A stretch of 57,102 nucleotides of DNA from a virus (taxonomy: Duplodnaviria; Caudoviricetes): positions 1 to 57,102 of the IMG/VR virus record IMGVR_UViG_3300014161_000001; one strand, 5' to 3'. Below are positions 1 through 57,102 of the stretch, in pieces. Within the stretch, counting starts at the first letter, position 1. Every line of letters starts with the position of its first letter. The notes under the pieces were generated by a model that saw only the letters and a list, made by a program, of their open reading frames with translations, had not been told where the DNA came from and did not search any database. The translations under genes and the position numbers were made by a program.

Positions 1-41
1 ACCGCGGTGCTGCCGCGCGAGAAGCCGCCGTCGCTACAGCT
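1..41. repeat. Terminal direct repeat, left copy (circular assembly overlap)
   Basis: ACCGCGGTGCTGCCGCGCGAGAAGCCGCCGTCGCTACAGCT is identical to 57062-57102, and an ORF reads in frame across the join. Confidence 0.95.
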
Positions 42-96
42 GCGCAACGCTCGGTACGACCCGTCTCGGCCGACCGCCGAGCGCAGCGAGAAGTAG
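1..96 (+). CDS. 3' end of zinc-ribbon protein that starts at 56522 and crosses the origin
   Basis: Frame is continuous with 56522..57102 and ends ...RPTAERSEK-TAG at 94-96. Confidence 0.8.
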   Translation, partial: TAVLPREKPPSLQLRNARYDPSRPTAERSEK

Positions 97-105
97 GAGT
101 GCGTC

Positions 106-234
106 ATGAAGTCGCAGAAGAGAGCGGAGCCGAAGCCCGCCGCGCCGCCGGCGCGCGACCCGCCGAGGCCGCCCGGCAGGATCGCCAATCTCGGGCGCTG
201 GGCGCATCCGTCGAAGCGCAAGGGCAAGGCTTGA
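106..234 (+). CDS. Small basic Pro/Lys/Arg-rich protein (42 aa)
   Basis: AGGAG RBS at 95-99; MKSQKRAEPKPAAPPARDPPRPPGRIANLGRWAHPSKRKGKA; below the ORF-track cutoff. Confidence 0.65.
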   Translation: MKSQKRAEPKPAAPPARDPPRPPGRIANLGRWAHPSKRKGKA

Positions 235-261
235 CGGCGCATCGGATGTGGAGCGGGGTCG

Positions 262-352
262 ACGTCGGTCTGCGACTCTTTCTTCGGTTTAGTCGCGGGG
301 CGGCTTCATCCTGTTTCCTCCCGTGACTGAGCCCCGCCGAGGCGGGGCTCTC
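262..352 (+). ncRNA. Putative small RNA with anti-Shine-Dalgarno motif
   Basis: TTGACG at 231, GCGACT..AGTCGC hairpin, single-stranded TTTCCTCCC, then a GC-rich hairpin. Confidence 0.35.
329..350. terminator. GC-rich hairpin between convergent units, probably bidirectional terminator
   Basis: GAGCCCCGCC-GA-GGCGGGGCTC perfect inverted repeat lying between + strand genes and the - strand portal. Confidence 0.6.
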
Positions 353-499
353 TGGTTCAGGCGCCGCGGACCGGTTTAGCGAACCGCCCGAACACCTGTA
401 TCTTCCCCTCTACCAGGACGTCGAGGTCGGTCTGGGCGATGGCCCAGGTCGCCGTCGGCGCCTCGATCGTCGAGGAGTCGACGGTCCATGACGCGGTTC

Positions 500-2284
500 T
501 TATTTCCTGCCGCGTTGGTGCGTCGCCAGCTGCAGCGCCTCGGCCTCTTTCTGCGCCTCGGCGCGCGCCACCTCGCGGCGCGTGATCCCGGCCTGGACCG
601 ACTCGGGATCGGCGACGTCGAGGTTGTCGACCGCCTCGACCGCCGACAGCAGGCCGCGGTTCAGCATGTTGAAGACTAAGTTCTGTGCGTCGGCCGAGAA
701 CGCCGGCGACGACGAGTGCTCGTTGACGGTCAAGGTTGCGTCCTCGGGCAGGTCGTCGAGGGTGAAGTAGATCGGGACGAAACCCTTGGCTGGCGGGGTC
801 AGGAGCAGGCTCTCGTCTGGGGTCGTTGCGCTCTGTAATCCCGCTTCCGCCTCGGGGACCCAGGCGACGAGCTTCTTCCTGATGTGGGCGCGCCCCAGGT
901 CGAGGGTCAGCGCGCCGCTGTGCTCGATGTCGCGCTCGATCAGCAGCGCGCGGTCTTTGAAGCGCGGCGAGAACATGCGCACCAGCGTGTCGGCGTGGGC
1001 GCCGGAGCGCACGCCCTTCTCGCCGTGGCCGCGCGCCAGCGGCGGCAGGCCCATCAACTCGTCGAACATCCGCTCGTATTCGTGCAGCGAGCCCCACATG
1101 TCTTGCGGGATTTCGACACGGTCCTTGTCGATTTTGGCGTTGGGGTTCTGGTCGACGAAGTAGCCGCCGGGTTTCTTGTATCTCGACAGCGCCAGCTGGT
1201 TGACGCCGGTGACGCCGGTGAACCGCGTCGTCGGGTCCTCCTGCAGCCGCAGCATCTTGTTGGTGCCGACGAGGCGCGCGTTGATCGCCTCCTGGAGGAA
1301 GATCAGCCGCTGCACCTCCGATGCGCCCCAGAAGTAGGTCGGGATTGGGTTGGGGCAGAACGTGCTGTAGGGGTGGACGCCTTTCAGGCTCGGCGCCGAG
1401 GTCTGCGTCGACGGGTCGAAGGCGATCGCGTTCTGGATCGTGTACTTGCCGCGGATCAGCATGTCGTCGCCGACGATCTGGAACGTCGCCCAGTCCTCGC
1501 GCTCGTCGTCCCAGACCCACGTCTCGCTAAGCTCGATTAGGCTCTGCTCGACCTGCGGGTCGAGCTGCGGCTGCGGCCGCCCCATCCAGTCAACGATTCC
1601 GCGTGTCGGGTTCGCTCCCTGCCCCGCCGCTTGCAGCGGGTAGAGACCGCCGACGACGACGTTCATCGCCGTGCCGCGCGTGTCGGTCAGCCCGCCCTCC
1701 TGTTGACGGGTGTAGTTCTTGACTTTCTTCAGCAATTCGTCGCGGTCGGGATGGTCCTTCACCAGGGCGACGAACTGGTCGCGGGTGATCAGCATGGCGT
1801 GGGCGAAGGCGCCCATGCTCTCATCGAGCCGGTCGTAGTTCTCGCGCAGAACGCCGAAGTCCTCTGGCTGCACCAGCCACGGCGTCATCTTTCTGCCGGC
1901 GAAGGACTGCTTGAGGATGCCTTTGCCGCGGATCAGGCCGAGGTTGACCGCCTGGCTCAGCATCGAATCGGCGTCGCAGCGCCGGTACAGGTTGCGGATG
2001 TGCGCCGCCGCCGCGCGCCCCTTGGCTTCGTTGACCACCGACGGGTAGTCGGGGTCGCCGATGTGGAAGCGCAGCGACACCGGGCTGAACAGCAGCGACT
2101 CCAGGTCGTCGAGCGACACCCACAGCTTGTTGTACATCGCTGGCGTCGCCGGGTCGGCCGAGCCGGTGTCGACGAAGTTCTGGTAGAAGACGCCGCGGTT
2201 CATCCGCGTCTGGCGCGACGACATGCACTGCGAGACGGTGTCGCGGACGAACTGCGTCAGGTTGCCGTTGCGCGGTATCCTCAC
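500..2284 (-). CDS. Portal (head-tail connector) protein
   Basis: 594 aa with protein-like composition; sits between terminase and scaffold/capsid genes; size and layout resemble podoviral portals; no other portal candidate. Confidence 0.75.
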   Translation of the reverse strand: MRIPRNGNLTQFVRDTVSQCMSSRQTRMNRGVFYQNFVDTGSADPATPAMYNKLWVSLDDLESLLFSPVSLRFHIGDPDYPSVVNEAKGRAAAAHIRNLYRRCDADSMLSQAVNLGLIRGKGILKQSFAGRKMTPWLVQPEDFGVLRENYDRLDESMGAFAHAMLITRDQFVALVKDHPDRDELLKKVKNYTRQQEGGLTDTRGTAMNVVVGGLYPLQAAGQGANPTRGIVDWMGRPQPQLDPQVEQSLIELSETWVWDDEREDWATFQIVGDDMLIRGKYTIQNAIAFDPSTQTSAPSLKGVHPYSTFCPNPIPTYFWGASEVQRLIFLQEAINARLVGTNKMLRLQEDPTTRFTGVTGVNQLALSRYKKPGGYFVDQNPNAKIDKDRVEIPQDMWGSLHEYERMFDELMGLPPLARGHGEKGVRSGAHADTLVRMFSPRFKDRALLIERDIEHSGALTLDLGRAHIRKKLVAWVPEAEAGLQSATTPDESLLLTPPAKGFVPIYFTLDDLPEDATLTVNEHSSSPAFSADAQNLVFNMLNRGLLSAVEAVDNLDVADPESVQAGITRREVARAEAQKEAEALQLATHQRGRK

Positions 2285-2400
2285 CTCGATACCATCCTAT
2301 AGTATTGATACGCTTGGACTTTTACGGCATCCTATGTTGACAGCGCTCGTCGGTCCAGCGTAATCTCGCTGTTGTTAAAGGGGGTGAGGCCAGTCTCTTC
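2285..2400. promoter_or_regulatory. Divergent promoter region between portal and head operon
   Basis: AT-rich intergenic DNA with TTGACA at 2337-2342 and TAATCT downstream; GATAC/GTAT half-sites at 2286-2311. Confidence 0.55.
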
Positions 2401-2429
2401 CCCTCGTTTCTCGAACCAAGGAGACTCCC

Positions 2430-2468
2430 ATGGCGCGCCACAAGGGCCGCAAGGGCCGCCGGAAGTAG
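2430..2468 (+). CDS. 12-aa highly basic peptide MARHKGRKGRRK
   Basis: AAGGAGA RBS at 2418-2424, ATG, GC3-rich codons, TAG. Confidence 0.6.
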   Translation: MARHKGRKGRRK

Positions 2469-2539
2469 ACCGGTCGCCGTGCACTCGCGCAGGGGGCGGA
2501 GGGCGAGAGCTCTCCGCCCGTCAGATGTAGGAACCGACT

Positions 2540-2935
2540 ATGCCCATGCCTATTCCCGGCGCTCCGGCCGCTCCGCCTCAGGCGGGCGTCTCCGGTCCGG
2601 CGACCGCTCCCGGTCCTCTGAAGGGCGCGGCGGCGGGTGGCGTGGAGAAGCTGAAGTTGGGCCTGAAGATCCTCCAAGAGGCGCTCCCGGCATTGCCGAT
2701 GGGCTCCGCGATCCACACCGCCACGCTCAAGGCTCTGACCGATATCGGCAAGGCGGTCGAGAAGGAGGGCGGCGGGCGCGGCGATCCCAGCGCGATGATC
2801 CAGCAGCTGGTCGAGCTGGCGCGCAGCGCTCGTCAGGCCGGCGGGTCGGTTCCGCAGATGCCTGGTGCTGGCGGCGCGCCGGCCGCGCCTCCGCCGGGCG
2901 GGGCGCCGCCTGTTTCGCCGCAGATGGGAGCATGA
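2540..2935 (+). CDS. Hypothetical head-module protein, Pro/Gly/Ala-rich ends
   Basis: AGGA RBS; codon usage matches neighbours. Confidence 0.75.
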   Translation: MPMPIPGAPAAPPQAGVSGPATAPGPLKGAAAGGVEKLKLGLKILQEALPALPMGSAIHTATLKALTDIGKAVEKEGGGRGDPSAMIQQLVELARSARQAGGSVPQMPGAGGAPAAPPPGGAPPVSPQMGA

Positions 2936-2938
2936 CAG

Positions 2939-3136
2939 ATGACCTCGGGTAAGTTTCCCAAGCCGTACGCCTCCGACGTGAAGGTCGACCGCGGCATGAT
3001 GGAGTATCCGCCGTTCGAGACGATGGGCATCGGCGCGCGTCCGGCGGGTCTGCCGAAGGGCGATGTCAGCGGGATCAAGTCGCTCGACCACGTCGGCAAG
3101 GATGGCTCGCGCGGCTCGGCGGAGAGGGCCAAGTGA
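2939..3136 (+). CDS. Hypothetical small head-module protein
   Basis: GGAG RBS; overlaps next start (GTGA). Confidence 0.7.
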   Translation: MTSGKFPKPYASDVKVDRGMMEYPPFETMGIGARPAGLPKGDVSGIKSLDHVGKDGSRGSAERAK

Positions 3137-3711
3137 TGGTCGAGGCCACGCAGTCGCAGATTCGCGCCGAGGAGCTGCTGAAGCAGCTGTGGAACGACGG
3201 CGAAGTGGGCGAGAAGGTTCGCAGGGCCGCCAAGGCCAAGTTTCCCGACGTGCCGGTGCTCGACGACGTCGTCGAGCCGTTCGTCGCTCCGCTGAAGGCC
3301 GAGAACGCGGCGCTGAAGAAGCGCCTCGACGACATGGAGGCGGCGCGCGCCGCCGAGAAGAGCGAGGCGGAGAGGCGCGCCGCGCAGACGAGTCTCGAGC
3401 AGGCGCTCGACAAGGCTCGGCGGGATTACAACCTGACCGACGACGGCTTCGACAAGATGGTGGCGCGGATGAAGGAGACCGGCAATTACGCCGACGCCGA
3501 CGCCGCCGCCGCCTGGGTCGCCTCCAAGGCGCCGCCCGCGCCGCCCGGTCCGACGTGGCGCTCGTCCGATCTCAACCTGTTCGGCACGAAGGATAAGGAC
3601 GAGGCGCTGGCGAAGCTGCACCGCGACCCGGTCGGTTTCCAGGACGACCAGATCGAGGAGTTCCTCCGCGATCCGGAGCGGTTCACCAGGGAGACGCTGG
3701 GAGTCGCCTGA
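3133..3711 (+). CDS. Putative capsid scaffolding protein
   Basis: Charged coiled-coil-like 192 aa immediately upstream of capsid gene. Confidence 0.65.
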   Translation: MMVEATQSQIRAEELLKQLWNDGEVGEKVRRAAKAKFPDVPVLDDVVEPFVAPLKAENAALKKRLDDMEAARAAEKSEAERRAAQTSLEQALDKARRDYNLTDDGFDKMVARMKETGNYADADAAAAWVASKAPPAPPGPTWRSSDLNLFGTKDKDEALAKLHRDPVGFQDDQIEEFLRDPERFTRETLGVA

Positions 3712-3762
3712 CCGGCTCTCTTCCGGCGGGCTCGGCTCGCCGACGCAACGCGAGGTTAGACC

Positions 3763-4833
3763 ATGGCCTATCCTACCTCTCCGGTCTCGACGCTGACCGG
3801 CTCCGGCATCACCCCCTCTGGCAACCTGGGCGCCCAGTTGTCGGCGCTCACCAGGAGGGCGTTCATTCCCTCGGTCTACGTCCAGATCTACCAGGCGCAC
3901 CCGCTGCTCAGCCTGTTCATGTCGAGCAGCAAGGCGGCGCGCGGCGGCGTCTCGCAGATCACCGTTCCTATCCAGGGCAACAGCTTCGTTCAGTTCTCGT
4001 GGGGCGGTTTCGACGGCAATTTCCCCATGCCGACCGATCAGGCGGCGATCCAGAACGCTCAGTTCACCCTCAAGCTGGGGATGGTGCCGATCGGCTTCTT
4101 CGGCATGGAGGCGATTCTCCAGTCGTCCGAGGTGGTCATCCCCAAGCTGCGCGCCGTGATGTCGGACGCCGCGGTGGTGATGAAGCAGGCTTACGCGCAG
4201 GCGCTCTATTCGAACAACTACGCCAACACGCAGATCTGGGACTCGCTGTCGCAGGCCTTCGACGACGGCACCAACGTGCCGAGCTACGGCGGCGTCTCGC
4301 GCTCGCCCGGCTCGTTCTGGTCCGGTCAGTTGATTCCCAGCAACGGCGCCGCGGTGACCACCCGTGTCGGCTGCGCCCAGATGCTGTCGCGCGTCCAAGC
4401 CGGCGCTGGCGGCGAACCGCCGGACTTCGGCGTCATGCACCCGGCCAACTGGGCCGAGCTGATGACCGACTTTATGAGCCTGGAGATGTATCAGACTCGA
4501 CCGCGCTCGATCTATGACAAAGACGACGTGGTCAACGCCGGCTTCCGCGGCATCAAGGTGCTCGACACGCCGATCTTCCCCGATCCGTTCTGCCCGCTCG
4601 GCTCGGCGTTCTTCCTCAACTCCCGCTACACCGGCATGTATATGAGCGAGTACGCACCGATGACCTTCTCCGGTTTCGAGCCGCTGATCAACGTCGGCCA
4701 GATCGCTGACGTCGGCGTTCTCATCTCGTGCGCGAACATCGTCTGCGCCAAGCCTTCGTCCGGCGCCCAGGTGACCGGCATCACCGGCGCCGCCTGGCAG
4801 TCCGTGCCCGGCACGACGCCGGCCGTGATCTGA
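3763..4833 (+). CDS. Major capsid protein
   Basis: 356 aa, GAGG RBS, follows scaffold; HK97-fold-like features (N-terminal LSALTRRAF..VQIYQAHPLL, GFRGIKVLDTPIFPDPFCP, FFLNSRY). Confidence 0.8.
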   Translation: MAYPTSPVSTLTGSGITPSGNLGAQLSALTRRAFIPSVYVQIYQAHPLLSLFMSSSKAARGGVSQITVPIQGNSFVQFSWGGFDGNFPMPTDQAAIQNAQFTLKLGMVPIGFFGMEAILQSSEVVIPKLRAVMSDAAVVMKQAYAQALYSNNYANTQIWDSLSQAFDDGTNVPSYGGVSRSPGSFWSGQLIPSNGAAVTTRVGCAQMLSRVQAGAGGEPPDFGVMHPANWAELMTDFMSLEMYQTRPRSIYDKDDVVNAGFRGIKVLDTPIFPDPFCPLGSAFFLNSRYTGMYMSEYAPMTFSGFEPLINVGQIADVGVLISCANIVCAKPSSGAQVTGITGAAWQSVPGTTPAVI

Positions 4834-4845
4834 AGGAGTTGAACT

Positions 4846-5973
4846 ATGGGTCTCTACGGCGGTAACGGCCTCACTCCGTCCCTCGGCGGCGGCTTGACGA
4901 CCAACAGGATCGCGCTCAAGGCCGGTCAGACGTGGACCATCCCCTCCGGCTGGTTTATGGTGCGCCCCGGTCCCTACACGACGATCCAGCAATACGATGC
5001 GATTCTCGGCATCTGGTTCTCGATCGGCGGCGGCGGATTCGGCGGCAGCGTCGAGTATGTCCACTCGGACGGCCAGAACTACCGGCTCGCCAACCAGAAT
5101 GGCTGCGTTGTCGGCGCCGTGATCACCAACGTCGGTTCGGGCTACACGACCGCGCCGACGATCGCCGCCGGCTCGGGCGGCGCGATCTTCAAGACGATCA
5201 TCGGCGGCGCGGTGGCGACGCCGACGATCACCAACGCCGGCACGAACTACACCTACCCGCCGATCGTCGCCTTCTCTGCGCCGCCGGCCGGCGGCGTGCA
5301 GGCGACCGGCTACGCGACGTTGTCGGGCAGCACGGTCTCCGGCATCACCGTAGTTGATCAGGGCGCCGGCTATTCCTCGGCGCCGACGATCGCCCTCCAG
5401 AACGATCCGCGCGAGGGTCTGAACGGCACGACGGTCGGCTACAGCGCCGCCGCTGTGACGACGCTGACCGGCTCGGGCGAGATCACTGCGGCGTTCTGCG
5501 TCGATCACGGCACGCCGATCGCCTTCACCGCTGGCTCGGCGACCTCGATCCCGACGCTGACGCTGTCCTCGGCGCTGAACTCGGCCGCCGTCACGGCGAT
5601 CATGAATTGGTCGATCGTCGGTTTGCAGTCCGGCACTTACGGCAACGGCACGTCCGGCGTCGGCGGCTCGAACGCCACGCAGGTCACGGCGACCGGCGTC
5701 GATCAGCCGACCGCGGCCAACGCCACCGTGCTCAACACCGCGATCCAGTCCAATCTGGTCAGGACGCGCCAGGCCTTCCTCACGGCGACGGAGTCGGGCG
5801 GCGCGCTGCCGGCTTATGGGTCGTGGGTGGTGCGCGACGGCGGCATTTACACCGGCACGCCGCTGATGATCATCTCGGCGCCTGCCGGTCCCGCGGCCGG
5901 TTCGCTGACGACGGCGTTGGCGACGATGGGCTATTTCGCCTCCGACACGAGCTACATCGAAGGGCCGGCTTGA
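4846..5973 (+). CDS. Virion structural/decoration protein with GSGY repeats
   Basis: AAGGAG RBS directly after capsid; Gly/Thr/Ala-rich with ITNxGSGYTxAP repeats. Confidence 0.7.
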   Translation: MGLYGGNGLTPSLGGGLTTNRIALKAGQTWTIPSGWFMVRPGPYTTIQQYDAILGIWFSIGGGGFGGSVEYVHSDGQNYRLANQNGCVVGAVITNVGSGYTTAPTIAAGSGGAIFKTIIGGAVATPTITNAGTNYTYPPIVAFSAPPAGGVQATGYATLSGSTVSGITVVDQGAGYSSAPTIALQNDPREGLNGTTVGYSAAAVTTLTGSGEITAAFCVDHGTPIAFTAGSATSIPTLTLSSALNSAAVTAIMNWSIVGLQSGTYGNGTSGVGGSNATQVTATGVDQPTAANATVLNTAIQSNLVRTRQAFLTATESGGALPAYGSWVVRDGGIYTGTPLMIISAPAGPAAGSLTTALATMGYFASDTSYIEGPA

Positions 5974-5997
5974 TCTGACGTCCGACTTCGTCGGGGA

Positions 5998-6030
5998 GCC
6001 CGCGCCTGCGAACAGCGGGCGCGGGTTTTT
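5998..6030 (+). terminator. Rho-independent terminator
   Basis: GCCCGCGCCTGC-GAACA-GCGGGCGCGGGT followed by T run. Confidence 0.8.
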
Positions 6031-6042
6031 CATTGGTGGGTC

Positions 6043-6843
6043 ATGACGCTCAGCCAGCTCATCGACGACACGGCGCAGCTGTTGAACGACCCGAACTTCT
6101 CGTTCGCCTCGCGGCCGCAGATGCTCCGCTGGGTGAACGAGAGTCGGCGCAACTGCGCCAAGCGCACCGGCTGCATCCGTCGTCTCATCACCGGTCAATC
6201 GGCGTTCGGGGCGAGCGCGCAGCCGGGCTATGCGATTCCCGGCGCCATGCAGCCGGGCGCGCTGACCGACGCCTTCCCGCGGGCCGTCTCAGGGACCTAT
6301 GGCGCCGTGCAGAACGCGATGATGACGATCCCCGGCGTCGAGCGCTACCCGTTCCGCGGCTTCTTCAACCCGTTCCTCCAGGCGCAGTACGCCGGCTGCG
6401 ACGAGGTTGTCGACGCCGTCGCGCTCAGCGTCAACTGGGGCGGAACGACGCGGCCGACGCTGGACTGGCTGCCGTGGGACGACCTACAGGCCTACGCGCG
6501 GGCCTACGCGGTGCTGAACACATCGTGGCCGTCGGTGTGGTCGGTCTACAACGACGGGCCGGACGGCGAGATCTGGGTGTTTCCGGTCCCCAGCCAAGCG
6601 ACCGAGATGGAGCTTGACGCGTTCTGCCTACCCAAGCGCGTCTACACCGACGACGATGTCGACGCCATCCCGTCGGGGATGCAGGAGTGTCTCAAGTTCG
6701 GTGCGGCGGCGCTCGTCTTCATGGCGCGCGGGCGCTACGCCCAGGCGCAGATGATGGAGAACCAGTTCGCTGACCAGATGGGCGTCGCGCGTGTCGCGTT
6801 TGATCGCGGTAAGACGAAGTCGTACTACTATTCAGTACCTTAG
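6043..6843 (+). CDS. Head-tail adaptor / tail tubular protein A-like
   Basis: N-terminal MTLSQLIDDTAQLLND..WVNE and IWVFPVP motif typical of adaptor proteins; position after capsid. Confidence 0.65.
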   Translation: MTLSQLIDDTAQLLNDPNFSFASRPQMLRWVNESRRNCAKRTGCIRRLITGQSAFGASAQPGYAIPGAMQPGALTDAFPRAVSGTYGAVQNAMMTIPGVERYPFRGFFNPFLQAQYAGCDEVVDAVALSVNWGGTTRPTLDWLPWDDLQAYARAYAVLNTSWPSVWSVYNDGPDGEIWVFPVPSQATEMELDAFCLPKRVYTDDDVDAIPSGMQECLKFGAAALVFMARGRYAQAQMMENQFADQMGVARVAFDRGKTKSYYYSVP

Positions 6844-6857
6844 CGGGCTGTGACGAT

Positions 6858-7139
6858 ATGCCGCAGGACCACGTCGCCTCGACTGTCGCTCAGGCCCGCG
6901 TCATCCGCGACGGGCTCGACCCGGCGCGGGTCGAGACGCCGATCCGCACCGCGACGCTGGCGCTGTTGCTCGATACGCTGATCGAGCTCGGCGCGCAGCC
7001 AGCCGCCGATAGGGCGCGCGAGGCGGCGCGGCGCGCGGTCGAGGGCCAGACAATGTCGATCGCTCGCGCGCAGGAGTCGTTCCAGAAAGTGCTGGAGGCG
7101 GAGAGAGCCGCCGAGGAGGCGCGTCTTGCCCGACTCTAG
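6858..7139 (+). CDS. Hypothetical protein
   Basis: Fills gap between adaptor and nozzle genes; helical composition. Confidence 0.6.
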   Translation: MPQDHVASTVAQARVIRDGLDPARVETPIRTATLALLLDTLIELGAQPAADRAREAARRAVEGQTMSIARAQESFQKVLEAERAAEEARLARL

Positions 7140-9954
7140 GAGTCAGCTCTCGGCCAAGGCGCAGGCGTCTCTCGGCCTGCCCGAGGGGATCAAGTTCTAC
7201 TCGCCGTTTCCGTTCGGCGGGATGAACGTCCAGGCGTCTTCGGTGGCGGTCGCCGACAACGAGTTTCTGTGGCTGGAAAACTTCGTCCGCCTCGGCGACG
7301 GCAATCTGCGCACGGTGTGGGACAGGGGCGCCTCGATCTACATTGCGCCGGGCGGATTGACGATCGTCTGGCACGTCTTCTTCAATATCGGCGCTGCCTA
7401 TTACTGCGCTGTGTTCTTGTCAGACGGATCGGCGGTTCAGGTGAGTATGGCGACGCTCGCTCAGGCGCAGATCGGCCCGCCGGGCCTGTTCTACGACGCG
7501 TCGACAGGCTACCTCCCCTACGCGCGCCAATGGGGGACACAATATCTCCTCATCAGCAACCGCAACACGGTCAACGACTACTGGGCGTGGGACGGCTCTC
7601 TGCTCTACGGCGCCGGCACAGCGGCGCCGAATGGCGTCGATATCCTGTCGGGCGGCGGGGGCTACGGATCGGCGCCGACGCTGACGGTCTATGGTGGGTT
7701 CGGTTCGGGGATCGAGATCGTGCCGGTCGTCATCGGCGGCGAGGTCGTCGAGATGAACATCGCGAGTCCCGGCTTGGGCTACGAGCCCGGCGATATCGTG
7801 CAGGTGGCGTTCAGCGGCGGCGGCTCGGATTCCTCGGCGATCCTCCAGGCCTCGCTCGCGCCGACGACGGTCGGCGGCGTGACGGTCACCGCGCCGGGGT
7901 CCGGCTACACGTTCGCCAGCGTTTGGTTCACCGGCGGCGGGGGCGGTTCGGGCGTTGCGGCGACGGCGACGATCGTCGGCGGAGCGGTGACGTCGATCGT
8001 GCTGACGAGCGCTGGGTCGGGTTATACCACGGCGCCGTCGGTGCAGGTGTTCGGGAACGGCTCCGGCGCGTTGGCGACTGCGGCGCTGACGCCGTCGGGC
8101 GTCTCGGCGGGTAGCGTCGTCAGCACGACGGTCGCATCCATAACGGTCGTCGGGGGCGGGTCGGGTTACACGCAGGTCGGCGTCTCGATCGTCGGCGGCG
8201 GGGGGTCCGGCGCTACGGCGACGGCGACGCTGTCGAGCGGCTCGATCAGCGAGATCACGATGGAGACGGCCGGGTCCGGCTATATTTCGACGCCCTCGGT
8301 CGTCATCGCCGGCGACGGCGCCAATGCGTCGGCGACGGCGGTGCTGACGTCGAGCGCGACTGTGCCGGGCGTCGCCGTGGTTAACGGCGGCAGTAACTTC
8401 ACCAGCGTGCCGACGCTGACGATCACGGGCGGTGGGGGGTCCGGCGCTACGGCCATTGCGCTCCTCGCGGCGACGACCGTCGCCTCGATCAACCTGACGT
8501 CTGGCGGCTCGGGGTACACCTCGGCGCCGACGATATCGTTCACCGGCGGCGGCGGATCGGGCGCCGCGGCGACGGCCTATCTCAGCGGCGGCCAGGTCGC
8601 CTACGTCGTCGTCACCAGCGCCGGCAGCGGCTACACGTCGCCGATCCAGGTTACGTTCAGCGGCGGAGGCGGCTCGGGCGCCGGCGCTACGGTCGTCTAT
8701 GCGCCGACGTCGATCAACTCTGTCGAGGTGATGAGCGCGGGCCGGTACTACACCACGGCGCCGGCGGTCGAGGTGTCGTCGGGGGCGAACAACGCCGCCG
8801 CGGCGACGGTCATGCTGATGCCGTTTGGGGTCAGCGGCTCGGTGCTAGAGACGTTTCTGTCGCGGGCCTGGGTCTACGACCCGGCGCCGTCGCTCTACTC
8901 GACGCTGCCGCCGGGCGGCGACTGGGAAGTCTCGGCGCCGGGCTCCTTCGTCGACTTCGCGACCTCCGATGGCGCTGTCAGCGCCGTCAATACCGACGCC
9001 TTTCTCAACACGCAGTATACCCAGGCGCGACAGTCCTCGGGCTACCTCTACGCGCTCGGCGACGGGTCGATCAGCGTCATCTCCAACGTCAACTCGTCGA
9101 GCTCGTCGAGCTCGTCGGGCTCGTCGGTGTCGACGACGTTCAACTACCAGAACGTCGACCCGCAGATCGGCTGCGCGTGGCGGGACTCTCTCCAGGACTT
9201 CGGCCGGTCGACGATATTCGCCAACGCGACGGGCGTCTACGGGCTCTACGGCGGCGCGGCGACTAAGATCAGCGGCAAGCTCGATCAGCTCTTCGCCAGC
9301 GCGGCGTTCCCCCCGACGGCGGGAGCGGCGACGCCCGCCGCCGCGGTGGCGACGATCTACGGCGTCAAGCATTACCTCCTGCTGATGACGGTGACCGACC
9401 CCGACACCGGCGCTCTGCGCAACGTCATGGCGACGTGGAACGAGAAGGAGTGGTTCGTCACCTCGCAGAGCGTGTCTCTGGCGTTCATCTCGACGCAGAA
9501 GCAGGGCAGCGAGTACGCCGCCTACGGGACCGACGGGTCCTCGATCTACCCGCTGTTCTCGGCGCCGTCCTCGTCGCTGCAAAAGCGCCTCGACACCAAG
9601 ATGTACGGCTCGGACCGCATCTTCGTCGAGAAGGCGGCGCAGGGCGTCTGGTTTCAGGCGCAGGACAACTCCGCCGGCGCGGTCGGCGTCTCTGGGACGC
9701 TGGCGGCGGTCGTCTCGGGGATGGGCGGCGGCGCGATCAACGGCTACGCGATCACCGCGCCCGAGGGGGTTTCGGCGCCGTTTCTCAACCAGGTCGCGTT
9801 CGCCTCTCCGCCGCCGTTCTGGAACGTCTGGGGCACGGCGATGGAGGGGAACGGGTTCTTCTCGATCGGCCTGCGATTCGTCAGCAGCAGCCCGGATTTC
9901 ACTCTCGCCGATCTCGTGATAGGCTACACGGAGCACGTCGCGTTCTTCGCGTGA
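7126..9954 (+). CDS. Tail nozzle / tubular protein B-like with internal Gly-rich repeat insertion
   Basis: 942 aa; FPFGGMN..WLENF N-terminus, beta-rich C-terminus; about 9 GSGYTxxPxVxxxGGGGSGAxA repeats. Confidence 0.65.
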   Translation: MPDSRSQLSAKAQASLGLPEGIKFYSPFPFGGMNVQASSVAVADNEFLWLENFVRLGDGNLRTVWDRGASIYIAPGGLTIVWHVFFNIGAAYYCAVFLSDGSAVQVSMATLAQAQIGPPGLFYDASTGYLPYARQWGTQYLLISNRNTVNDYWAWDGSLLYGAGTAAPNGVDILSGGGGYGSAPTLTVYGGFGSGIEIVPVVIGGEVVEMNIASPGLGYEPGDIVQVAFSGGGSDSSAILQASLAPTTVGGVTVTAPGSGYTFASVWFTGGGGGSGVAATATIVGGAVTSIVLTSAGSGYTTAPSVQVFGNGSGALATAALTPSGVSAGSVVSTTVASITVVGGGSGYTQVGVSIVGGGGSGATATATLSSGSISEITMETAGSGYISTPSVVIAGDGANASATAVLTSSATVPGVAVVNGGSNFTSVPTLTITGGGGSGATAIALLAATTVASINLTSGGSGYTSAPTISFTGGGGSGAAATAYLSGGQVAYVVVTSAGSGYTSPIQVTFSGGGGSGAGATVVYAPTSINSVEVMSAGRYYTTAPAVEVSSGANNAAAATVMLMPFGVSGSVLETFLSRAWVYDPAPSLYSTLPPGGDWEVSAPGSFVDFATSDGAVSAVNTDAFLNTQYTQARQSSGYLYALGDGSISVISNVNSSSSSSSSGSSVSTTFNYQNVDPQIGCAWRDSLQDFGRSTIFANATGVYGLYGGAATKISGKLDQLFASAAFPPTAGAATPAAAVATIYGVKHYLLLMTVTDPDTGALRNVMATWNEKEWFVTSQSVSLAFISTQKQGSEYAAYGTDGSSIYPLFSAPSSSLQKRLDTKMYGSDRIFVEKAAQGVWFQAQDNSAGAVGVSGTLAAVVSGMGGGAINGYAITAPEGVSAPFLNQVAFASPPPFWNVWGTAMEGNGFFSIGLRFVSSSPDFTLADLVIGYTEHVAFFA

Positions 9955-9965
9955 GGAGGTCTGCC

Positions 9966-10211
9966 GTGGCTAAGCGCACATCGGGCGTCGAGATGGACTT
10001 CGAGCGGGCGATTGGGCGCGGCGAGAACCCGCTCGGTCTCACCGCGCAGACGGTCAACGGCACGGCGCATTGGAGGGGAACGGGTTGGAACCGAGACGGG
10101 CCGAATTACGGCGTTATCCCTGACAGGGCGCCTGCCTGGACCTCGCCCGACCACCAGGTCCGGCCGGACGCGACGCGGCCTGACGGGCGCTCGAACCGAA
10201 CGGGCGAGTGA
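9966..10211 (+). CDS. Hypothetical protein
   Basis: GAGGAGG RBS, GTG start (MAKRTSGVEMDF...). Confidence 0.65.
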   Translation: MAKRTSGVEMDFERAIGRGENPLGLTAQTVNGTAHWRGTGWNRDGPNYGVIPDRAPAWTSPDHQVRPDATRPDGRSNRTGE

Positions 10212-10212
10212 G

Positions 10213-10545
10213 ATGCTGGCAGCGTTGGAGAATCTGCCGCGGACGCCTACCGAGTGGACGCGCTGGTCGTGGGACCACCGCGACAGTCACGACCGCATCC
10301 GCGCCGCGATCCTCGCACAGAAGAGCGTCAGGCTGAGCGACTATCAGGTCGATCCGATCGACCCCGGCGCGGTCTCGCTGTTTCTCCAGAACAACTCGCA
10401 GCTCCACGGCGACATGAACGGCAGCCTGGGGCTCCAGAGCTCCGATCTTCAGGACGTCGATCTCGGCGACGCCAGGCAGTTCGAGGCCTGGGTCCGCATC
10501 CACTACCTCGAGCATTTCTACGCCGAGGCGAAGCTGGAGATATGA
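10213..10545 (+). CDS. Hypothetical virion-module protein (His-containing)
   Basis: MLAALENLPRT...; ATGA overlap with next gene. Confidence 0.7.
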   Translation: MLAALENLPRTPTEWTRWSWDHRDSHDRIRAAILAQKSVRLSDYQVDPIDPGAVSLFLQNNSQLHGDMNGSLGLQSSDLQDVDLGDARQFEAWVRIHYLEHFYAEAKLEI

Positions 10546-11027
10546 TCGTGCTGGATAAAGCCGGCGCCGACTCGCGCGTCTCTCTCGCTGTCGAGCGCTT
10601 CCGCGACGTAATCGACGAAGCCCGGCCGCTGCTCCGCGAGCACTGGCGGGAGATCGCCATTCACCAGGACATTCCGCTCGATCCAGCCGACGACTACTAT
10701 GAGAAGATGGACGCCGCCGGCGCGCTGCGCATCTTTACTGCTCGCGTCGACGGGGCGCTGGCCGGCTACGCGGTGTTCGTGGTGCGGCCGCGCCACGCCC
10801 ACTATCGCATCGCCTGGGCGGTCAACGACATCGTCTGGGTGAGGCCCGACTGCCGCAACGCCGGCGTGGGTCGCGCGCTGCGTGAGTTCTGGGACGCCGA
10901 ACTCGCGGCTCTCGGCGTGGCGATCGTCCACGTCGACACCAAAATCGCCCACCCGGCGCTGCGCTTCCTCCTGAAGCGGGGCGGCTACAACCACATCGGC
11001 GATGTCATGGAGAAGAGGCTGGTCTGA
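10542..11027 (+). CDS. GNAT-family acetyltransferase-like protein
   Basis: DIVWVRPDCRNAGVGRAL acetyl-CoA motif A and FLLKRGGY; a position before ejection genes is common in podoviruses. Confidence 0.8.
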   Translation: MIVLDKAGADSRVSLAVERFRDVIDEARPLLREHWREIAIHQDIPLDPADDYYEKMDAAGALRIFTARVDGALAGYAVFVVRPRHAHYRIAWAVNDIVWVRPDCRNAGVGRALREFWDAELAALGVAIVHVDTKIAHPALRFLLKRGGYNHIGDVMEKRLV

Positions 11028-12169
11028 TGGGCTTTCAGGCGATCATCGACCCGATCGTCGCCGACATCGCCGGCGCCGCCAGCGCGGTCGGCGGGGCGCT
11101 CGGCTCGGCCGGCTCAGCGATTGGCGGAGCGCTCGGTCTTGGCGGCGCGGCGACCGACATCTCGGCTGGGGCCGGTGAGCTTCTCGGCATGGGCAGTTCG
11201 GCGGGCGTGGGCGCCACGACGGATCTGGCGTCGACGCTGGGCTCGGCGGCCGGCGCCACCGGCGCTTCGGCGGGCGCCTCGGCGGGCGCAGATTTTCTCA
11301 GTTCCGCCGCCGAGTCGCTCGGCGCCGGCGTGCCGGGCTCGACGACTTCGACCGCTGCTGTCGCCGCGCCGTCGACCGCGGCTGCGACGCCGAGCGCCGC
11401 CGCGCCGGCGACCGCCGCGCCCGCGACAGGCTCCGTCGGCTCGGCCGCGTCCGCCGCCGCGCCGGCGAGCGTCGCGGCGTCGCCGACGACAACCGGCGCG
11501 CTCGGGTCGGTCGACCCGTCGCTGATCCAGAGCGCCTCCGCGCCGTCCGCTCTGACAGGCTCCCCGAGCGCCGCCACCTCGCTGGCGTCCACGGCGGCGC
11601 CGACGGGTCTCGCCGCGCCGACAACCGCCGCGACGGCGCCGACCAGCGCTCTGACGGGGTCGGGCGTGCTTGGCGCGCTGAAGACCTACGGCCCTCTGGC
11701 GATGAGCGGCGTCGGGCTGTTGTCGTCCGCCCTGGAAGGGACGAAGACGCCGAAGTTCCAGGGTGCGGTCAGCGCCGAGGCGTCGCAGCTCGCGACGCAG
11801 GGCGCGCAGCTCCAGTCCTACCTGACGTCCGGCACGCTGCCGCCCGGCGTCTCGGCGGGCCTCCAGTCGGCGCACGACGCCGCAGCGGCGACGATCCGCT
11901 CCCAGTACGCGTCCCGCGGCCAGACCGGGTCGAGCGCCGAGGCGCAAGACCTCGCCAATCTCGCGACGACGACGGTCAGCCAGGGCGCTCAGATCGCTTC
12001 CAACCTGCTCCAGCAGGGGGTGAGCGAGAGCGAGTTCTCGGCGCAGCTCTACCAGAGCCTGATGCAGTCCTCGATGCAGCAGGACGCGGCGCTCTCGCAG
12101 TCGATCGCCAGCTTCGCCGGCGGCCTGGCGGGTCTGGGGCTGAAGAGCGCGCAGACGCCGGTGGGGTGA
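11027..12169 (+). CDS. Internal virion (ejection) protein
   Basis: Ala/Gly/Ser-rich, YASRGQTGSS motif, Gln-rich helix, hydrophobic C-terminus. Confidence 0.65.
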   Translation: MGFQAIIDPIVADIAGAASAVGGALGSAGSAIGGALGLGGAATDISAGAGELLGMGSSAGVGATTDLASTLGSAAGATGASAGASAGADFLSSAAESLGAGVPGSTTSTAAVAAPSTAAATPSAAAPATAAPATGSVGSAASAAAPASVAASPTTTGALGSVDPSLIQSASAPSALTGSPSAATSLASTAAPTGLAAPTTAATAPTSALTGSGVLGALKTYGPLAMSGVGLLSSALEGTKTPKFQGAVSAEASQLATQGAQLQSYLTSGTLPPGVSAGLQSAHDAAAATIRSQYASRGQTGSSAEAQDLANLATTTVSQGAQIASNLLQQGVSESEFSAQLYQSLMQSSMQQDAALSQSIASFAGGLAGLGLKSAQTPVG

Positions 12170-12172
12170 GCC

Positions 12173-14074
12173 ATGGTCTACGATCCGCTCTCCAGCGTCG
12201 CCGCTCCCGGCGCCGCGGCGCCGCTCGCGCCGGCGCCGAGCCCGCTCGCCGACTCCGACCAGCGGCTGAAGGCATTCGGCGCCAAGCAGGAGGAGCTGGC
12301 CAGCAAGATCGACACGATCCGCGCCGACACGGCGGCGCGCAACGAGAGGCTGGAGAGCTACTTCGACCAGAACAAGCCGCCGGTCTATAAGCCGCCGGCG
12401 CCGTTCAAGCCGCCGGAGGAGACCAGCCCGATCGAGGCCTGGGGGTCGCTGGCGATGGCCTTCGCCATGCTGGCGTCCCGCTTCACCCGGACGCCGATGA
12501 TGACGGCGATGAACGCCGGCGCCGCGGTGATGCAGGCCTTCAAGCAGAGAGACGTCGACCGCGCCAAGCAGGCCTACGAGCAGTGGAAGTCGGCCAACGA
12601 CCAAGCGCTCGACATGGCGAAGTACCAGCAGGCCGCTTACGCGAACCTGATGGCGACGGTCGAGCGGCGAGAGAAGAACAATATCGATCTCTCCAAGGAC
12701 GCGATGGCCGACGTGCGGGCGCAGATGACGGCGCTCGCCTCGGCGTTCAAGGACGAGACGATGCTGAAGCTCGGCGAGGAGCGCGATCTCAACGCGCAGC
12801 GGGCGGAGTTCGATCGGCGCCAGCACGAGATGGAGATGCTGAAGATCCAGTCGGAGAAGATCGACGCCGGCATGGCGAAGGTGCAGTCGGCGATCGACGG
12901 CGCCGTCGCGGAGCGCGACCTGAAGGCCACGCCGGAGTACAGGGAAGCCATCGCCTCGGGCGACACGATGGCGATGTACAAGATGCTCGCCGAGGCGAAC
13001 CCCGACAAGTACCTGGAGAAGTACCAGGCCGAGAAGGATCGGCAGGAGAAGTACGAGGAGAGCGCCGCGCACCAGGCGGCGACGCAGTTCGATCAATACC
13101 TCGCCTCTCCCGAGGGTCAGGCCGCCTCGCCGGAGGACCGGAGCAAGAAGCAGGCACAGATCTACGGCCTGTTCAAGTCGCAGGGCGGCGCGCGGCTGCT
13201 GCCGCCGCTGACTGAGGAGAACCGGCACTGGCAGGCGCAGGCGCTCGCCTCCTATGAGCTGCCGGCGCCGGGGCAGCTACAGATCGCGCGCGAGCAGGGC
13301 TGGGACGGGCCGGACGGCGCGCTCGCCGAGGCCAGGAAGATCAACCCCAGTTACAACCCGGCCAAGTATCAGGCGGTGCAGGCAGCGCGGCGCAAGTTGA
13401 CCAGCGGCAAGGACGCCGACGCCATCGCCTCCTACGTGCGGCTCGATCAGCACCTCGACTTCTTCAAGAGCCTCGTCGACAAGCTGTCCGACACGTCCGA
13501 CATCAAGCTGACCGACAGGCTCGCGGCGGAGTGGGGCCGGCAGACTGGCAACCCAAACGTCACTTCCTACGAGACGGCGCTGGCGCTGGTCGGCGACGAG
13601 ATCGTCAAGGCGGCGACCGGCGCGGGCGTCGCCGGCGCGCTCGGCGACCGCGAGGAGATCAAGAAGAATTTCGACCCGGCGCTATCCAAGGACCAGCTAC
13701 GCGCCAACATCAACGCGGTGCAGGTGCTGGTCGGCGGCGCCATGACGTCGACGATCAACAAATATCGCAACATCTTGTCGCCGCAGGAGATCACCGACGC
13801 GATCGGCTCGCGCGAGGTGATGGAGCGCTTCCACGTCGACCCGGACACCGGCAAGGCGCGGGTCGAGGGCGCCTACGACTTCGGCGGCCAGAAGTACAGC
13901 GTCGGGCCGGAGGGGATCAAGGAGCAGAGCGGCGCGCTGTCCGCGAGCGCGGCGCCGAGGCGCTCCGCCGAGCAGCTGTCCGGGAAGGCGCCGGTGGGCG
14001 TGGACGGCGCGGGTCGGAAGGTGTTCTGGCGGCGCGGCCGCTACGAATTCGAGGATGGGACGCCGGCGCAATGA
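12173..14074 (+). CDS. Internal virion (ejection) protein
   Basis: 633 aa helical/coiled-coil protein in the ejection gene cluster. Confidence 0.65.
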   Translation: MVYDPLSSVAAPGAAAPLAPAPSPLADSDQRLKAFGAKQEELASKIDTIRADTAARNERLESYFDQNKPPVYKPPAPFKPPEETSPIEAWGSLAMAFAMLASRFTRTPMMTAMNAGAAVMQAFKQRDVDRAKQAYEQWKSANDQALDMAKYQQAAYANLMATVERREKNNIDLSKDAMADVRAQMTALASAFKDETMLKLGEERDLNAQRAEFDRRQHEMEMLKIQSEKIDAGMAKVQSAIDGAVAERDLKATPEYREAIASGDTMAMYKMLAEANPDKYLEKYQAEKDRQEKYEESAAHQAATQFDQYLASPEGQAASPEDRSKKQAQIYGLFKSQGGARLLPPLTEENRHWQAQALASYELPAPGQLQIAREQGWDGPDGALAEARKINPSYNPAKYQAVQAARRKLTSGKDADAIASYVRLDQHLDFFKSLVDKLSDTSDIKLTDRLAAEWGRQTGNPNVTSYETALALVGDEIVKAATGAGVAGALGDREEIKKNFDPALSKDQLRANINAVQVLVGGAMTSTINKYRNILSPQEITDAIGSREVMERFHVDPDTGKARVEGAYDFGGQKYSVGPEGIKEQSGALSASAAPRRSAEQLSGKAPVGVDGAGRKVFWRRGRYEFEDGTPAQ

Positions 14075-16974
14075 GCCTCGTGGACGACGTCGCGCTCGAC
14101 CAGACGGCGCCCTGGGCGCCGAAGGTTCCGCTCGCGCCGGTCCCGGCGCAGCCGGCGGTGGGAGAGCCGAAGATCACGCCGGAGACGCATCCGCGCTTCT
14201 TCAGCGCGGTCGGGCCAGCGCCGGGCGTGAAGCCGCCGGAGGCGTCGGCGGAGAAGCCCCTGGCCGGCGACTATATGGCGGTCGTGCGGCGGCGCGAGAG
14301 CGGCGGGAACGACACGGCGGGCAATGGCGTCGCGTTCGGCCGCTACGCCTTCACGCCGAGGACGTGGCTCGGCGTCGCCGCGGCGCACTCCGAACTGGGG
14401 CTGAGGCCCGAGGACATCTGGAACGGCGAGAAGCAGGACCAGGCGATGCGGGCGTTGACTGCCGACAACGCGCGCGTTCTGAGGGAAGAAGGCCTCGATC
14501 CGTCTCCGGCCAATCTCTACGTGACGCACTTTCTCGGGACGGGCGGCGGGCCGAAGTTCTTGCGCGCGATGCAAGCCGATCCGTCTTTCAGCGCCGCGTC
14601 GCTGTTTCCGCTCGAGGCGCGCTACAATCCGACGATTTTCTTTCGCGGCGGAGATCCGCGCGCGCCGCGTTCTCTCGGAGATGTCTACGCTCTGATGACG
14701 CGCGACTTCGGCAGCGTCGCTCTCGACGCATCTCAGACGAAAAGCGTCGAAAACGCTTCGACGCAGATCGCGTCGAGCGCGACTTCCGACGCCGTCGACG
14801 AGGCTTCCCTGCCGCCGCTGCCCGCCGACGTGAAGCCGATCGAGAGTCCCGCGCCGAGCGAGACCCTGCCGCCGCTGCCGCCCGGCTTCAAGCTGATTGC
14901 GCCGGAGAACGCCTATCGGCAGGACGTCGGCGGCTACGAGAGCGAGGCCGCTAAGGACGCCGAGGCGCCGGGGTTCTGGAGCAAGCTGTCGTCGCCCGAG
15001 GCGTGGTTCGGACCCGGTGGGAGCTGGAAGAACCTCGGCGGTCTCATCGGTCCTGGCGCCGCGCCGGGCCACGAGGACGACTTCTCCAAGGCTTATCTCG
15101 GCGCCGAGTACGATTTGGCGCGGAAGGAGAGCGAGTTCGGCGCCGGGCTCGCGTCGGGCGTCGCCCAGGCGCCGATCGGCCTCGCCGAGGCCGTTCCTGG
15201 CGATATCGGCCAGGGCGCCGCCGAGGCGAATAAGTTGCTCCAGCGGGTCGGCTCGCCCGAGGCGCAGACCGTCGGCACGGTCGCCGCGCAGCTGGTTCCG
15301 ATCGAGCGCGGCGCCGAGGCGGCGGGCGCCGCCGCCAGGGGCCTGGTCGAGGAGGGGCCGAGACTCGCCAGCTGGGCGCGCGGCGCCGGCGAGGGCGCGT
15401 TGGGCGGCGCCACGGCGGGGCTGATGACGCCGACCGGCGAGACCGATCCGGGGAAGCGCGCCGAGGAGAAGATCGAGGGCGCGGCGATCGGCGGCGCGCT
15501 CGGCGCCGCCGCGGGCGGCGCGCTGCCGGGCGTCGCCGGCGCGGCGAAATGGGGCGCCAAAGAGTGGAGCGTGCTCACCGGGGCTACGGCGAGGAAAGCC
15601 GCCGAGGACGCCAGACGCCTCGCCGAAGAGCTGCGCAGCGGCGTCGACGCCGAGACCGGCAAGGCGATGACCGCCGACGCGACGCTGGCGAAGCTGGCGC
15701 AGATCGACAGGTTGAACGCGCAGGCCCAGGCGGCGAAGGACGAGGCTACCGCTACGGCGCAGCGAGCGAAGATCGAGGAGCATGCCTCGGGGCCGGTCTC
15801 GACGCCCGAAGCGCTCGGCGAGCAGATCCACCAGACGGCGGTCGCCGACATGGAGGCGTTGAGAGCCGAGCGCCGCGCGAAGTCCGGCTTCGACGAGGCC
15901 GTGAGATCGGACGGGCGGCGGCCTTCGGTGCCGACGGCGCGGTTCATCGACGACGCCAGGAGGATGGAGGAGGAAACCCGCAATCCGCAGCTGAAGAGCG
16001 CTCTCGCCCAGTTCCGCCGATCGCTGACCAACGCGGCCGATGTCAAGGGCCAGCCGGCGGTCAAGGCCGTCTCGATCTCGCAGGCGCGCGAGATCCTCCA
16101 GACGCTCAACGGCGAGATCGAGAACCTGGACGTCGGCGGCGCGCACAGGTTGGCCGAGATCCGCGATGTCTTCCTTGACAACCTGGAGAGGACGCACCCG
16201 AAGATGAAGGCGGCGCGCGAGCGGTACGCGGAGATGTCGCGGCCGCTCGACGTCTACGAGCGCACCGGCGCCCTGAAGAAGGCGGTGATGGAGGACCCGT
16301 ACTCCGGCGCCGCGACGATGGACCCGACGAGGATCAAGGCCGCCATTACCGGCAGGACGGCGGCGGGCGCCGAGGCGCTGAGGCGGCTGGTCGAGCGCAA
16401 CCCAGTTATTCGCGACTCGGTGCGCAACGTGCTGCGCGGCGAGCTCTACGGCGCCGGCGCCGCGGCGCGGACGCCGACGGCGAGTCAGCTGCGCTCGTTC
16501 CTGGCGAAGAACCGGCTCACGCTGGAGAAGACGAGCCTCTACGACGAGTTCGCCGCGATTAGGCCGAGCCTGGAGGCGGTCGAGGCGGCGCCGCGGCGCG
16601 CCGCGGAGACCGCGAAGAGCATCGAGAGCCTCGCCAGGAACAAGGCGACGGCGCTCGCCGCCCGCCGCGACCTGCGCCAGCTCCAGATCGAGATGAATGA
16701 ACCGAAGAACACGCCGGCGCAGATCGTCGCAGCGGCCGAGAGGACCGCTAAGTCGCTGTACGGCCGGGGCGCCTTCACCGAGGCGCAGTACCAGAGATTC
16801 ACCGGCGACCTCCGCGACGCGCAGCGCCGGATCGCCGAGGCCAAGGACGAGGAGGCGAGGCACAGGGCGGCGGTCGCTCTCGCCATCAAGGTCGGCGTGG
16901 CCGCCGGCGCCGCCGGCGCCGCCGGCGCAGTCGGCCGCGAGTTCATTCAGCACAGGATCTACCCGCACGGATGA
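14071..16974 (+). CDS. Large internal virion protein with lysozyme/transglycosylase-like domain
   Basis: ATG at 14071 (ATGA overlap); RRESGG..AFGRYAFTPRTW..LYVTHFLG muramidase-like motifs. Confidence 0.75.
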   Translation: MSLVDDVALDQTAPWAPKVPLAPVPAQPAVGEPKITPETHPRFFSAVGPAPGVKPPEASAEKPLAGDYMAVVRRRESGGNDTAGNGVAFGRYAFTPRTWLGVAAAHSELGLRPEDIWNGEKQDQAMRALTADNARVLREEGLDPSPANLYVTHFLGTGGGPKFLRAMQADPSFSAASLFPLEARYNPTIFFRGGDPRAPRSLGDVYALMTRDFGSVALDASQTKSVENASTQIASSATSDAVDEASLPPLPADVKPIESPAPSETLPPLPPGFKLIAPENAYRQDVGGYESEAAKDAEAPGFWSKLSSPEAWFGPGGSWKNLGGLIGPGAAPGHEDDFSKAYLGAEYDLARKESEFGAGLASGVAQAPIGLAEAVPGDIGQGAAEANKLLQRVGSPEAQTVGTVAAQLVPIERGAEAAGAAARGLVEEGPRLASWARGAGEGALGGATAGLMTPTGETDPGKRAEEKIEGAAIGGALGAAAGGALPGVAGAAKWGAKEWSVLTGATARKAAEDARRLAEELRSGVDAETGKAMTADATLAKLAQIDRLNAQAQAAKDEATATAQRAKIEEHASGPVSTPEALGEQIHQTAVADMEALRAERRAKSGFDEAVRSDGRRPSVPTARFIDDARRMEEETRNPQLKSALAQFRRSLTNAADVKGQPAVKAVSISQAREILQTLNGEIENLDVGGAHRLAEIRDVFLDNLERTHPKMKAARERYAEMSRPLDVYERTGALKKAVMEDPYSGAATMDPTRIKAAITGRTAAGAEALRRLVERNPVIRDSVRNVLRGELYGAGAAARTPTASQLRSFLAKNRLTLEKTSLYDEFAAIRPSLEAVEAAPRRAAETAKSIESLARNKATALAARRDLRQLQIEMNEPKNTPAQIVAAAERTAKSLYGRGAFTEAQYQRFTGDLRDAQRRIAEAKDEEARHRAAVALAIKVGVAAGAAGAAGAVGREFIQHRIYPHG

Positions 16975-17300
16975 GCGACCTGTTCGACGCGATCGACTCC
17001 GCCGCCGCCAAGCTGTTGGAGGCGGCTGGATTCGGTGATAAGGTGGAGGGCGTCGAGCCGCCGCGGGTCGATCTTCCCGATCGCGTCAAGGCGTTCCAGG
17101 CCGTGGTCGCCTGGGCCGAGACGCGCAACGACCTGAGACCGCCGGAGAAGGAGAAGTCGAAGTTTGACGATATCAGGCGAAAGTTCGGTGAGGCGGCTAA
17201 GCGTCGAGGACGTCCTGCCGCGGCCGAGAGCGGTTCCGCCGGTCCAGACGGCGGAGACGCCGCTCCCACCGCTCCAACCGCAGACCTCTTCGACGCCTGA
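16971..17300 (+). CDS. Hypothetical protein
   Basis: ATGA overlap with previous gene; typical codon usage. Confidence 0.7.
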   Translation: MSDLFDAIDSAAAKLLEAAGFGDKVEGVEPPRVDLPDRVKAFQAVVAWAETRNDLRPPEKEKSKFDDIRRKFGEAAKRRGRPAAAESGSAGPDGGDAAPTAPTADLFDA

Positions 17301-17502
17301 CGCCATCGTCGCGACCTTCAGGGCGCTGGGCTACGTGCTCAGCGCCCGTGCTCTCTTGCTGCTCGCGCTCGTCTTCTCCTTCGCTCTTGCGGTCATGGCG
17401 ATGCTCAGCCAGACCTTGTTCTCGCTCTACGTGCTCCTGGCGGGCTCGGCCTTCGCGGTCCTCCCCGTCGCCTACCTGGAGACCCGCCGTCGGTCGAATT
17501 GA
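17164..17502 (+). CDS. Two-TM membrane protein (start uncertain)
   Basis: Two hydrophobic stretches and basic C-terminus (ETRRRSN). Confidence 0.55.
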   Translation: MTISGESSVRRLSVEDVLPRPRAVPPVQTAETPLPPLQPQTSSTPDAIVATFRALGYVLSARALLLLALVFSFALAVMAMLSQTLFSLYVLLAGSAFAVLPVAYLETRRRSN

Positions 17503-17516
17503 TACCATAGTATCGA
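17500..17516. promoter_or_regulatory. TGATAC-N4-GTATCGA palindromic site, copy 1
   Basis: TGATACCATAGTATCGA; same motif at 51075-51091. Confidence 0.5.
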
Positions 17517-17564
17517 ATGGAGTCAAGCTAGAAAAGCGGTCCTCGCATAAAATGAGGTGACATC

Positions 17565-18206
17565 GTGCAGCTCGTCGGCGCCGGCAGTCAGATCAAGTAT
17601 CACCCCCAGTTCACCGCGGACGGCTCGGTCGCCGCGGGCGGGACGCCGCAGCTCGTCCTGCCGCAGGTCCCGTCGCGCTCGTTCCTGATGCTCCAGAATA
17701 CGTCGGCGGGGTCGTTGTACTTCGAGTTCGGTTCGGCGCGCGCGACGGCGACGCTGAGCAGCGGCGGCGTCGGCTCGATCGCGGTGACGAACGCCGGCTT
17801 CAACTTCACTAAGACGCCGGTCGTACGCTTCTCCGGCGGCGGCTACGCCGGCAACACGGCGTACCTCGGGCTCAGCCAGCCAGGCGGCGAGGGGCCTAGC
17901 TCGTCGATCGTCGCCGGAAAAGTCGCCAGGGCGCATTGCGTGATGACCGGCTCGGCCGGCAACCTGTCCGTCTCGTCGATCGTCGTCGACGATCCCGGCG
18001 CCGGCTACGCGGTCGCTCCTTACGTCTTCATCGTGAACAGCGATCTTGATCCTTACGGCTGCGCCGCGCCGTCGCTGACGTCGGGGATGCTGCTGACCGC
18101 GCAGTCGCCGCCGTTCGTGCTTAACGGTACGTCGTGTTTCACCGACTCCGTCGCCGTCTTCGGCGCGACGACGGGTCAGACTTTCCTCTGCCGATGGATG
18201 ACTTGA
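17565..18206 (+). CDS. Tail-associated protein with GxGY repeats
   Basis: GAGG RBS; RSFLMLQNTS..LYFEFG beta-sandwich motif plus VTNAGFNF/DPGAGY repeats. Confidence 0.7.
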   Translation: MQLVGAGSQIKYHPQFTADGSVAAGGTPQLVLPQVPSRSFLMLQNTSAGSLYFEFGSARATATLSSGGVGSIAVTNAGFNFTKTPVVRFSGGGYAGNTAYLGLSQPGGEGPSSSIVAGKVARAHCVMTGSAGNLSVSSIVVDDPGAGYAVAPYVFIVNSDLDPYGCAAPSLTSGMLLTAQSPPFVLNGTSCFTDSVAVFGATTGQTFLCRWMT

Positions 18207-18217
18207 AAGGACGACCC

Positions 18218-18733
18218 ATGAAGAAGGTTCTCGGTCTTCTCGCGGGCGCCGCGCTCCTCCTGGGGGCGTCGCTCGCTCTTGCGCAGCAGATCGGCGGCGC
18301 CCAGGTCGGGCAACAGGCGCAGCACTACGACGCCGGCGTGAACGTTCAGTCGACCGCTCCGGCGGTCAACGCCACGCAGGCGGCGGGCACCGTCACGATC
18401 ACGCCGCCGTCGGGGTCGTACGTCTACTTCACGTCGCTGCTCTTCGGCGCGTGCGGCGATGGCACGGCGTCGCAATCGCCGATCCAACTCGCGTTCACTT
18501 CCACCAATATTGGCGGCGCGTCGACCACGTCGCTGCAGGTCGAGAATTCGGCGATCTCCGGCTCGACGATCACCACTAACGCGTGGACCAACCTGTGCGC
18601 GTGGAGCCCGAACATCGTGTCGTTCGCGCCGCTACGCTCGCTGGTCGCCGGCACTCCGGTGACGCTCATCCCGCCGGCGCAGAACGCCCACGTCTCGTTC
18701 CCGATCATCGCAGCCTACTACTTCTCGCCCTAA
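18218..18733 (+). CDS. Signal-peptide-bearing beta-rich protein
   Basis: AAAGGA RBS; MKKVLGLLAGAALLLGASLALA-QQ. Confidence 0.75.
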   Translation: MKKVLGLLAGAALLLGASLALAQQIGGAQVGQQAQHYDAGVNVQSTAPAVNATQAAGTVTITPPSGSYVYFTSLLFGACGDGTASQSPIQLAFTSTNIGGASTTSLQVENSAISGSTITTNAWTNLCAWSPNIVSFAPLRSLVAGTPVTLIPPAQNAHVSFPIIAAYYFSP

Positions 18734-18757
18734 CCCTCGTGACGGCGGAGGCTCGTC

Positions 18758-19084
18758 ATGAGCTCGTACTCCGGTGTGTCTCTCAGCGCGGTCGGCGCCT
18801 CCTCGCCGATCCTCATCCTGCCGAACTCGGCGCAGCGCTACCTGCCGATCTTGGCGCTCGGCCTGGTCTGCACCGTGTCGTCCGGCGCCTCGCTCGTCTA
18901 CTCGGTGCAGGTCACGGCCGACTCGCAAGGCGGTTCGATCCTCAACTGGAACAATCACGACGTCTTGGTCAACCAGTCGGGGAGCGCCAACGGCAACATC
19001 CTCTACCCGGTGTCGGCGGTCCGCCTCGTCGTGACGAGCTGGACCAGCGGCTCGGTCAACCTGGGGGTCGCACAGTGGCCGTGA
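18758..19084 (+). CDS. Small beta-rich virion protein
   Basis: GGAGG RBS; YSVQVT..PVSAVRLVVTS pattern. Confidence 0.7.
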   Translation: MSSYSGVSLSAVGASSPILILPNSAQRYLPILALGLVCTVSSGASLVYSVQVTADSQGGSILNWNNHDVLVNQSGSANGNILYPVSAVRLVVTSWTSGSVNLGVAQWP

Positions 19085-19545
19085 CACGTCTCCTCCTCGC
19101 TCTCGCCCTCGTCGCCGGCGCGGCGCCGGCGCTGGCGCAGAGCGGCCCCGGCGCCAGCGGGCGCGATCCCTGCACCTATGCCGCCAAGTCGAGCGTGCCG
19201 ATCGACATCGCGGGACCAGGGACGATCGGTCTCGTCCCGCCGCTCGGGTCGGCGTCGATCTACGTCTGCGGGGTCAACGTCACGCTCAGCGCGGCGCCCT
19301 TCAACTCCGCGACTTTCGAATATGGAACCGGAGCGGCGTGCGCCAATCCGACCGCGCTGAGCGGCGATATCGGCTTTAGCAATCCGATCAGTTGGAGCAG
19401 CAACCCGCCGCAGTCCGCCACCTCGTTCTCCAGCGGCGCCGACTTCACGCTCTTCACGGCGCCGTCGGGAACCGGTCTGTGCGTGGTCACGACCGGCGGC
19501 GCGGCGGCGTTCGTCAGCGGGTTTCTGACCTATGTCCAGCAGTGA
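19081..19545 (+). CDS. Signal-peptide-bearing Cys-containing protein
   Basis: GTGA overlap; MTRLLLALALVAGAAPALA-Q. Confidence 0.7.
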   Translation: MTRLLLALALVAGAAPALAQSGPGASGRDPCTYAAKSSVPIDIAGPGTIGLVPPLGSASIYVCGVNVTLSAAPFNSATFEYGTGAACANPTALSGDIGFSNPISWSSNPPQSATSFSSGADFTLFTAPSGTGLCVVTTGGAAAFVSGFLTYVQQ

Positions 19546-19552
19546 GGCGGCC

Positions 19553-20164
19553 ATGAAGAGATTGTCGCTCGTCATCCTCGCGCTGGCGCTCTCCGCCGCG
19601 TCTCCGCGCGCGCAGACGGTGTCGCTCAGCTCGCCGGCGCAGATCCCCTACAACATCACGGCGTTCATGCGACCCTACGGCACGCTGCAGGTCTCGCCTG
19701 AGGTCATCGCGCAGCTCGCCGATCCGTTCCCCGGCTCGTCGTTCGACGCGAACAAGTGGACCGCCGGCGGCACGAACAGCCCGACGGCGTCCAACGGCCA
19801 GGCGATTCTCAGCCTTGACGCGACGAACAGCCTGACCTCGACGTTAGTCTCCGTCCCGACCGGCGCGGTGACCGGGACGCTCGCCGCCGCGGTGACCGGG
19901 ACGCTCGCCGCCGCGGCGGCCAAGACGACCTACGTCTGCGGCTTCGACGTCTCGGCGATCGGCGGCACGGCTGCGGTCGGGCCGGTGACGGTCGCCGGGC
20001 TCGTCGGCTCCTCGATGGTCTACCAGCTGTCGTCGTTGGCGGCGGGGAACACGCTCTCGCGCACGTTCACGCCCTGCGTCCCCGCCTCGGCGGTGAACAC
20101 GGCGATCACGGCCGACGGAACGGCGACCGCCGTCGACGTCGACTCGTGGGGGTTCCAGCAGTGA
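19553..20164 (+). CDS. Signal-peptide-bearing protein
   Basis: GAGG RBS; MKRLSLVILALALSAASPRA-Q; C-terminus (TYVCG..QQ) resembles 19081 gene. Confidence 0.7.
   Translation: MKRLSLVILALALSAASPRAQTVSLSSPAQIPYNITAFMRPYGTLQVSPEVIAQLADPFPGSSFDANKWTAGGTNSPTASNGQAILSLDATNSLTSTLVSVPTGAVTGTLAAAVTGTLAAAAAKTTYVCGFDVSAIGGTAAVGPVTVAGLVGSSMVYQLSSLAAGNTLSRTFTPCVPASAVNTAITADGTATAVDVDSWGFQQ
19865..19912 (+). repeat. 24-bp tandem duplication in frame
   Basis: GCGGTGACCGGGACGCTCGCCGCC x2 (AVTGTLAA twice). Confidence 0.9.
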
Positions 20165-20724
20165 GCGCGCCGTCCCCCGCCGTCTTCATCCAGGGCGCCG
20201 GCGTCGTCGGCGCCGACCAGCTCAACACGTTCGTCCAGACGACGACGAATTTCGCACAGCTGCGCACGTTCACCGGCCTATCGGGCATGTTTGTCGCCGT
20301 GCAGGGCGGGTCCTCGCCGGGCGACGGGCTCGGCGGCCTGTTCCGGTACAGCGCGTCGAGCACGGCGAGCGACAACGGCGCGACAGCGATCACGCCAACC
20401 GGCGCTACGCAAGGCGCATGGCTGAAGCTGATCTCGGCCTACTCCTACCAGGTCCCGGCGACCGGTTTCTCGATCCAGATCGCGAGCGGCGTGACGGCGC
20501 TGCTGCTCAACCCCGCCGGGACGCTCGCGGCGGGAACGGTCGTCTTCCCGACGACGCCGATCGACGGTCAGGACCTGGCGCTCTCGTCGACCCAGGCCGT
20601 CACGGCGCTGACGCTGTCGGTCCCGAGCGGCTTCACGCTCTTCGGCGCGGTCTCGACGCTCGCCGCCAACGCGCCGGTGAAGTGGAAGTACGTCGCCTCG
20701 GTCGCGACCTGGTTCAGGGTCTGA
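20161..20724 (+). CDS. Tail-associated protein with tailspike-type N-terminal domain
   Basis: FAQLR..GDGLGGLF..DNG..W motif; paralogous N-terminus with the next gene. Confidence 0.7.
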   Translation: MSAPSPAVFIQGAGVVGADQLNTFVQTTTNFAQLRTFTGLSGMFVAVQGGSSPGDGLGGLFRYSASSTASDNGATAITPTGATQGAWLKLISAYSYQVPATGFSIQIASGVTALLLNPAGTLAAGTVVFPTTPIDGQDLALSSTQAVTALTLSVPSGFTLFGAVSTLAANAPVKWKYVASVATWFRV

Positions 20725-20727
20725 GCC

Positions 20728-22194
20728 GTGGCGCCGCCGCTCCCCACCGTCTTCGTCCAGGGCCAGGGCGTCGCCTCCGCCGACCAGCTGAACACGCCCG
20801 TCCAGACGGTGGCGAGCTTCGCGCAGCTGCGGACCTTCACTGCGCTCGACGACATGTGCGTGATGGTCCTCGGCGGCGCCGCCGAGGGCGACGGCTACCA
20901 GGGCCTGTTCTGGTACGACTCGACCAGCACGGCCGTCGACAACAGCGCGACGGCGATCACGCCGACCGGCGCCGCGCAGGGCGCGTGGCTGCTGCTGCCG
21001 CCGGGTTCACAGTCGCCGGGCGCCTTCGCCACGCTGTCGGTCTCCGGCGCGGCGACGATTGGCGGCAACTTGTCGGTCGGCGGGACGCTGACGACGGCGG
21101 GCGTCGCGACGTTCCAGTCCAACGTGCTGATGACCGGGACCGGCGAGGCGCAGATCCCCGCCGGCACGACGGCGCAGCGGCCGAGCTCTCCGTCCGCCGG
21201 TATGATCCGCTACAACACGTCGCTGGCGATCTTCGAGGGCTACGGGTCGAGCTGGCTGTCGCTCGGCGCCAGCGTCGTGACGACGCCGCCGTGCGGTCGC
21301 CTGACGCTGGCAAGCGGCGTCCCGGTCCTGTCGAGCGCGATGCTCGCCGCTAGCGGCGTCATCTGGACGCCATATAACGGCGCTGTCACGCCACAGTGGA
21401 ACGGCTCCGCCTGGACCTCGACGACGTTCACCGAGATCAGCCAGGCGCTTAGCGACACGACGAACTCGCCCGCCGCCGCGGTCGCCGGCGGCCTCTACGA
21501 CATGTTCATCTGGTTCAAGTCCGGCGCGGCGACGCTGTCGCGCGGGCCGGCATGGACGAACAGCGCGACGCGCTCGCTGGCCATTACTCCTCGCGTCGGC
21601 GGGTTCCTGACCAACGCGGTAGCAGTTGCCAACGGCCCCGCCGCCGGCTACGGGCTCTACGTCGGCACGATCGCCTGCGACGCCGGTGGGGCGACAGTGA
21701 CGTTCAACCCGACGCCGGCGGCGGCGAGCGGCGGTCCGAGCGGCGGCGCTTGGGTCGGGCTGTGGAACGCGTTCAACCAAGTCGCTATCGACTTGGCAGC
21801 GTGCGACTCGAAGGCGTTGTGGTCGCCCACCACGACGGCGACGTGGGAGCGGTCGGACAACTCGGCCAACAATAGAGTCTCGTTCGTGATCGGCGTGGCG
21901 GGCGGTTCCGTCACGCCTTCCTTCCAGTGCTGGCTAAGCAATGTGCAGGCCAACACGAACGTAGCTGTCGGGTTGGGCGTGAACTCGACGAGCGCGCCGA
22001 GCGCCGCGTCGCAGGGATTCTATACGACTACTGTCGGCACGTACGGCGTCGCCAATGTCAGCTACGGCTTCGCCCCGCCAATCGGTTTGAACTACATTCA
22101 GGCGCTCCAGTATGCCTCGAATTCCAACGACGCGTACCAGGGCGTCACGCTGTCGGCGCAGATGCACCAGCTTCTGGTCCAGACGGTTTTTTGA
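20728..22194 (+). CDS. Tail fibre-like protein
   Basis: Same N-terminal domain as 20161; IPAGTTAQRP..GMIRYNT..FEGY fibre motif; GRLTLASGVPV domain. Confidence 0.75.
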   Translation: MAPPLPTVFVQGQGVASADQLNTPVQTVASFAQLRTFTALDDMCVMVLGGAAEGDGYQGLFWYDSTSTAVDNSATAITPTGAAQGAWLLLPPGSQSPGAFATLSVSGAATIGGNLSVGGTLTTAGVATFQSNVLMTGTGEAQIPAGTTAQRPSSPSAGMIRYNTSLAIFEGYGSSWLSLGASVVTTPPCGRLTLASGVPVLSSAMLAASGVIWTPYNGAVTPQWNGSAWTSTTFTEISQALSDTTNSPAAAVAGGLYDMFIWFKSGAATLSRGPAWTNSATRSLAITPRVGGFLTNAVAVANGPAAGYGLYVGTIACDAGGATVTFNPTPAAASGGPSGGAWVGLWNAFNQVAIDLAACDSKALWSPTTTATWERSDNSANNRVSFVIGVAGGSVTPSFQCWLSNVQANTNVAVGLGVNSTSAPSAASQGFYTTTVGTYGVANVSYGFAPPIGLNYIQALQYASNSNDAYQGVTLSAQMHQLLVQTVF

Positions 22195-22201
22195 GGGGCC
22201 C

Positions 22202-22570
22202 ATGCGATCAGATACGCGCTGCTCTGTTCTCCTTGCGCTCCTTCTCTTGGCGGCGCCCGCCGCGGCCGCGCCGCCGGCGACGCCGTGCCCGTCGATCGAC
22301 GCCGGCTGGGCGATTCCGTTCTCCGGTCCGATCACCTCGGTCGGCTACGATCAGGCGGCGCAAATGCTCTACGTCGCCTTCGGCCCGACGATGACGACCT
22401 TCGCCGGCGTGCCGCTCGGCGTCATGCAGGGATTTCAGAACACGCGCGACCCGCTGTCGCTCTACAACACAACGGTCGCGCCAATCTATCATGCGCTGTT
22501 CCTGCTACAGACGAACAATTGTCCGTTGATGCTTGAAGGTGGATCGGGAGGCTACCTGTGGACCGACTGA
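22202..22570 (+). CDS. Signal-peptide-bearing KTSC-like protein
   Basis: ITSVGYDQAAQMLYVAF..FAGVP resembles KTSC consensus; N-terminal VLLALLLLAAPAAA. Confidence 0.6.
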   Translation: MRSDTRCSVLLALLLLAAPAAAAPPATPCPSIDAGWAIPFSGPITSVGYDQAAQMLYVAFGPTMTTFAGVPLGVMQGFQNTRDPLSLYNTTVAPIYHALFLLQTNNCPLMLEGGSGGYLWTD

Positions 22571-24924
22571 AACTCGTTCTCGTCGCTGCTCTGTTGGCCT
22601 CGCCCGCCGCGGCGCAGCAGTGCGGCATGCTGACGACCTGCCCGCCGGTGTCGACGCCGCTCGCCGGAACCGAACTGCTCTATGTGGTGCAGGGCGGCGT
22701 GTCGAAGAAGATGACGACGGCGCAGCTCGGCGCCGCGATCTCGCCGCTCGTGCCGATCGCGCCGGGTCAGTTGCGGATCAATCCGTCGACCAATGGCGGC
22801 GTGCTGTGGGACAACAACGGCGTTCTCGGCGACTCGACGACGCTGCCGAGTGGGCTGAATCTCCAGACGCCTTCGGCGATCAATCTCGAGAACGCCACCA
22901 ATCTTCCCGCGCCGACGCTAACGACGCTCGGCGGCGTCGAGGCGATCAACGCGGTTTCGCATCAGTGGATCGCCTACATCGACACGTCGGGCGTCCCGCA
23001 TCTCGCGCAGCCGGCGCTCGGCGATATCTCGGGCCTCGGCACGAATGTCGCCACAGCGCTCGGCAATGCGGCTGGTGCAACAGGCGGCTTCGCGACGTAC
23101 AGTCAGCTCGGAAGTGCGGCCTTTGACGCTACCGGCACAACCGGCGGCACGGTTCCGCTCAACAACGGTGGCTTCACGCAGTCGGGCGCAGCGATATTCA
23201 GCAGCACCTTCGTTGAGAGCAACACGGCTCTCGCCTCCGTCGTCGCCGGACAACTCGGGCTTGCCGGCGGCAACACGTCGAACCCCAGTCTCGGAGCAAA
23301 CGACGAAGGCGACGTCTATCTCCAAACTGTCAACGGCCTTGTGCTTATCGGCAACGGTTCGACTTATGACGTAAGCCTGCTCGACAGAGCCGGCAACGTC
23401 GCGCTCGGCGTGGCGACGGGAACAGTCAATCTTGTCGCAGGCGGCACTATTAGTACTACAGGGGTCATAGCGAGTCCGCCTACTTCTGCATTTGCACAAG
23501 CGTGGAACAGCTCGCAGACCGTTAGCGCATCGTCTGCCAGCAGTGTTGTTCTAAATCAATTTACCAGCACCGATAGCGCCGCGGTCGGATCAAATTTTGT
23601 AAATGACATTCTCTTTAACACAAATTTTGGCGGCAGCACCGCCAGTGGTGGGCGACAAGTTGTCGAGGTTATCGGTGAACTTACAACCGCAACCTCAGCG
23701 AGCAACGCAAACCGCAACTATGTTGGCATATACTCTGCAATGGTGGCGGGGGCCAGTGATGGCGGCAGCACAGGAAATTACGAAGGGGCGTTTATAGGCG
23801 CAAATTTTGACGCCACAGCGCTTAATGGCGCCACATATCTGTTTACTGCTTACGGAGCGGAGTTTAACACAAACTTAGTATCTGGGTCGAGCGTGGCGTA
23901 TAAAGCATTGGCGGCGTTTAGTAGTACGACTGCGGACGTTGTTAATGGGTCGACTGTTAACGCTATGTTATATCTATATAATCAAAGCGGAGCGACCGCT
24001 GCGTGGTCGTATGGGGCGCTGTTTGATGGATCGAACAGACAATGGCCGTTTAGCAACACAGCAACAATAATTGCTACGCTTGGATCAGGCTCGGCAGCAA
24101 ATGGGATTGATTTTTCTCCGACGACATTCAGCGGCTGCGCGTTCAAAAGTGTGAATGTGTGCATTGACGGCAGCGGTAATATTGTCACCAGTGGTAAAAT
24201 TGAATCGACAGGCAACTACTTTCTGTTGACCTTTAATGCGGGGGCAACCTACCCGCCAGCTTTGGGGACAAGCTTCACGCTTGGAACGAATTTTACCAAC
24301 GCGTCAGCAGAAGTTGATTTTTGGAATGCTGACGCATCTGGGCCGGGCGTTGCATTTAATTTCTATCAATTGACAGGTGCGTCCTCGTCGAATTTGTTAG
24401 TATCAATTTCTCCATCAGGAAAGATATCCGCCGGGAACGCGTCTCTGTCCGGCGTTGGGTTGTCACTTCAAAACTCTGTCGGCACGTGTACGTTCACTGC
24501 CACCTCGTCGGGATCGTCGACCCAGTCTTGCTCGTCGGATCGCCGACTTAAGACTGACATTCGCGACGCAGGTGATGAACTCGCTTGGCTCAATAGCTTC
24601 GGCATCCGTGACTACGCAGTCATAGCCAACGGCGAGCCCGGCACAAGTCCGATCGCCCAGGAAGTCGCGCTCATCCATCCTGAGATGGTCTCCGAGGGCG
24701 TCAATGGCTTCCTGCAACTGCAAGCCCCATCGCCGTGGAAGATGATGCGGGTGATGCAAGAACTCGTCGCCAACGACAACGATCGCGATGCTCGGATCGT
24801 GGAGTTGCGGCGTGAGATTGATGCGCTTATAAGACAGGAACAAAATGATCGAACCCCCGCAGGAGGTGCGTCGCCGAGCCTGCGGGGCTCTTTCCACTCG
24901 GCGACAAACACCTTGGAAAGGTAA
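22558..24924 (+). CDS. Tail fibre/spike with C-terminal S74-type intramolecular chaperone
   Basis: SSDRRLKTDI autocleavage motif, IAQEV..HPEMV, terminal coiled coil; Gly/Ser/Thr/Asn-rich body. Confidence 0.85.
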   Translation: MDRLKLVLVAALLASPAAAQQCGMLTTCPPVSTPLAGTELLYVVQGGVSKKMTTAQLGAAISPLVPIAPGQLRINPSTNGGVLWDNNGVLGDSTTLPSGLNLQTPSAINLENATNLPAPTLTTLGGVEAINAVSHQWIAYIDTSGVPHLAQPALGDISGLGTNVATALGNAAGATGGFATYSQLGSAAFDATGTTGGTVPLNNGGFTQSGAAIFSSTFVESNTALASVVAGQLGLAGGNTSNPSLGANDEGDVYLQTVNGLVLIGNGSTYDVSLLDRAGNVALGVATGTVNLVAGGTISTTGVIASPPTSAFAQAWNSSQTVSASSASSVVLNQFTSTDSAAVGSNFVNDILFNTNFGGSTASGGRQVVEVIGELTTATSASNANRNYVGIYSAMVAGASDGGSTGNYEGAFIGANFDATALNGATYLFTAYGAEFNTNLVSGSSVAYKALAAFSSTTADVVNGSTVNAMLYLYNQSGATAAWSYGALFDGSNRQWPFSNTATIIATLGSGSAANGIDFSPTTFSGCAFKSVNVCIDGSGNIVTSGKIESTGNYFLLTFNAGATYPPALGTSFTLGTNFTNASAEVDFWNADASGPGVAFNFYQLTGASSSNLLVSISPSGKISAGNASLSGVGLSLQNSVGTCTFTATSSGSSTQSCSSDRRLKTDIRDAGDELAWLNSFGIRDYAVIANGEPGTSPIAQEVALIHPEMVSEGVNGFLQLQAPSPWKMMRVMQELVANDNDRDARIVELRREIDALIRQEQNDRTPAGGASPSLRGSFHSATNTLER

Positions 24925-24987
24925 GACAATGTTGGCAAAAACACAATCGCTAAGATAATCATCGGTACCGCCGCGTTATTTCCATTA

Positions 24988-25245
24988 GTGGCCGGGTTGC
25001 TGCTCCTTGCTGATTACGAGTATAACAAGCGTCAAGCGTTGTCGCAGTCGCTTGTAAACATCGCGCCTCCGACAGAGCCGGCAGACTTTACCTTCATAGA
25101 GGTTCATGTCGTCGATCACGGCGTAACGGCTAACGAAAGGTACTTCGTTGGAGACCTTCCGCAGGTCGGCGATGCAGTGGAGATGGTCTATGTCGGCAGT
25201 CGCGACGATGGGACGATGCGATTTCAGTTGAGGACCAAGAAATGA
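24988..25245 (+). CDS. Low-GC hypothetical membrane-anchored protein (true start uncertain, possibly frameshifted)
   Basis: Open frame from 24925; hydrophobic N-terminus; ATGA overlap with next gene. Confidence 0.5.
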   Translation: MAGLLLLADYEYNKRQALSQSLVNIAPPTEPADFTFIEVHVVDHGVTANERYFVGDLPQVGDAVEMVYVGSRDDGTMRFQLRTKK

Positions 25246-25859
25246 TCAGAACCGTCTCCCTTACAGGGCGCACTCTCATCCTCGCCGCCCTGATCGCCAC
25301 CCCGGCGCTCGGAGCCGAAGGTCCGAAGCCCGGCGCGCCCGTCGTGAAAGAAGTCACGATGAGCTACAACGACGCGTACCAGCTTTCTCAGGCCATCGGC
25401 AATTTGTCGTGCGCGAAGTTCGCAGCGGGGCCGCAGGGCGCGATGCAGTGCATGGAACCGACGACATGGCCGATCGCCGCCGAGGCTCGCTTGGCGTTGG
25501 CGCGTGACCTCCGCGAGCTGGGGCTGGCCGTGGCGGATGCACAGAAGGTCGACGGCGAGATTATCCAGAAATACCTCGACCCGAAAACCAAGGCGGTCGC
25601 GGATGACAAGCGGCCTCAGGCAATCGCGGAACAGGTGGCGGTCGGCAACCTACAGGTCGTTCTGTCGCTTCAGATGATCCAGTCGCACGCCATCGCGGGA
25701 GACGGCGTGACCGGGCCGTCTGTCGCCATCATCGCCGCTCTATCGCCGATCTTCTCCGATCTCGACGACTTGCCGGCGCCACGCCGCGCCGCCGAGAGCG
25801 TGCCGGCGCCCACGCTAGGTCCGGCCGCAATCCCGCCGACGTCGCCCGTGACAAAGTAG
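25242..25859 (+). CDS. Signal-peptide-bearing hypothetical protein
   Basis: GAGG RBS; TLILAALIATPALG-AE. Confidence 0.7.
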   Translation: MIRTVSLTGRTLILAALIATPALGAEGPKPGAPVVKEVTMSYNDAYQLSQAIGNLSCAKFAAGPQGAMQCMEPTTWPIAAEARLALARDLRELGLAVADAQKVDGEIIQKYLDPKTKAVADDKRPQAIAEQVAVGNLQVVLSLQMIQSHAIAGDGVTGPSVAIIAALSPIFSDLDDLPAPRRAAESVPAPTLGPAAIPPTSPVTK

Positions 25860-25869
25860 GAGACCCGCG

Positions 25870-26238
25870 ATGCGCAGCGTCATCGGACTGGCCTTCTTGG
25901 CGCTGCTCATTGTGGCTGGGCCGGCGCTCGCCGACCCTCCCGCGCGCTGCGCGTTGATCGACGGGCGCATCGTCTCGGCCGCCGAAGCGCGCGAGATCGC
26001 TGCCTCATGGGCCCCCGAGACCACCTCTATCGCGACAATCGACGCGCAGACAGTTGCCCGCGCGCTCCAGGCCGAACTGGTTCCGATCAGCGACGAGGGC
26101 GACGCACTGATCGCCTTCGCGGCGATGGGCCGCGTGCGGGTGTTCATGCTCTCCGGCGACTGCGTGAGCGACTGGACAATTGTCTCGCCGACGACATGGG
26201 CCACCGCCCTGCGCGCCGCGCTCGGCGACCCGGCGTGA
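25870..26238 (+). CDS. Signal-peptide-bearing hypothetical protein
   Basis: AGGAG RBS; MRSVIGLAFLALLIVAGPALA-D; two Cys. Confidence 0.7.
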   Translation: MRSVIGLAFLALLIVAGPALADPPARCALIDGRIVSAAEAREIAASWAPETTSIATIDAQTVARALQAELVPISDEGDALIAFAAMGRVRVFMLSGDCVSDWTIVSPTTWATALRAALGDPA

Positions 26239-26248
26239 GGAGGCGCGC

Positions 26249-26326
26249 ATGCTCGCCCATCTCCCCGACCTCTTGATAGCGATCCTGGTCGCATGGCTCG
26301 CTGTGCAACTGATGATGAGGATGTGA
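26249..26326 (+). CDS. 25-aa single-TM peptide
   Basis: GAGGAGG RBS; MLAHLPDLLIAILVAWLAVQLMMRM; fills gap before endolysin. Confidence 0.55.
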   Translation: MLAHLPDLLIAILVAWLAVQLMMRM

Positions 26327-26329
26327 ACC

Positions 26330-26995
26330 ATGTCTGACTATCCCGGTTTCGACCGCAGCGATCCGCCGACCGACGCGCAGTTGGCGTGGCTCAAGAAATA
26401 CTCGACGGCGCGCTGGCTTGGCGGCTATTTGCCGTCGCCGTCGCACGCTGCGCGAACGTGGTGCCGACTGTGGCAGAAGCTGCGGGCGCAGGGCTGGGGC
26501 GTCGCCCCGGTCTACGTCGGCCAGCAGGTAATGGGGCCGGGAAACCACGCCGTCACGGCGGCGCAGGGGGCGATCGACGGGGCGGACGCCGCGGCGAGAA
26601 TGGTCGAGGAAGATTTCGCGCCGGGCTCGTTCGTCTTCCTCGACCTCGAGAGTCCTTCGCCTGAGTTCGTCGCGTCGGGCTACGTCGCGGCGTGGATCGA
26701 CGCGGTGCGAGCGGACGGCTTCGGGGCGGGCGTCTACTGCTCGTTCGTCCAGGCGGCGCAGTTCGCTGCGCTGCGGCCGGGCGTGCGCCTCTGGGTCTAC
26801 CACGTGCCGACCGTCGCCCGAACGAACTACCCGAGCGACGATTTCCCCGATCTCGACCCGGCGACGAGCGGATTCGCGGGGGCCTTCGCGTGGCAGCTCC
26901 GTGACAACATCGGCATCCCGGACGCCGCCGCGCCGGGCGGCTGGACGCTCGTCGATCTCGACAGCGCGGTCTCGGCTGACCCGAGCGCGCCGTGA
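26330..26995 (+). CDS. Putative endolysin, DUF1906 / GH25-like glycoside hydrolase
   Basis: PGFD, GGYL, GWGVAPVYVGQQ, VFLDLE, GVYCS, AWQ, VDLD TIM-barrel motifs. Confidence 0.8.
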   Translation: MSDYPGFDRSDPPTDAQLAWLKKYSTARWLGGYLPSPSHAARTWCRLWQKLRAQGWGVAPVYVGQQVMGPGNHAVTAAQGAIDGADAAARMVEEDFAPGSFVFLDLESPSPEFVASGYVAAWIDAVRADGFGAGVYCSFVQAAQFAALRPGVRLWVYHVPTVARTNYPSDDFPDLDPATSGFAGAFAWQLRDNIGIPDAAAPGGWTLVDLDSAVSADPSAP

Positions 26996-27075
26996 TTTGA
27001 CTTCCGCGCGGAGACTGCTCGCCGGGCCGCGCGGGATTCTCCCACCCGGCGAGCGCTCTTGGGAGAATGCAAACC

Positions 27076-27489
27076 ATGTCCGATCCGTCCACTATCTCTG
27101 CGGCGCCGATCGTCACCGTCGTCGCGCCCTACCTCGTCCAGCTCGCCATGGTCCTCATTCCCATCGCGGTCGCCTGGCTCGCCAACGAGTTCCGCCGGCG
27201 CACCGGCGTTCAAGTCCAACAGGCGGCGCTCGACAAGATCGACGCCACCGCCGAGGCCGAAGCGGGCGCGCTGATCGCCGCTGCGGCCAACAATCTCGCC
27301 ACGGATCAGATCAAGGTCGGTTCGCCGATCGTCGCCAGCATTGCGCTGCGAATGGCGGCGGCGTTGCCCAAGGAGCTCGCCGCCGCCGGCCTCACGTCCG
27401 ACGCCGTCGCGACGATGGTCGCGGGCAAGATCGGCAAGTTGCAGGCGAGCATGACGACCGTCGCGCCGCCGCCTGCGCCGCTCAAGTGA
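27076..27489 (+). CDS. Holin-like membrane protein
   Basis: N-terminal TM helix followed by helical domain, directly after endolysin; GGAG RBS fits the ATG at 27076. Confidence 0.55.
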   Translation: MSDPSTISAAPIVTVVAPYLVQLAMVLIPIAVAWLANEFRRRTGVQVQQAALDKIDATAEAEAGALIAAAANNLATDQIKVGSPIVASIALRMAAALPKELAAAGLTSDAVATMVAGKIGKLQASMTTVAPPPAPLK

Positions 27490-27500
27490 AGGAGAACGCC

Positions 27501-28094
27501 ATGAAGAAACTCAGCTTGCCGAGCGCTTTGATGCTTACGCTCGCGTCGTCGGTCTGCCTCGCGTCCGGCGCGGCGCCGCCGAGCGTTACGCCGACGCCTC
27601 TCATCCTTGACGGATTGAATCTGTCGTCGTCGACGGCGACGCCGTCGCTTGACGTCCTGGCGACTTCTTCCAGCCCTTTGGTCGCCATCGCCAACTGGTT
27701 CTCGGGCGACGCGCAGTCGGCCGTCGCGCTGGCTTACCAGTTCCCGAGCCTTCCGGACGGCAATGGCGCGGCGTGCTGGACGGCGGGCGCTCAGCTCGGC
27801 GCGATCATGAAGGCGCATCCGAGCCTGCTCACCGGCAAAGCGATGACGGACATTCAGGCGCTCCGGCTCGCGGTAATGGCGGCGCGACAGATCTGCAACA
27901 ACCAAGCGTGCCAGACGGTCGCCGCCGAGTCCGCCTCGGCGCTCAAAAAGGTCGTTCAGGCGCTGCCGGTCAACGTCAAGCTGCCGACGCAGAACGCCTT
28001 TATCGACGCCTGCGACGATATCCCGACGCTCGCTTCCGCCCCCCTGCCGACGCCAAGCCCGACGCCTGCGACGACGCCGGCCGCGGCGAACTGA
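27501..28094 (+). CDS. Signal-peptide-bearing Cys-rich protein in lysis cassette
   Basis: AAGGAG RBS; MKKLSLPSALMLTLASSVCLA. Confidence 0.7.
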   Translation: MKKLSLPSALMLTLASSVCLASGAAPPSVTPTPLILDGLNLSSSTATPSLDVLATSSSPLVAIANWFSGDAQSAVALAYQFPSLPDGNGAACWTAGAQLGAIMKAHPSLLTGKAMTDIQALRLAVMAARQICNNQACQTVAAESASALKKVVQALPVNVKLPTQNAFIDACDDIPTLASAPLPTPSPTPATTPAAAN

Positions 28095-28095
28095 C

Positions 28096-28716
28096 ATGCT
28101 GAGCGACGCTCAAATCTGCGACCTGGTCGGCGAGAGCTACAACCTCGCGCCGACCGTCGTCGCGGGCGACGACATTCGCGCCGTCGTCACGCGGATCGGC
28201 GACGAGACGGCCGTGGCCTGTCCGGGCACGACCGATCTCGCCGGGTGGTTGGACGACTTCACGATCTGGCCGCGGCTCTTTCCGGTCCTCGGCTGGTATC
28301 ATGACGGCTTCGGCCGTTGCGGCTCGGCGCTGTACGAGGCTGCAGCTGCAAAATTGGCCGTGGACGGCCGCGTGGTGTTTTGCGGGCATTCGCTCGGGGC
28401 GCAGCTCGCGCAAGTGCTGGCGGCGAGATTCGCCGCGGCGCGCGGGCATTCGTTCCGGTGCGTCGTCTTCGGCTGCCCGCGCGGCGCGTTCATTGGCAAC
28501 TGGACGTCCGGGCGGCTCGTGCGCAGCGGCTTGCAGGCGATCGAGTACCGCAATTACGGCGATCCGGTATGCGTCATTCCGCCGCGGCCGATGTGGAAGC
28601 ATAACACGCGCCACAGGGATGTGGGCGCGCGGGTTCACGCGCTCGCGCCGGCGCCGGCCAACCATGACATCGCTCTCTATTCCGCCAACCTTCGAGATGC
28701 AGCAGGAGCCGCCTGA
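28096..28716 (+). CDS. Class-3 lipase / alpha-beta hydrolase
   Basis: PGT, HDGF, GHSLG nucleophile elbow, FGCPR, DPV..IP, terminal H. Confidence 0.85.
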   Translation: MLSDAQICDLVGESYNLAPTVVAGDDIRAVVTRIGDETAVACPGTTDLAGWLDDFTIWPRLFPVLGWYHDGFGRCGSALYEAAAAKLAVDGRVVFCGHSLGAQLAQVLAARFAAARGHSFRCVVFGCPRGAFIGNWTSGRLVRSGLQAIEYRNYGDPVCVIPPRPMWKHNTRHRDVGARVHALAPAPANHDIALYSANLRDAAGAA

Positions 28717-28717
28717 A

Positions 28718-28930
28718 ATGGCCAATTTCAACAATTTCGGGTGGCGCCCGTTCACGCCCATCGAGCTGACGATCGTCGCCGGCGTCATCGTCGCTGCGCT
28801 GTCGGAGATGACCGCGGAGATGTGGCGGCTTCAGAGCGCGAGCGCCGCGACGACGCAGCAGGTGACCGACGACGAGCCGCAATCGCCGACGACTAACGCC
28901 AAAGCGCTCGCGCCGGCCTCGCCGCGATAG
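28718..28930 (+). CDS. Small membrane protein
   Basis: AGGAG RBS; one hydrophobic helix. Confidence 0.55.
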   Translation: MANFNNFGWRPFTPIELTIVAGVIVAALSEMTAEMWRLQSASAATTQQVTDDEPQSPTTNAKALAPASPR

Positions 28931-28983
28931 CGTGAGGATGATGGGCGAGGGACACAACTGACGATCTGGGGGCGGTATCGGCG

Positions 28984-29220
28984 ATGGGCGAAGAGCATCT
29001 TCTTCAAGACATTCACCTCATGGTGGGCGAGATCAACGGCAAACTGGGGATGGTGGTTGGTCAAATCGCTGACCTGAAGCGCGACATCGTCGCCGTCGAA
29101 GAGCGCACGCGGACGTTGGAAAATGGCCGAAGCTGGTTTGCCGGCGCCTGCGCGGTCGGCGGCGGCGTCGTCGGCGCTGCGCTTACGGCTTTTGGACGCC
29201 TCTTGATCGGCCGCGCCTAA
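28984..29220 (+). CDS. Coiled-coil plus C-terminal TM protein (holin/hemolysin XhlA-like)
   Basis: VEERTRTLE coiled coil followed by Gly/Ala TM segment. Confidence 0.6.
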   Translation: MGEEHLLQDIHLMVGEINGKLGMVVGQIADLKRDIVAVEERTRTLENGRSWFAGACAVGGGVVGAALTAFGRLLIGRA

Positions 29221-29249
29221 CCGATCTCTTTCTTCATCGTCGTTCTTAT

Positions 29250-29290
29250 CCGCCCCGGCGCGCCAGCAATGGCCGCCGGGGCGGCTTTTT
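29250..29290 (+). terminator. Rho-independent terminator ending late operon
   Basis: CCGCCCCGGCG..CGCCGGGGCGG then CTTTTT. Confidence 0.75.
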
Positions 29291-29474
29291 GCGTTTCAGG
29301 GCGGGCGGGAACGGTGGCTCTGGCGCTACCGATTTCGTGGAAAGCGCCGAAAAATAGGGCTAAGCCCGGCGGGCGCGAACGGCGTTGGTCTGGCCGAGGC
29401 GCGCGCCGAGCGTGACCGCCACAATTTCTCCTCGGTGAAAGATGACACCCTGGCGGAAGGCGGCGGGGCGGACG

Positions 29475-30014
29475 TCAGGCACGGGAAACCTCGTCGAACA
29501 TGGGCAGCTCCGCTTCGGGCGCCGCCTTTGCGGTCGGGTGCGTTTCGGCGAGCATCCACTTCGCCGGCGGCGGGACGTAGTCGGCCGGCGCGGGCGCCCA
29601 ATCGAAAAGCCCCAGCGCGCCGCGGGCGGGGATGAAATCGCAGGGCTGCGAGTCGCGCATGACGATGGCGCACGGTCCAAAGAACCATCGCGAAACGGCA
29701 TTGCGAGCGATTCCGTCGAACTTCACCGTCCCGACGATCCCGCCGCGCAGCAGCTCGCGCGCCGGCGGACAGGCGACGCCGATCGACGCCATGAACTCGG
29801 CGGCCCCGTCGTATTCGTCGCGCGTCATGCCCTTCGAGGCGTGAATCGCGAGGCGATCGACGCCGTCAAGGTTCATGTGGCGGAGAGCGACCGCGGTTCG
29901 GTTCTCGACGTCCTTGCCGGCGTGGATGATCGCCCAGGCCCAGGGCTGGCAGACCGATAGCGCCTTGCAGGGGAGAATCATCGGCGTGCGGGATGAGTGT
30001 GGACGCTCGATCAT
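29475..30014 (-). CDS. ASCH-domain protein
   Basis: ALSVCQPWAWAIIHAGKDVENR, AIHAS, GGIVG, GALGLF; ATGA overlap fixes the start at 30014. Confidence 0.85.
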   Translation of the reverse strand: MIERPHSSRTPMILPCKALSVCQPWAWAIIHAGKDVENRTAVALRHMNLDGVDRLAIHASKGMTRDEYDGAAEFMASIGVACPPARELLRGGIVGTVKFDGIARNAVSRWFFGPCAIVMRDSQPCDFIPARGALGLFDWAPAPADYVPPPAKWMLAETHPTAKAAPEAELPMFDEVSRA

Positions 30015-30286
30015 GGCGCGCACCGCAGATCATGGGCCATCGCACCCATGCCGCAGAGGCGGCAGACCTGCTCGCCGTAGAGGCCGTCTTCGAACTCGCG
30101 CCATCCGGAGAATTCATGCTCGCATGGGCCGTCCGGGCAGGCGCAGTAGCAGCCATCGGCGCCGGAGACGTGAAACTGCGTGGTCGCCGGGTCCCAGCCT
30201 TGCTCGGCGCAGACCGCGTCGAACATCGCCTTCAGCGAGGCGTCGCGTTTGGCGCGAAGGGCCGCGAAGTCGGGCTTGCCAATCAT
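30011..30286 (-). CDS. Cys-rich hypothetical protein
   Basis: CYCACP..CEH..CRLC; ATGA-coupled. Confidence 0.7.
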   Translation of the reverse strand: MIGKPDFAALRAKRDASLKAMFDAVCAEQGWDPATTQFHVSGADGCYCACPDGPCEHEFSGWREFEDGLYGEQVCRLCGMGAMAHDLRCAP

Positions 30287-30486
30287 GGCGCAACATCTTT
30301 CTCAAAGAATTTTCTGACCGGCTCAAACATCGCATTGATCCTGTCCATGCGCTTGACATTGCATTCGAAGCACCACGGCCCCCATGCGGCGATACATCCG
30401 CGCTTGCCGCAGCCCACGCAGCGGACGCGCGGCCTGATCTTGTTGCCGGGATGGCAAGGGTCGGCGTAAGGACGTTCATAGCTCAT
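30283..30486 (-). CDS. Small zinc-finger-like protein
   Basis: CVGC..CFEC; coupled overlaps. Confidence 0.65.
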   Translation of the reverse strand: MSYERPYADPCHPGNKIRPRVRCVGCGKRGCIAAWGPWCFECNVKRMDRINAMFEPVRKFFEKDVAP

Positions 30487-30578
30487 GACTTCCTCCCCGC
30501 ATGCACCGCCTCGCCGTCAATGTCGTCTTCGTAGTCGAAAATTTGTTTGGCGAACCAGTCGCTCAGCTTTTCACTCAT
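30483..30578 (-). CDS. 31-aa hypothetical protein
   Basis: MSEKLSDWFAKQIFDYEDDIDGEAVHAGRKS; ATGA overlaps at both ends. Confidence 0.55.
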   Translation of the reverse strand: MSEKLSDWFAKQIFDYEDDIDGEAVHAGRKS

Positions 30579-31279
30579 GTCTTCTTCTCCGATTGATCCG
30601 CGAACTCCACCCGATCCGCCGCGTAGATGTGCAGCAGCTCAGCGATGTTGTCGGCCAGAACGAAGCCGACCATCATGCGCGGCGAGCCTTTCCTGTCGCA
30701 GCCCTCTCCCCGCCAGAAACCGCGCAGCGTCGCTCCGTCCATGCGGTGAACGAGGACCGGCCGTCCCCAGCGCGGGTCTGGGTAACGGGGCTTGTCCTTG
30801 GAGAAATACGGATTGCCGACTCGGCTTATGGCGCTGACGACCGGTTCGCCATAACAACGAATTGCCCAGCTCCAAAACTCCGTGGCGACGGCGAGGGCGG
30901 CATCTCGCTCGGCGCACACATCGCAGATGTCGAGGTTTGCACGCGCGATTGATTCTTGCCGCTTCTGCTCCACCTGCGCCAGCTTCGCGGCCAAGGCGTC
31001 ACGCTCAGCCGTCATCGCCGCTAACTTCGGCGAGTGGTGCAGACACATGTCGTCAGGCGTGTCGATCGAACAGGCGCAGGTGTGTGGCGCGAGCGCGTCG
31101 AGCTTCTGCTCCATCGCGGCGTATTCGTCCTCCATCGTCGCAATTCGGGCGGAGAGGGCGTCTCTCTCGGCGGCGAGGGCTTCGATGAGGTCGGCGGCGA
31201 TACGGTCAAGTGGGCGCTGTCCAGTTCTGCGAAGGCGCTGTCCCGCGTCCGACACCGCTGCGGGCGAAGTGTCAGTCAC
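30575..31279 (-). CDS. Hypothetical mosaic protein (coiled coil, Cys/His cluster)
   Basis: GGAGGAGG RBS and GTGA overlap; AERDAL repeats. Confidence 0.7.
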   Translation of the reverse strand: MTDTSPAAVSDAGQRLRRTGQRPLDRIAADLIEALAAERDALSARIATMEDEYAAMEQKLDALAPHTCACSIDTPDDMCLHHSPKLAAMTAERDALAAKLAQVEQKRQESIARANLDICDVCAERDAALAVATEFWSWAIRCYGEPVVSAISRVGNPYFSKDKPRYPDPRWGRPVLVHRMDGATLRGFWRGEGCDRKGSPRMMVGFVLADNIAELLHIYAADRVEFADQSEKKT

Positions 31280-31746
31280 TTCGCCTCCTCCTTCTTCGCG
31301 CTGGCGGCGATTCCTTTCTCCACGCCCGGATCGAGCTGCGCCTCGGCGCGCCGCGCGATCGTCGCCAGCGAAGTTTGCGCCCGCGCCGTCGCTCCGAGTC
31401 CTGCGGCGGTCAAGAAAAGATCCGCCGCGCTGTACGCGATGTCGGCGTCGAGGGAAGTCCAAGGCTCCTCGGAACGGCCCTGAATCCTACGGGCCTCGAC
31501 GACGCCCTGGATGCCCATCGCACGGAGATGACCCCGAGCGGCGCGCGTCTCGTCGGCGGAATTGCGCGCCGCCGCGGCGACCTCGTCATCCAGCCGCCTC
31601 TCCTCGTCGAGCGAGGCGCGGAGATGAGCCTCAATCTCGACTCGCGCCTCGGCGAGCTCGGCGGCATTCATCGCCCGCACCAGAGGTTCCATCCCGAGAC
31701 GCGAGAGCGGCGCCTCGTCGGAATTCTCGTAGGTCCTGTCGCTCAT
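31276..31746 (-). CDS. Hypothetical protein, first gene of leftward early operon
   Basis: AGGAG RBS upstream; helical composition. Confidence 0.7.
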   Translation of the reverse strand: MSDRTYENSDEAPLSRLGMEPLVRAMNAAELAEARVEIEAHLRASLDEERRLDDEVAAAARNSADETRAARGHLRAMGIQGVVEARRIQGRSEEPWTSLDADIAYSAADLFLTAAGLGATARAQTSLATIARRAEAQLDPGVEKGIAASAKKEEAK

Positions 31747-31779
31747 CCTGTTCTCCTGTGTCAGCGCCGAATGGCGCCC

Positions 31780-31833
31780 TTGACATCGTGTAACATATTG
31801 TTATGCTCGCCGCGTGTCAATAACAAGTTGTTA
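31780..31833. promoter_or_regulatory. Overlapping divergent promoters with two TAACA-N3-TGTTA operators
   Basis: TTGACA 31780 (+), TGTCAA 31815 (-); operators at 31791-31803 and 31821-31833. Confidence 0.8.
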
Positions 31834-31838
31834 CGCCC

Positions 31839-32081
31839 ATGACCGAGACAGCGGCGAAAGAGCACGGCTTCGACTTCTCCAAATTCCTCGCCGACAAGTG
31901 GGGTGGCCCCGATGCGCTTCTCGCCTTCCTGCACGCCTACGGTCACGACGAATTCCCCCGTCCGACGATCAACCAATGGTTTCGCCGCGGTTCGGTGCCG
32001 GCCGAGACCTTCGCGCTGCTGCTCGGCCTGCTGAAGCTCGACACCGGCAGAGACGCGCCGGTCGAGGAGTATCTGCGGTGA
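31839..32081 (+). CDS. Cro-like helix-turn-helix regulator
   Basis: WGG..PRPTINQWFRRGSVP HTH-like pattern; leaderless position next to operators. Confidence 0.65.
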   Translation: MTETAAKEHGFDFSKFLADKWGGPDALLAFLHAYGHDEFPRPTINQWFRRGSVPAETFALLLGLLKLDTGRDAPVEEYLR

Positions 32082-32554
32082 TCGAGATTCGCCTCGACGG
32101 CGACCCAGTCGCCAAAGGTCGCCACCGCCACCGTCTCGACGTCAAGATCAACCCCAGCACGGGAAAATCAGCTCCTTTTGTCTACAGCCACCCCGACGCG
32201 AGAACTGCGCGCTTCGAGGACCGGTTAGCCTGGGCGGCTCAAGTAGCGATGGCTGGCCGACCCCTGCTCGACGGCGCGCTGCGACTCGACTTCCGCAGTT
32301 TCCTCGCCATTCCTACCAGCTGGTCGGCGAAGAAACGCACAGCGGCGCTGCGCGGCGACATTTACCCGACTGGGCGGCCGGACTGGGACAACTTCGCCAA
32401 GGTCATCGATGCGCTCAACGGCGTCGTCTGGCGTGACGACGCGCTGGTCGTCGACGCGCATGTGCGCAAGCGCTACTCTGATCGACCGCGCACCGAGATC
32501 GCAGTGGAGCCGATGCCGTCCGACGGTTGGCAGCAGCATAACAACTTGTTATAG
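32078..32554 (+). CDS. rusA: RusA-family Holliday junction resolvase
   Basis: PVAKGRHR, RPDWDNFAK..DALNGVVWRDD..K.Y motifs. Confidence 0.9.
   Translation: MIEIRLDGDPVAKGRHRHRLDVKINPSTGKSAPFVYSHPDARTARFEDRLAWAAQVAMAGRPLLDGALRLDFRSFLAIPTSWSAKKRTAALRGDIYPTGRPDWDNFAKVIDALNGVVWRDDALVVDAHVRKRYSDRPRTEIAVEPMPSDGWQQHNNLL
32539..32551. promoter_or_regulatory. TAACA-N3-TGTTA operator
   Basis: TAACAACTTGTTA at the 3' end of rusA. Confidence 0.6.
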
Positions 32555-32587
32555 ACACCGCGAAACCTGAGAAGCGGAGAACCTGAG

Positions 32588-32827
32588 ATGCCGAGCCACG
32601 AAGCGATGAGACCCGAGAAGAGGTGGGCGGCGGGAGACAAGGCGTTTCTGACCTACAAGGAGGCGCGGACCTATCTCGCCGCCCGCCGTGGGCAGGTCCG
32701 CCGCGAGCGCCTAACCGAGATCGTCCTGGACGCGCTGATCGACCAGCTGGCGCTCGACTCCGACAAGCTTGCCGAGATCGTCGTCGACGCCGTGCTCGAC
32801 AAGTTCAGAATTATCCCGCGAAAATGA
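32588..32827 (+). CDS. Hypothetical protein
   Basis: GGAG RBS; ATGA overlap with helicase. Confidence 0.7.
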   Translation: MPSHEAMRPEKRWAAGDKAFLTYKEARTYLAARRGQVRRERLTEIVLDALIDQLALDSDKLAEIVVDAVLDKFRIIPRK

Positions 32828-34155
32828 CTCCGATGCCGACCCAGCTCAGCGGAGCCGACTTTCTCGCCCGCCGCCAACGCGCCTTCCTCTGGGACAGTCC
32901 GCGCGTCGGTAAGACCGGCACAGCGATCATGGCGGCGGACTACGTGCTGGCGAAGTCGATTCTGGTGGTGACGCCGGCGAGCGGGCGCGGCGTTTGGCGA
33001 CGCGCCTTCCCGGCTTGGCAGGCGATCCCGCGCCGGGTCCGAGTTGTCGGCGCCGATGCAGATGCACCCTCCAACGTAGTCGTCGTCTCGTGGGGGATGC
33101 TCGACAAAGTCGCCGGCGCGATGCGCCGGCGACCGGATCTGATCATCCTCGACGAGGACCAGGAAGCGTCCAATCCCGAGGCGCTGCGTTCGCAGCGGGC
33201 TTATGGCGTGCCGGCCGACGACGGCGACGAGATGTTAACCGCCAAGGCCGCGGTGCAACCCGGCGATCGAGTGTGGCACCTGTCGGGCTCGCCCTTTCCC
33301 CACGACCTCGGCAACTCGTGGCTGCGCCTGCGGGCGAGCTTCCCCGAGTTGCTGAAGGCGCAGCGCAACTGGCCTGACGTCACCCGTTTCGGCGCCTTCC
33401 GCGACCGCTACTGCCGCATGGGCCGCAAAAAGCTGCCGAACGGCGAGTACGCGCCGATCGTGCTCGGCGGTAAGAACGAGACCGAACTGCGCCAGAGGAT
33501 CGACGGGACCTTCTTACGCCGAACGCAGAAGGATGTCGGCATCCAGCCGCCGCGCTGTGAGACACTGCCACTCGTCGTCAGCGCCGAAGAACGCGCTCGC
33601 TTCGCTGAGACGCCGCACGAGCGCAAGATTTTAGCCGCCGCCGCTGCAGGCAGGACCTACGACCTCGAGATGGAGCTCGGCCCGCTGTGGCGTCAGACCG
33701 GCCTCATCAAGGCCCGTGCTGTGGTCGAGGCGATCAGAGAGCAGATGCGGCTCGGCTTGGAAAAGGTCGTCCTCGCCTACTGGCATCACGACGTCGGCGA
33801 CATCCTGGAAGCAGAGCTTAAGCCTTTCGGCTTAGTTCGTCTGGATGGGGATACCGCGCCGGCTGACCGCGAGCAGGCCGAGCGGCGCTTCCGCGCACCG
33901 TCGAATCGCATCTTCCTGGGACAGATCAAGTCGGCTGGCGAGGCGATCGATCTCAGCGCTGCGGACGAGATGTGGCTCGTCGAATACGCCCTGTCGCCGC
34001 GGCTCATGGAGCAAGTGTCGAAGCGCATCGTCAACATCAACAAGCCGCACAATTGCTTCGTCCGCGTCGTCACGATCGACCAGAGCGTCGACGACCGGAT
34101 CGCCGAACGACTCATACACCTGTGGAAGTCCATCAACAGAGTTATTTCGAAATGA
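32824..34155 (+). CDS. SNF2/SF2-type helicase (divergent motifs)
   Basis: PRVGKT, LIILDEDQ, LSGSP, LRRTQKDV, RLDG, GEAIDL. Confidence 0.8.
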   Translation: MTPMPTQLSGADFLARRQRAFLWDSPRVGKTGTAIMAADYVLAKSILVVTPASGRGVWRRAFPAWQAIPRRVRVVGADADAPSNVVVVSWGMLDKVAGAMRRRPDLIILDEDQEASNPEALRSQRAYGVPADDGDEMLTAKAAVQPGDRVWHLSGSPFPHDLGNSWLRLRASFPELLKAQRNWPDVTRFGAFRDRYCRMGRKKLPNGEYAPIVLGGKNETELRQRIDGTFLRRTQKDVGIQPPRCETLPLVVSAEERARFAETPHERKILAAAAAGRTYDLEMELGPLWRQTGLIKARAVVEAIREQMRLGLEKVVLAYWHHDVGDILEAELKPFGLVRLDGDTAPADREQAERRFRAPSNRIFLGQIKSAGEAIDLSAADEMWLVEYALSPRLMEQVSKRIVNINKPHNCFVRVVTIDQSVDDRIAERLIHLWKSINRVISK

Positions 34156-35249
34156 TCAAAACAGTCATCACGATCGAATTGACCGACGGCGAACACCTCG
34201 CCAATGCGATCAAATCACTAGGCTTCGGCTGGCCGAACGCGTTGGTTCCACCTACCGTTCACATCGCCAATGACGAGCTGGCCGCCGGTGAAATCGCCGA
34301 GCAGACATATACCACCATCAAGGTGGAGAACGAAACGATCCACGAGGCAGGCGAGATCGGCAACAACGCTCTACTGCACATCCACGACGAGATCGCCGTC
34401 GGGACGCTGCGCACAGCCGGTGAGACGACCGGCGACTCGACTCTCGTCGTGACCCGCAAGCCGCTCGGCCCAATGGACGGCGAGCGCAAACGCGGCGAGG
34501 CGGCGCCCGGCCACCGGCGGCGAACCAACGCGCAGATCAAGGAGGACGCAGTCTACTTCGCCGAAGTCGCTAAGATGATCGGCGACAAACCGACAACTCA
34601 ACCGTTGCCGCCAGACGCTGAGCCGATGCAGATCTCGACCGGCGAGGAGCGAATCAGCCCCGAGGATGCTGCCGATGAGGCAGCCGAGAGCGAGGCGCGC
34701 CGCGCCGAGCGCGGCGGCAAGCTGACGATCGAGGACCTGCGGGCCGCGGTCGGCCGCTACACCGAAAAGTTCGGCGCCAAGGCGTCGATCGAGAACATCC
34801 GGTCGATCGTCGGCTGCGCGATCCTCGAAGTGCCGGAGAGCGAGATCGGCGCGGCGATCAGCCGCGTCGAGGCGGCGATCGCCGGCTCGATAGTCCTCGG
34901 CGTGCCGTTCGCCGACGTCCGCTCTGTCGAACCGCCGAAGCCGGGCGAGACCGAGTCGGTATTCGGCGACGCACTCGCCGACAAACCAACCAAGCCGATC
35001 CACGCGACCAAAACCGACGTCGTCGAGGCATTCACCGCCTACGGTAAGAAGTACGACGGCACGACCGACCCAGCAAAGATGGAGATCGCCCGCCAAGACT
35101 TACTCAAAATTCTTGAGAAGACCTTTGGAGCCGGCACGACGACGATCAGCAAAATAATTCCGCAGACGCCGGAAGGGTTCGGCCGCGCCATGACCGCCGT
35201 GTACGAGGCGATCCGCGACAATCCGTTCAGACGGGCGGTGAAGTCATGA
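34152..35249 (+). CDS. Hypothetical replication-module protein
   Basis: 365 aa acidic protein upstream of DUF2800; GHRRRTNAQI motif, two LTIEDLR/ATKTDV helical modules. Confidence 0.7.
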   Translation: MIKTVITIELTDGEHLANAIKSLGFGWPNALVPPTVHIANDELAAGEIAEQTYTTIKVENETIHEAGEIGNNALLHIHDEIAVGTLRTAGETTGDSTLVVTRKPLGPMDGERKRGEAAPGHRRRTNAQIKEDAVYFAEVAKMIGDKPTTQPLPPDAEPMQISTGEERISPEDAADEAAESEARRAERGGKLTIEDLRAAVGRYTEKFGAKASIENIRSIVGCAILEVPESEIGAAISRVEAAIAGSIVLGVPFADVRSVEPPKPGETESVFGDALADKPTKPIHATKTDVVEAFTAYGKKYDGTTDPAKMEIARQDLLKILEKTFGAGTTTISKIIPQTPEGFGRAMTAVYEAIRDNPFRRAVKS

Positions 35250-35521
35250 TCAACGCCATCATCGTAACCAACCCCGGCACTGGCTACGCAGGCCCTCCCG
35301 GCGGCGATTTTCCCGAGCCGAAAGATCCGACTCGTGAAAAAAGTCAAGAAGAATGCCCTAAGCTCGGATCAATTTGGCAGGCTAAAAACGGGCTAACCGT
35401 AACACCGATCGGGCGGCAAGGAGGCTATGTCAATCTCAGCACAAGCGAAGGTCCTCGAATCTGGGCCTACGACGAATTTTGGACATGGGTTAACGGTGAC
35501 AAAGCGGAGATGGTCGGATGA
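35246..35521 (+). CDS. Low-GC hypothetical protein
   Basis: ATGA overlaps at both ends; AT-richer codons. Confidence 0.65.
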   Translation: MINAIIVTNPGTGYAGPPGGDFPEPKDPTREKSQEECPKLGSIWQAKNGLTVTPIGRQGGYVNLSTSEGPRIWAYDEFWTWVNGDKAEMVG

Positions 35522-36834
35522 GCGCGGCGCACCACACTCGCAGCCACGCTACTTGGGCCGCCTCGGCGACGACGCGCAACGTCACCTGCGCCGGCGCGGT
35601 CGCCATGGAGACGATGTGCGAGGACAAGGAGACTGAGGCTGCCGCGTGGGGAACCTGCGCACACCAGATCGCCGAACGCTGCCTACGGCAGAACATTGAC
35701 GCGTCAAGCTTCCTCGGTGAAACCGAAAAATCCGGCCGCTTCGAGTTCGTCATCGACGAGGAGATGGCGAACTGCTCGCAGGTCTACGTCGCCTACTGCC
35801 GCGATCGAATGGCGGAGTACCGAGCGGCAACCGGCCAAGAGGCGACGATGTGGGTCGAGCAGCAACTGTCGCTCGCCCCGCTCGATCCACCGCTCAAGGC
35901 CGGCGGCACCGGCGACTGCGGCATGCACTTTCCACTGTGGCGAATGCTGGAGGTTGTCGACCTCAAGGGCGGGCGCGGCGTCGTCGTCAAGGCCGCCGGC
36001 AACATGCAGGAGAGGACCTACGCGATCGGCTTCCTACTGTCGCTCGTCGGCATCTCGGTCGACACGATCCGCTCGACGATCGTCCAGCCGCGAGTCGGCG
36101 ATGGCAAGCCGACGTGGGAAGACGTCCACGTCGCCGACCTTCTCGACTGGACCGTCGACCTGCTGGCGGCGATGCGCCGCTCGAGACAGGCGTTGACTGA
36201 GTTCGAAGCGCTCGGCGGCAACCGCGTCAAGTTCGACGACTGGGCCGAGCGCTGGCTGACCGTCGGCGCGTGCGTGTTCTGCCCCGCCGAGGGCGTCTGC
36301 CCTAAGCGGCGCAAGGAGGCGCTGTCGATCATGAGCGACACGGCGCAGAGGTGGTTCGAGGAGCCGGCGGGCGACGCGCCGCTCGCGATCGGCAACGCGC
36401 CGGAGACCGCCTCGCCGGAGGAACTGGCGCGCTGGCTCGACGGCCTCGAAGCGCTGGAGAGCTGGATCAAGAGCCTGCGCGCCTACGCGCATGCCGCCGC
36501 CGAGCGCGGCGTCGCCATCCCCGGCTGGATAATCGTCGACAAGATCGGGAACCGGCGGTGGACCGACGAGACGCAAGCCGCGCTCGCGCTGCGCAACACG
36601 CTCGGCCTCAGCAAGGAGCAAGCGTTCGAGGAGAAGCTGCGTTCTCCCGCGCAGATCGAGAAGATTCTCGGCGCCAAGCGGAAAGCCGAGATCGAGCCGC
36701 TGGTCAGCCGCCCCGCCACTGGAACGAACCTGGTCTCCGCAGCCAAGACCAGCCGATCGGCGGCAAAGAGCCTCGCCGAGCAGCACAACGATAGACTGGA
36801 GCATGCCTATCCGGTTAACGCCCAACGGAGCTAG
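35518..36834 (+). CDS. DUF2800 / Cas4-like PD-(D/E)XK exonuclease (C-terminus altered by cassette 1)
   Basis: GTCAH, VEQ, GTGD, VDLKGGRG, IVQPR, CVFC..C, RSPAQIEK. Confidence 0.85.
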   Translation: MSAAHHTRSHATWAASATTRNVTCAGAVAMETMCEDKETEAAAWGTCAHQIAERCLRQNIDASSFLGETEKSGRFEFVIDEEMANCSQVYVAYCRDRMAEYRAATGQEATMWVEQQLSLAPLDPPLKAGGTGDCGMHFPLWRMLEVVDLKGGRGVVVKAAGNMQERTYAIGFLLSLVGISVDTIRSTIVQPRVGDGKPTWEDVHVADLLDWTVDLLAAMRRSRQALTEFEALGGNRVKFDDWAERWLTVGACVFCPAEGVCPKRRKEALSIMSDTAQRWFEEPAGDAPLAIGNAPETASPEELARWLDGLEALESWIKSLRAYAHAAAERGVAIPGWIIVDKIGNRRWTDETQAALALRNTLGLSKEQAFEEKLRSPAQIEKILGAKRKAEIEPLVSRPATGTNLVSAAKTSRSAAKSLAEQHNDRLEHAYPVNAQRS

Positions 36835-37181
36835 ATCATGAACCGCTACTCGAATGAAGCCGTCGAGCGATTTGACCAGCAATTCGCCGAGACAAGCGAT
36901 GAGCGCGCTGAGAGATTCGCGCGACGTCAAATCGACCCGCTATTTCAGCAGCTTTTCGACTTGACGCGCAATTGGAATTCCTTCGAAGATGTCCCACGAT
37001 CCCAACAGATCGAATGCCGCCAGATTGGCGAGAAGCTTCATGCTGACGGCGGAATTGAGAAGATGCGATCGGCCTATTACGCGGCCAAGGAACGCAATCT
37101 GCACGTCCACGTCATCCAAGCCTATTGGGACAAGGTAGGAGACTGGAGATGGTAAGTCCGGGTGAAAACCGGATAGGCATA
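36802..37181 (+). mobile_element. Non-autonomous mobile gene cassette 1 (380 bp)
   Basis: Left end CATGCCTATCCGGTTAACGCCC, right end GGGTGAAAACCGGATAGGCATA; flanking 8-bp direct repeat GACTGGAG (36794-36801, 37182-37189); ends shared with cassette 2. Confidence 0.9.
36838..37155 (+). CDS. Cassette 1 passenger, hypothetical 105-aa protein
   Basis: Lower GC; uses cassette-supplied GGAG; C-terminal RQIGEKL..GG..M..WDKVGDW. Confidence 0.8.
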   Translation: MNRYSNEAVERFDQQFAETSDERAERFARRQIDPLFQQLFDLTRNWNSFEDVPRSQQIECRQIGEKLHADGGIEKMRSAYYAAKERNLHVHVIQAYWDKVGDWRW

Positions 37182-37198
37182 GACTGGAGAACTGAGAA

Positions 37199-37843
37199 AT
37201 GGTAAAGACCCGAAGTCTCGACTTCAAGACCCCGCTCTGCCGATTGAGCTACGCGCAATCGCTGTTCAAGGCGCGCGCCCAGGAAGAAGGCAAGGAGCCG
37301 AAGTTCGGCTGCACGTTGATCTTCGAGAAGAGACACCGCGCTGAACTAGAGAAACACGTCGCCGAAACGATCGTCGCCGAATGGGGGCCGAAGGGCCTCG
37401 AAAAAGCAAAGGCCGGCCTGATCAAGTCGCCGTTCCTGGCGGGCGACGGCAAGGAGTCGCGCAACAAGCAGAACGGCGACCTTCATCCCGGCATGGGGCC
37501 GGATGTTTTCTTCATCCGGCCCTCGGCCAACAAGGACCGCCCGCCGGCGGTGTGGTGGAAAGACCCGAACAAGCAGGAAGATGAGACGACTATCTACTCC
37601 GGCTGCTACGGCAAGGCGGTGCTCAACTGCTTCGCTTGGCACAACGAGAAGTCGGGCGACGGCGTCAGCTTCGGTATTCAGGGCTTCCAGAAACACACCG
37701 AGGGCGAGCGGCTAGGCGGCGGGGGGCCGATCGACAAGGAGAAGTGGTCCGAGACGATCGCCGACGACGGCCCGGCGCCGGACTCGACTAAGGGCGGAAA
37801 AGGCGCCGGCGGCCTGTTCGGCGAGGATGATATCTCCTTCTGA
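37199..37843 (+). CDS. DUF2815-type single-stranded DNA-binding protein
   Basis: RLSYA..PKF..L, GDG, YSGCYG, GVSFG.Q..GERLGG, acidic tail. Confidence 0.9.
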   Translation: MVKTRSLDFKTPLCRLSYAQSLFKARAQEEGKEPKFGCTLIFEKRHRAELEKHVAETIVAEWGPKGLEKAKAGLIKSPFLAGDGKESRNKQNGDLHPGMGPDVFFIRPSANKDRPPAVWWKDPNKQEDETTIYSGCYGKAVLNCFAWHNEKSGDGVSFGIQGFQKHTEGERLGGGGPIDKEKWSETIADDGPAPDSTKGGKGAGGLFGEDDISF

Positions 37844-37858
37844 TATCTAAAGGAGGCG

Positions 37859-37948
37859 ATGCGCTCTGCCGCCGCAACCAAATTATTTGACGTAGGGCCG
37901 CCGCGGCGCACAGCGCTGCGGCGGCCGCGATCCGAGAGAGCGAGATGA
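37859..37948 (+). CDS. 29-aa Arg-rich ORF containing a GC hairpin
   Basis: AAGGAGG RBS; ATGA overlap with next gene. Confidence 0.4.
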   Translation: MRSAAATKLFDVGPPRRTALRRPRSERAR

Positions 37949-38145
37949 GCGAAGAGACGATCGCGCTGCCGCTGCGCGTGCGACGCGACGAGCCGACCGA
38001 CCAGGCGATCCTGGCGATGCGCGACGACGGCGCGCAGGTGTGGCTGCCGCGCAGCCTGATCGAAATCGAGTATCTGGACCAAAATCACCGGATCGCCGAG
38101 GTGACGACGCCCGAGTGGCTGGCGACCGACAAGGAGCTGATCTAA
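37945..38145 (+). CDS. Hypothetical small phage protein
   Basis: AIL..VWLPRSLIE..PEWLA..K family pattern. Confidence 0.75.
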   Translation: MSEETIALPLRVRRDEPTDQAILAMRDDGAQVWLPRSLIEIEYLDQNHRIAEVTTPEWLATDKELI

Positions 38146-38414
38146 TGCCGAGACAACCCGAAGCGCCGAAGATCGGCGACAACAGCGTCAACGGCGCCCA
38201 CTTGCGCGCCTTCGTCGAGCGCGTCGAGAGGCTCGAGGAGGACAAGAAGGCGCTCAGCGACGACATCAAGGGCGTCTACGCCGAGGCCAAGGGCAACGGC
38301 TTCGACGCCAAGCAGATGCGCGCCGTCATCAGGATCAGGTGGCAGGACCGCGACAAGCGGCGCGAGGAGCAGGAGGTGCTCGACATGCACCTCGCCGCCC
38401 TGGGGCTGCTGTGA
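38145..38414 (+). CDS. DUF2312 / GapR-like nucleoid-associated protein
   Basis: LRAFVERVERLEEDKK..DIK.VYAEAKGNGFD.K..R consensus. Confidence 0.9.
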   Translation: MPRQPEAPKIGDNSVNGAHLRAFVERVERLEEDKKALSDDIKGVYAEAKGNGFDAKQMRAVIRIRWQDRDKRREEQEVLDMHLAALGLL

Positions 38415-38641
38415 CCGTTCTGCCGCGCTGGACCCCCGAGGAGGACGCCGAGCTGCTGCGCCACGTCGACGCGACATGGCCCGCCGGCGGGTTCCACGCG
38501 ACGCTGAGAATACCGGCGAGCCGCGTGGCGGCTCGCATGAGCAAGAAGTTCGGCCGGAAGATCACCAAGAGCGCCGTCATCGCGCGGCTGCGGCGGATGC
38601 GGCCGACGAGGAGCCAAGATGGACGAGATCAACAGCTTTAA
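38411..38641 (+). CDS. GcrA N-terminal-like HTH protein
   Basis: WTPEE..L..W..G..ASRVA..ITKSAVI..RR pattern. Confidence 0.6.
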   Translation: MTVLPRWTPEEDAELLRHVDATWPAGGFHATLRIPASRVAARMSKKFGRKITKSAVIARLRRMRPTRSQDGRDQQL

Positions 38642-38855
38642 TGAGGTCTTCGCTGTCGCCAGGGAGCGCGATCTCTACCTCGACTCGCTCTACCAGGACC
38701 GCGAGGGCCAGTTCGTCGCCGCGTGGCGCGCCGGTGCGCGCATCCCCGGCGAGCGCCGCGGCGCGCCGACGCGACGTCTCCACCCATTCAACGCGACGCG
38801 CGACGCGCTGCTGACGCTGCTCGACGAGGCGCCAGAAGAGGACCTATTCGCATGA
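38619..38855 (+). CDS. Hypothetical protein
   Basis: GAGGAG RBS; ends EEDLFA; ATGA overlap. Confidence 0.65.
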   Translation: MDEINSFNEVFAVARERDLYLDSLYQDREGQFVAAWRAGARIPGERRGAPTRRLHPFNATRDALLTLLDEAPEEDLFA

Positions 38856-39178
38856 AACTCGCGATCCTGGAGAGCCCCTACGCCGGCGACCTGAAGCAGA
38901 ACCTCGCCTACGCTCGCGCGGCGATCCGTCACAGCTTGTCGCGCGGCGAGGCGCCGCTCGCCAGTCACTTGCTCTACGCCGCCAGCGGCGCGCTGGACGA
39001 CGACATCGCCGAGCAACGCGCGCTGGGGATCGCCGCCGGCCAGGCGTGGCTCGCCGCGGTCGAGACGGTCGTGGTCTACGCCGACCTGGGGATCTCGCCG
39101 GGGATGCGCGCTGGGATCGAGGCGGCGAAGGCGCTAGGCAAGCCAGTAGTCTACCGCACAATCGGCTGGCCGCCGTGA
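38852..39178 (+). CDS. Phage protein with nucleoside deoxyribosyltransferase-like fold (ESPYAG family)
   Basis: ILESPYAGD..NLAYARA..GEAPLASHLLY..DLGISPGM. Confidence 0.7.
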   Translation: MKLAILESPYAGDLKQNLAYARAAIRHSLSRGEAPLASHLLYAASGALDDDIAEQRALGIAAGQAWLAAVETVVVYADLGISPGMRAGIEAAKALGKPVVYRTIGWPP

Positions 39179-39420
39179 GCACGCGCGTCTACCGCTACGT
39201 GCGCGGCGGCGAGACCCGCTTCGTCCCATATCGACCGCGCCTGACGATCGCCGATGACGACCTGGAGGCGCTCCGCCTCGCGCACCCCGGCTCGACCGGA
39301 CGACCGAGAAAAGGCGACACGCGCGGCGGTCTGAGGACGATCGCCGCGATCCTCGGCTGCTCGCCGACCGCGGTAAAGAAGCGGCTGCGCAGAATCGCCG
39401 AACGAGAAGAGGGTGTATGA
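39175..39420 (+). CDS. Small HTH protein
   Basis: LRTIAAILGCSPTAVKKRL. Confidence 0.7.
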   Translation: MSTRVYRYVRGGETRFVPYRPRLTIADDDLEALRLAHPGSTGRPRKGDTRGGLRTIAAILGCSPTAVKKRLRRIAEREEGV

Positions 39421-39422
39421 TT

Positions 39423-40141
39423 CATGCCTATCCGGTTAACGCCCAACGGAGCTAGATGATGATGACTGAATATCACAAAATTGAAACGCTTTTTGAGCGC
39501 GACGCTTCAACCTTCGTCGTTGATCCAACGAAGCTGAAAATGTCAGTCTTTGGCACTATCAGCGAATGGGATGTGACTGAGAAAATTGATGGCACAAACA
39601 TCCGGGTCATGCTTTCGAAAGACGGCGCCGTGTCCTTTGGCGGCCGCACCAACACGGCGTCAATTCCTGGAGACCTCGTCCAATATCTCGTTCGCACATT
39701 TCAGCAGGACTTACTCAAGTCCGCGTTATGGCTCAGCGTCGCTGAGCCTGTCGATGCCGTTCTTTACGGCGAAGGCTACGGCCCAGGCATTCAAAAGAGC
39801 GGCGCCCTTTACCGGGATGACAAAGCGTTCATCCTCTTCGATGTGCTAATCAATGGCCAGTGGTGGCTTGATAGAATGGCAATCACCGAGATTGCGGCTA
39901 AGCTCGGCATCGACGCAGTGCCCTACCTCGGTCGTATGACGCTTAAACAAATCGTCGAACTTGTGCAGGCTCCTTTTTCATCCAAGATCGGTCGGGCTGT
40001 AGCCGAAGGCGTCGTCGCTCGACCCATTGAGACGCTGTTCGATAAGCGGATGAAGAGAATCATCATCAAACTCAAGACGAAGGATTTCGTTGCAGGCAGA
40101 CGCTAGGAGTAGCGGCAATGGGTGAAAACCGGATAGGCATG
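39423..40141 (+). mobile_element. Non-autonomous mobile gene cassette 2 (719 bp)
   Basis: Same 35-bp left end and 21-bp right end as cassette 1; flanking 8-bp direct repeat GTATGATT (39415-39422, 40142-40149). Confidence 0.9.
39456..40106 (+). CDS. Cassette 2 passenger, RNA ligase-family (Rnl2-like) nucleotidyltransferase
   Basis: YHKI, EKIDGTN (motif I), LYGEGYG, FILFDV, EGVVARP, IKLK; lower GC. Confidence 0.85.
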   Translation: MMMTEYHKIETLFERDASTFVVDPTKLKMSVFGTISEWDVTEKIDGTNIRVMLSKDGAVSFGGRTNTASIPGDLVQYLVRTFQQDLLKSALWLSVAEPVDAVLYGEGYGPGIQKSGALYRDDKAFILFDVLINGQWWLDRMAITEIAAKLGIDAVPYLGRMTLKQIVELVQAPFSSKIGRAVAEGVVARPIETLFDKRMKRIIIKLKTKDFVAGRR

Positions 40142-40143
40142 GT

Positions 40144-42396
40144 ATGATTGAGTGCCACTGCGACTTCGAGACGCGCAGCGACATCGACATCAAGACGCGC
40201 GGCTCCTACATCTACTTCGAGTCGTCGCTGACCGAGCCGCTCTGCGCCTCGTTCAAGTTCACCGGCGCGCACTACGTTTACCGCTGGTTGCCGAGCGAGC
40301 CGTGCCCGCCGATGATCGTGCGGCACGCGCAGATGAGCGGGCGCTTCGTCGCCCACAACGCCGGCTCATTCGAGGCGATGCTGTGGGAGACGGTCCTCGT
40401 TCCCCGCTACGGCTGGCCACGAATCGGCCTCGACCAGTGGCGCTGCACGATGGCTGCGGCCTCGGCGCTCGGCCTGCCGGCGAGCCTGGAGAAGCTCGGC
40501 GAGGCGCTCGACCTCAACGCCAAGAAGGACAAGGCCGGCAAGTCGCTGATCGTCTTCTTCTGCTCGCCGAGACGGCTTCGAAGCGGCGAGGCAGGAATCC
40601 GCTTCAACGAGCCCGCCGACTATCCGGAAAAATTCGAGCAGTTTCGCGCCTACTGCGACGACGACGTGCGCGCCGAGTCGGAGGCCGACGCGCGGATGAT
40701 CCCGCTCAGCGACGACGAGCTCGCGGTGTGGCGACTATCGGAGGCGATCAACCGCCGCGGCGTCCGCGTCGACACGGTCTCGGCTCGCGCCGCGCTGCGG
40801 TTGATCGAGCAGGAGAAGCTGCGGCTCGACGCCGAGATAACCGCGGCGACCGGCAGCGCCGTCACCGCCTGCAGCCAGGCGGCGCGACTGACAGCATGGC
40901 TCGCCTCGCAAGGCGTCGCGATGGAGGGGGTCGCCAAGGACGACGTCCTGGAGGCGTTCGAGCTCGACGACCTGCCGAAGCACGTCCGAAAAGCGCTGGA
41001 GATCCGCCAGCAAGCCGCCAAACCGTCGATCAACAAGCTGAAGGCCTTCCTCGCCCACGTCTGCGCCGACGATCGCGTGCGCGGAACCTTCGTCTACCAC
41101 GGGACCGGGCCGGGTCGGTGGACCTCGGCCGGCGGCGTCAACTTCTACAACATGCCGCGGCCGCGCCCGGCCTTCGACGACGCCGACCTCGACCCAGCAA
41201 CGCTGTTCGCCGCTTTTCGCAGCGAAGAGCCGGCGATCTTGCGAGCGCTCTACGGCGACGATCTTGGCAAACCGACGCACCTCGTCTCCGACGCTATCCG
41301 CAGTTTTCTGATCGCGGCGCCGGGCAAAGACTTCATCGCCGTCGACTACTCGGGTATTCAGGGCGCCCTCTGCGCTTGGTACGCCGACGAGAAGTGGAAA
41401 TTGCAGGCGATGCGCGAGATCATCGCCGACCCGCGCCTACCGGACCTATACCGCCGCACCGCCGCCAGTATCCTGAACACGACGACTGAGGTCGTCACCA
41501 AGAAGCACTGGGGGCGGCAGATCGGCAAGGTCGCCGAGCTCGCGCTGGGCTTCCAGGGTTCGGTGGCGGCGCTCGTCTCGATGGCGGCGAACTACGACAT
41601 GTTGCGCCGCAACCTCCACGACCTCTACCCCGGCGTCTGGGGCGCGGCCGACGAGGCGGCGCGCGAGCGCGCGATTAAACGCTGGGAGCAGCGGATGAAA
41701 AGCCGCGACCGGCAAAAGACCGACATCCTGACGCGCGAGGCGTGGCTCGCTTGCATGATCGTCGTCAACGCGTGGCGTCGGCACAACGCCGAGATCAAGG
41801 CGTCGTGGAGCGAACTTGAAGACGCGGCGCGACGAGCGCTGCGCGAACCGGGTGTCAAGCAGCGCGCGCTCGACCGGATCGACTACCTCTATAAGAGCGG
41901 TTTCCTGTGGTGCCGACTGCCGAGCGGCCGTCCGATCGCCTACGCCAAGCCGCGCCTGCGCGACCAAGCGTGGGCGAAGCTGCGACTCGTCGACGGCTCG
42001 TGGGGTGAAGCCGAGGTCATCGACCGCGACGAAGCCGAGAAGCTGGCGCTCGCCGACAAGGCGCAGATCCAGGGCGCAACTTCGCCGAAGGTAACGGCGC
42101 TCGGCTACGACTCGACGACCAAGAAGATGCTGCGCTACGGCCTCTACGGCGGATTGTTGATGGAAAACAATTGCTTGGGGGCGGAAGCCGATGTTTTACG
42201 AGTAGCTATGCGAAAATGCGAAGACGCCGGCTACCCGATCGTCCTCCACATCTACGACGAGGCGGTCGCCGAGGTCCCACGCGGTTTCGGCTCGGTCGAG
42301 GAGATGAAGAGCCTGATGCTCGACCTGCCTGTCTGGACAAGAGGCCTGCCTCTGACGGCGCACGGCTACCGCGCCAAGCGCTATGCGAAAAAGTGA
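40144..42396 (+). CDS. Family A DNA polymerase with 3'-5' exonuclease
   Basis: DFETRS, AHNA.F, YC.DDV exonuclease motifs; GRW, DYSGIQ, RQIGKVAELALGF, HIYDE polymerase motifs. Confidence 0.92.
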   Translation: MIECHCDFETRSDIDIKTRGSYIYFESSLTEPLCASFKFTGAHYVYRWLPSEPCPPMIVRHAQMSGRFVAHNAGSFEAMLWETVLVPRYGWPRIGLDQWRCTMAAASALGLPASLEKLGEALDLNAKKDKAGKSLIVFFCSPRRLRSGEAGIRFNEPADYPEKFEQFRAYCDDDVRAESEADARMIPLSDDELAVWRLSEAINRRGVRVDTVSARAALRLIEQEKLRLDAEITAATGSAVTACSQAARLTAWLASQGVAMEGVAKDDVLEAFELDDLPKHVRKALEIRQQAAKPSINKLKAFLAHVCADDRVRGTFVYHGTGPGRWTSAGGVNFYNMPRPRPAFDDADLDPATLFAAFRSEEPAILRALYGDDLGKPTHLVSDAIRSFLIAAPGKDFIAVDYSGIQGALCAWYADEKWKLQAMREIIADPRLPDLYRRTAASILNTTTEVVTKKHWGRQIGKVAELALGFQGSVAALVSMAANYDMLRRNLHDLYPGVWGAADEAARERAIKRWEQRMKSRDRQKTDILTREAWLACMIVVNAWRRHNAEIKASWSELEDAARRALREPGVKQRALDRIDYLYKSGFLWCRLPSGRPIAYAKPRLRDQAWAKLRLVDGSWGEAEVIDRDEAEKLALADKAQIQGATSPKVTALGYDSTTKKMLRYGLYGGLLMENNCLGAEADVLRVAMRKCEDAGYPIVLHIYDEAVAEVPRGFGSVEEMKSLMLDLPVWTRGLPLTAHGYRAKRYAKK

Positions 42397-42400
42397 TCGG

Positions 42401-42465
42401 CAATCGCTTGACAGACGCTACACAATCGTAGATAACAATCGCTTGACAGACGCTACGCGATCGTA
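42401..42465 (+). promoter_or_regulatory. Tandemly duplicated promoter-like 30-bp unit (35-bp period)
   Basis: CAATCGCTTGACAGACGCTAC(ACA/GCG)ATCGTA at 42401 and 42436, each with TTGACA. Confidence 0.7.
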
Positions 42466-42498
42466 AACGACAACCAGCACAGAACAGGAGAAGACAAG

Positions 42499-42984
42499 AT
42501 GCGCATCCACGACTACAACTCCGCCAAAGGCATGGCGTTCCAAGGCGACGTCTCGATCATCCCCGTACTGCCGGACATCCCGGTCAGTCGCGCCGACGAG
42601 ATCTTGCCAACTGCGAACCGGCTCGTCCTGCAGGAAGGCGAGATCAGCGGCCACCACCACGCGATCGCACTCGCTGAGCGCCCCATGCCACACCCGCTCG
42701 ACGAGCCCGATCTCGTCGTCGAGCGGCTGATATCCGACGCGCTAGCCAACAGGATCGCGTTGCCGAGCGCACGGCTGTTCCGCGACCCGAGCGTCGGCGA
42801 GGAGATGCGTCGGCGCGGCGTCATCACGCGCGTCGACCTGATCATCGGCATCCTCGTCATCGATACGGGACCGATGTGCCTCCTCCACGAAGAGCACGAC
42901 GGTATTCGAATTCCGCCAGGCGCCTACCTGATCGGCCGACAGGTCGAGAGCGCCGGCGCCGAGGAGCGCCGCGTAACGGACTGA
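42499..42984 (+). CDS. His-motif protein usually paired with DUF6745-type genes
   Basis: QGDV..LQEGEISGHHH..HEEH..IPPG.Y..RQ.E; AGGAG RBS. Confidence 0.8.
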   Translation: MRIHDYNSAKGMAFQGDVSIIPVLPDIPVSRADEILPTANRLVLQEGEISGHHHAIALAERPMPHPLDEPDLVVERLISDALANRIALPSARLFRDPSVGEEMRRRGVITRVDLIIGILVIDTGPMCLLHEEHDGIRIPPGAYLIGRQVESAGAEERRVTD

Positions 42985-43014
42985 CCGCGCGCCGCAGATT
43001 CTAAGGATACGTCG

Positions 43015-44262
43015 ATGATCACGTCACTCACCGCCGAGCAGCGAAGTAGACTCCCTGAATTCGTCAAGAAATGGACGGCGATAGGACTCTCCACAGAGCC
43101 CGCCGACCGTTCGCGCGCCGAAAAAGCTATACTCGGTCTCTACCGCCTCGCAAAACTGAGAGAACCACGCATAATCTGGCTTCCGTGCCCAATCAGCGCA
43201 GCGCTAAGCACGATCGTCTACGCAAAAATTATTTCTTATGCACAAATTGCTAAACAACAAGCCGTCGGCTCGGCCGTCGATTTGGCCATCGACTCGGCCA
43301 TCGATTTGGCCGTCAGCTCGGCCGTCGGCTCGGCCGTCGGCTCGGCCATCGACTCGGCCGTCGATTTGGCCATCGACTCGGCCATCGATTTGGCCGTCGA
43401 CTCGGCCATCGATTTGGCCGTCAACTCGGCCGTCGGCTCGGCCATCGACTCGGCCGTCGGCTCGGCCGTCGGCTCGGCCATCGACTCGGCCGTCGATTTG
43501 GCCGTCAGCTCGGCCGTCGGCTCGGCCGTCGGCTCGGCCATCGGCTCGGCCGTCGATTTGGCCGCCAGCTCGGCCATCGATTTGGCCGTCAACTCGGCCG
43601 TCGGCTCGGCCGTCGGCTCGGCCGGAAATGCTTTCTTCGGCGGCTCGCTCTGGAACGCCGGGTACAGCGCCTGGGTAGACTTCTTCAACGAGGCCTGCGA
43701 CGCTGCAATCGACCGCAGTTTTATCGAGATAACTGCGAGCGCCGGATTCTGCTGGCCCCTGGACGGCGTCTGCTTCGCGTCGGATCGACCCGCAGAGATC
43801 CACCTCGACCACGCCGGACGACTGCACCGCGACGACGCGCCGGCGATCGTCTACCGAGAGACAGGCTGGGGTCTGTACTGCTGGCACGGCTATCGCGTTC
43901 CGGACGACCGCGCCTGGATCATCGCCGACAAGACCCGCATCACCGCCGAGGCGATCCTGAGAGAACCGAACGCCGAGATCCGACGCATCATGTGCGAGAT
44001 CACGGCGTTCGAACCGATCCGCAGGCTGGCGAAGACGGTGAGCGCGGACATGGACGGAAACGGCCAGCCGCGCCGCTTGCTGCGCGCGAGAGTAGGCGAC
44101 GAGGACATCCGCATCGTCGAGGTCGTCAACGGCTCGACCGAGCCCGACGGCTCGCGGCGCAAATTCCTGCTCGGGGCCATGCCAGGAAGAACGCCGCACG
44201 AGGCGATCGCGGCGAGCTATGGGATCAGCCCGAGACACTACCGCGAGGCGGTGCGCACGTAG
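43015..44262 (+). CDS. DUF6745-like protein with tetrapeptide repeat tract
   Basis: W..IGLSTEPADR..AE, SDRP..D..GRLH...PAI.Y..GW..Y.WHG, I..E.NAEIRR, V.NGSTEPDGS.R.F. Confidence 0.8.
   Translation: MITSLTAEQRSRLPEFVKKWTAIGLSTEPADRSRAEKAILGLYRLAKLREPRIIWLPCPISAALSTIVYAKIISYAQIAKQQAVGSAVDLAIDSAIDLAVSSAVGSAVGSAIDSAVDLAIDSAIDLAVDSAIDLAVNSAVGSAIDSAVGSAVGSAIDSAVDLAVSSAVGSAVGSAIGSAVDLAASSAIDLAVNSAVGSAVGSAGNAFFGGSLWNAGYSAWVDFFNEACDAAIDRSFIEITASAGFCWPLDGVCFASDRPAEIHLDHAGRLHRDDAPAIVYRETGWGLYCWHGYRVPDDRAWIIADKTRITAEAILREPNAEIRRIMCEITAFEPIRRLAKTVSADMDGNGQPRRLLRARVGDEDIRIVEVVNGSTEPDGSRRKFLLGAMPGRTPHEAIAASYGISPRHYREAVRT
43261..43624 (+). repeat. 12-bp-period coding tandem repeat (about 30 units)
   Basis: Units T(C/T)GGCC(G/A)TC-(GGC/GAC/GAT/AGC/AAC) encoding SAVG, SAID, LAID, LAVN. 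Confidence 0.95.
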
Positions 44263-44284
44263 ACGCGAACCAGGACCGAGACCG

Positions 44285-44479
44285 ATGCCGACCAGAAACG
44301 CCGCCGACGCGCCGTCGCGCCAAGTAATGCTGCGGATGCCGACCGATCTCGCGACGGCGCTCGATCGCTTCTGCCGCGACCGGAGGACGCGCCGCTCGGC
44401 GGTGATCGTCGCGGCGCTGCGCGCGCATCTGGGGAAACCCGCGCCGGCGGAGATCCCGGCCGAGAGGAGCCCGACATGA
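44285..44479 (+). CDS. Ribbon-helix-helix DNA-binding protein
   Basis: QVMLRMPTDLATALD..RSAVIVAALRAHL. Confidence 0.7.
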   Translation: MPTRNAADAPSRQVMLRMPTDLATALDRFCRDRRTRRSAVIVAALRAHLGKPAPAEIPAERSPT

Positions 44480-44691
44480 GCGACGCCATCCTCATCGCCG
44501 ACGCGCTGCTGGGCAGCGTGGCGCTGGGCGTGTGGTCCGTCGCGCTGGTCCTGGCGCTGCGCCAGAGACCAGCGCGCATCGTCGCCGACGAGCGCTACGA
44601 GCGAACGCTGCGCGAGACACAGGAGGCGTGGGCGCGCCACTGGACTCGACAGGAAGAAGCAGAAGCGAAAGCGAGAGTGAAGAAAAGCTAG
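44476..44691 (+). CDS. Small membrane protein
   Basis: GAGGAG RBS, N-terminal TM helix. Confidence 0.65.
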   Translation: MSDAILIADALLGSVALGVWSVALVLALRQRPARIVADERYERTLRETQEAWARHWTRQEEAEAKARVKKS

Positions 44692-44767
44692 GCCCTCCAT
44701 GTGGACCTTGACGAGAAGCGGCTCCGAACGCCCGACGCGCAGACCCCCGACAATCGAGGATAGAGCG

Positions 44768-45103
44768 ATGGACGAGAGGACGTGTAAGGCCTTGGAGGAC
44801 AGCATCGCACACTGGAAACAGATAGCGAACGCTAAGCGCGTAGGGGACGCCTCGCTCACAGCCGCCGACTGTGAGCTCTGCCGAGAGTTCCGCAATAAAG
44901 CGAACGCGAGCTGCGACGAATGCCCCGTCAGAAAGCGAACTGGCGCCCTCCACTGCGCCGAGACGCCCTATCGCGCCGCCATCGAGGCGCACATCCGATG
45001 GGCGTGCGCTCCCTGGGATGAACGCTATGCCGACGCGTTCCGCGCAGTGGCGCGCGAGGAGCTGGCGTTTCTGGAGTCGCTGAAAGAAGCGCCCGCGGCG
45101 TAG
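44768..45103 (+). CDS. Cys-rich hypothetical phage protein
   Basis: ALEDSIAHW..CELC..CDECPV..C..TPY pattern. Confidence 0.75.
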   Translation: MDERTCKALEDSIAHWKQIANAKRVGDASLTAADCELCREFRNKANASCDECPVRKRTGALHCAETPYRAAIEAHIRWACAPWDERYADAFRAVAREELAFLESLKEAPAA

Positions 45104-45274
45104 CGCCGCGCTTCCCGACCGCCGCGAAACGGTCTAGAAGCGGAAGCCCCGCCGGAGGGAACCGACGGGGCCGATCGGGACGCGGCCGGGGCCGCACTGA
45201 CGCCTGAGCGAGAGGCGCGCCATGCCTACCACCAGCGGCACAACCGGTCAACGCGCGACGCTGGAAGCGACGCC

Positions 45275-47599
45275 GTGAACATCCAGCCGACCGCCGACCC
45301 GTTCGCGCTGCTGTGGTCGCTGGGCTACCGCAATCTCGTCCCGATCGTTCCGCCCGGCGCGCCGCTGTCGCCGCGAAGCGTGCTCAGCCGGCGTCTCGCC
45401 GCCGGCGACGACGCGCGCGGCAAGTGCCCCGGCGTCAAAGAGCGCGACGGCCTGTGGCGCGGGCTCGACTTCGTCCGCTACCAGGCCGACGAGACCGACC
45501 TGGCGCGCTGGCGCGCGTGGGGCGCTGGCGTCGGGATCGTCTGCCGCGACGACGTGCGCGGGATCGACGCCGACGCCACCGACGCGACGCTGGCGGACGC
45601 GATCCGACGCGAGGTCGAGGCGGCCGTCGGTCGGCGCCCAACGCGGATCGGGCGCAGCCCGAAGGCGCTCTACGTCGTTCGCGTCGCCGGCGAGTCGCCC
45701 TACCAGATGTTCGAGTTCGGCCCGCCGGGGCGGAAGCGCGACCGGGTGGAGATCCTGGCGGGGGGCAAACAGTTCGTCGCCCACGGGACGCACCCAGGAA
45801 CGCAGCAGCCGTACTACTGGCCCCGCCCGCTCGTCCCCTACGCCGACCTGCCGATCGCGACGGCCGAGACGCTGGCGGATCTGATGGAGCGGCTGCGGTC
45901 GATTCTACCGGACAGCGGACCGGTCGCGACGCAGGGCGCGCCGGCGGCGGTCGACCAGGAATCGCTACGTGGCGACCCGGAGACCGTGCGGCGGGCCGTG
46001 GCGGCGACGCCGAACGCCGACGAGGCGTTCCCGACGCGCGAGAGCTACCGGGACTACGGCTACGCGATCAAGGCGGCGATGGGGCCGACGCGCGAGGCCG
46101 AGGCGCTCGATCTATTCCAGACGTGGTGCGCCGAGTGGCGCGGGCCGACCGGCGAGACCAACGACCCAGAGATCGTCGCCGCCGACTGGCGGCGGATGAA
46201 GCCGCCGTTCCGCGTCGGCGCGCCGCGGCTCTACGCGCTGGCGCGCGAGGCGAGCGGCGGGGCTTTCGACGGCCATGCGGCCGAGACGCGCGCGAGGCAC
46301 CACGAAACGGTAGTCGAGCCGGAGCGCGTCGAGCCGCTGTTCCCGGAGGACCCCGCCGAGAAGAACCTGCTGGATCTGACCGGGACGCCGTTCGACTTCC
46401 CCGAGCCGAGCGAGATCGAGCCCGAGGACTTCCTCTACGACACCTGGCTGACGCGCGGCTACGTGTCGCTGATCGCCGCCCAGACGAAGGTCGGCAAGAG
46501 CATCTTCATGATCGCTGCGGCGCTGGCGATGACCTCCGGCAGGCCCCTGCTGGGCGTGCAGGTCGACCGCAAGCTGACGGTCAGGATCTGGAACGGCGAG
46601 GATACGCGCGCCACGATGGCGCGGCGAATCGTCGCAGCGATGAAGCGCCACGGGCTGACGCGCGAGGACATCGGCGACCGGCTGATCGTCGACTCGGGCA
46701 GAGACATGCCGATCGTCATGGCGACGCAGACCCGCTCCGGAGCGACGACGATCAACCGGCCGCTGGTGGAGGCTCTGACGCAGAGTTTGGTAAAACAGAA
46801 AGTCGACGCGCTGATCGTCGACCCGTTCGTCAAGGTCCATCAAGTTTCGGAAAATGACAACACGGCGATCGACGCGGTGGCGCGCGAGTGGGTGCAAGTC
46901 GCGGGACGCGCCGGCATCGGACTGGCGCTGGTGCATCACTCGCGAAAGTTGAACGGACTCGAGGCGTCGATCGACGACGCGCGCGGGGCGTCGGCGCTGT
47001 CGTCGGCGGCGCGGGCGGCCCTCGTGCTGGCGCGGATGAGCAAGCGCGAGGCGAAGACTCTAGGCCGGTCAAAGGACTACAGATCGCTGTTCAGGATCGC
47101 CGACGCCGCGTCGAACCTGGCGGCGGCGCCCGGCGACGACGAGCGGTGGTTCGAGATCCAGTCGGTCGACCTGAACAACGCGCTGTTCGACGAGTCGGGG
47201 AGGCAGATCAGGAAGGGCGACCGCGTCGGCGTGGCGGTCCTGTCGGCGACGCGCGGGGGAACCGAGGAGAGCGAGAGGGCGCCCGCCACGCCCGCGGCGG
47301 CGGACCGCGAGGCGGCGGCGCTCGCCACGCTCGCCTGCGGCCTCTACAAGCGGGACCCCCGCTCGCGCGACGAGTGGGCGGGCGCTGTCGTCGCCATCGC
47401 CTTCGGTCTCGACCTGGAGGACGCCGACGACAGAGCGCGCGCCGGCGCGATCGTCACCCGGCTCGTGCGCGAAGGGAAGCTCGTCGAGCGGTCGCGGCCG
47501 GACAAAAATCGCAAGCTGAAGACGTTCCTGGAGGTCGCCGGCGAGCGCGACGAGCGTAACAAGCTGTTACGAGAGGATGACCTATTCGGGCGATTATAG
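45275..47599 (+). CDS. Primase-polymerase / PriCT-2 / AAA_25 helicase fusion
   Basis: GKCPG, GIDAD, QFVAHGTHPGT..Y.W; GYAIKAA; AQTKVGKS, NGED, VDPF, ENDN, HHSRK, RGASAL. Confidence 0.9.
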   Translation: MNIQPTADPFALLWSLGYRNLVPIVPPGAPLSPRSVLSRRLAAGDDARGKCPGVKERDGLWRGLDFVRYQADETDLARWRAWGAGVGIVCRDDVRGIDADATDATLADAIRREVEAAVGRRPTRIGRSPKALYVVRVAGESPYQMFEFGPPGRKRDRVEILAGGKQFVAHGTHPGTQQPYYWPRPLVPYADLPIATAETLADLMERLRSILPDSGPVATQGAPAAVDQESLRGDPETVRRAVAATPNADEAFPTRESYRDYGYAIKAAMGPTREAEALDLFQTWCAEWRGPTGETNDPEIVAADWRRMKPPFRVGAPRLYALAREASGGAFDGHAAETRARHHETVVEPERVEPLFPEDPAEKNLLDLTGTPFDFPEPSEIEPEDFLYDTWLTRGYVSLIAAQTKVGKSIFMIAAALAMTSGRPLLGVQVDRKLTVRIWNGEDTRATMARRIVAAMKRHGLTREDIGDRLIVDSGRDMPIVMATQTRSGATTINRPLVEALTQSLVKQKVDALIVDPFVKVHQVSENDNTAIDAVAREWVQVAGRAGIGLALVHHSRKLNGLEASIDDARGASALSSAARAALVLARMSKREAKTLGRSKDYRSLFRIADAASNLAAAPGDDERWFEIQSVDLNNALFDESGRQIRKGDRVGVAVLSATRGGTEESERAPATPAAADREAAALATLACGLYKRDPRSRDEWAGAVVAIAFGLDLEDADDRARAGAIVTRLVREGKLVERSRPDKNRKLKTFLEVAGERDERNKLLREDDLFGRL
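47557..47569. promoter_or_regulatory. TAACA-N3-TGTTA operator
   Basis: TAACAAGCTGTTA within the primase 3' end. Confidence 0.6.
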
Positions 47600-47614
47600 G
47601 GCCGCGCGCCTGAG

Positions 47615-47759
47615 TTGCGCCGATCTGCGCCGATCTCCGAGATCGGCGCAGATCGGCGCAGATCGGCGCAAAATCGTGGGTAGGGGGAGTGCGCCGATCT
47701 GCGCCAGTCGGACCCCCCTGTAAGGGGGCCGAACTGGCGCATCGGCGCACCCCACGATT
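47615..47759. other. Putative replication origin: iterated TGCGCCGATC 10-mers forming two long hairpins
   Basis: Palindrome 47616-47660 and stem-loop 47672-47759 directly after primase-helicase, followed by an AT-rich tract. Confidence 0.65.
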
Positions 47760-47782
47760 GAGGGTGACCGGCGCAGCTATAA

Positions 47783-47809
47783 TAACAATCTGTTATATAC
47801 ATTCTGTTA
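47783..47809. promoter_or_regulatory. Operator plus adjacent degenerate copy
   Basis: TAACAATCTGTTA (47783) and ATACATTCTGTTA (47797). Confidence 0.65.
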
Positions 47810-47831
47810 TAAACGAAAGGAAACGAGGCCT

Positions 47832-48080
47832 ATGATAACAAAACGTATCCTTGGCGGTCAAATCTACGAGCGCGTCGGCGTCGACGAGCGCGGCCTTGCG
47901 ATTTGGCGTAGCCACTGCGCCAGATGCGGCGCGTCGTTCGAGATCCGCCAACCAGACGTCGCGCTCGATCGGTTCGCGCCTAACCGGCGATGCGTTCTCC
48001 ACGTCAAAGCAGGGCGGCGTGCGGCGCGTTTAAGGGTTGAGGCGGTGGAAGGATACCCGGACATGAAAAGGGCGGCCTAG
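47832..48080 (+). CDS. Small zinc-ribbon-like protein
   Basis: GAGG RBS; W.SHCARCG..RRCVLH. Confidence 0.7.
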   Translation: MITKRILGGQIYERVGVDERGLAIWRSHCARCGASFEIRQPDVALDRFAPNRRCVLHVKAGRRAARLRVEAVEGYPDMKRAA

Positions 48081-48535
48081 CGGCCGTCCTGATCAATCCT
48101 AGATGGTACGCGTCTCGCTGTGAATTAGGCTATCGCCGCGGCCACAGCGCCCACAGCAGCGCCGCGACGTAGAGCGCTTGGGCGGCGAGCGGCGGGGCGG
48201 CGGTTAGGAGACGGCGGAGGGGCGAATCGGGCGTCGCGGGTCGACCTCGGCGGCGGAGGAGCGCTTCGCGGCGGCGTAGGCGCCGAGCACGGGGAAGCGC
48301 GACTCGATCTCGCCTCAGGTCGGCCAAGCGCCCGTTTCGGCGTGGCGCGCGGCTTCGTCGGTCAGGCGGGTCTCGCGCTCGAGCCACGCCTCCTGGATCG
48401 GTCTCGACGGCAGCGCCGCTTCGGCGCGCGGGTGGAATCGGGAATTCGGTTTGGGGCTAAGCATGATTTTTTTCTTTCTCAGAAAAATTGACGGAACGGC
48501 GGGGCGATGGAGTCGCTTCATGGTGTTTCGATTAT

Positions 48536-48919
48536 TCAGAAACGGGGCGTCAGCTCGCGGCAGCGGCGCAGGCCGGCGGCGATCGAGGCGCAAAAGCGGT
48601 CGGCGCTCTCTTCGCAGGTCGTCGCCTTGTTCCAGTGGATCTTGTTGATGGAGCCGTCGATGGTCGCGCCGAAGTCGCGGGGGAACGTCGCGTCGCCCTC
48701 CGCGCACCAGTGGCCGAGCAGCGCGCCGCAGCGCGAATCGCCGTCGAGCTCGATCGTTATCCAGCGCGGGCCGGCGCCGAGAGTCAGCCGGATGGCGCGC
48801 CTCTGGAAGGGCGCGTCGTCTCGGTCGCAATAGGCGCCGCATTCGCGGGCGATCGTCGCCAAGCGAGTCGCTAGCGCTTCGCGTTTGGCGGCCGTGCTCA
48901 GAATCTTCATGCGCGTCAT
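48536..48919 (-). CDS. Hypothetical protein
   Basis: Protein-like composition in leftward operon. Confidence 0.65.
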   Translation of the reverse strand: MTRMKILSTAAKREALATRLATIARECGAYCDRDDAPFQRRAIRLTLGAGPRWITIELDGDSRCGALLGHWCAEGDATFPRDFGATIDGSINKIHWNKATTCEESADRFCASIAAGLRRCRELTPRF

Positions 48920-49048
48920 GTCGCCATCCCCTATTCCTGGCGATAAGAGCGCCGGCGATCACGCCGGCGATGAAGGTGTGCGCCACCGGGTGAGCGACGG
49001 CGCTTGTTCTCCATGTGAGGTTCGTGGCTTTCCTTTCGGTTTCTCCCA

Positions 49049-49309
49049 TCACCCTCGCGATGTTTCCTCGGCGTCGAGCGGCGCGCCGCAGCGCGAGCAC
49101 GTCATGTCGACGCACCAGCTTGCCGGCGCCCACGAGAATCCTGTCCCGTAATGTTTGGCGAGCTGAAACGGGTTGGCGTCGGCGGGATCAGGTTCTCGCC
49201 AGCCAGGAATGCAGGCGGGCGCGCAGCGGTCGCAATAGGCGGCGGTCCGAGGTTCGTAGCGCCGCTTTCCGAGCCACCAATAGTCCTCGCCGTTGTAGTA
49301 TCCCAACAT
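49049..49309 (-). CDS. Cys-containing hypothetical protein
   Basis: GAGGAGG RBS; YCDRC..CSRCG. Confidence 0.7.
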   Translation of the reverse strand: MLGYYNGEDYWWLGKRRYEPRTAAYCDRCAPACIPGWREPDPADANPFQLAKHYGTGFSWAPASWCVDMTCSRCGAPLDAEETSRG

Positions 49310-49316
49310 CCCCTCC

Positions 49317-49643
49317 TCAGTCCGGTAGATGCGACAATGCGTCGCAGATCGCCAGTAGGCTGACTTCTTGGCGCGCGGCTTCGTTGGTCGCGTGGTCGAA
49401 ACTCTGGCCGGATTCGTCGCTCGCGGCGGCGAGACGGCGCAGCTCCGGCTCGAAGTCTTCGGCGCGGTAGCGTTCGTCGATTTGGCCGTAGTGGAAGATG
49501 GCGCAGCGGCCGTCGCCGTCGAACAGGACCGCGCCGAGACAGCGCGCGCTGCGCCCGCGCCCGATCGAGAATGTGCAGAGGTGGAAGCCCTCCCCACGTA
49601 CGCCGTTGCGGTGGTAGCGGCAGTCGAAGTTGTGGATCGGCAT
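49317..49643 (-). CDS. Hypothetical protein
   Basis: GGAG RBS; YHRNGVRGEGFH motif; CGCTTGACA promoter-like sequence upstream on - strand (about 49696-49704). Confidence 0.75.
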   Translation of the reverse strand: MPIHNFDCRYHRNGVRGEGFHLCTFSIGRGRSARCLGAVLFDGDGRCAIFHYGQIDERYRAEDFEPELRRLAAASDESGQSFDHATNEAARQEVSLLAICDALSHLPD

Positions 49644-49763
49644 GGCGATTCTCCATCGGTTGAGACGCTGCGACTTTGCGCCGAGTACCGACGATTGTCA
49701 AGCGTTTGTATAGCAAAAATTCCGGGGCTTGCGGAAAGAGGCGCGGGTAGGCATGTTTTGCGG

Positions 49764-50045
49764 ATGGCCAGCAAGACACTGCCGCCTTTGGCATGCCGAG
49801 TTTCTCGGAAACAGCTGTGGGCAATCCGCGCAGCGGCGGCGCGGCGCCATTTGTCCGTGTCGCGATTCATCAAGAATCTGCTCGAGCCGTACTTTGGCGA
49901 AGGCGATGAGAATTCTACAGTAAACATCGGCGTAAACAAGTTGTTATCCGACGTCGCGCCGTCCGTCCCGTCACTCGCGCCTGAGACGCGTGCGCCGCCA
50001 GAGCGGCCGGCGGGGCGAACGGGTTTCACCGAGCGGTCGAGATAA
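49764..50045 (+). CDS. Possible ribbon-helix-helix protein
   Basis: LACRVS..IRAAAARRHLSVSRFIKNLL. Confidence 0.5.
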   Translation: MASKTLPPLACRVSRKQLWAIRAAAARRHLSVSRFIKNLLEPYFGEGDENSTVNIGVNKLLSDVAPSVPSLAPETRAPPERPAGRTGFTERSR

Positions 50046-50055
50046 CAGGATGTTA
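50043..50055. promoter_or_regulatory. TAACA-N3-TGTTA operator
   Basis: TAACAGGATGTTA; one-mismatch copy AAACAAGTTGTTA at 49934-49946. Confidence 0.6.
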
Positions 50056-50069
50056 GGCTCGCGGCTCGG

Positions 50070-50512
50070 CGTAAGAGACGGGCGCGCCTAGAATCTGCGC
50101 GCTCCTCGTTTTTTACACCAGGTCGATTGTGTCGTGGAATCGGTTCGTTGCCGGCTCGCTGCAGCGCCTCTTTATGTTTCCGAGAATTTAGAGACGGCGC
50201 GCCTGCGTCAAAGCGACGCATAAAGAGACAACAAGCGGCGTCTCGCTCAGGGTCTACCGTTTTGAGACAGGGCAGCGCGCCAGGCCCGCGGTAAGCTCGG
50301 CGCTCGTCAGACTGCAGGTCGCCGGTAAAATGTTGATTTTTATAAGTAAAATGGACACCGGCCCGGCACTGTTTCGAGCGCCCCATCTCGCCCGCCGCCC
50401 CAAAATTTCTGTGAAATACCCTCGCGCCGTCTCTCTGCTTCGCATCTTCGATGTTGCTTTATCCGTACGTTCTGTTATGATCCTCTTCTCAGCTATGGAG
50501 GGTCTCATGAGA
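50070..50512. other. Candidate res-type recombination site region
   Basis: AT-richer non-coding DNA upstream of resolvase with repeated GAGAC/GTCTC half-sites (50075, 50191, 50225, 50240, 50264, 50502). Confidence 0.4.
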
Positions 50513-51058
50513 TATGGGTACGCGCGCGTCAGCTCCGCCGACCAGGACAACGCGATCCAGGTCGATCTGCTGCAGAGAGCCGGCTGCGAGGTGATCCGCC
50601 AGGAGAAGGCGAGTGGGCGCAGCGCCGACGACAGGCCCGAGCTGCGCACGCTGCTCGAGTTCCTGCGCTCCGGCGACGAGCTATGGGTGGCGCGGATCGA
50701 CCGGTTGGCCCGGTCGGTGCGCGACCTGGCGAACATCGTCCACGATCTCAGGCGGCGTGGGGTGGCGCTGAAGGTCGTTCAGCAGCAGATTGACACGTCT
50801 ACGGCTGCCGGTTCGGCGTTCCTGTCGATGCTGGGCGTCTTCGCCGAGTTCGAGAACGAGATCCGACGCGAGCGGCAGATGGCCGGGATCGCCAGGGCGA
50901 GGGCCGAGGGAAAGTACGTAGGCAGGGGTCGGCCGCATGTCTGCGACCCGAGCGAGGCGCGGCGGCTGGCGGCGGAGATCGGGGCGACCGGGGCGGCGCG
51001 GCGGCTGGGGATTTCGCGCGCCACCGTTTACCGCTGCGTGTCGGGGGCGCTGCGGTGA
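50507..51058 (+). CDS. Small serine recombinase (resolvase/invertase family) with C-terminal HTH
   Basis: YGYARVSS..Q, EKASG, RIDRLARS, FAEFE..IRRER..GI..A..G..GR, LGISRATVYR; GGAGG RBS. Confidence 0.95.
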   Translation: MRYGYARVSSADQDNAIQVDLLQRAGCEVIRQEKASGRSADDRPELRTLLEFLRSGDELWVARIDRLARSVRDLANIVHDLRRRGVALKVVQQQIDTSTAAGSAFLSMLGVFAEFENEIRRERQMAGIARARAEGKYVGRGRPHVCDPSEARRLAAEIGATGAARRLGISRATVYRCVSGALR

Positions 51059-51065
51059 GCGCGGC

Positions 51066-51091
51066 CGCTTGACATGATACTGTGGTATCGA
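51066..51091 (+). promoter_or_regulatory. Promoter with TGATAC-N4-GTATCGA palindromic site, copy 2
   Basis: CGCTTGACA immediately followed by TGATACTGTGGTATCGA. Confidence 0.55.
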
Positions 51092-51251
51092 GTAGCTTGC
51101 TCCGCGCCGATCGCTCTTCCTCTTGTAGCGTGTCATCAACCCGGCGCGGTCGGCGGCGTGAGGCTGGAGCGTCGGATCGCGTAGTAGCCTTGTGCGCGGT
51201 TCTCCTGGAGACGGGTCCGGCGCTCCAGTTCTCGGTTGGCGGGGGGTCGAT

Positions 51252-51404
51252 ATTCCGCTTAGGCCCGGCAGGTCCAGAAAGGTCGTCGGCGAGAACATCC
51301 GCGAGATGGTCCGCGCTGGCCATCCGCAGCGCCAGGCCGTCGCCGCGGCGATGCGCGAGAAGCGGGAGTCGGCGCGCGGCGGGCGGCGGGGGTCGCGGCG
51401 GTGA
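51252..51404 (+). CDS. Small basic phage protein, apparent ATT start
   Basis: (I)PLRPGRSRKVVGENIREMVRAGHPQRQAVAAAM resembles the common MPL..G.S...I..NI.E....G.PQ.QAVA family. Confidence 0.65.
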   Translation: MPLRPGRSRKVVGENIREMVRAGHPQRQAVAAAMREKRESARGGRRGSRR

Positions 51405-51529
51405 TCGTCTTCTATGACGCCTTGATGGCGTTCTCGATCCTGATCTTCTGTATCCTGACTCTGACAGTCGACGTCTCGTTTGTCTGGGCTGCCGCTATTG
51501 TCGCTTGGCTGCTGGCGCTCGGGCCGTGA
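51401..51529 (+). CDS. 42-aa hydrophobic peptide
   Basis: GTGA overlap; MIVFYDALMAFSILIFCILTLTVDVSFVWAAAIVAWLLALGP. Confidence 0.45.
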   Translation: MIVFYDALMAFSILIFCILTLTVDVSFVWAAAIVAWLLALGP

Positions 51530-51552
51530 GCGCGCCGCTACGGAGTGCTGAG

Positions 51553-51845
51553 GTGAATAGAACCGAGTTACTGGCTCGAAGATTGTTTTGTCGGGCCGAG
51601 CATCTCGAACCAAGTGTTGACTGTGATTGGGAAGCTGACGACCGCGGCTGGTCGAAGCTTTCTGGCCACAGACAGGTTTCTGGATGTCTCTGGCCAAGGA
51701 GGCGCTGCTTGAGATCGATGATTCTGTCGAGCGGAAGCATCGCTTGGCCGCCGTGCTCGATGAGAACAGCATCGACAAATTTCGCGGTCGGCCGTATGAC
51801 GAATACATCGCTCATGTGTTTACCAAGCTGATAGAGGCGATGTGA
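51553..51845 (+). pseudogene. Frameshifted low-GC hypothetical gene
   Basis: GGAG RBS, MNRTELLARR..HRQ then protein-like sequence continues in the -1 frame (FWMSLAKEALL..KLIEAM) after GTTTC at 51676-51680. Confidence 0.5.
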
Positions 51846-52105
51846 TGGCGCTGCCGCTTCTCGGCGGGAGATCCTGCCGGTCGTGCGTTTACCGGCGGCT
51901 CTTCGATCAGGCTGTCTTCTGCTACCGCTATCCGCCGGTCGTGGTCGTCGTCCCGACGCCGGACGGGCGAGGCGGCGTGGCGGTTGGCTTCCAGTCGGTC
52001 TACCCGCAGGTCAATCCCGACATGCCTTGTGGGGAGTACGCGCGCAGCGAGTCGCTCGCGGCGGAGGAGGTGCGGCAGAGCGTGCTTGGGGAGACGCGCC
52101 AGTGA
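51845..52105 (+). CDS. Cys-motif hypothetical protein
   Basis: CRSCVY..CYRYPP..YP.V....CGEY family pattern. Confidence 0.75.
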   Translation: MALPLLGGRSCRSCVYRRLFDQAVFCYRYPPVVVVVPTPDGRGGVAVGFQSVYPQVNPDMPCGEYARSESLAAEEVRQSVLGETRQ

Positions 52106-52377
52106 GTGAGAGGAAACTCAGGCCTGGTGCGTTCTACTGGGCGAAACCGGCGTTCGACGTCGACTTCACGCCGCCGGGTTTCGATTGCAACGAGTGGACC
52201 GAAGATTTTTGCAGGGCCAGTCTTGCGCATTGGTCGCAGAACGAGCAGCCGGCGCGCTTTGACGGCTACGGCGACGACAATGAAGAGCATTGGATGTGGA
52301 TCGGTATTGATGAGCCGTGCGAGGGTGGGAATACCTGGTGGCCGGCTTGCTGGGTCGGCGAGGAGATTAAGCAGTGA
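52102..52377 (+). CDS. Trp-rich hypothetical protein
   Basis: GGAG RBS; GTGA overlaps. Confidence 0.7.
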   Translation: MSERKLRPGAFYWAKPAFDVDFTPPGFDCNEWTEDFCRASLAHWSQNEQPARFDGYGDDNEEHWMWIGIDEPCEGGNTWWPACWVGEEIKQ

Positions 52378-52562
52378 CGTTCTATCTCGATCCGACTCTC
52401 GACGGCCGCGAGCTCAACGCCTTTCGCTTCGAGCGCTACGCTCGGGATGGGTGGGTGAACTGGGCCGAGTGCGCGCCGTCGCCGCATGTCGAGATTGAGC
52501 GCCGTCGGGAGACGGGGTCTGTTTTGAGGATTCGGCCGAAGAGTTGGACGGTTTTATCTTAA
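52374..52562 (+). CDS. Hypothetical protein
   Basis: AGGAG RBS; GTGA overlap. Confidence 0.6.
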   Translation: MTFYLDPTLDGRELNAFRFERYARDGWVNWAECAPSPHVEIERRRETGSVLRIRPKSWTVLS

Positions 52563-52831
52563 GCGACTATCATAAACGAATGGTTCTGGAGGCCGGTCAC
52601 GTGAGCGAGCTCGACGACCTGGAGCGCGAGCTCCTGCAGGCGGTCGACGTCTGGTTCGACAAGCGCTTGCACATGAAGCTGCAGCGGCTGGTCCAGATCG
52701 CGCGCGCCGGCGACGCGGCGCTGCGGTATGCGCTCGCGTCGGGAACCGGACCCGACAGCGGCGCTGCGCCGCGGGGAACCGCTGCAATTTCGTCGTCGGG
52801 GCGGTCTTTCGAGGTTGGCGGCGGGATATGA
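52544..52831 (+). CDS. Hypothetical protein (start uncertain)
   Basis: Protein-like central region; ATGA overlap with next gene. Confidence 0.55.
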   Translation: MDGFILSDYHKRMVLEAGHVSELDDLERELLQAVDVWFDKRLHMKLQRLVQIARAGDAALRYALASGTGPDSGAAPRGTAAISSSGRSFEVGGGI

Positions 52832-53016
52832 CGCGTCACTGGCGGGACAAGGGCGACGACGCCAAGCGCTACCATGTGACGATCGCCGTGTCGCATAGGC
52901 TGCGCGATCGGCTGTGGGCCTTCGCCGAGAAGCTCGGCCGTCCGCCGACGGTGGTGGCCCACGATCTGATCGACGCCGGCGTGCCGGCGGAGGAGAAGCG
53001 GGAGACGGCGGCATGA
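52828..53016 (+). CDS. Possible ribbon-helix-helix protein
   Basis: HVTIAVS..LRDRL..FAEKLGRPPTVVAHDLI. Confidence 0.6.
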   Translation: MTRHWRDKGDDAKRYHVTIAVSHRLRDRLWAFAEKLGRPPTVVAHDLIDAGVPAEEKRETAA

Positions 53017-53222
53017 GCGAGGATCAGGACCGGTTCGCCTTCGACGCCGGCTACATGTCGCCGGAGTTCGCGCTCGCCAGCTGCGGCTATCTCAGCCTCG
53101 ACCCGCGGCGCTTGCCGGAGATGTTGGATCGTCTGCCGGCGCCGGTCAGCCGGCGCGAGCGCGCCGTCGTCGCGGCGATTCGCTGGCGCATCGGGCATGC
53201 GAGCCGCCGGTTCGCTGTGTGA
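53013..53222 (+). CDS. Hypothetical protein
   Basis: GGAG RBS; ATGA overlap. Confidence 0.6.
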   Translation: MSEDQDRFAFDAGYMSPEFALASCGYLSLDPRRLPEMLDRLPAPVSRRERAVVAAIRWRIGHASRRFAV

Positions 53223-53232
53223 GGAGAGGGTC

Positions 53233-53643
53233 GTGGACAAGGTCGAGAAGCTTGCGCGCGTCATCGCCGGCGCGGTTTCCGGGCTGAGCCCCGACACGCG
53301 CGTCGCGCTGGGCGAGCCCTTCCGCGTCCGGGGTCTCTACGGTTACGGCATTCCGGTCGAGGATCTTACCCGACCGTTGTGGAGCGAGTTCGTGTGGGCG
53401 GCGCAGGCGGTGCTGGCCGCTGGGTTTGACTGCCTCGACGAGCCGGCGGGCGAAATTGGCGGCGAGTCTGCTGATGGGTTGGCGACGGGGGATGACTCGG
53501 GCGTCGAGGTGACGGCGGCCTTCGCCGGCGGTGGGGGCGCTAAGCCCGTGTCGGCCGCCACGGTCGCTGCGTGGAGAGATCTCGAGCGCGATCCGTCTCT
53601 GGCGACGGACAAGGCGTGGCTCGAGCGGGCGGGGCTCGCGTGA
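53233..53643 (+). CDS. Hypothetical protein
   Basis: GAGGAG RBS, GTG start. Confidence 0.65.
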   Translation: MDKVEKLARVIAGAVSGLSPDTRVALGEPFRVRGLYGYGIPVEDLTRPLWSEFVWAAQAVLAAGFDCLDEPAGEIGGESADGLATGDDSGVEVTAAFAGGGGAKPVSAATVAAWRDLERDPSLATDKAWLERAGLA

Positions 53644-54272
53644 GGACTGATCTCTACGAGGCGCTCGGCGTGGCGCGGGACGCGGCGCCCGACGAGGTTC
53701 GCCGCGCCTACCGGCGGGCCGCCAAGAGGGCGCATCCGGACGGCGGCGGCACGGTCGAGTCGTTCGCGCTGGTCAGGACTGCGGTCGAGGTGTTGACCGA
53801 CGAGGCGCGGCGCGCTCGCTACGACCGCACCGGCGAGGTCGGCGAGAGGCCGGTCGACCAGAGCGAGTCGCTGGCGATGACCGTGGCGATGAATGCTCTC
53901 GACGCGGTGCTCGGCCATATTCTCAGGCGCGGCGGCGATCCGGCGAGCTACGACGTCATCGCCGACGCCAGGACGCACCTGAGGAAGTGCCTCCTCGATG
54001 CCGAGACGAAGATCGAGGGAATGCTCGCCGAGGCGGGGGCGATCAGGAAACTGTCGGGGCGCTTTCGCGCCAAGAAGGGCAGAGCGAATCGCCTTGGCGC
54101 GATGTTCGTCGCGCGCGCCGTCGAGGTCGAGCGCGGCGCGGCGCGCGGGCGAGAGGAGTGGACGAACATCAAGCGGGCTCTGGCGATTCTCGACGAGCAT
54201 GTGTTCGACGTCGACGTGATGCGGGCGCAATCGGCGGCGGTCGGATCGCTTTTTATGAGCAGGTTCGGCTGA
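53640..54272 (+). CDS. DnaJ-domain protein
   Basis: DLYEALGV..VRRAYRR.AK..HPD..F....AVEVL.D..RRARYD. Confidence 0.9.
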   Translation: MRTDLYEALGVARDAAPDEVRRAYRRAAKRAHPDGGGTVESFALVRTAVEVLTDEARRARYDRTGEVGERPVDQSESLAMTVAMNALDAVLGHILRRGGDPASYDVIADARTHLRKCLLDAETKIEGMLAEAGAIRKLSGRFRAKKGRANRLGAMFVARAVEVERGAARGREEWTNIKRALAILDEHVFDVDVMRAQSAAVGSLFMSRFG

Positions 54273-56158
54273 TGCCGCCGCGCTCGAAGAAGTGGCTCCG
54301 TCTGCTCGAGGACTTCGTCTCCGAGCTGCGCATCCGGTCGAAGGAGGTCGCCTCTATCGACGAGCGCGGCGCCAGGCTGGAGATGTGGGAGAGCCAGCGG
54401 CGGTTCCTGCGCGAGATCGGCCAGGGCCTCGACGATGGCGTCCACTCGTTCAACTGTCTGAAGAGCCGCCAGGTCGGGATCACCACTCTCTCGCTGGCGA
54501 TCGACGTCTTCTGGCTGGCGGTTCATCACAATCTCACCGGCTGTCTCGTCACCGACACCGAGAAGAACCGCGAGATCAACCGCAGCATCGTCAAAGGCTA
54601 TATCGAGTCGTTTCCCGAGGGCTATTTCGGCGAGGCGTTCCGGATTGTTCGGTCGAACCGGCAGATGCTGCAGTTCTCCAACGGGTCGCGGCTCGATCTG
54701 CTGGCGGCGGGGACCAAGAAGAAGTCGATCGCCTGGGGCGAGGGCCAGGGTTACGCGTTGCTCCACGCGACCGAGGTTGCGAGCTATGGCGACGTCGAGG
54801 GGTTCAAGTCGCTCGAGGAGGGTCTCGCTCAGGCCAATCCCGATCGGCTGTTCATGCGCGAGTCGACCGCCAAGGGGATGAACCACTGGAGGTCGCGCTG
54901 GATCGCCGGTCTCAGCGACATGACGGAGCGGTCGTTCTTCATTGGCTGGTGGGCCGGCGACAAAAATCAGATCCCGCGCGGCGACTCGCGCTTCGCGGTC
55001 TACGGTCTGGCGCCGGAGACCGGCGACGAGGCGAGGGCGGTCAGGGATGTGTGGCGGCTCTACCAGCACCGCATCACGCCCGAGCAGCTGGCGTGGCACC
55101 GCTGGCGGCGAGAGAAGGCCGGCGCCGAGCAGGGCCTGATGGATCAGAACCAGCCATCGACCCACGAGGAGGCGTTCGTCAAGACCGGTTACTCGTTCTT
55201 CCAGGTGCGGGCGGTCGGCCAGGACATCAAGGCGCTCCAGGATGACCCGCCGGTCTTCCAGGGCTACCGCTACGAGGTCGACAGCGACTTCTACCATTTC
55301 CGTTTGGTCAGGCTCGACCCCGAGGTCGACAGCGTCGACGCGGTCGAGCTGAAGGTGTGGGAAGAGCCGGTCGAGAATGGGCAGTACGTGATCGGGTTCG
55401 ACCCGGCTTACGGTCGCAACGAGCACAAGGATCACCACGCGATCCAGGTGTGCCGCTGCTTCGCCGACAGGATCGTTCAGGTAGCCGAGTACGTCACCTG
55501 CGACGTCGAGGTTAAGCACGCCGCGTGGGTGCTGTTTCATCTCTGCGCCGCCTACCGCGACTCGATGGCCAACGTCGAGATCGGCGGGCCGGGTCGGCTG
55601 GTGATGAGCGAGTTCGACCACTTGCGCCAGCTGATCAGCGCCGAGATGAACCGCGAGCGCACCGCGGCGCGCGGCTGGGAAGACGCCGCCGCCAACGCGC
55701 GCTGGTACCTTTACCACAAGCAGGACAGCCCCGGCGCCGGCTATCTGGCGAACTTCGAGACCAGCTGGCGCACCAAGACGGAGCTGCTGCACGGTTACCG
55801 CGGCGCCTACATGACGCGCGAGCTCGTCATCCGCTCGCTCGGGCTCCTGCGCGAGATGAGCATCGTGGTCGACAATGATGGCGACGTCGGTGCGCCCGAG
55901 TCGAGCGATGAGAACTGCAAGGATGATCGCGTTTTCGCCATGGCGCTGGCGAGACGGGCCTGGAGCGACTGGGTGCAGAAGGATATGCTGGCGCGTGGGT
56001 TGACCTACGAGGTCGTCATGCGCGAGGAGAGCGGCCGGGAGACGCGCCAGCAGACCGCGGTCAACTCGATCGTGCGCAATTTTCTGCTTACGGCTGAGGC
56101 GCGGGCCAGCGCCGAGCCGGAGCCGCCGAAGTGGATGACCGATCAGGGGCTCGCGTGA
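54272..56158 (+). CDS. terL: Terminase large subunit
   Basis: LKSRQVGIT Walker A, LHATEVA Walker B, ESTAKG, FFIGWW, IGFDPAYG, DDRVFA nuclease motifs. Confidence 0.92.
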   Translation: MPPRSKKWLRLLEDFVSELRIRSKEVASIDERGARLEMWESQRRFLREIGQGLDDGVHSFNCLKSRQVGITTLSLAIDVFWLAVHHNLTGCLVTDTEKNREINRSIVKGYIESFPEGYFGEAFRIVRSNRQMLQFSNGSRLDLLAAGTKKKSIAWGEGQGYALLHATEVASYGDVEGFKSLEEGLAQANPDRLFMRESTAKGMNHWRSRWIAGLSDMTERSFFIGWWAGDKNQIPRGDSRFAVYGLAPETGDEARAVRDVWRLYQHRITPEQLAWHRWRREKAGAEQGLMDQNQPSTHEEAFVKTGYSFFQVRAVGQDIKALQDDPPVFQGYRYEVDSDFYHFRLVRLDPEVDSVDAVELKVWEEPVENGQYVIGFDPAYGRNEHKDHHAIQVCRCFADRIVQVAEYVTCDVEVKHAAWVLFHLCAAYRDSMANVEIGGPGRLVMSEFDHLRQLISAEMNRERTAARGWEDAAANARWYLYHKQDSPGAGYLANFETSWRTKTELLHGYRGAYMTRELVIRSLGLLREMSIVVDNDGDVGAPESSDENCKDDRVFAMALARRAWSDWVQKDMLARGLTYEVVMREESGRETRQQTAVNSIVRNFLLTAEARASAEPEPPKWMTDQGLA

Positions 56159-56168
56159 GGAGAGTGCG

Positions 56169-56525
56169 ATGGCGAGAACGCAGAGAGAGCCTGAATTCGC
56201 CAGGCCGCGCGTCGGCGTCAGGGCGCCGCAGGAGGCCGACGATGCGCTGTTTGGCGACGAGACGCCGGCCGGGTCGGCGTTCGATCCGCTCGCCGGCTGG
56301 TCGCCGCTGCCCGATCCGCCGGCGCTGGGGCGCTACGGCGCGTCGCCCTACGGCCACGCGCCGGTGCTGTTGACGCTCGACGGCGTCGTCTCGGTCGCGG
56401 CGCGGTGGCGGACGACGCGGCGGTTCTCTTGGCCGAGATGGGTCCTGTGCGGCTTCTGGGCCGATCGTGTCACTGGTCAGCCGATCGGCTTCGAGCCGAA
56501 GATGTGGCGGGAGCTGCGAGAGTGA
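56169..56525 (+). CDS. Hypothetical protein
   Basis: GAGGAG RBS; FEPKMWRE ending. Confidence 0.7.
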   Translation: MARTQREPEFARPRVGVRAPQEADDALFGDETPAGSAFDPLAGWSPLPDPPALGRYGASPYGHAPVLLTLDGVVSVAARWRTTRRFSWPRWVLCGFWADRVTGQPIGFEPKMWRELRE

Positions 56526-57102
56526 CGACCGAGACCGTTCAGTCCGAGTGGGTCAACCCGGAGCGGTACCTGGGGCCGCGGATGAAGCGCATCACCTTCC
56601 AGTGCGACCGCTGCGGGCACACCTGGGTCCGCACGCTCAGGGTCGAGCCGAAGAGGAACCCGCCCTGCCCGAGTCGACGCTGCGAAGAGGTCGCGCGTCT
56701 CGCCGAGCTGGAGCGCGAGAACGAGAATCTGCGCCGCATGCTGGAGGAGGGGCGCGGGCCGGCGACGATCGGCGCCAGCGCGCGGGTCAGGGCGGTCGAC
56801 GAGACGGCGCGCATTGTCATGGAGGACAACCGCCTCACCGACCTGCGCGGCAGCCAGCGCGAGGGCGACATCGTCGCGCCGAGCCTGCCGCAGGCGCAGC
56901 AGCAGATGGCCGACGCGATGTTTGCGCCGAGGAAGACGAGCGGCGTCGTGCCGGTGATCGACGCGGGCGGCGGGCCGCGGCGGGCGATTCCGGCGGCGCG
57001 GCTCCAGGCGATCGGCCAGCGGGCGATCGCCGGCGCTTACCGTCTCGCCTCGGTCAAGCCGACCGCGGTGCTGCCGCGCGAGAAGCCGCCGTCGCTACAG
57101 CT
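56522..57102 (+). CDS. Zinc-ribbon protein (continues across origin to 96)
   Basis: GTGA overlap; FQCDRCGH..CPSRRC, LTDLR..REGD; no stop before window end. Confidence 0.75.
   Translation, partial: MTTETVQSEWVNPERYLGPRMKRITFQCDRCGHTWVRTLRVEPKRNPPCPSRRCEEVARLAELERENENLRRMLEEGRGPATIGASARVRAVDETARIVMEDNRLTDLRGSQREGDIVAPSLPQAQQQMADAMFAPRKTSGVVPVIDAGGGPRRAIPAARLQAIGQRAIAGAYRLASVKPTAVLPREKPPSLQ
57062..57102. repeat. Terminal direct repeat, right copy
   Basis: Identical to 1-41. Confidence 0.95.

Follow-up and report, generated by a model that had tools for sequence, protein, structure and literature searches.

The locus analyzed here raises the question of how two unrelated genes in one phage genome came to be enclosed by the same short sequences. 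The window, a stretch of 57,102 nucleotides from a virus of the Caudoviricetes (IMG/VR record IMGVR_UViG_3300014161_000001), contains two cassettes, at 36802–37181 and 39423–40141, each with a single ORF. The cassettes share a 35-bp left end (36802–36836 and 39423–39457) and a 21-bp right end (37160–37180 and 40120–40140), each is bordered by an 8-bp direct repeat of its own, and their GC contents are 0.54 and 0.52 compared to 0.65 and 0.68 in the flanks. An initial annotation of the sequence had described these shared ends and repeats, and they were confirmed at the positions it gave.

Cassette 1 lies between two copies of the target duplication gactggag (36794–36801 and 37182–37189). Its left end (IRL, plus strand) is composed of a 15-bp terminal core, followed by GGAG and then TAG, and passenger 1, a helical protein of 105 aa, is encoded on the plus strand at 36838–37155. 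The right end (IRR, minus strand) occupies 37160–37181. Comparison with other family members showed that the terminus lies one base further out (...GGCATG) than the 21-bp right end of the initial annotation. This outermost base is mismatched in cassette 1, which therefore spans 36802–37181, with one mismatch in its right terminal core (37167–37181). The insertion point falls in the last codons of the upstream DUF2800 gene (35518–36834, plus strand); these codons were replaced by the cassette, and the gene now stops at the TAG within the left end.

Cassette 2 is flanked by the duplication gtatgatt (39415–39422 and 40142–40149) and was inserted at an ATGA stop/start overlap. The upstream gene ends at a TGA within the left copy of the duplication, and the right copy contains the ATG (40144) of the downstream DNA polymerase gene (40144–42396, plus strand), whose start codon is thus kept by the duplication. 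The left end (39423–39457, plus strand) leads into passenger 2, an RNA-ligase-family protein of 216 aa (39456–40106, plus strand), and the right end (40120–40141, minus strand) has a terminal core without mismatches (40127–40141). An ATG at offset +36 was said to be common to both cassettes, and it is present in both; in cassette 2, however, it is the second ATG, the first being at +33. The passenger stops lie 4 nt (cassette 1) and 13 nt (cassette 2) ahead of the 21-bp right end, as the ORF positions confirm, and the ORF map supports the earlier description of the element as two ends and one tightly fitted ORF.

With up to three mismatches allowed, the 15-bp terminal core occurs five times in the window, compared to 0.71 expected, and a count of five or more was reached in none of 100 shuffles. 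Four of the five matches are the cassette ends. The remaining match, at 19326 with three mismatches, is probably due to chance. Nothing was found to favor an origin of the repeats by chance matching or by faulty assembly, and the shuffles make it extremely improbable, as do the presence of the same structures in many independent contigs and the coverage of both cassettes and their junction regions by contigs from three runs in three studies (one of which, X1, may be the source sample).

The family of the ends was identified from elements that carry a transposase between them. The 15-bp terminus in the window is identical to that of bacterial elements of 1.07–1.19 kb, which encode transposases with PF12762 and PF12760 domains (NF033547). 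In each of the three full-length elements scanned, the transposase belongs to the IS1595 family and shows no match to an IS4-family model. The nearest named relative is ISAcr1, an element of 1080 bp from an Acidiphilium plasmid with the 8-bp duplication atatattg, whose termini match those of the window at 14 of 15 bases and whose transposase is labeled in RefSeq as 'IS1595-like element ISAcr1 family transposase'. The end motif may fit the ISSod11 subgroup of IS1595. The affinity to the IS4 family and IS231 suggested in the initial annotation was rejected on the basis of the IS1595-family transposases found between such ends; IS231 generates duplications of 10–12 bp, compared to 8 bp here.

As described in PMC8101967, the IS1595 family is defined by an 8-bp duplication and a single transposase with Zn-ribbon and DDE_Tnp_IS1595 domains. 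Both cassettes have the family-type inverted repeats and the 8-bp duplication but lack the single PF12760 and PF12762 transposase. The earlier statement that no transposase or integrase is encoded was borne out for the cassettes, while for the whole window it extends to the one family searched, PF12762, which had no match at E ≤ 1. As no IS1595 transposase was found in the cassettes or the window, the cassettes are IS1595 derivatives and not ISs themselves. They resemble ISAcr1 and other IS1595 members in their termini (14/15), in the 8-bp duplication and in the Zn-ribbon and DDE_Tnp_IS1595 domains of the transposase that lies between such ends elsewhere, and they differ in carrying an unrelated ORF in place of the transposase. 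Phage-associated autonomous forms differ from ISAcr1 and its kin in another way, by the addition of one to five ORFs upstream of the transposase.

The empty-site relatives proposed as a check in the initial annotation were found. Five syntenic relatives (L005, L245, L246, L248, and L249) all lack element ends at both cassette sites. Site 1 is a precise, single-copy empty site in all five, reading aactggagaactga once in L246, and site 2 is likewise precise and single-copy in L005, L245, and L246, the three in which the junction was read. Based on the duplications and the empty sites, each window cassette was inserted as a unit. The initial annotation also holds in reading the inverted repeats and fixed-length 8-bp duplications as a signature of DDE transposition.

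One of these relatives, L005, encodes a 345-aa IS1595 transposase, 69% identical to that of ISAcr1, that directly adjoins an end (7626–7660) identical over 35 bp to both window left ends; at the right end, the identity extends over 31 bp. Together with the bacterial copies of 1.07–1.19 kb, L005 provides what the initial annotation had proposed to look for, an autonomous form whose transposase is bounded by these ends. The composite element in L005 lacks a target duplication, which points to spread of some copies by recombination or to later rearrangement, and it takes the place of 364 bp present in the window. This composite, along with the 20 of 76 viral pairs that have no duplication among the matches listed, would fit an exchange between phages in which the shared ends serve as sites of homologous or site-specific recombination and not of transposition, resembling the promoter-stem-loop cassettes of T4-like phages. 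However, recombination would not make new 8-bp duplications, which both window sites have and which are present with varied sequence in 56 of the 76 viral pairs among the matches listed. The empty sites are also precise and the ends belong to an IS with a DDE transposase, leaving recombination a very improbable origin for the cassettes.

Transposition is thus the preferred reading, and it is highly likely that the cassettes are non-autonomous derivatives (MICs) of an ISAcr1-like member of IS1595, inserted by a DDE transposase. A MIC, as the category is presented in PMC3129680, has IS inverted repeats around one or more passenger genes and no transposase, and passenger-carrying ISs are also established there. 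MIC231 from the Bacillus cereus group, with IS231 ends, is given as the first MIC described, and other examples reported include Tn3-family MICs in Xanthomonas and a qnrS2 MIC in Aeromonas (PMC4337579, PMC5444012). Both window cassettes have IS inverted repeats around an unrelated passenger, no transposase, and a target duplication, and mobilization in trans is presumed as it is for MICs. They differ in having IS1595 ends in place of IS4 or Tn3 ends, in being carried by phage genomes, and in a cargo that is typically one ORF filling the inter-end space, whereas bacterial copies of the family are empty MITEs. The analogy with MICs drawn in the initial annotation therefore holds. Its claim of an undescribed system was too strong, as the IS family to which the ends belong has been described and both MICs and passenger-carrying ISs are established; a match of this kind had been named beforehand as removing novelty, and it was found in part. 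As MICs of an IS family already described, the window cassettes are a known kind of element.

In the proposed mechanism, a cassette would comprise the two terminal inverted repeats of the element around one complete foreign ORF, and a DDE transposase making 8-bp staggered cuts would insert each cassette. The transposase would be supplied from elsewhere, either by a co-infecting phage with an autonomous form, as in L005, or by an IS copy in the host chromosome. Mobilization in trans is suggested circumstantially by the cognate transposase adjoining identical ends in L005 and by the presence of one cassette type at two unrelated sites: the cassettes of L028 and L114 share 81% identity over 455 bp, with flanks about 20% identical and duplications that differ. 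The left end would provide stops for incoming reading frames, GGAG, and a start codon about 34–40 nt from the terminus, so that the passenger would probably be translated from the transcript of the phage operon itself. An SD-like 4-mer was present ahead of the cargo start in 26 of 41 cassettes, and stops in all three frames in only 12 of the 41. A crude strand call gave 41 elements co-oriented with the phage genes, 19 in the opposite orientation, 20 ambiguous, and two with uncallable flanks.

To survey the ends elsewhere, as the initial annotation had also proposed, loci were seeded either by the 15-bp terminus or by the transposase, and all counts in this census are among the matches listed. 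In viral loci, terminus seeding identified at least 76 distinct paired elements, of which 54 have a perfect 8-bp duplication and two a duplication with one mismatch; in bacterial loci there were at least 40, of which 23 have a perfect duplication and one a duplication with one mismatch. Among complete elements seeded by the transposase, extra genes were present in 66 of 69 on viral contigs and in four of 67 on bacterial contigs, and the phage-borne autonomous layout was IRL-cargo-transposase-IRR. Transposase-less copies had one ORF filling the inter-end space in viral contigs and were empty MITEs in bacteria. The terminus-seeded set, with no plain IS among 76 viral elements, had suggested that phage copies always carry cargo; transposase seeding identified three plain viral copies, all of one 1150-bp IS with ends two bases off the terminus seed, and 'always' was reduced to 'nearly always'. 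As judged from these sequences, almost all copies of this IS1595 element family in phages seem to bring extra genes along, and few of those in bacteria do. This habitat contrast is the part that looks new, and no published description of it, or of passenger-carrying IS1595-type cassettes in phages, was found in the literature searched.

The fit between ends and cargo recurs across the census. In 41 of 50 viral transposase-less elements with a duplication, among the matches listed, an ORF covered at least 60% of the element and had its start no more than 60 nt from one end. In a count of 51 elements of this kind, which included one from bacteria, the offset of the ORF start peaked at 34 (nine elements) and 37 (five elements), and the distance from cargo stop to terminus was 13 nt in seven elements, 29 in five, 5 in four, and 16 in three. 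These distances bear on a further possibility, in which the cassettes arrived as autonomous elements, lost the transposase by deletion in place, were never mobilized in trans, and are now dead. Removal of the transposase from the phage-borne autonomous layout would indeed leave IRL-cargo-IRR, and the same cargo was found at two unrelated sites in only one pair of 62 compared. However, independent random deletions would not give the recurrent short stop-to-terminus distances, the window cassettes contain no transposase remnant, and a transposase fragment is present in just one of the 76 terminus-seeded viral elements among the matches listed. One genome also holds a pair of cassettes whose ends are identical and whose cargo is unrelated. 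Deletion in place is thus unlikely, and the insertion of cassettes already lacking a transposase remains the preferred explanation.

The cargo of the viral elements includes DNA methyltransferases, Mom-like and PAPS-reductase-like proteins, nucleoside deoxyribosyltransferase, RNA ligase, MazG, and many small unknown proteins. Passenger 1 of the window had no match among Pfam, NCBIfam, or PHROG families. Eight proteins, none of them named, were found among 5.8 billion, including the window's own sequence, and one partial viral relative was found. The AF2 model of passenger 1 has a pLDDT of 72.8, and in a Foldseek search its best PDB match had an E value of 2.6; 72 matches were listed, none reaching E ≤ 0.001. 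Passenger 2 contains the adenylyltransferase domain PF09414 (E 8e-20) with a KxDG motif and matches the T4 Rnl2 structures 1s68 and 2hvq (E about 2e-6). Six homologues in other viral contigs lack element ends. Six resident RNA-ligase genes match cassette 2 at the nucleotide level from position 26–46 to position 665–684, where the ORF spans 34–684. Judged by these alignments, the RNA-ligase passenger is ORF-precise cargo that matches ordinary phage genes over the whole ORF, start to stop, and single ORFs may be captured in this way.

We compared the cassettes with two further kinds of known element. Transporter ISs (tIS), which carry passengers in addition to a transposase, were reportedly described for IS1595-family subgroups by Siguier et al. 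in 2009. The phage-borne autonomous copies share this arrangement in their IRL-cargo-transposase-IRR layout, with the difference that the form is near-universal in viral contigs (66/69) and rare in bacterial contigs (4/67) among the matches listed. Phage morons are accessory genes located between phage genes, each with a promoter and terminator of its own. The cassettes are similar in that each places one accessory gene, foreign in base composition, between core phage genes. A scan of the cassettes showed no promoter-like site (0 sites compared to 0.7 expected in a sigma-70-like scan, which covers one promoter type) and no excess of terminator-like sites (2 compared to 3.6 expected, neither bordering a cassette). 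The cassettes differ from morons in having inverted repeats and duplications, which make a defined insertion mechanism evident.

Among 50,697 GenBank phage records, the element end had no match and the transposase had only two distant matches (about 25% identity), making these elements invisible in isolated phages. The same ends around other interiors occur in metagenome runs that hold this phage. No contig bridging either empty site was found in four such runs, in which contigs break at the repeated ends and cannot show rare variants.

Illegitimate or homologous recombination is for the most part held responsible for the gain and exchange of small accessory genes by phages. The elements described here offer a defined and testable route, in which the ends of a DDE transposon enclose single ORFs and deliver them to gene boundaries, leaving the flanking genes unbroken. 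The habitat contrast suggests either that selection on compact genomes keeps only the copies that pay or that a phage-adapted lineage exists. It is possible, although we put it forward only tentatively, that an ISAcr1-like phage lineage acts as a shuttle for accessory genes, with a translational adaptor in the left end, through which any ORF inserted into a phage operon would be expressed, and start-to-stop ORF capture, and that its largely counter-defense cargo is passed by transposition from one phage to another, unrelated one when both infect the same cell. The ends also provide a sequence handle with which genes that are mobile, and for that reason probably beneficial, but lack a known function can be sought in uncultured phages; passenger 1 is an example.

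The region at 36794-40149 read in the sequence as the initial annotation had described it, with shared ends, inverted repeats and 8-bp flanking repeats. The record is complete (57,102 bp, with direct terminal repeats), and in it a 35-base left end (plus strand, starting at 36802 and 39423) and a 21-base right end (starting at 37160 and 40120) are each identical in the two cassettes, the outer 15 bases of left and right ends being inverted copies. On either side of each cassette stands an 8-bp direct repeat, different for the two, and each cassette holds one ORF, of 105 residues in cassette 1 and 216 in cassette 2. The shared 21 bp of the right end stood, and comparison with other family members placed the real terminus one base further out; since the mismatch falls at that added outermost base, cassette 1 spans 36802-37181 (cassette 2, 39423-40141). 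Where 0.71 occurrences were expected in the window, the 15-bp core (up to 3 mismatches) had five, a count reached in none of 100 shuffles, and four of the five matches were cassette ends. The passengers had been noted as low-GC genes, and the GC content of both cassettes lies 11-16 points below that of their flanks. All three incoming frames are closed in the left end before the passenger start codon. Around the cassettes no promoter-like sites were found and terminator-like sites were not in excess. A search of the window for IS1595 transposase domains, the only transposase or integrase family searched there, found none.

Empty-site relatives, which the initial annotation had proposed to look for, were found in five syntenic phages (L005, L245, L246, L248 and L249) with roughly 65-85% identity to the window phage. 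None of the five carries element ends at either cassette site, and their junctions, read at site 1 in all five and at site 2 in three (L005, L245 and L246), have the duplicated octamers in single copy. The site 1 sequence in L246 is aactggagaactga; in the window the order is gactggag, cassette 1, then gactggagaactga, and the cassette displaced the final codons of a DUF2800 gene, so that a TAG within the left end now terminates it. At site 2 the relatives run straight into the polymerase start codon. The target of cassette 2 is an ATGA stop/start overlap, and its duplication leaves the upstream stop intact as well as the ATG of the polymerase.

The 15-bp core was present in over 119 viral stretches and over 120 bacterial ones, although lone matches are weak proof because about a thousand are expected by chance for a 15-mer in 596 Gb; a 19-base pattern version, for which few chance matches are expected, was found in 88 viral stretches. 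Ends with at most two mismatches lying within 6 kb of each other were then paired. Among the matches listed, 123 viral sources including the window gave 76 distinct pairs, 54 with a perfect 8-bp duplication and 2 with one mismatch, the total being slightly inflated as at least two pairs are one element seen in both orientations. The 120 bacterial loci among the matches listed gave 40 distinct pairs, 23 with a perfect duplication and 1 with one mismatch. The ends thus recur elsewhere with further passengers and duplications, as had been sought.

The autonomous form was identified as well, as bacterial copies of 1.07-1.19 kb, each encoding one protein of 326-380 residues between the same ends. 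All three copies scanned showed IS1595 zinc-ribbon and DDE domains far above curated cut-offs, and the same three matched the NCBIfam IS1595 transposase model. The closest named plasmid relative is ISAcr1 on Acidiphilium cryptum pACRY02 (1080 bp, 14 of 15 terminal bases matching, 8-bp duplication), with 69% amino acid identity to the transposase of the related phage L005. A passage in PMC8101967 describes the IS1595 family by 8-bp duplications, one transposase gene and zinc-ribbon and DDE domains. The IS4/IS231 affinity first suggested for the ends was therefore wrong and was dropped, because the three full-length copies with the same ends encode IS1595 transposases and ISAcr1 is the nearest named relative.

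What sets the phage elements apart is their cargo. Among the matches listed, 75 of the 76 viral pairs carried cargo (62 without a transposase, 13 with a transposase and extra DNA), against 2 of the 40 bacterial pairs, the others being 13 plain ISs, 21 MITE-like copies (103-214 bp) and 4 transposase fragments. As this census was seeded by the ends, the pattern was re-tested with samples seeded by a transposase alignment built from 24 of 26 references (one with a stop codon and one other were dropped), taking the best 80 loci by score in viruses and bacteria alike. Of the 79 viral loci, 66 combined a transposase with extra DNA (47 with a perfect 8-bp duplication), 3 were plain ISs and 10 incomplete; the 80 bacterial loci comprised 4 with extra DNA (L376, L382, L405 and L420), 63 plain ISs (47 with a duplication, at most one mismatch) and 13 incomplete. 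Fisher's test of 66/3 against 4/63 gave p ~1e-29, in lists where several bacterial loci share genomes and some viral loci are one element in related contigs. The three viral plain ISs, the only ones in this best-80 sample, are a single 1150-bp IS1595 element at three sites with three different 8-bp duplications in three viral records (L330, L331 and L333; also seen in L271-L273), and its ends differ from those of the window at two bases. The viral extra DNA consists of 1-5 small, close-packed, co-directional ORFs, mostly between the left end and the transposase; three elements of 1699-1701 bp (L300, L301 and L306) share one ORF layout at three different duplications. On the transposase tree the phage label required 2 changes, where shuffling gave a mean of 8.6 and none of 500 shuffles was that low; as the tree has no root and related sequences carry the same label, this is weak evidence that phage-borne transposases cluster.

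Single-ORF packaging was widespread among the viral transposase-less elements. Of the 50 with a duplication among the matches listed, 41 had an ORF that began no more than 60 nt from one end and occupied 60% or more of the element. In a count over 51 such elements (50 viral, 1 bacterial), the commonest start offsets were +34 (in 9) and +37 (in 5), and stops lay 5-60 nt from the far terminus with recurring values of 13, 29, 5 and 16 nt, which recur because the right end itself provides stop codons. All three incoming frames were closed before the start in 12 of the 41 cassettes and two frames in 23, and a Shine-Dalgarno-like 4-mer preceded the called start in 26. By a crude strand call, cargo was co-oriented in 13 cases and anti-oriented in none where both flank calls agreed; per flank, the same call gave 41 co, 19 anti, 20 ambiguous and 2 uncallable. 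Target preference was weak and roughly palindromic (G-W-W-N-R-A-A-C).

A composite element in L005, located elsewhere than the two sites of the window, comprises in order a variant left end, a 196-residue ORF, a 345-residue IS1595 transposase, an internal end with 35 bp identical to the window's left end, two small ORFs and a right end with 31 bp identical to that of the window. It appears rearranged, because it has no duplication and 364 bp are replaced relative to the window. A cognate transposase therefore circulates in this phage group, although what moved the window's cassettes does not follow from it. The internal end breaks the last ~10 transposase codons, and the octamer gaatggac from the last codons forms its left flank (within L005 5985-8219). 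A 3978-bp element in L120 (3228-7205) has this same octamer as its duplicated target, which points to the 3' end of the transposase gene as a probable favoured insertion site, from which nested elements would arise. Tandem elements separated by exactly 8 bp, equal to the flanking duplication, were seen in L231 (784-1183) and L044 (5310-8837), and one metagenome contig in run X2 joins 40144 to 39425 as right end, 7 other letters and left end. Such arrangements could represent repeated insertion into a regenerated target, or the end-to-end junction of a transposition intermediate.

Three public wetland-metagenome runs from three studies, one of which may be the source sample, contain contigs covering the cassettes and junction regions. 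Contigs break at the repeated ends, so that none of those listed runs through the entire stretch, and depth goes up over the end sequences. Within the communities that hold the phage, one contig each in X2 and X3 carries a cargo-less mini-element at depth 8.6-11.8, made of the first 23 left-end bases, 20-21 other letters and the right end (joints 36824 to 40119 and 36824 to 37160), and one contig has the same ends around another interior. No contig bridging an empty site was listed, nor could these contigs be expected to reveal one. One cassette type was found at two unrelated sites (L028 and L114). Separately, window positions 38181-38317, within a gene annotated DUF2312 in the phage PBC5 record, showed depth several-fold above the rest in all four metagenome runs (90 against ~15 in X1), and this conserved segment is common to many other genomes of these communities. 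The window also has a long, GC-rich 12-bp tandem repeat array at 43201-43708 (a 172-nt unit in 29 register copies spaced 12 nt apart), which probably encodes a short peptide repeat, and several repeat families (D5, D7, D11 and D16) at ~117-nt spacing at 7860-8780, which suggests a protein with tandem repeated domains.

MITEs, MICs (mobile insertion cassettes) and transporter ISs are established categories in PMC3129680, where the source given for IS1595 is Siguier et al. 2009 and that for MIC231 is De Palmenaer et al. 2004. The MIC analogy drawn earlier was right, since IS-family ends surround a passenger and no IS1595 transposase; as MICs of a described family, with IS1595-type ends, the cassettes are of a known kind. 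The label of an undescribed system was too strong for them; what looks new is the wider phage pattern. Literature searches, with ISfinder and Siguier et al. 2009 outside their scope, found no description of IS1595-family presence in phages and, in the same scope without ISfinder, none of near-universal phage cargo versus plain ISs and empty MITEs in bacteria, or of start-to-stop single-ORF packaging. Among 50,697 GenBank phage records the end sequence was absent and the transposase had only 2 distant matches (~25% identity).

Finally, the passengers bear on capture and function. Passenger 2 belongs to an RNA-ligase family (PF09414, E 8e-20) and distantly matches T4 Rnl2 structures, and six viral contigs carry homologues at 64-77% amino acid identity with no element ends nearby. 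Nucleotide similarity with these resident genes begins at cassette position 26-46 and stops at 665-684, the ORF being 34-684, and the proteins start and finish at the same residues, so that cassette 2 contains a single complete gene and next to nothing besides. For one of the resident genes (L261, ~2480-2510) the native ribosome-binding region resembles the inner left end (window 39445-39470), the likeness being GGAG, 1-2 bases and TAGATGATG; from this single sequence comparison, microhomology may have operated at the capture junction. Pfam matches among 39 distinct single-ORF cassette proteins included N6/N4 DNA methylase (3), C5 methylase, Mom, RNA ligase, SpoU methylase, a PAPS-reductase domain, MazG, nucleoside deoxyribosyltransferase, DHHA1, prokaryotic E2 and HTH, and PHROG matches were mostly to DNA methyltransferase families. 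Only ~10 of the 99 ORFs accompanying transposases matched Pfam families (methylases, an XcyI-type restriction endonuclease, deoxyribosyltransferases, an antitoxin-type domain and others), most of the 99 being small proteins without assigned function. It is plausible that much of the cargo has a putative role in counter-defence.
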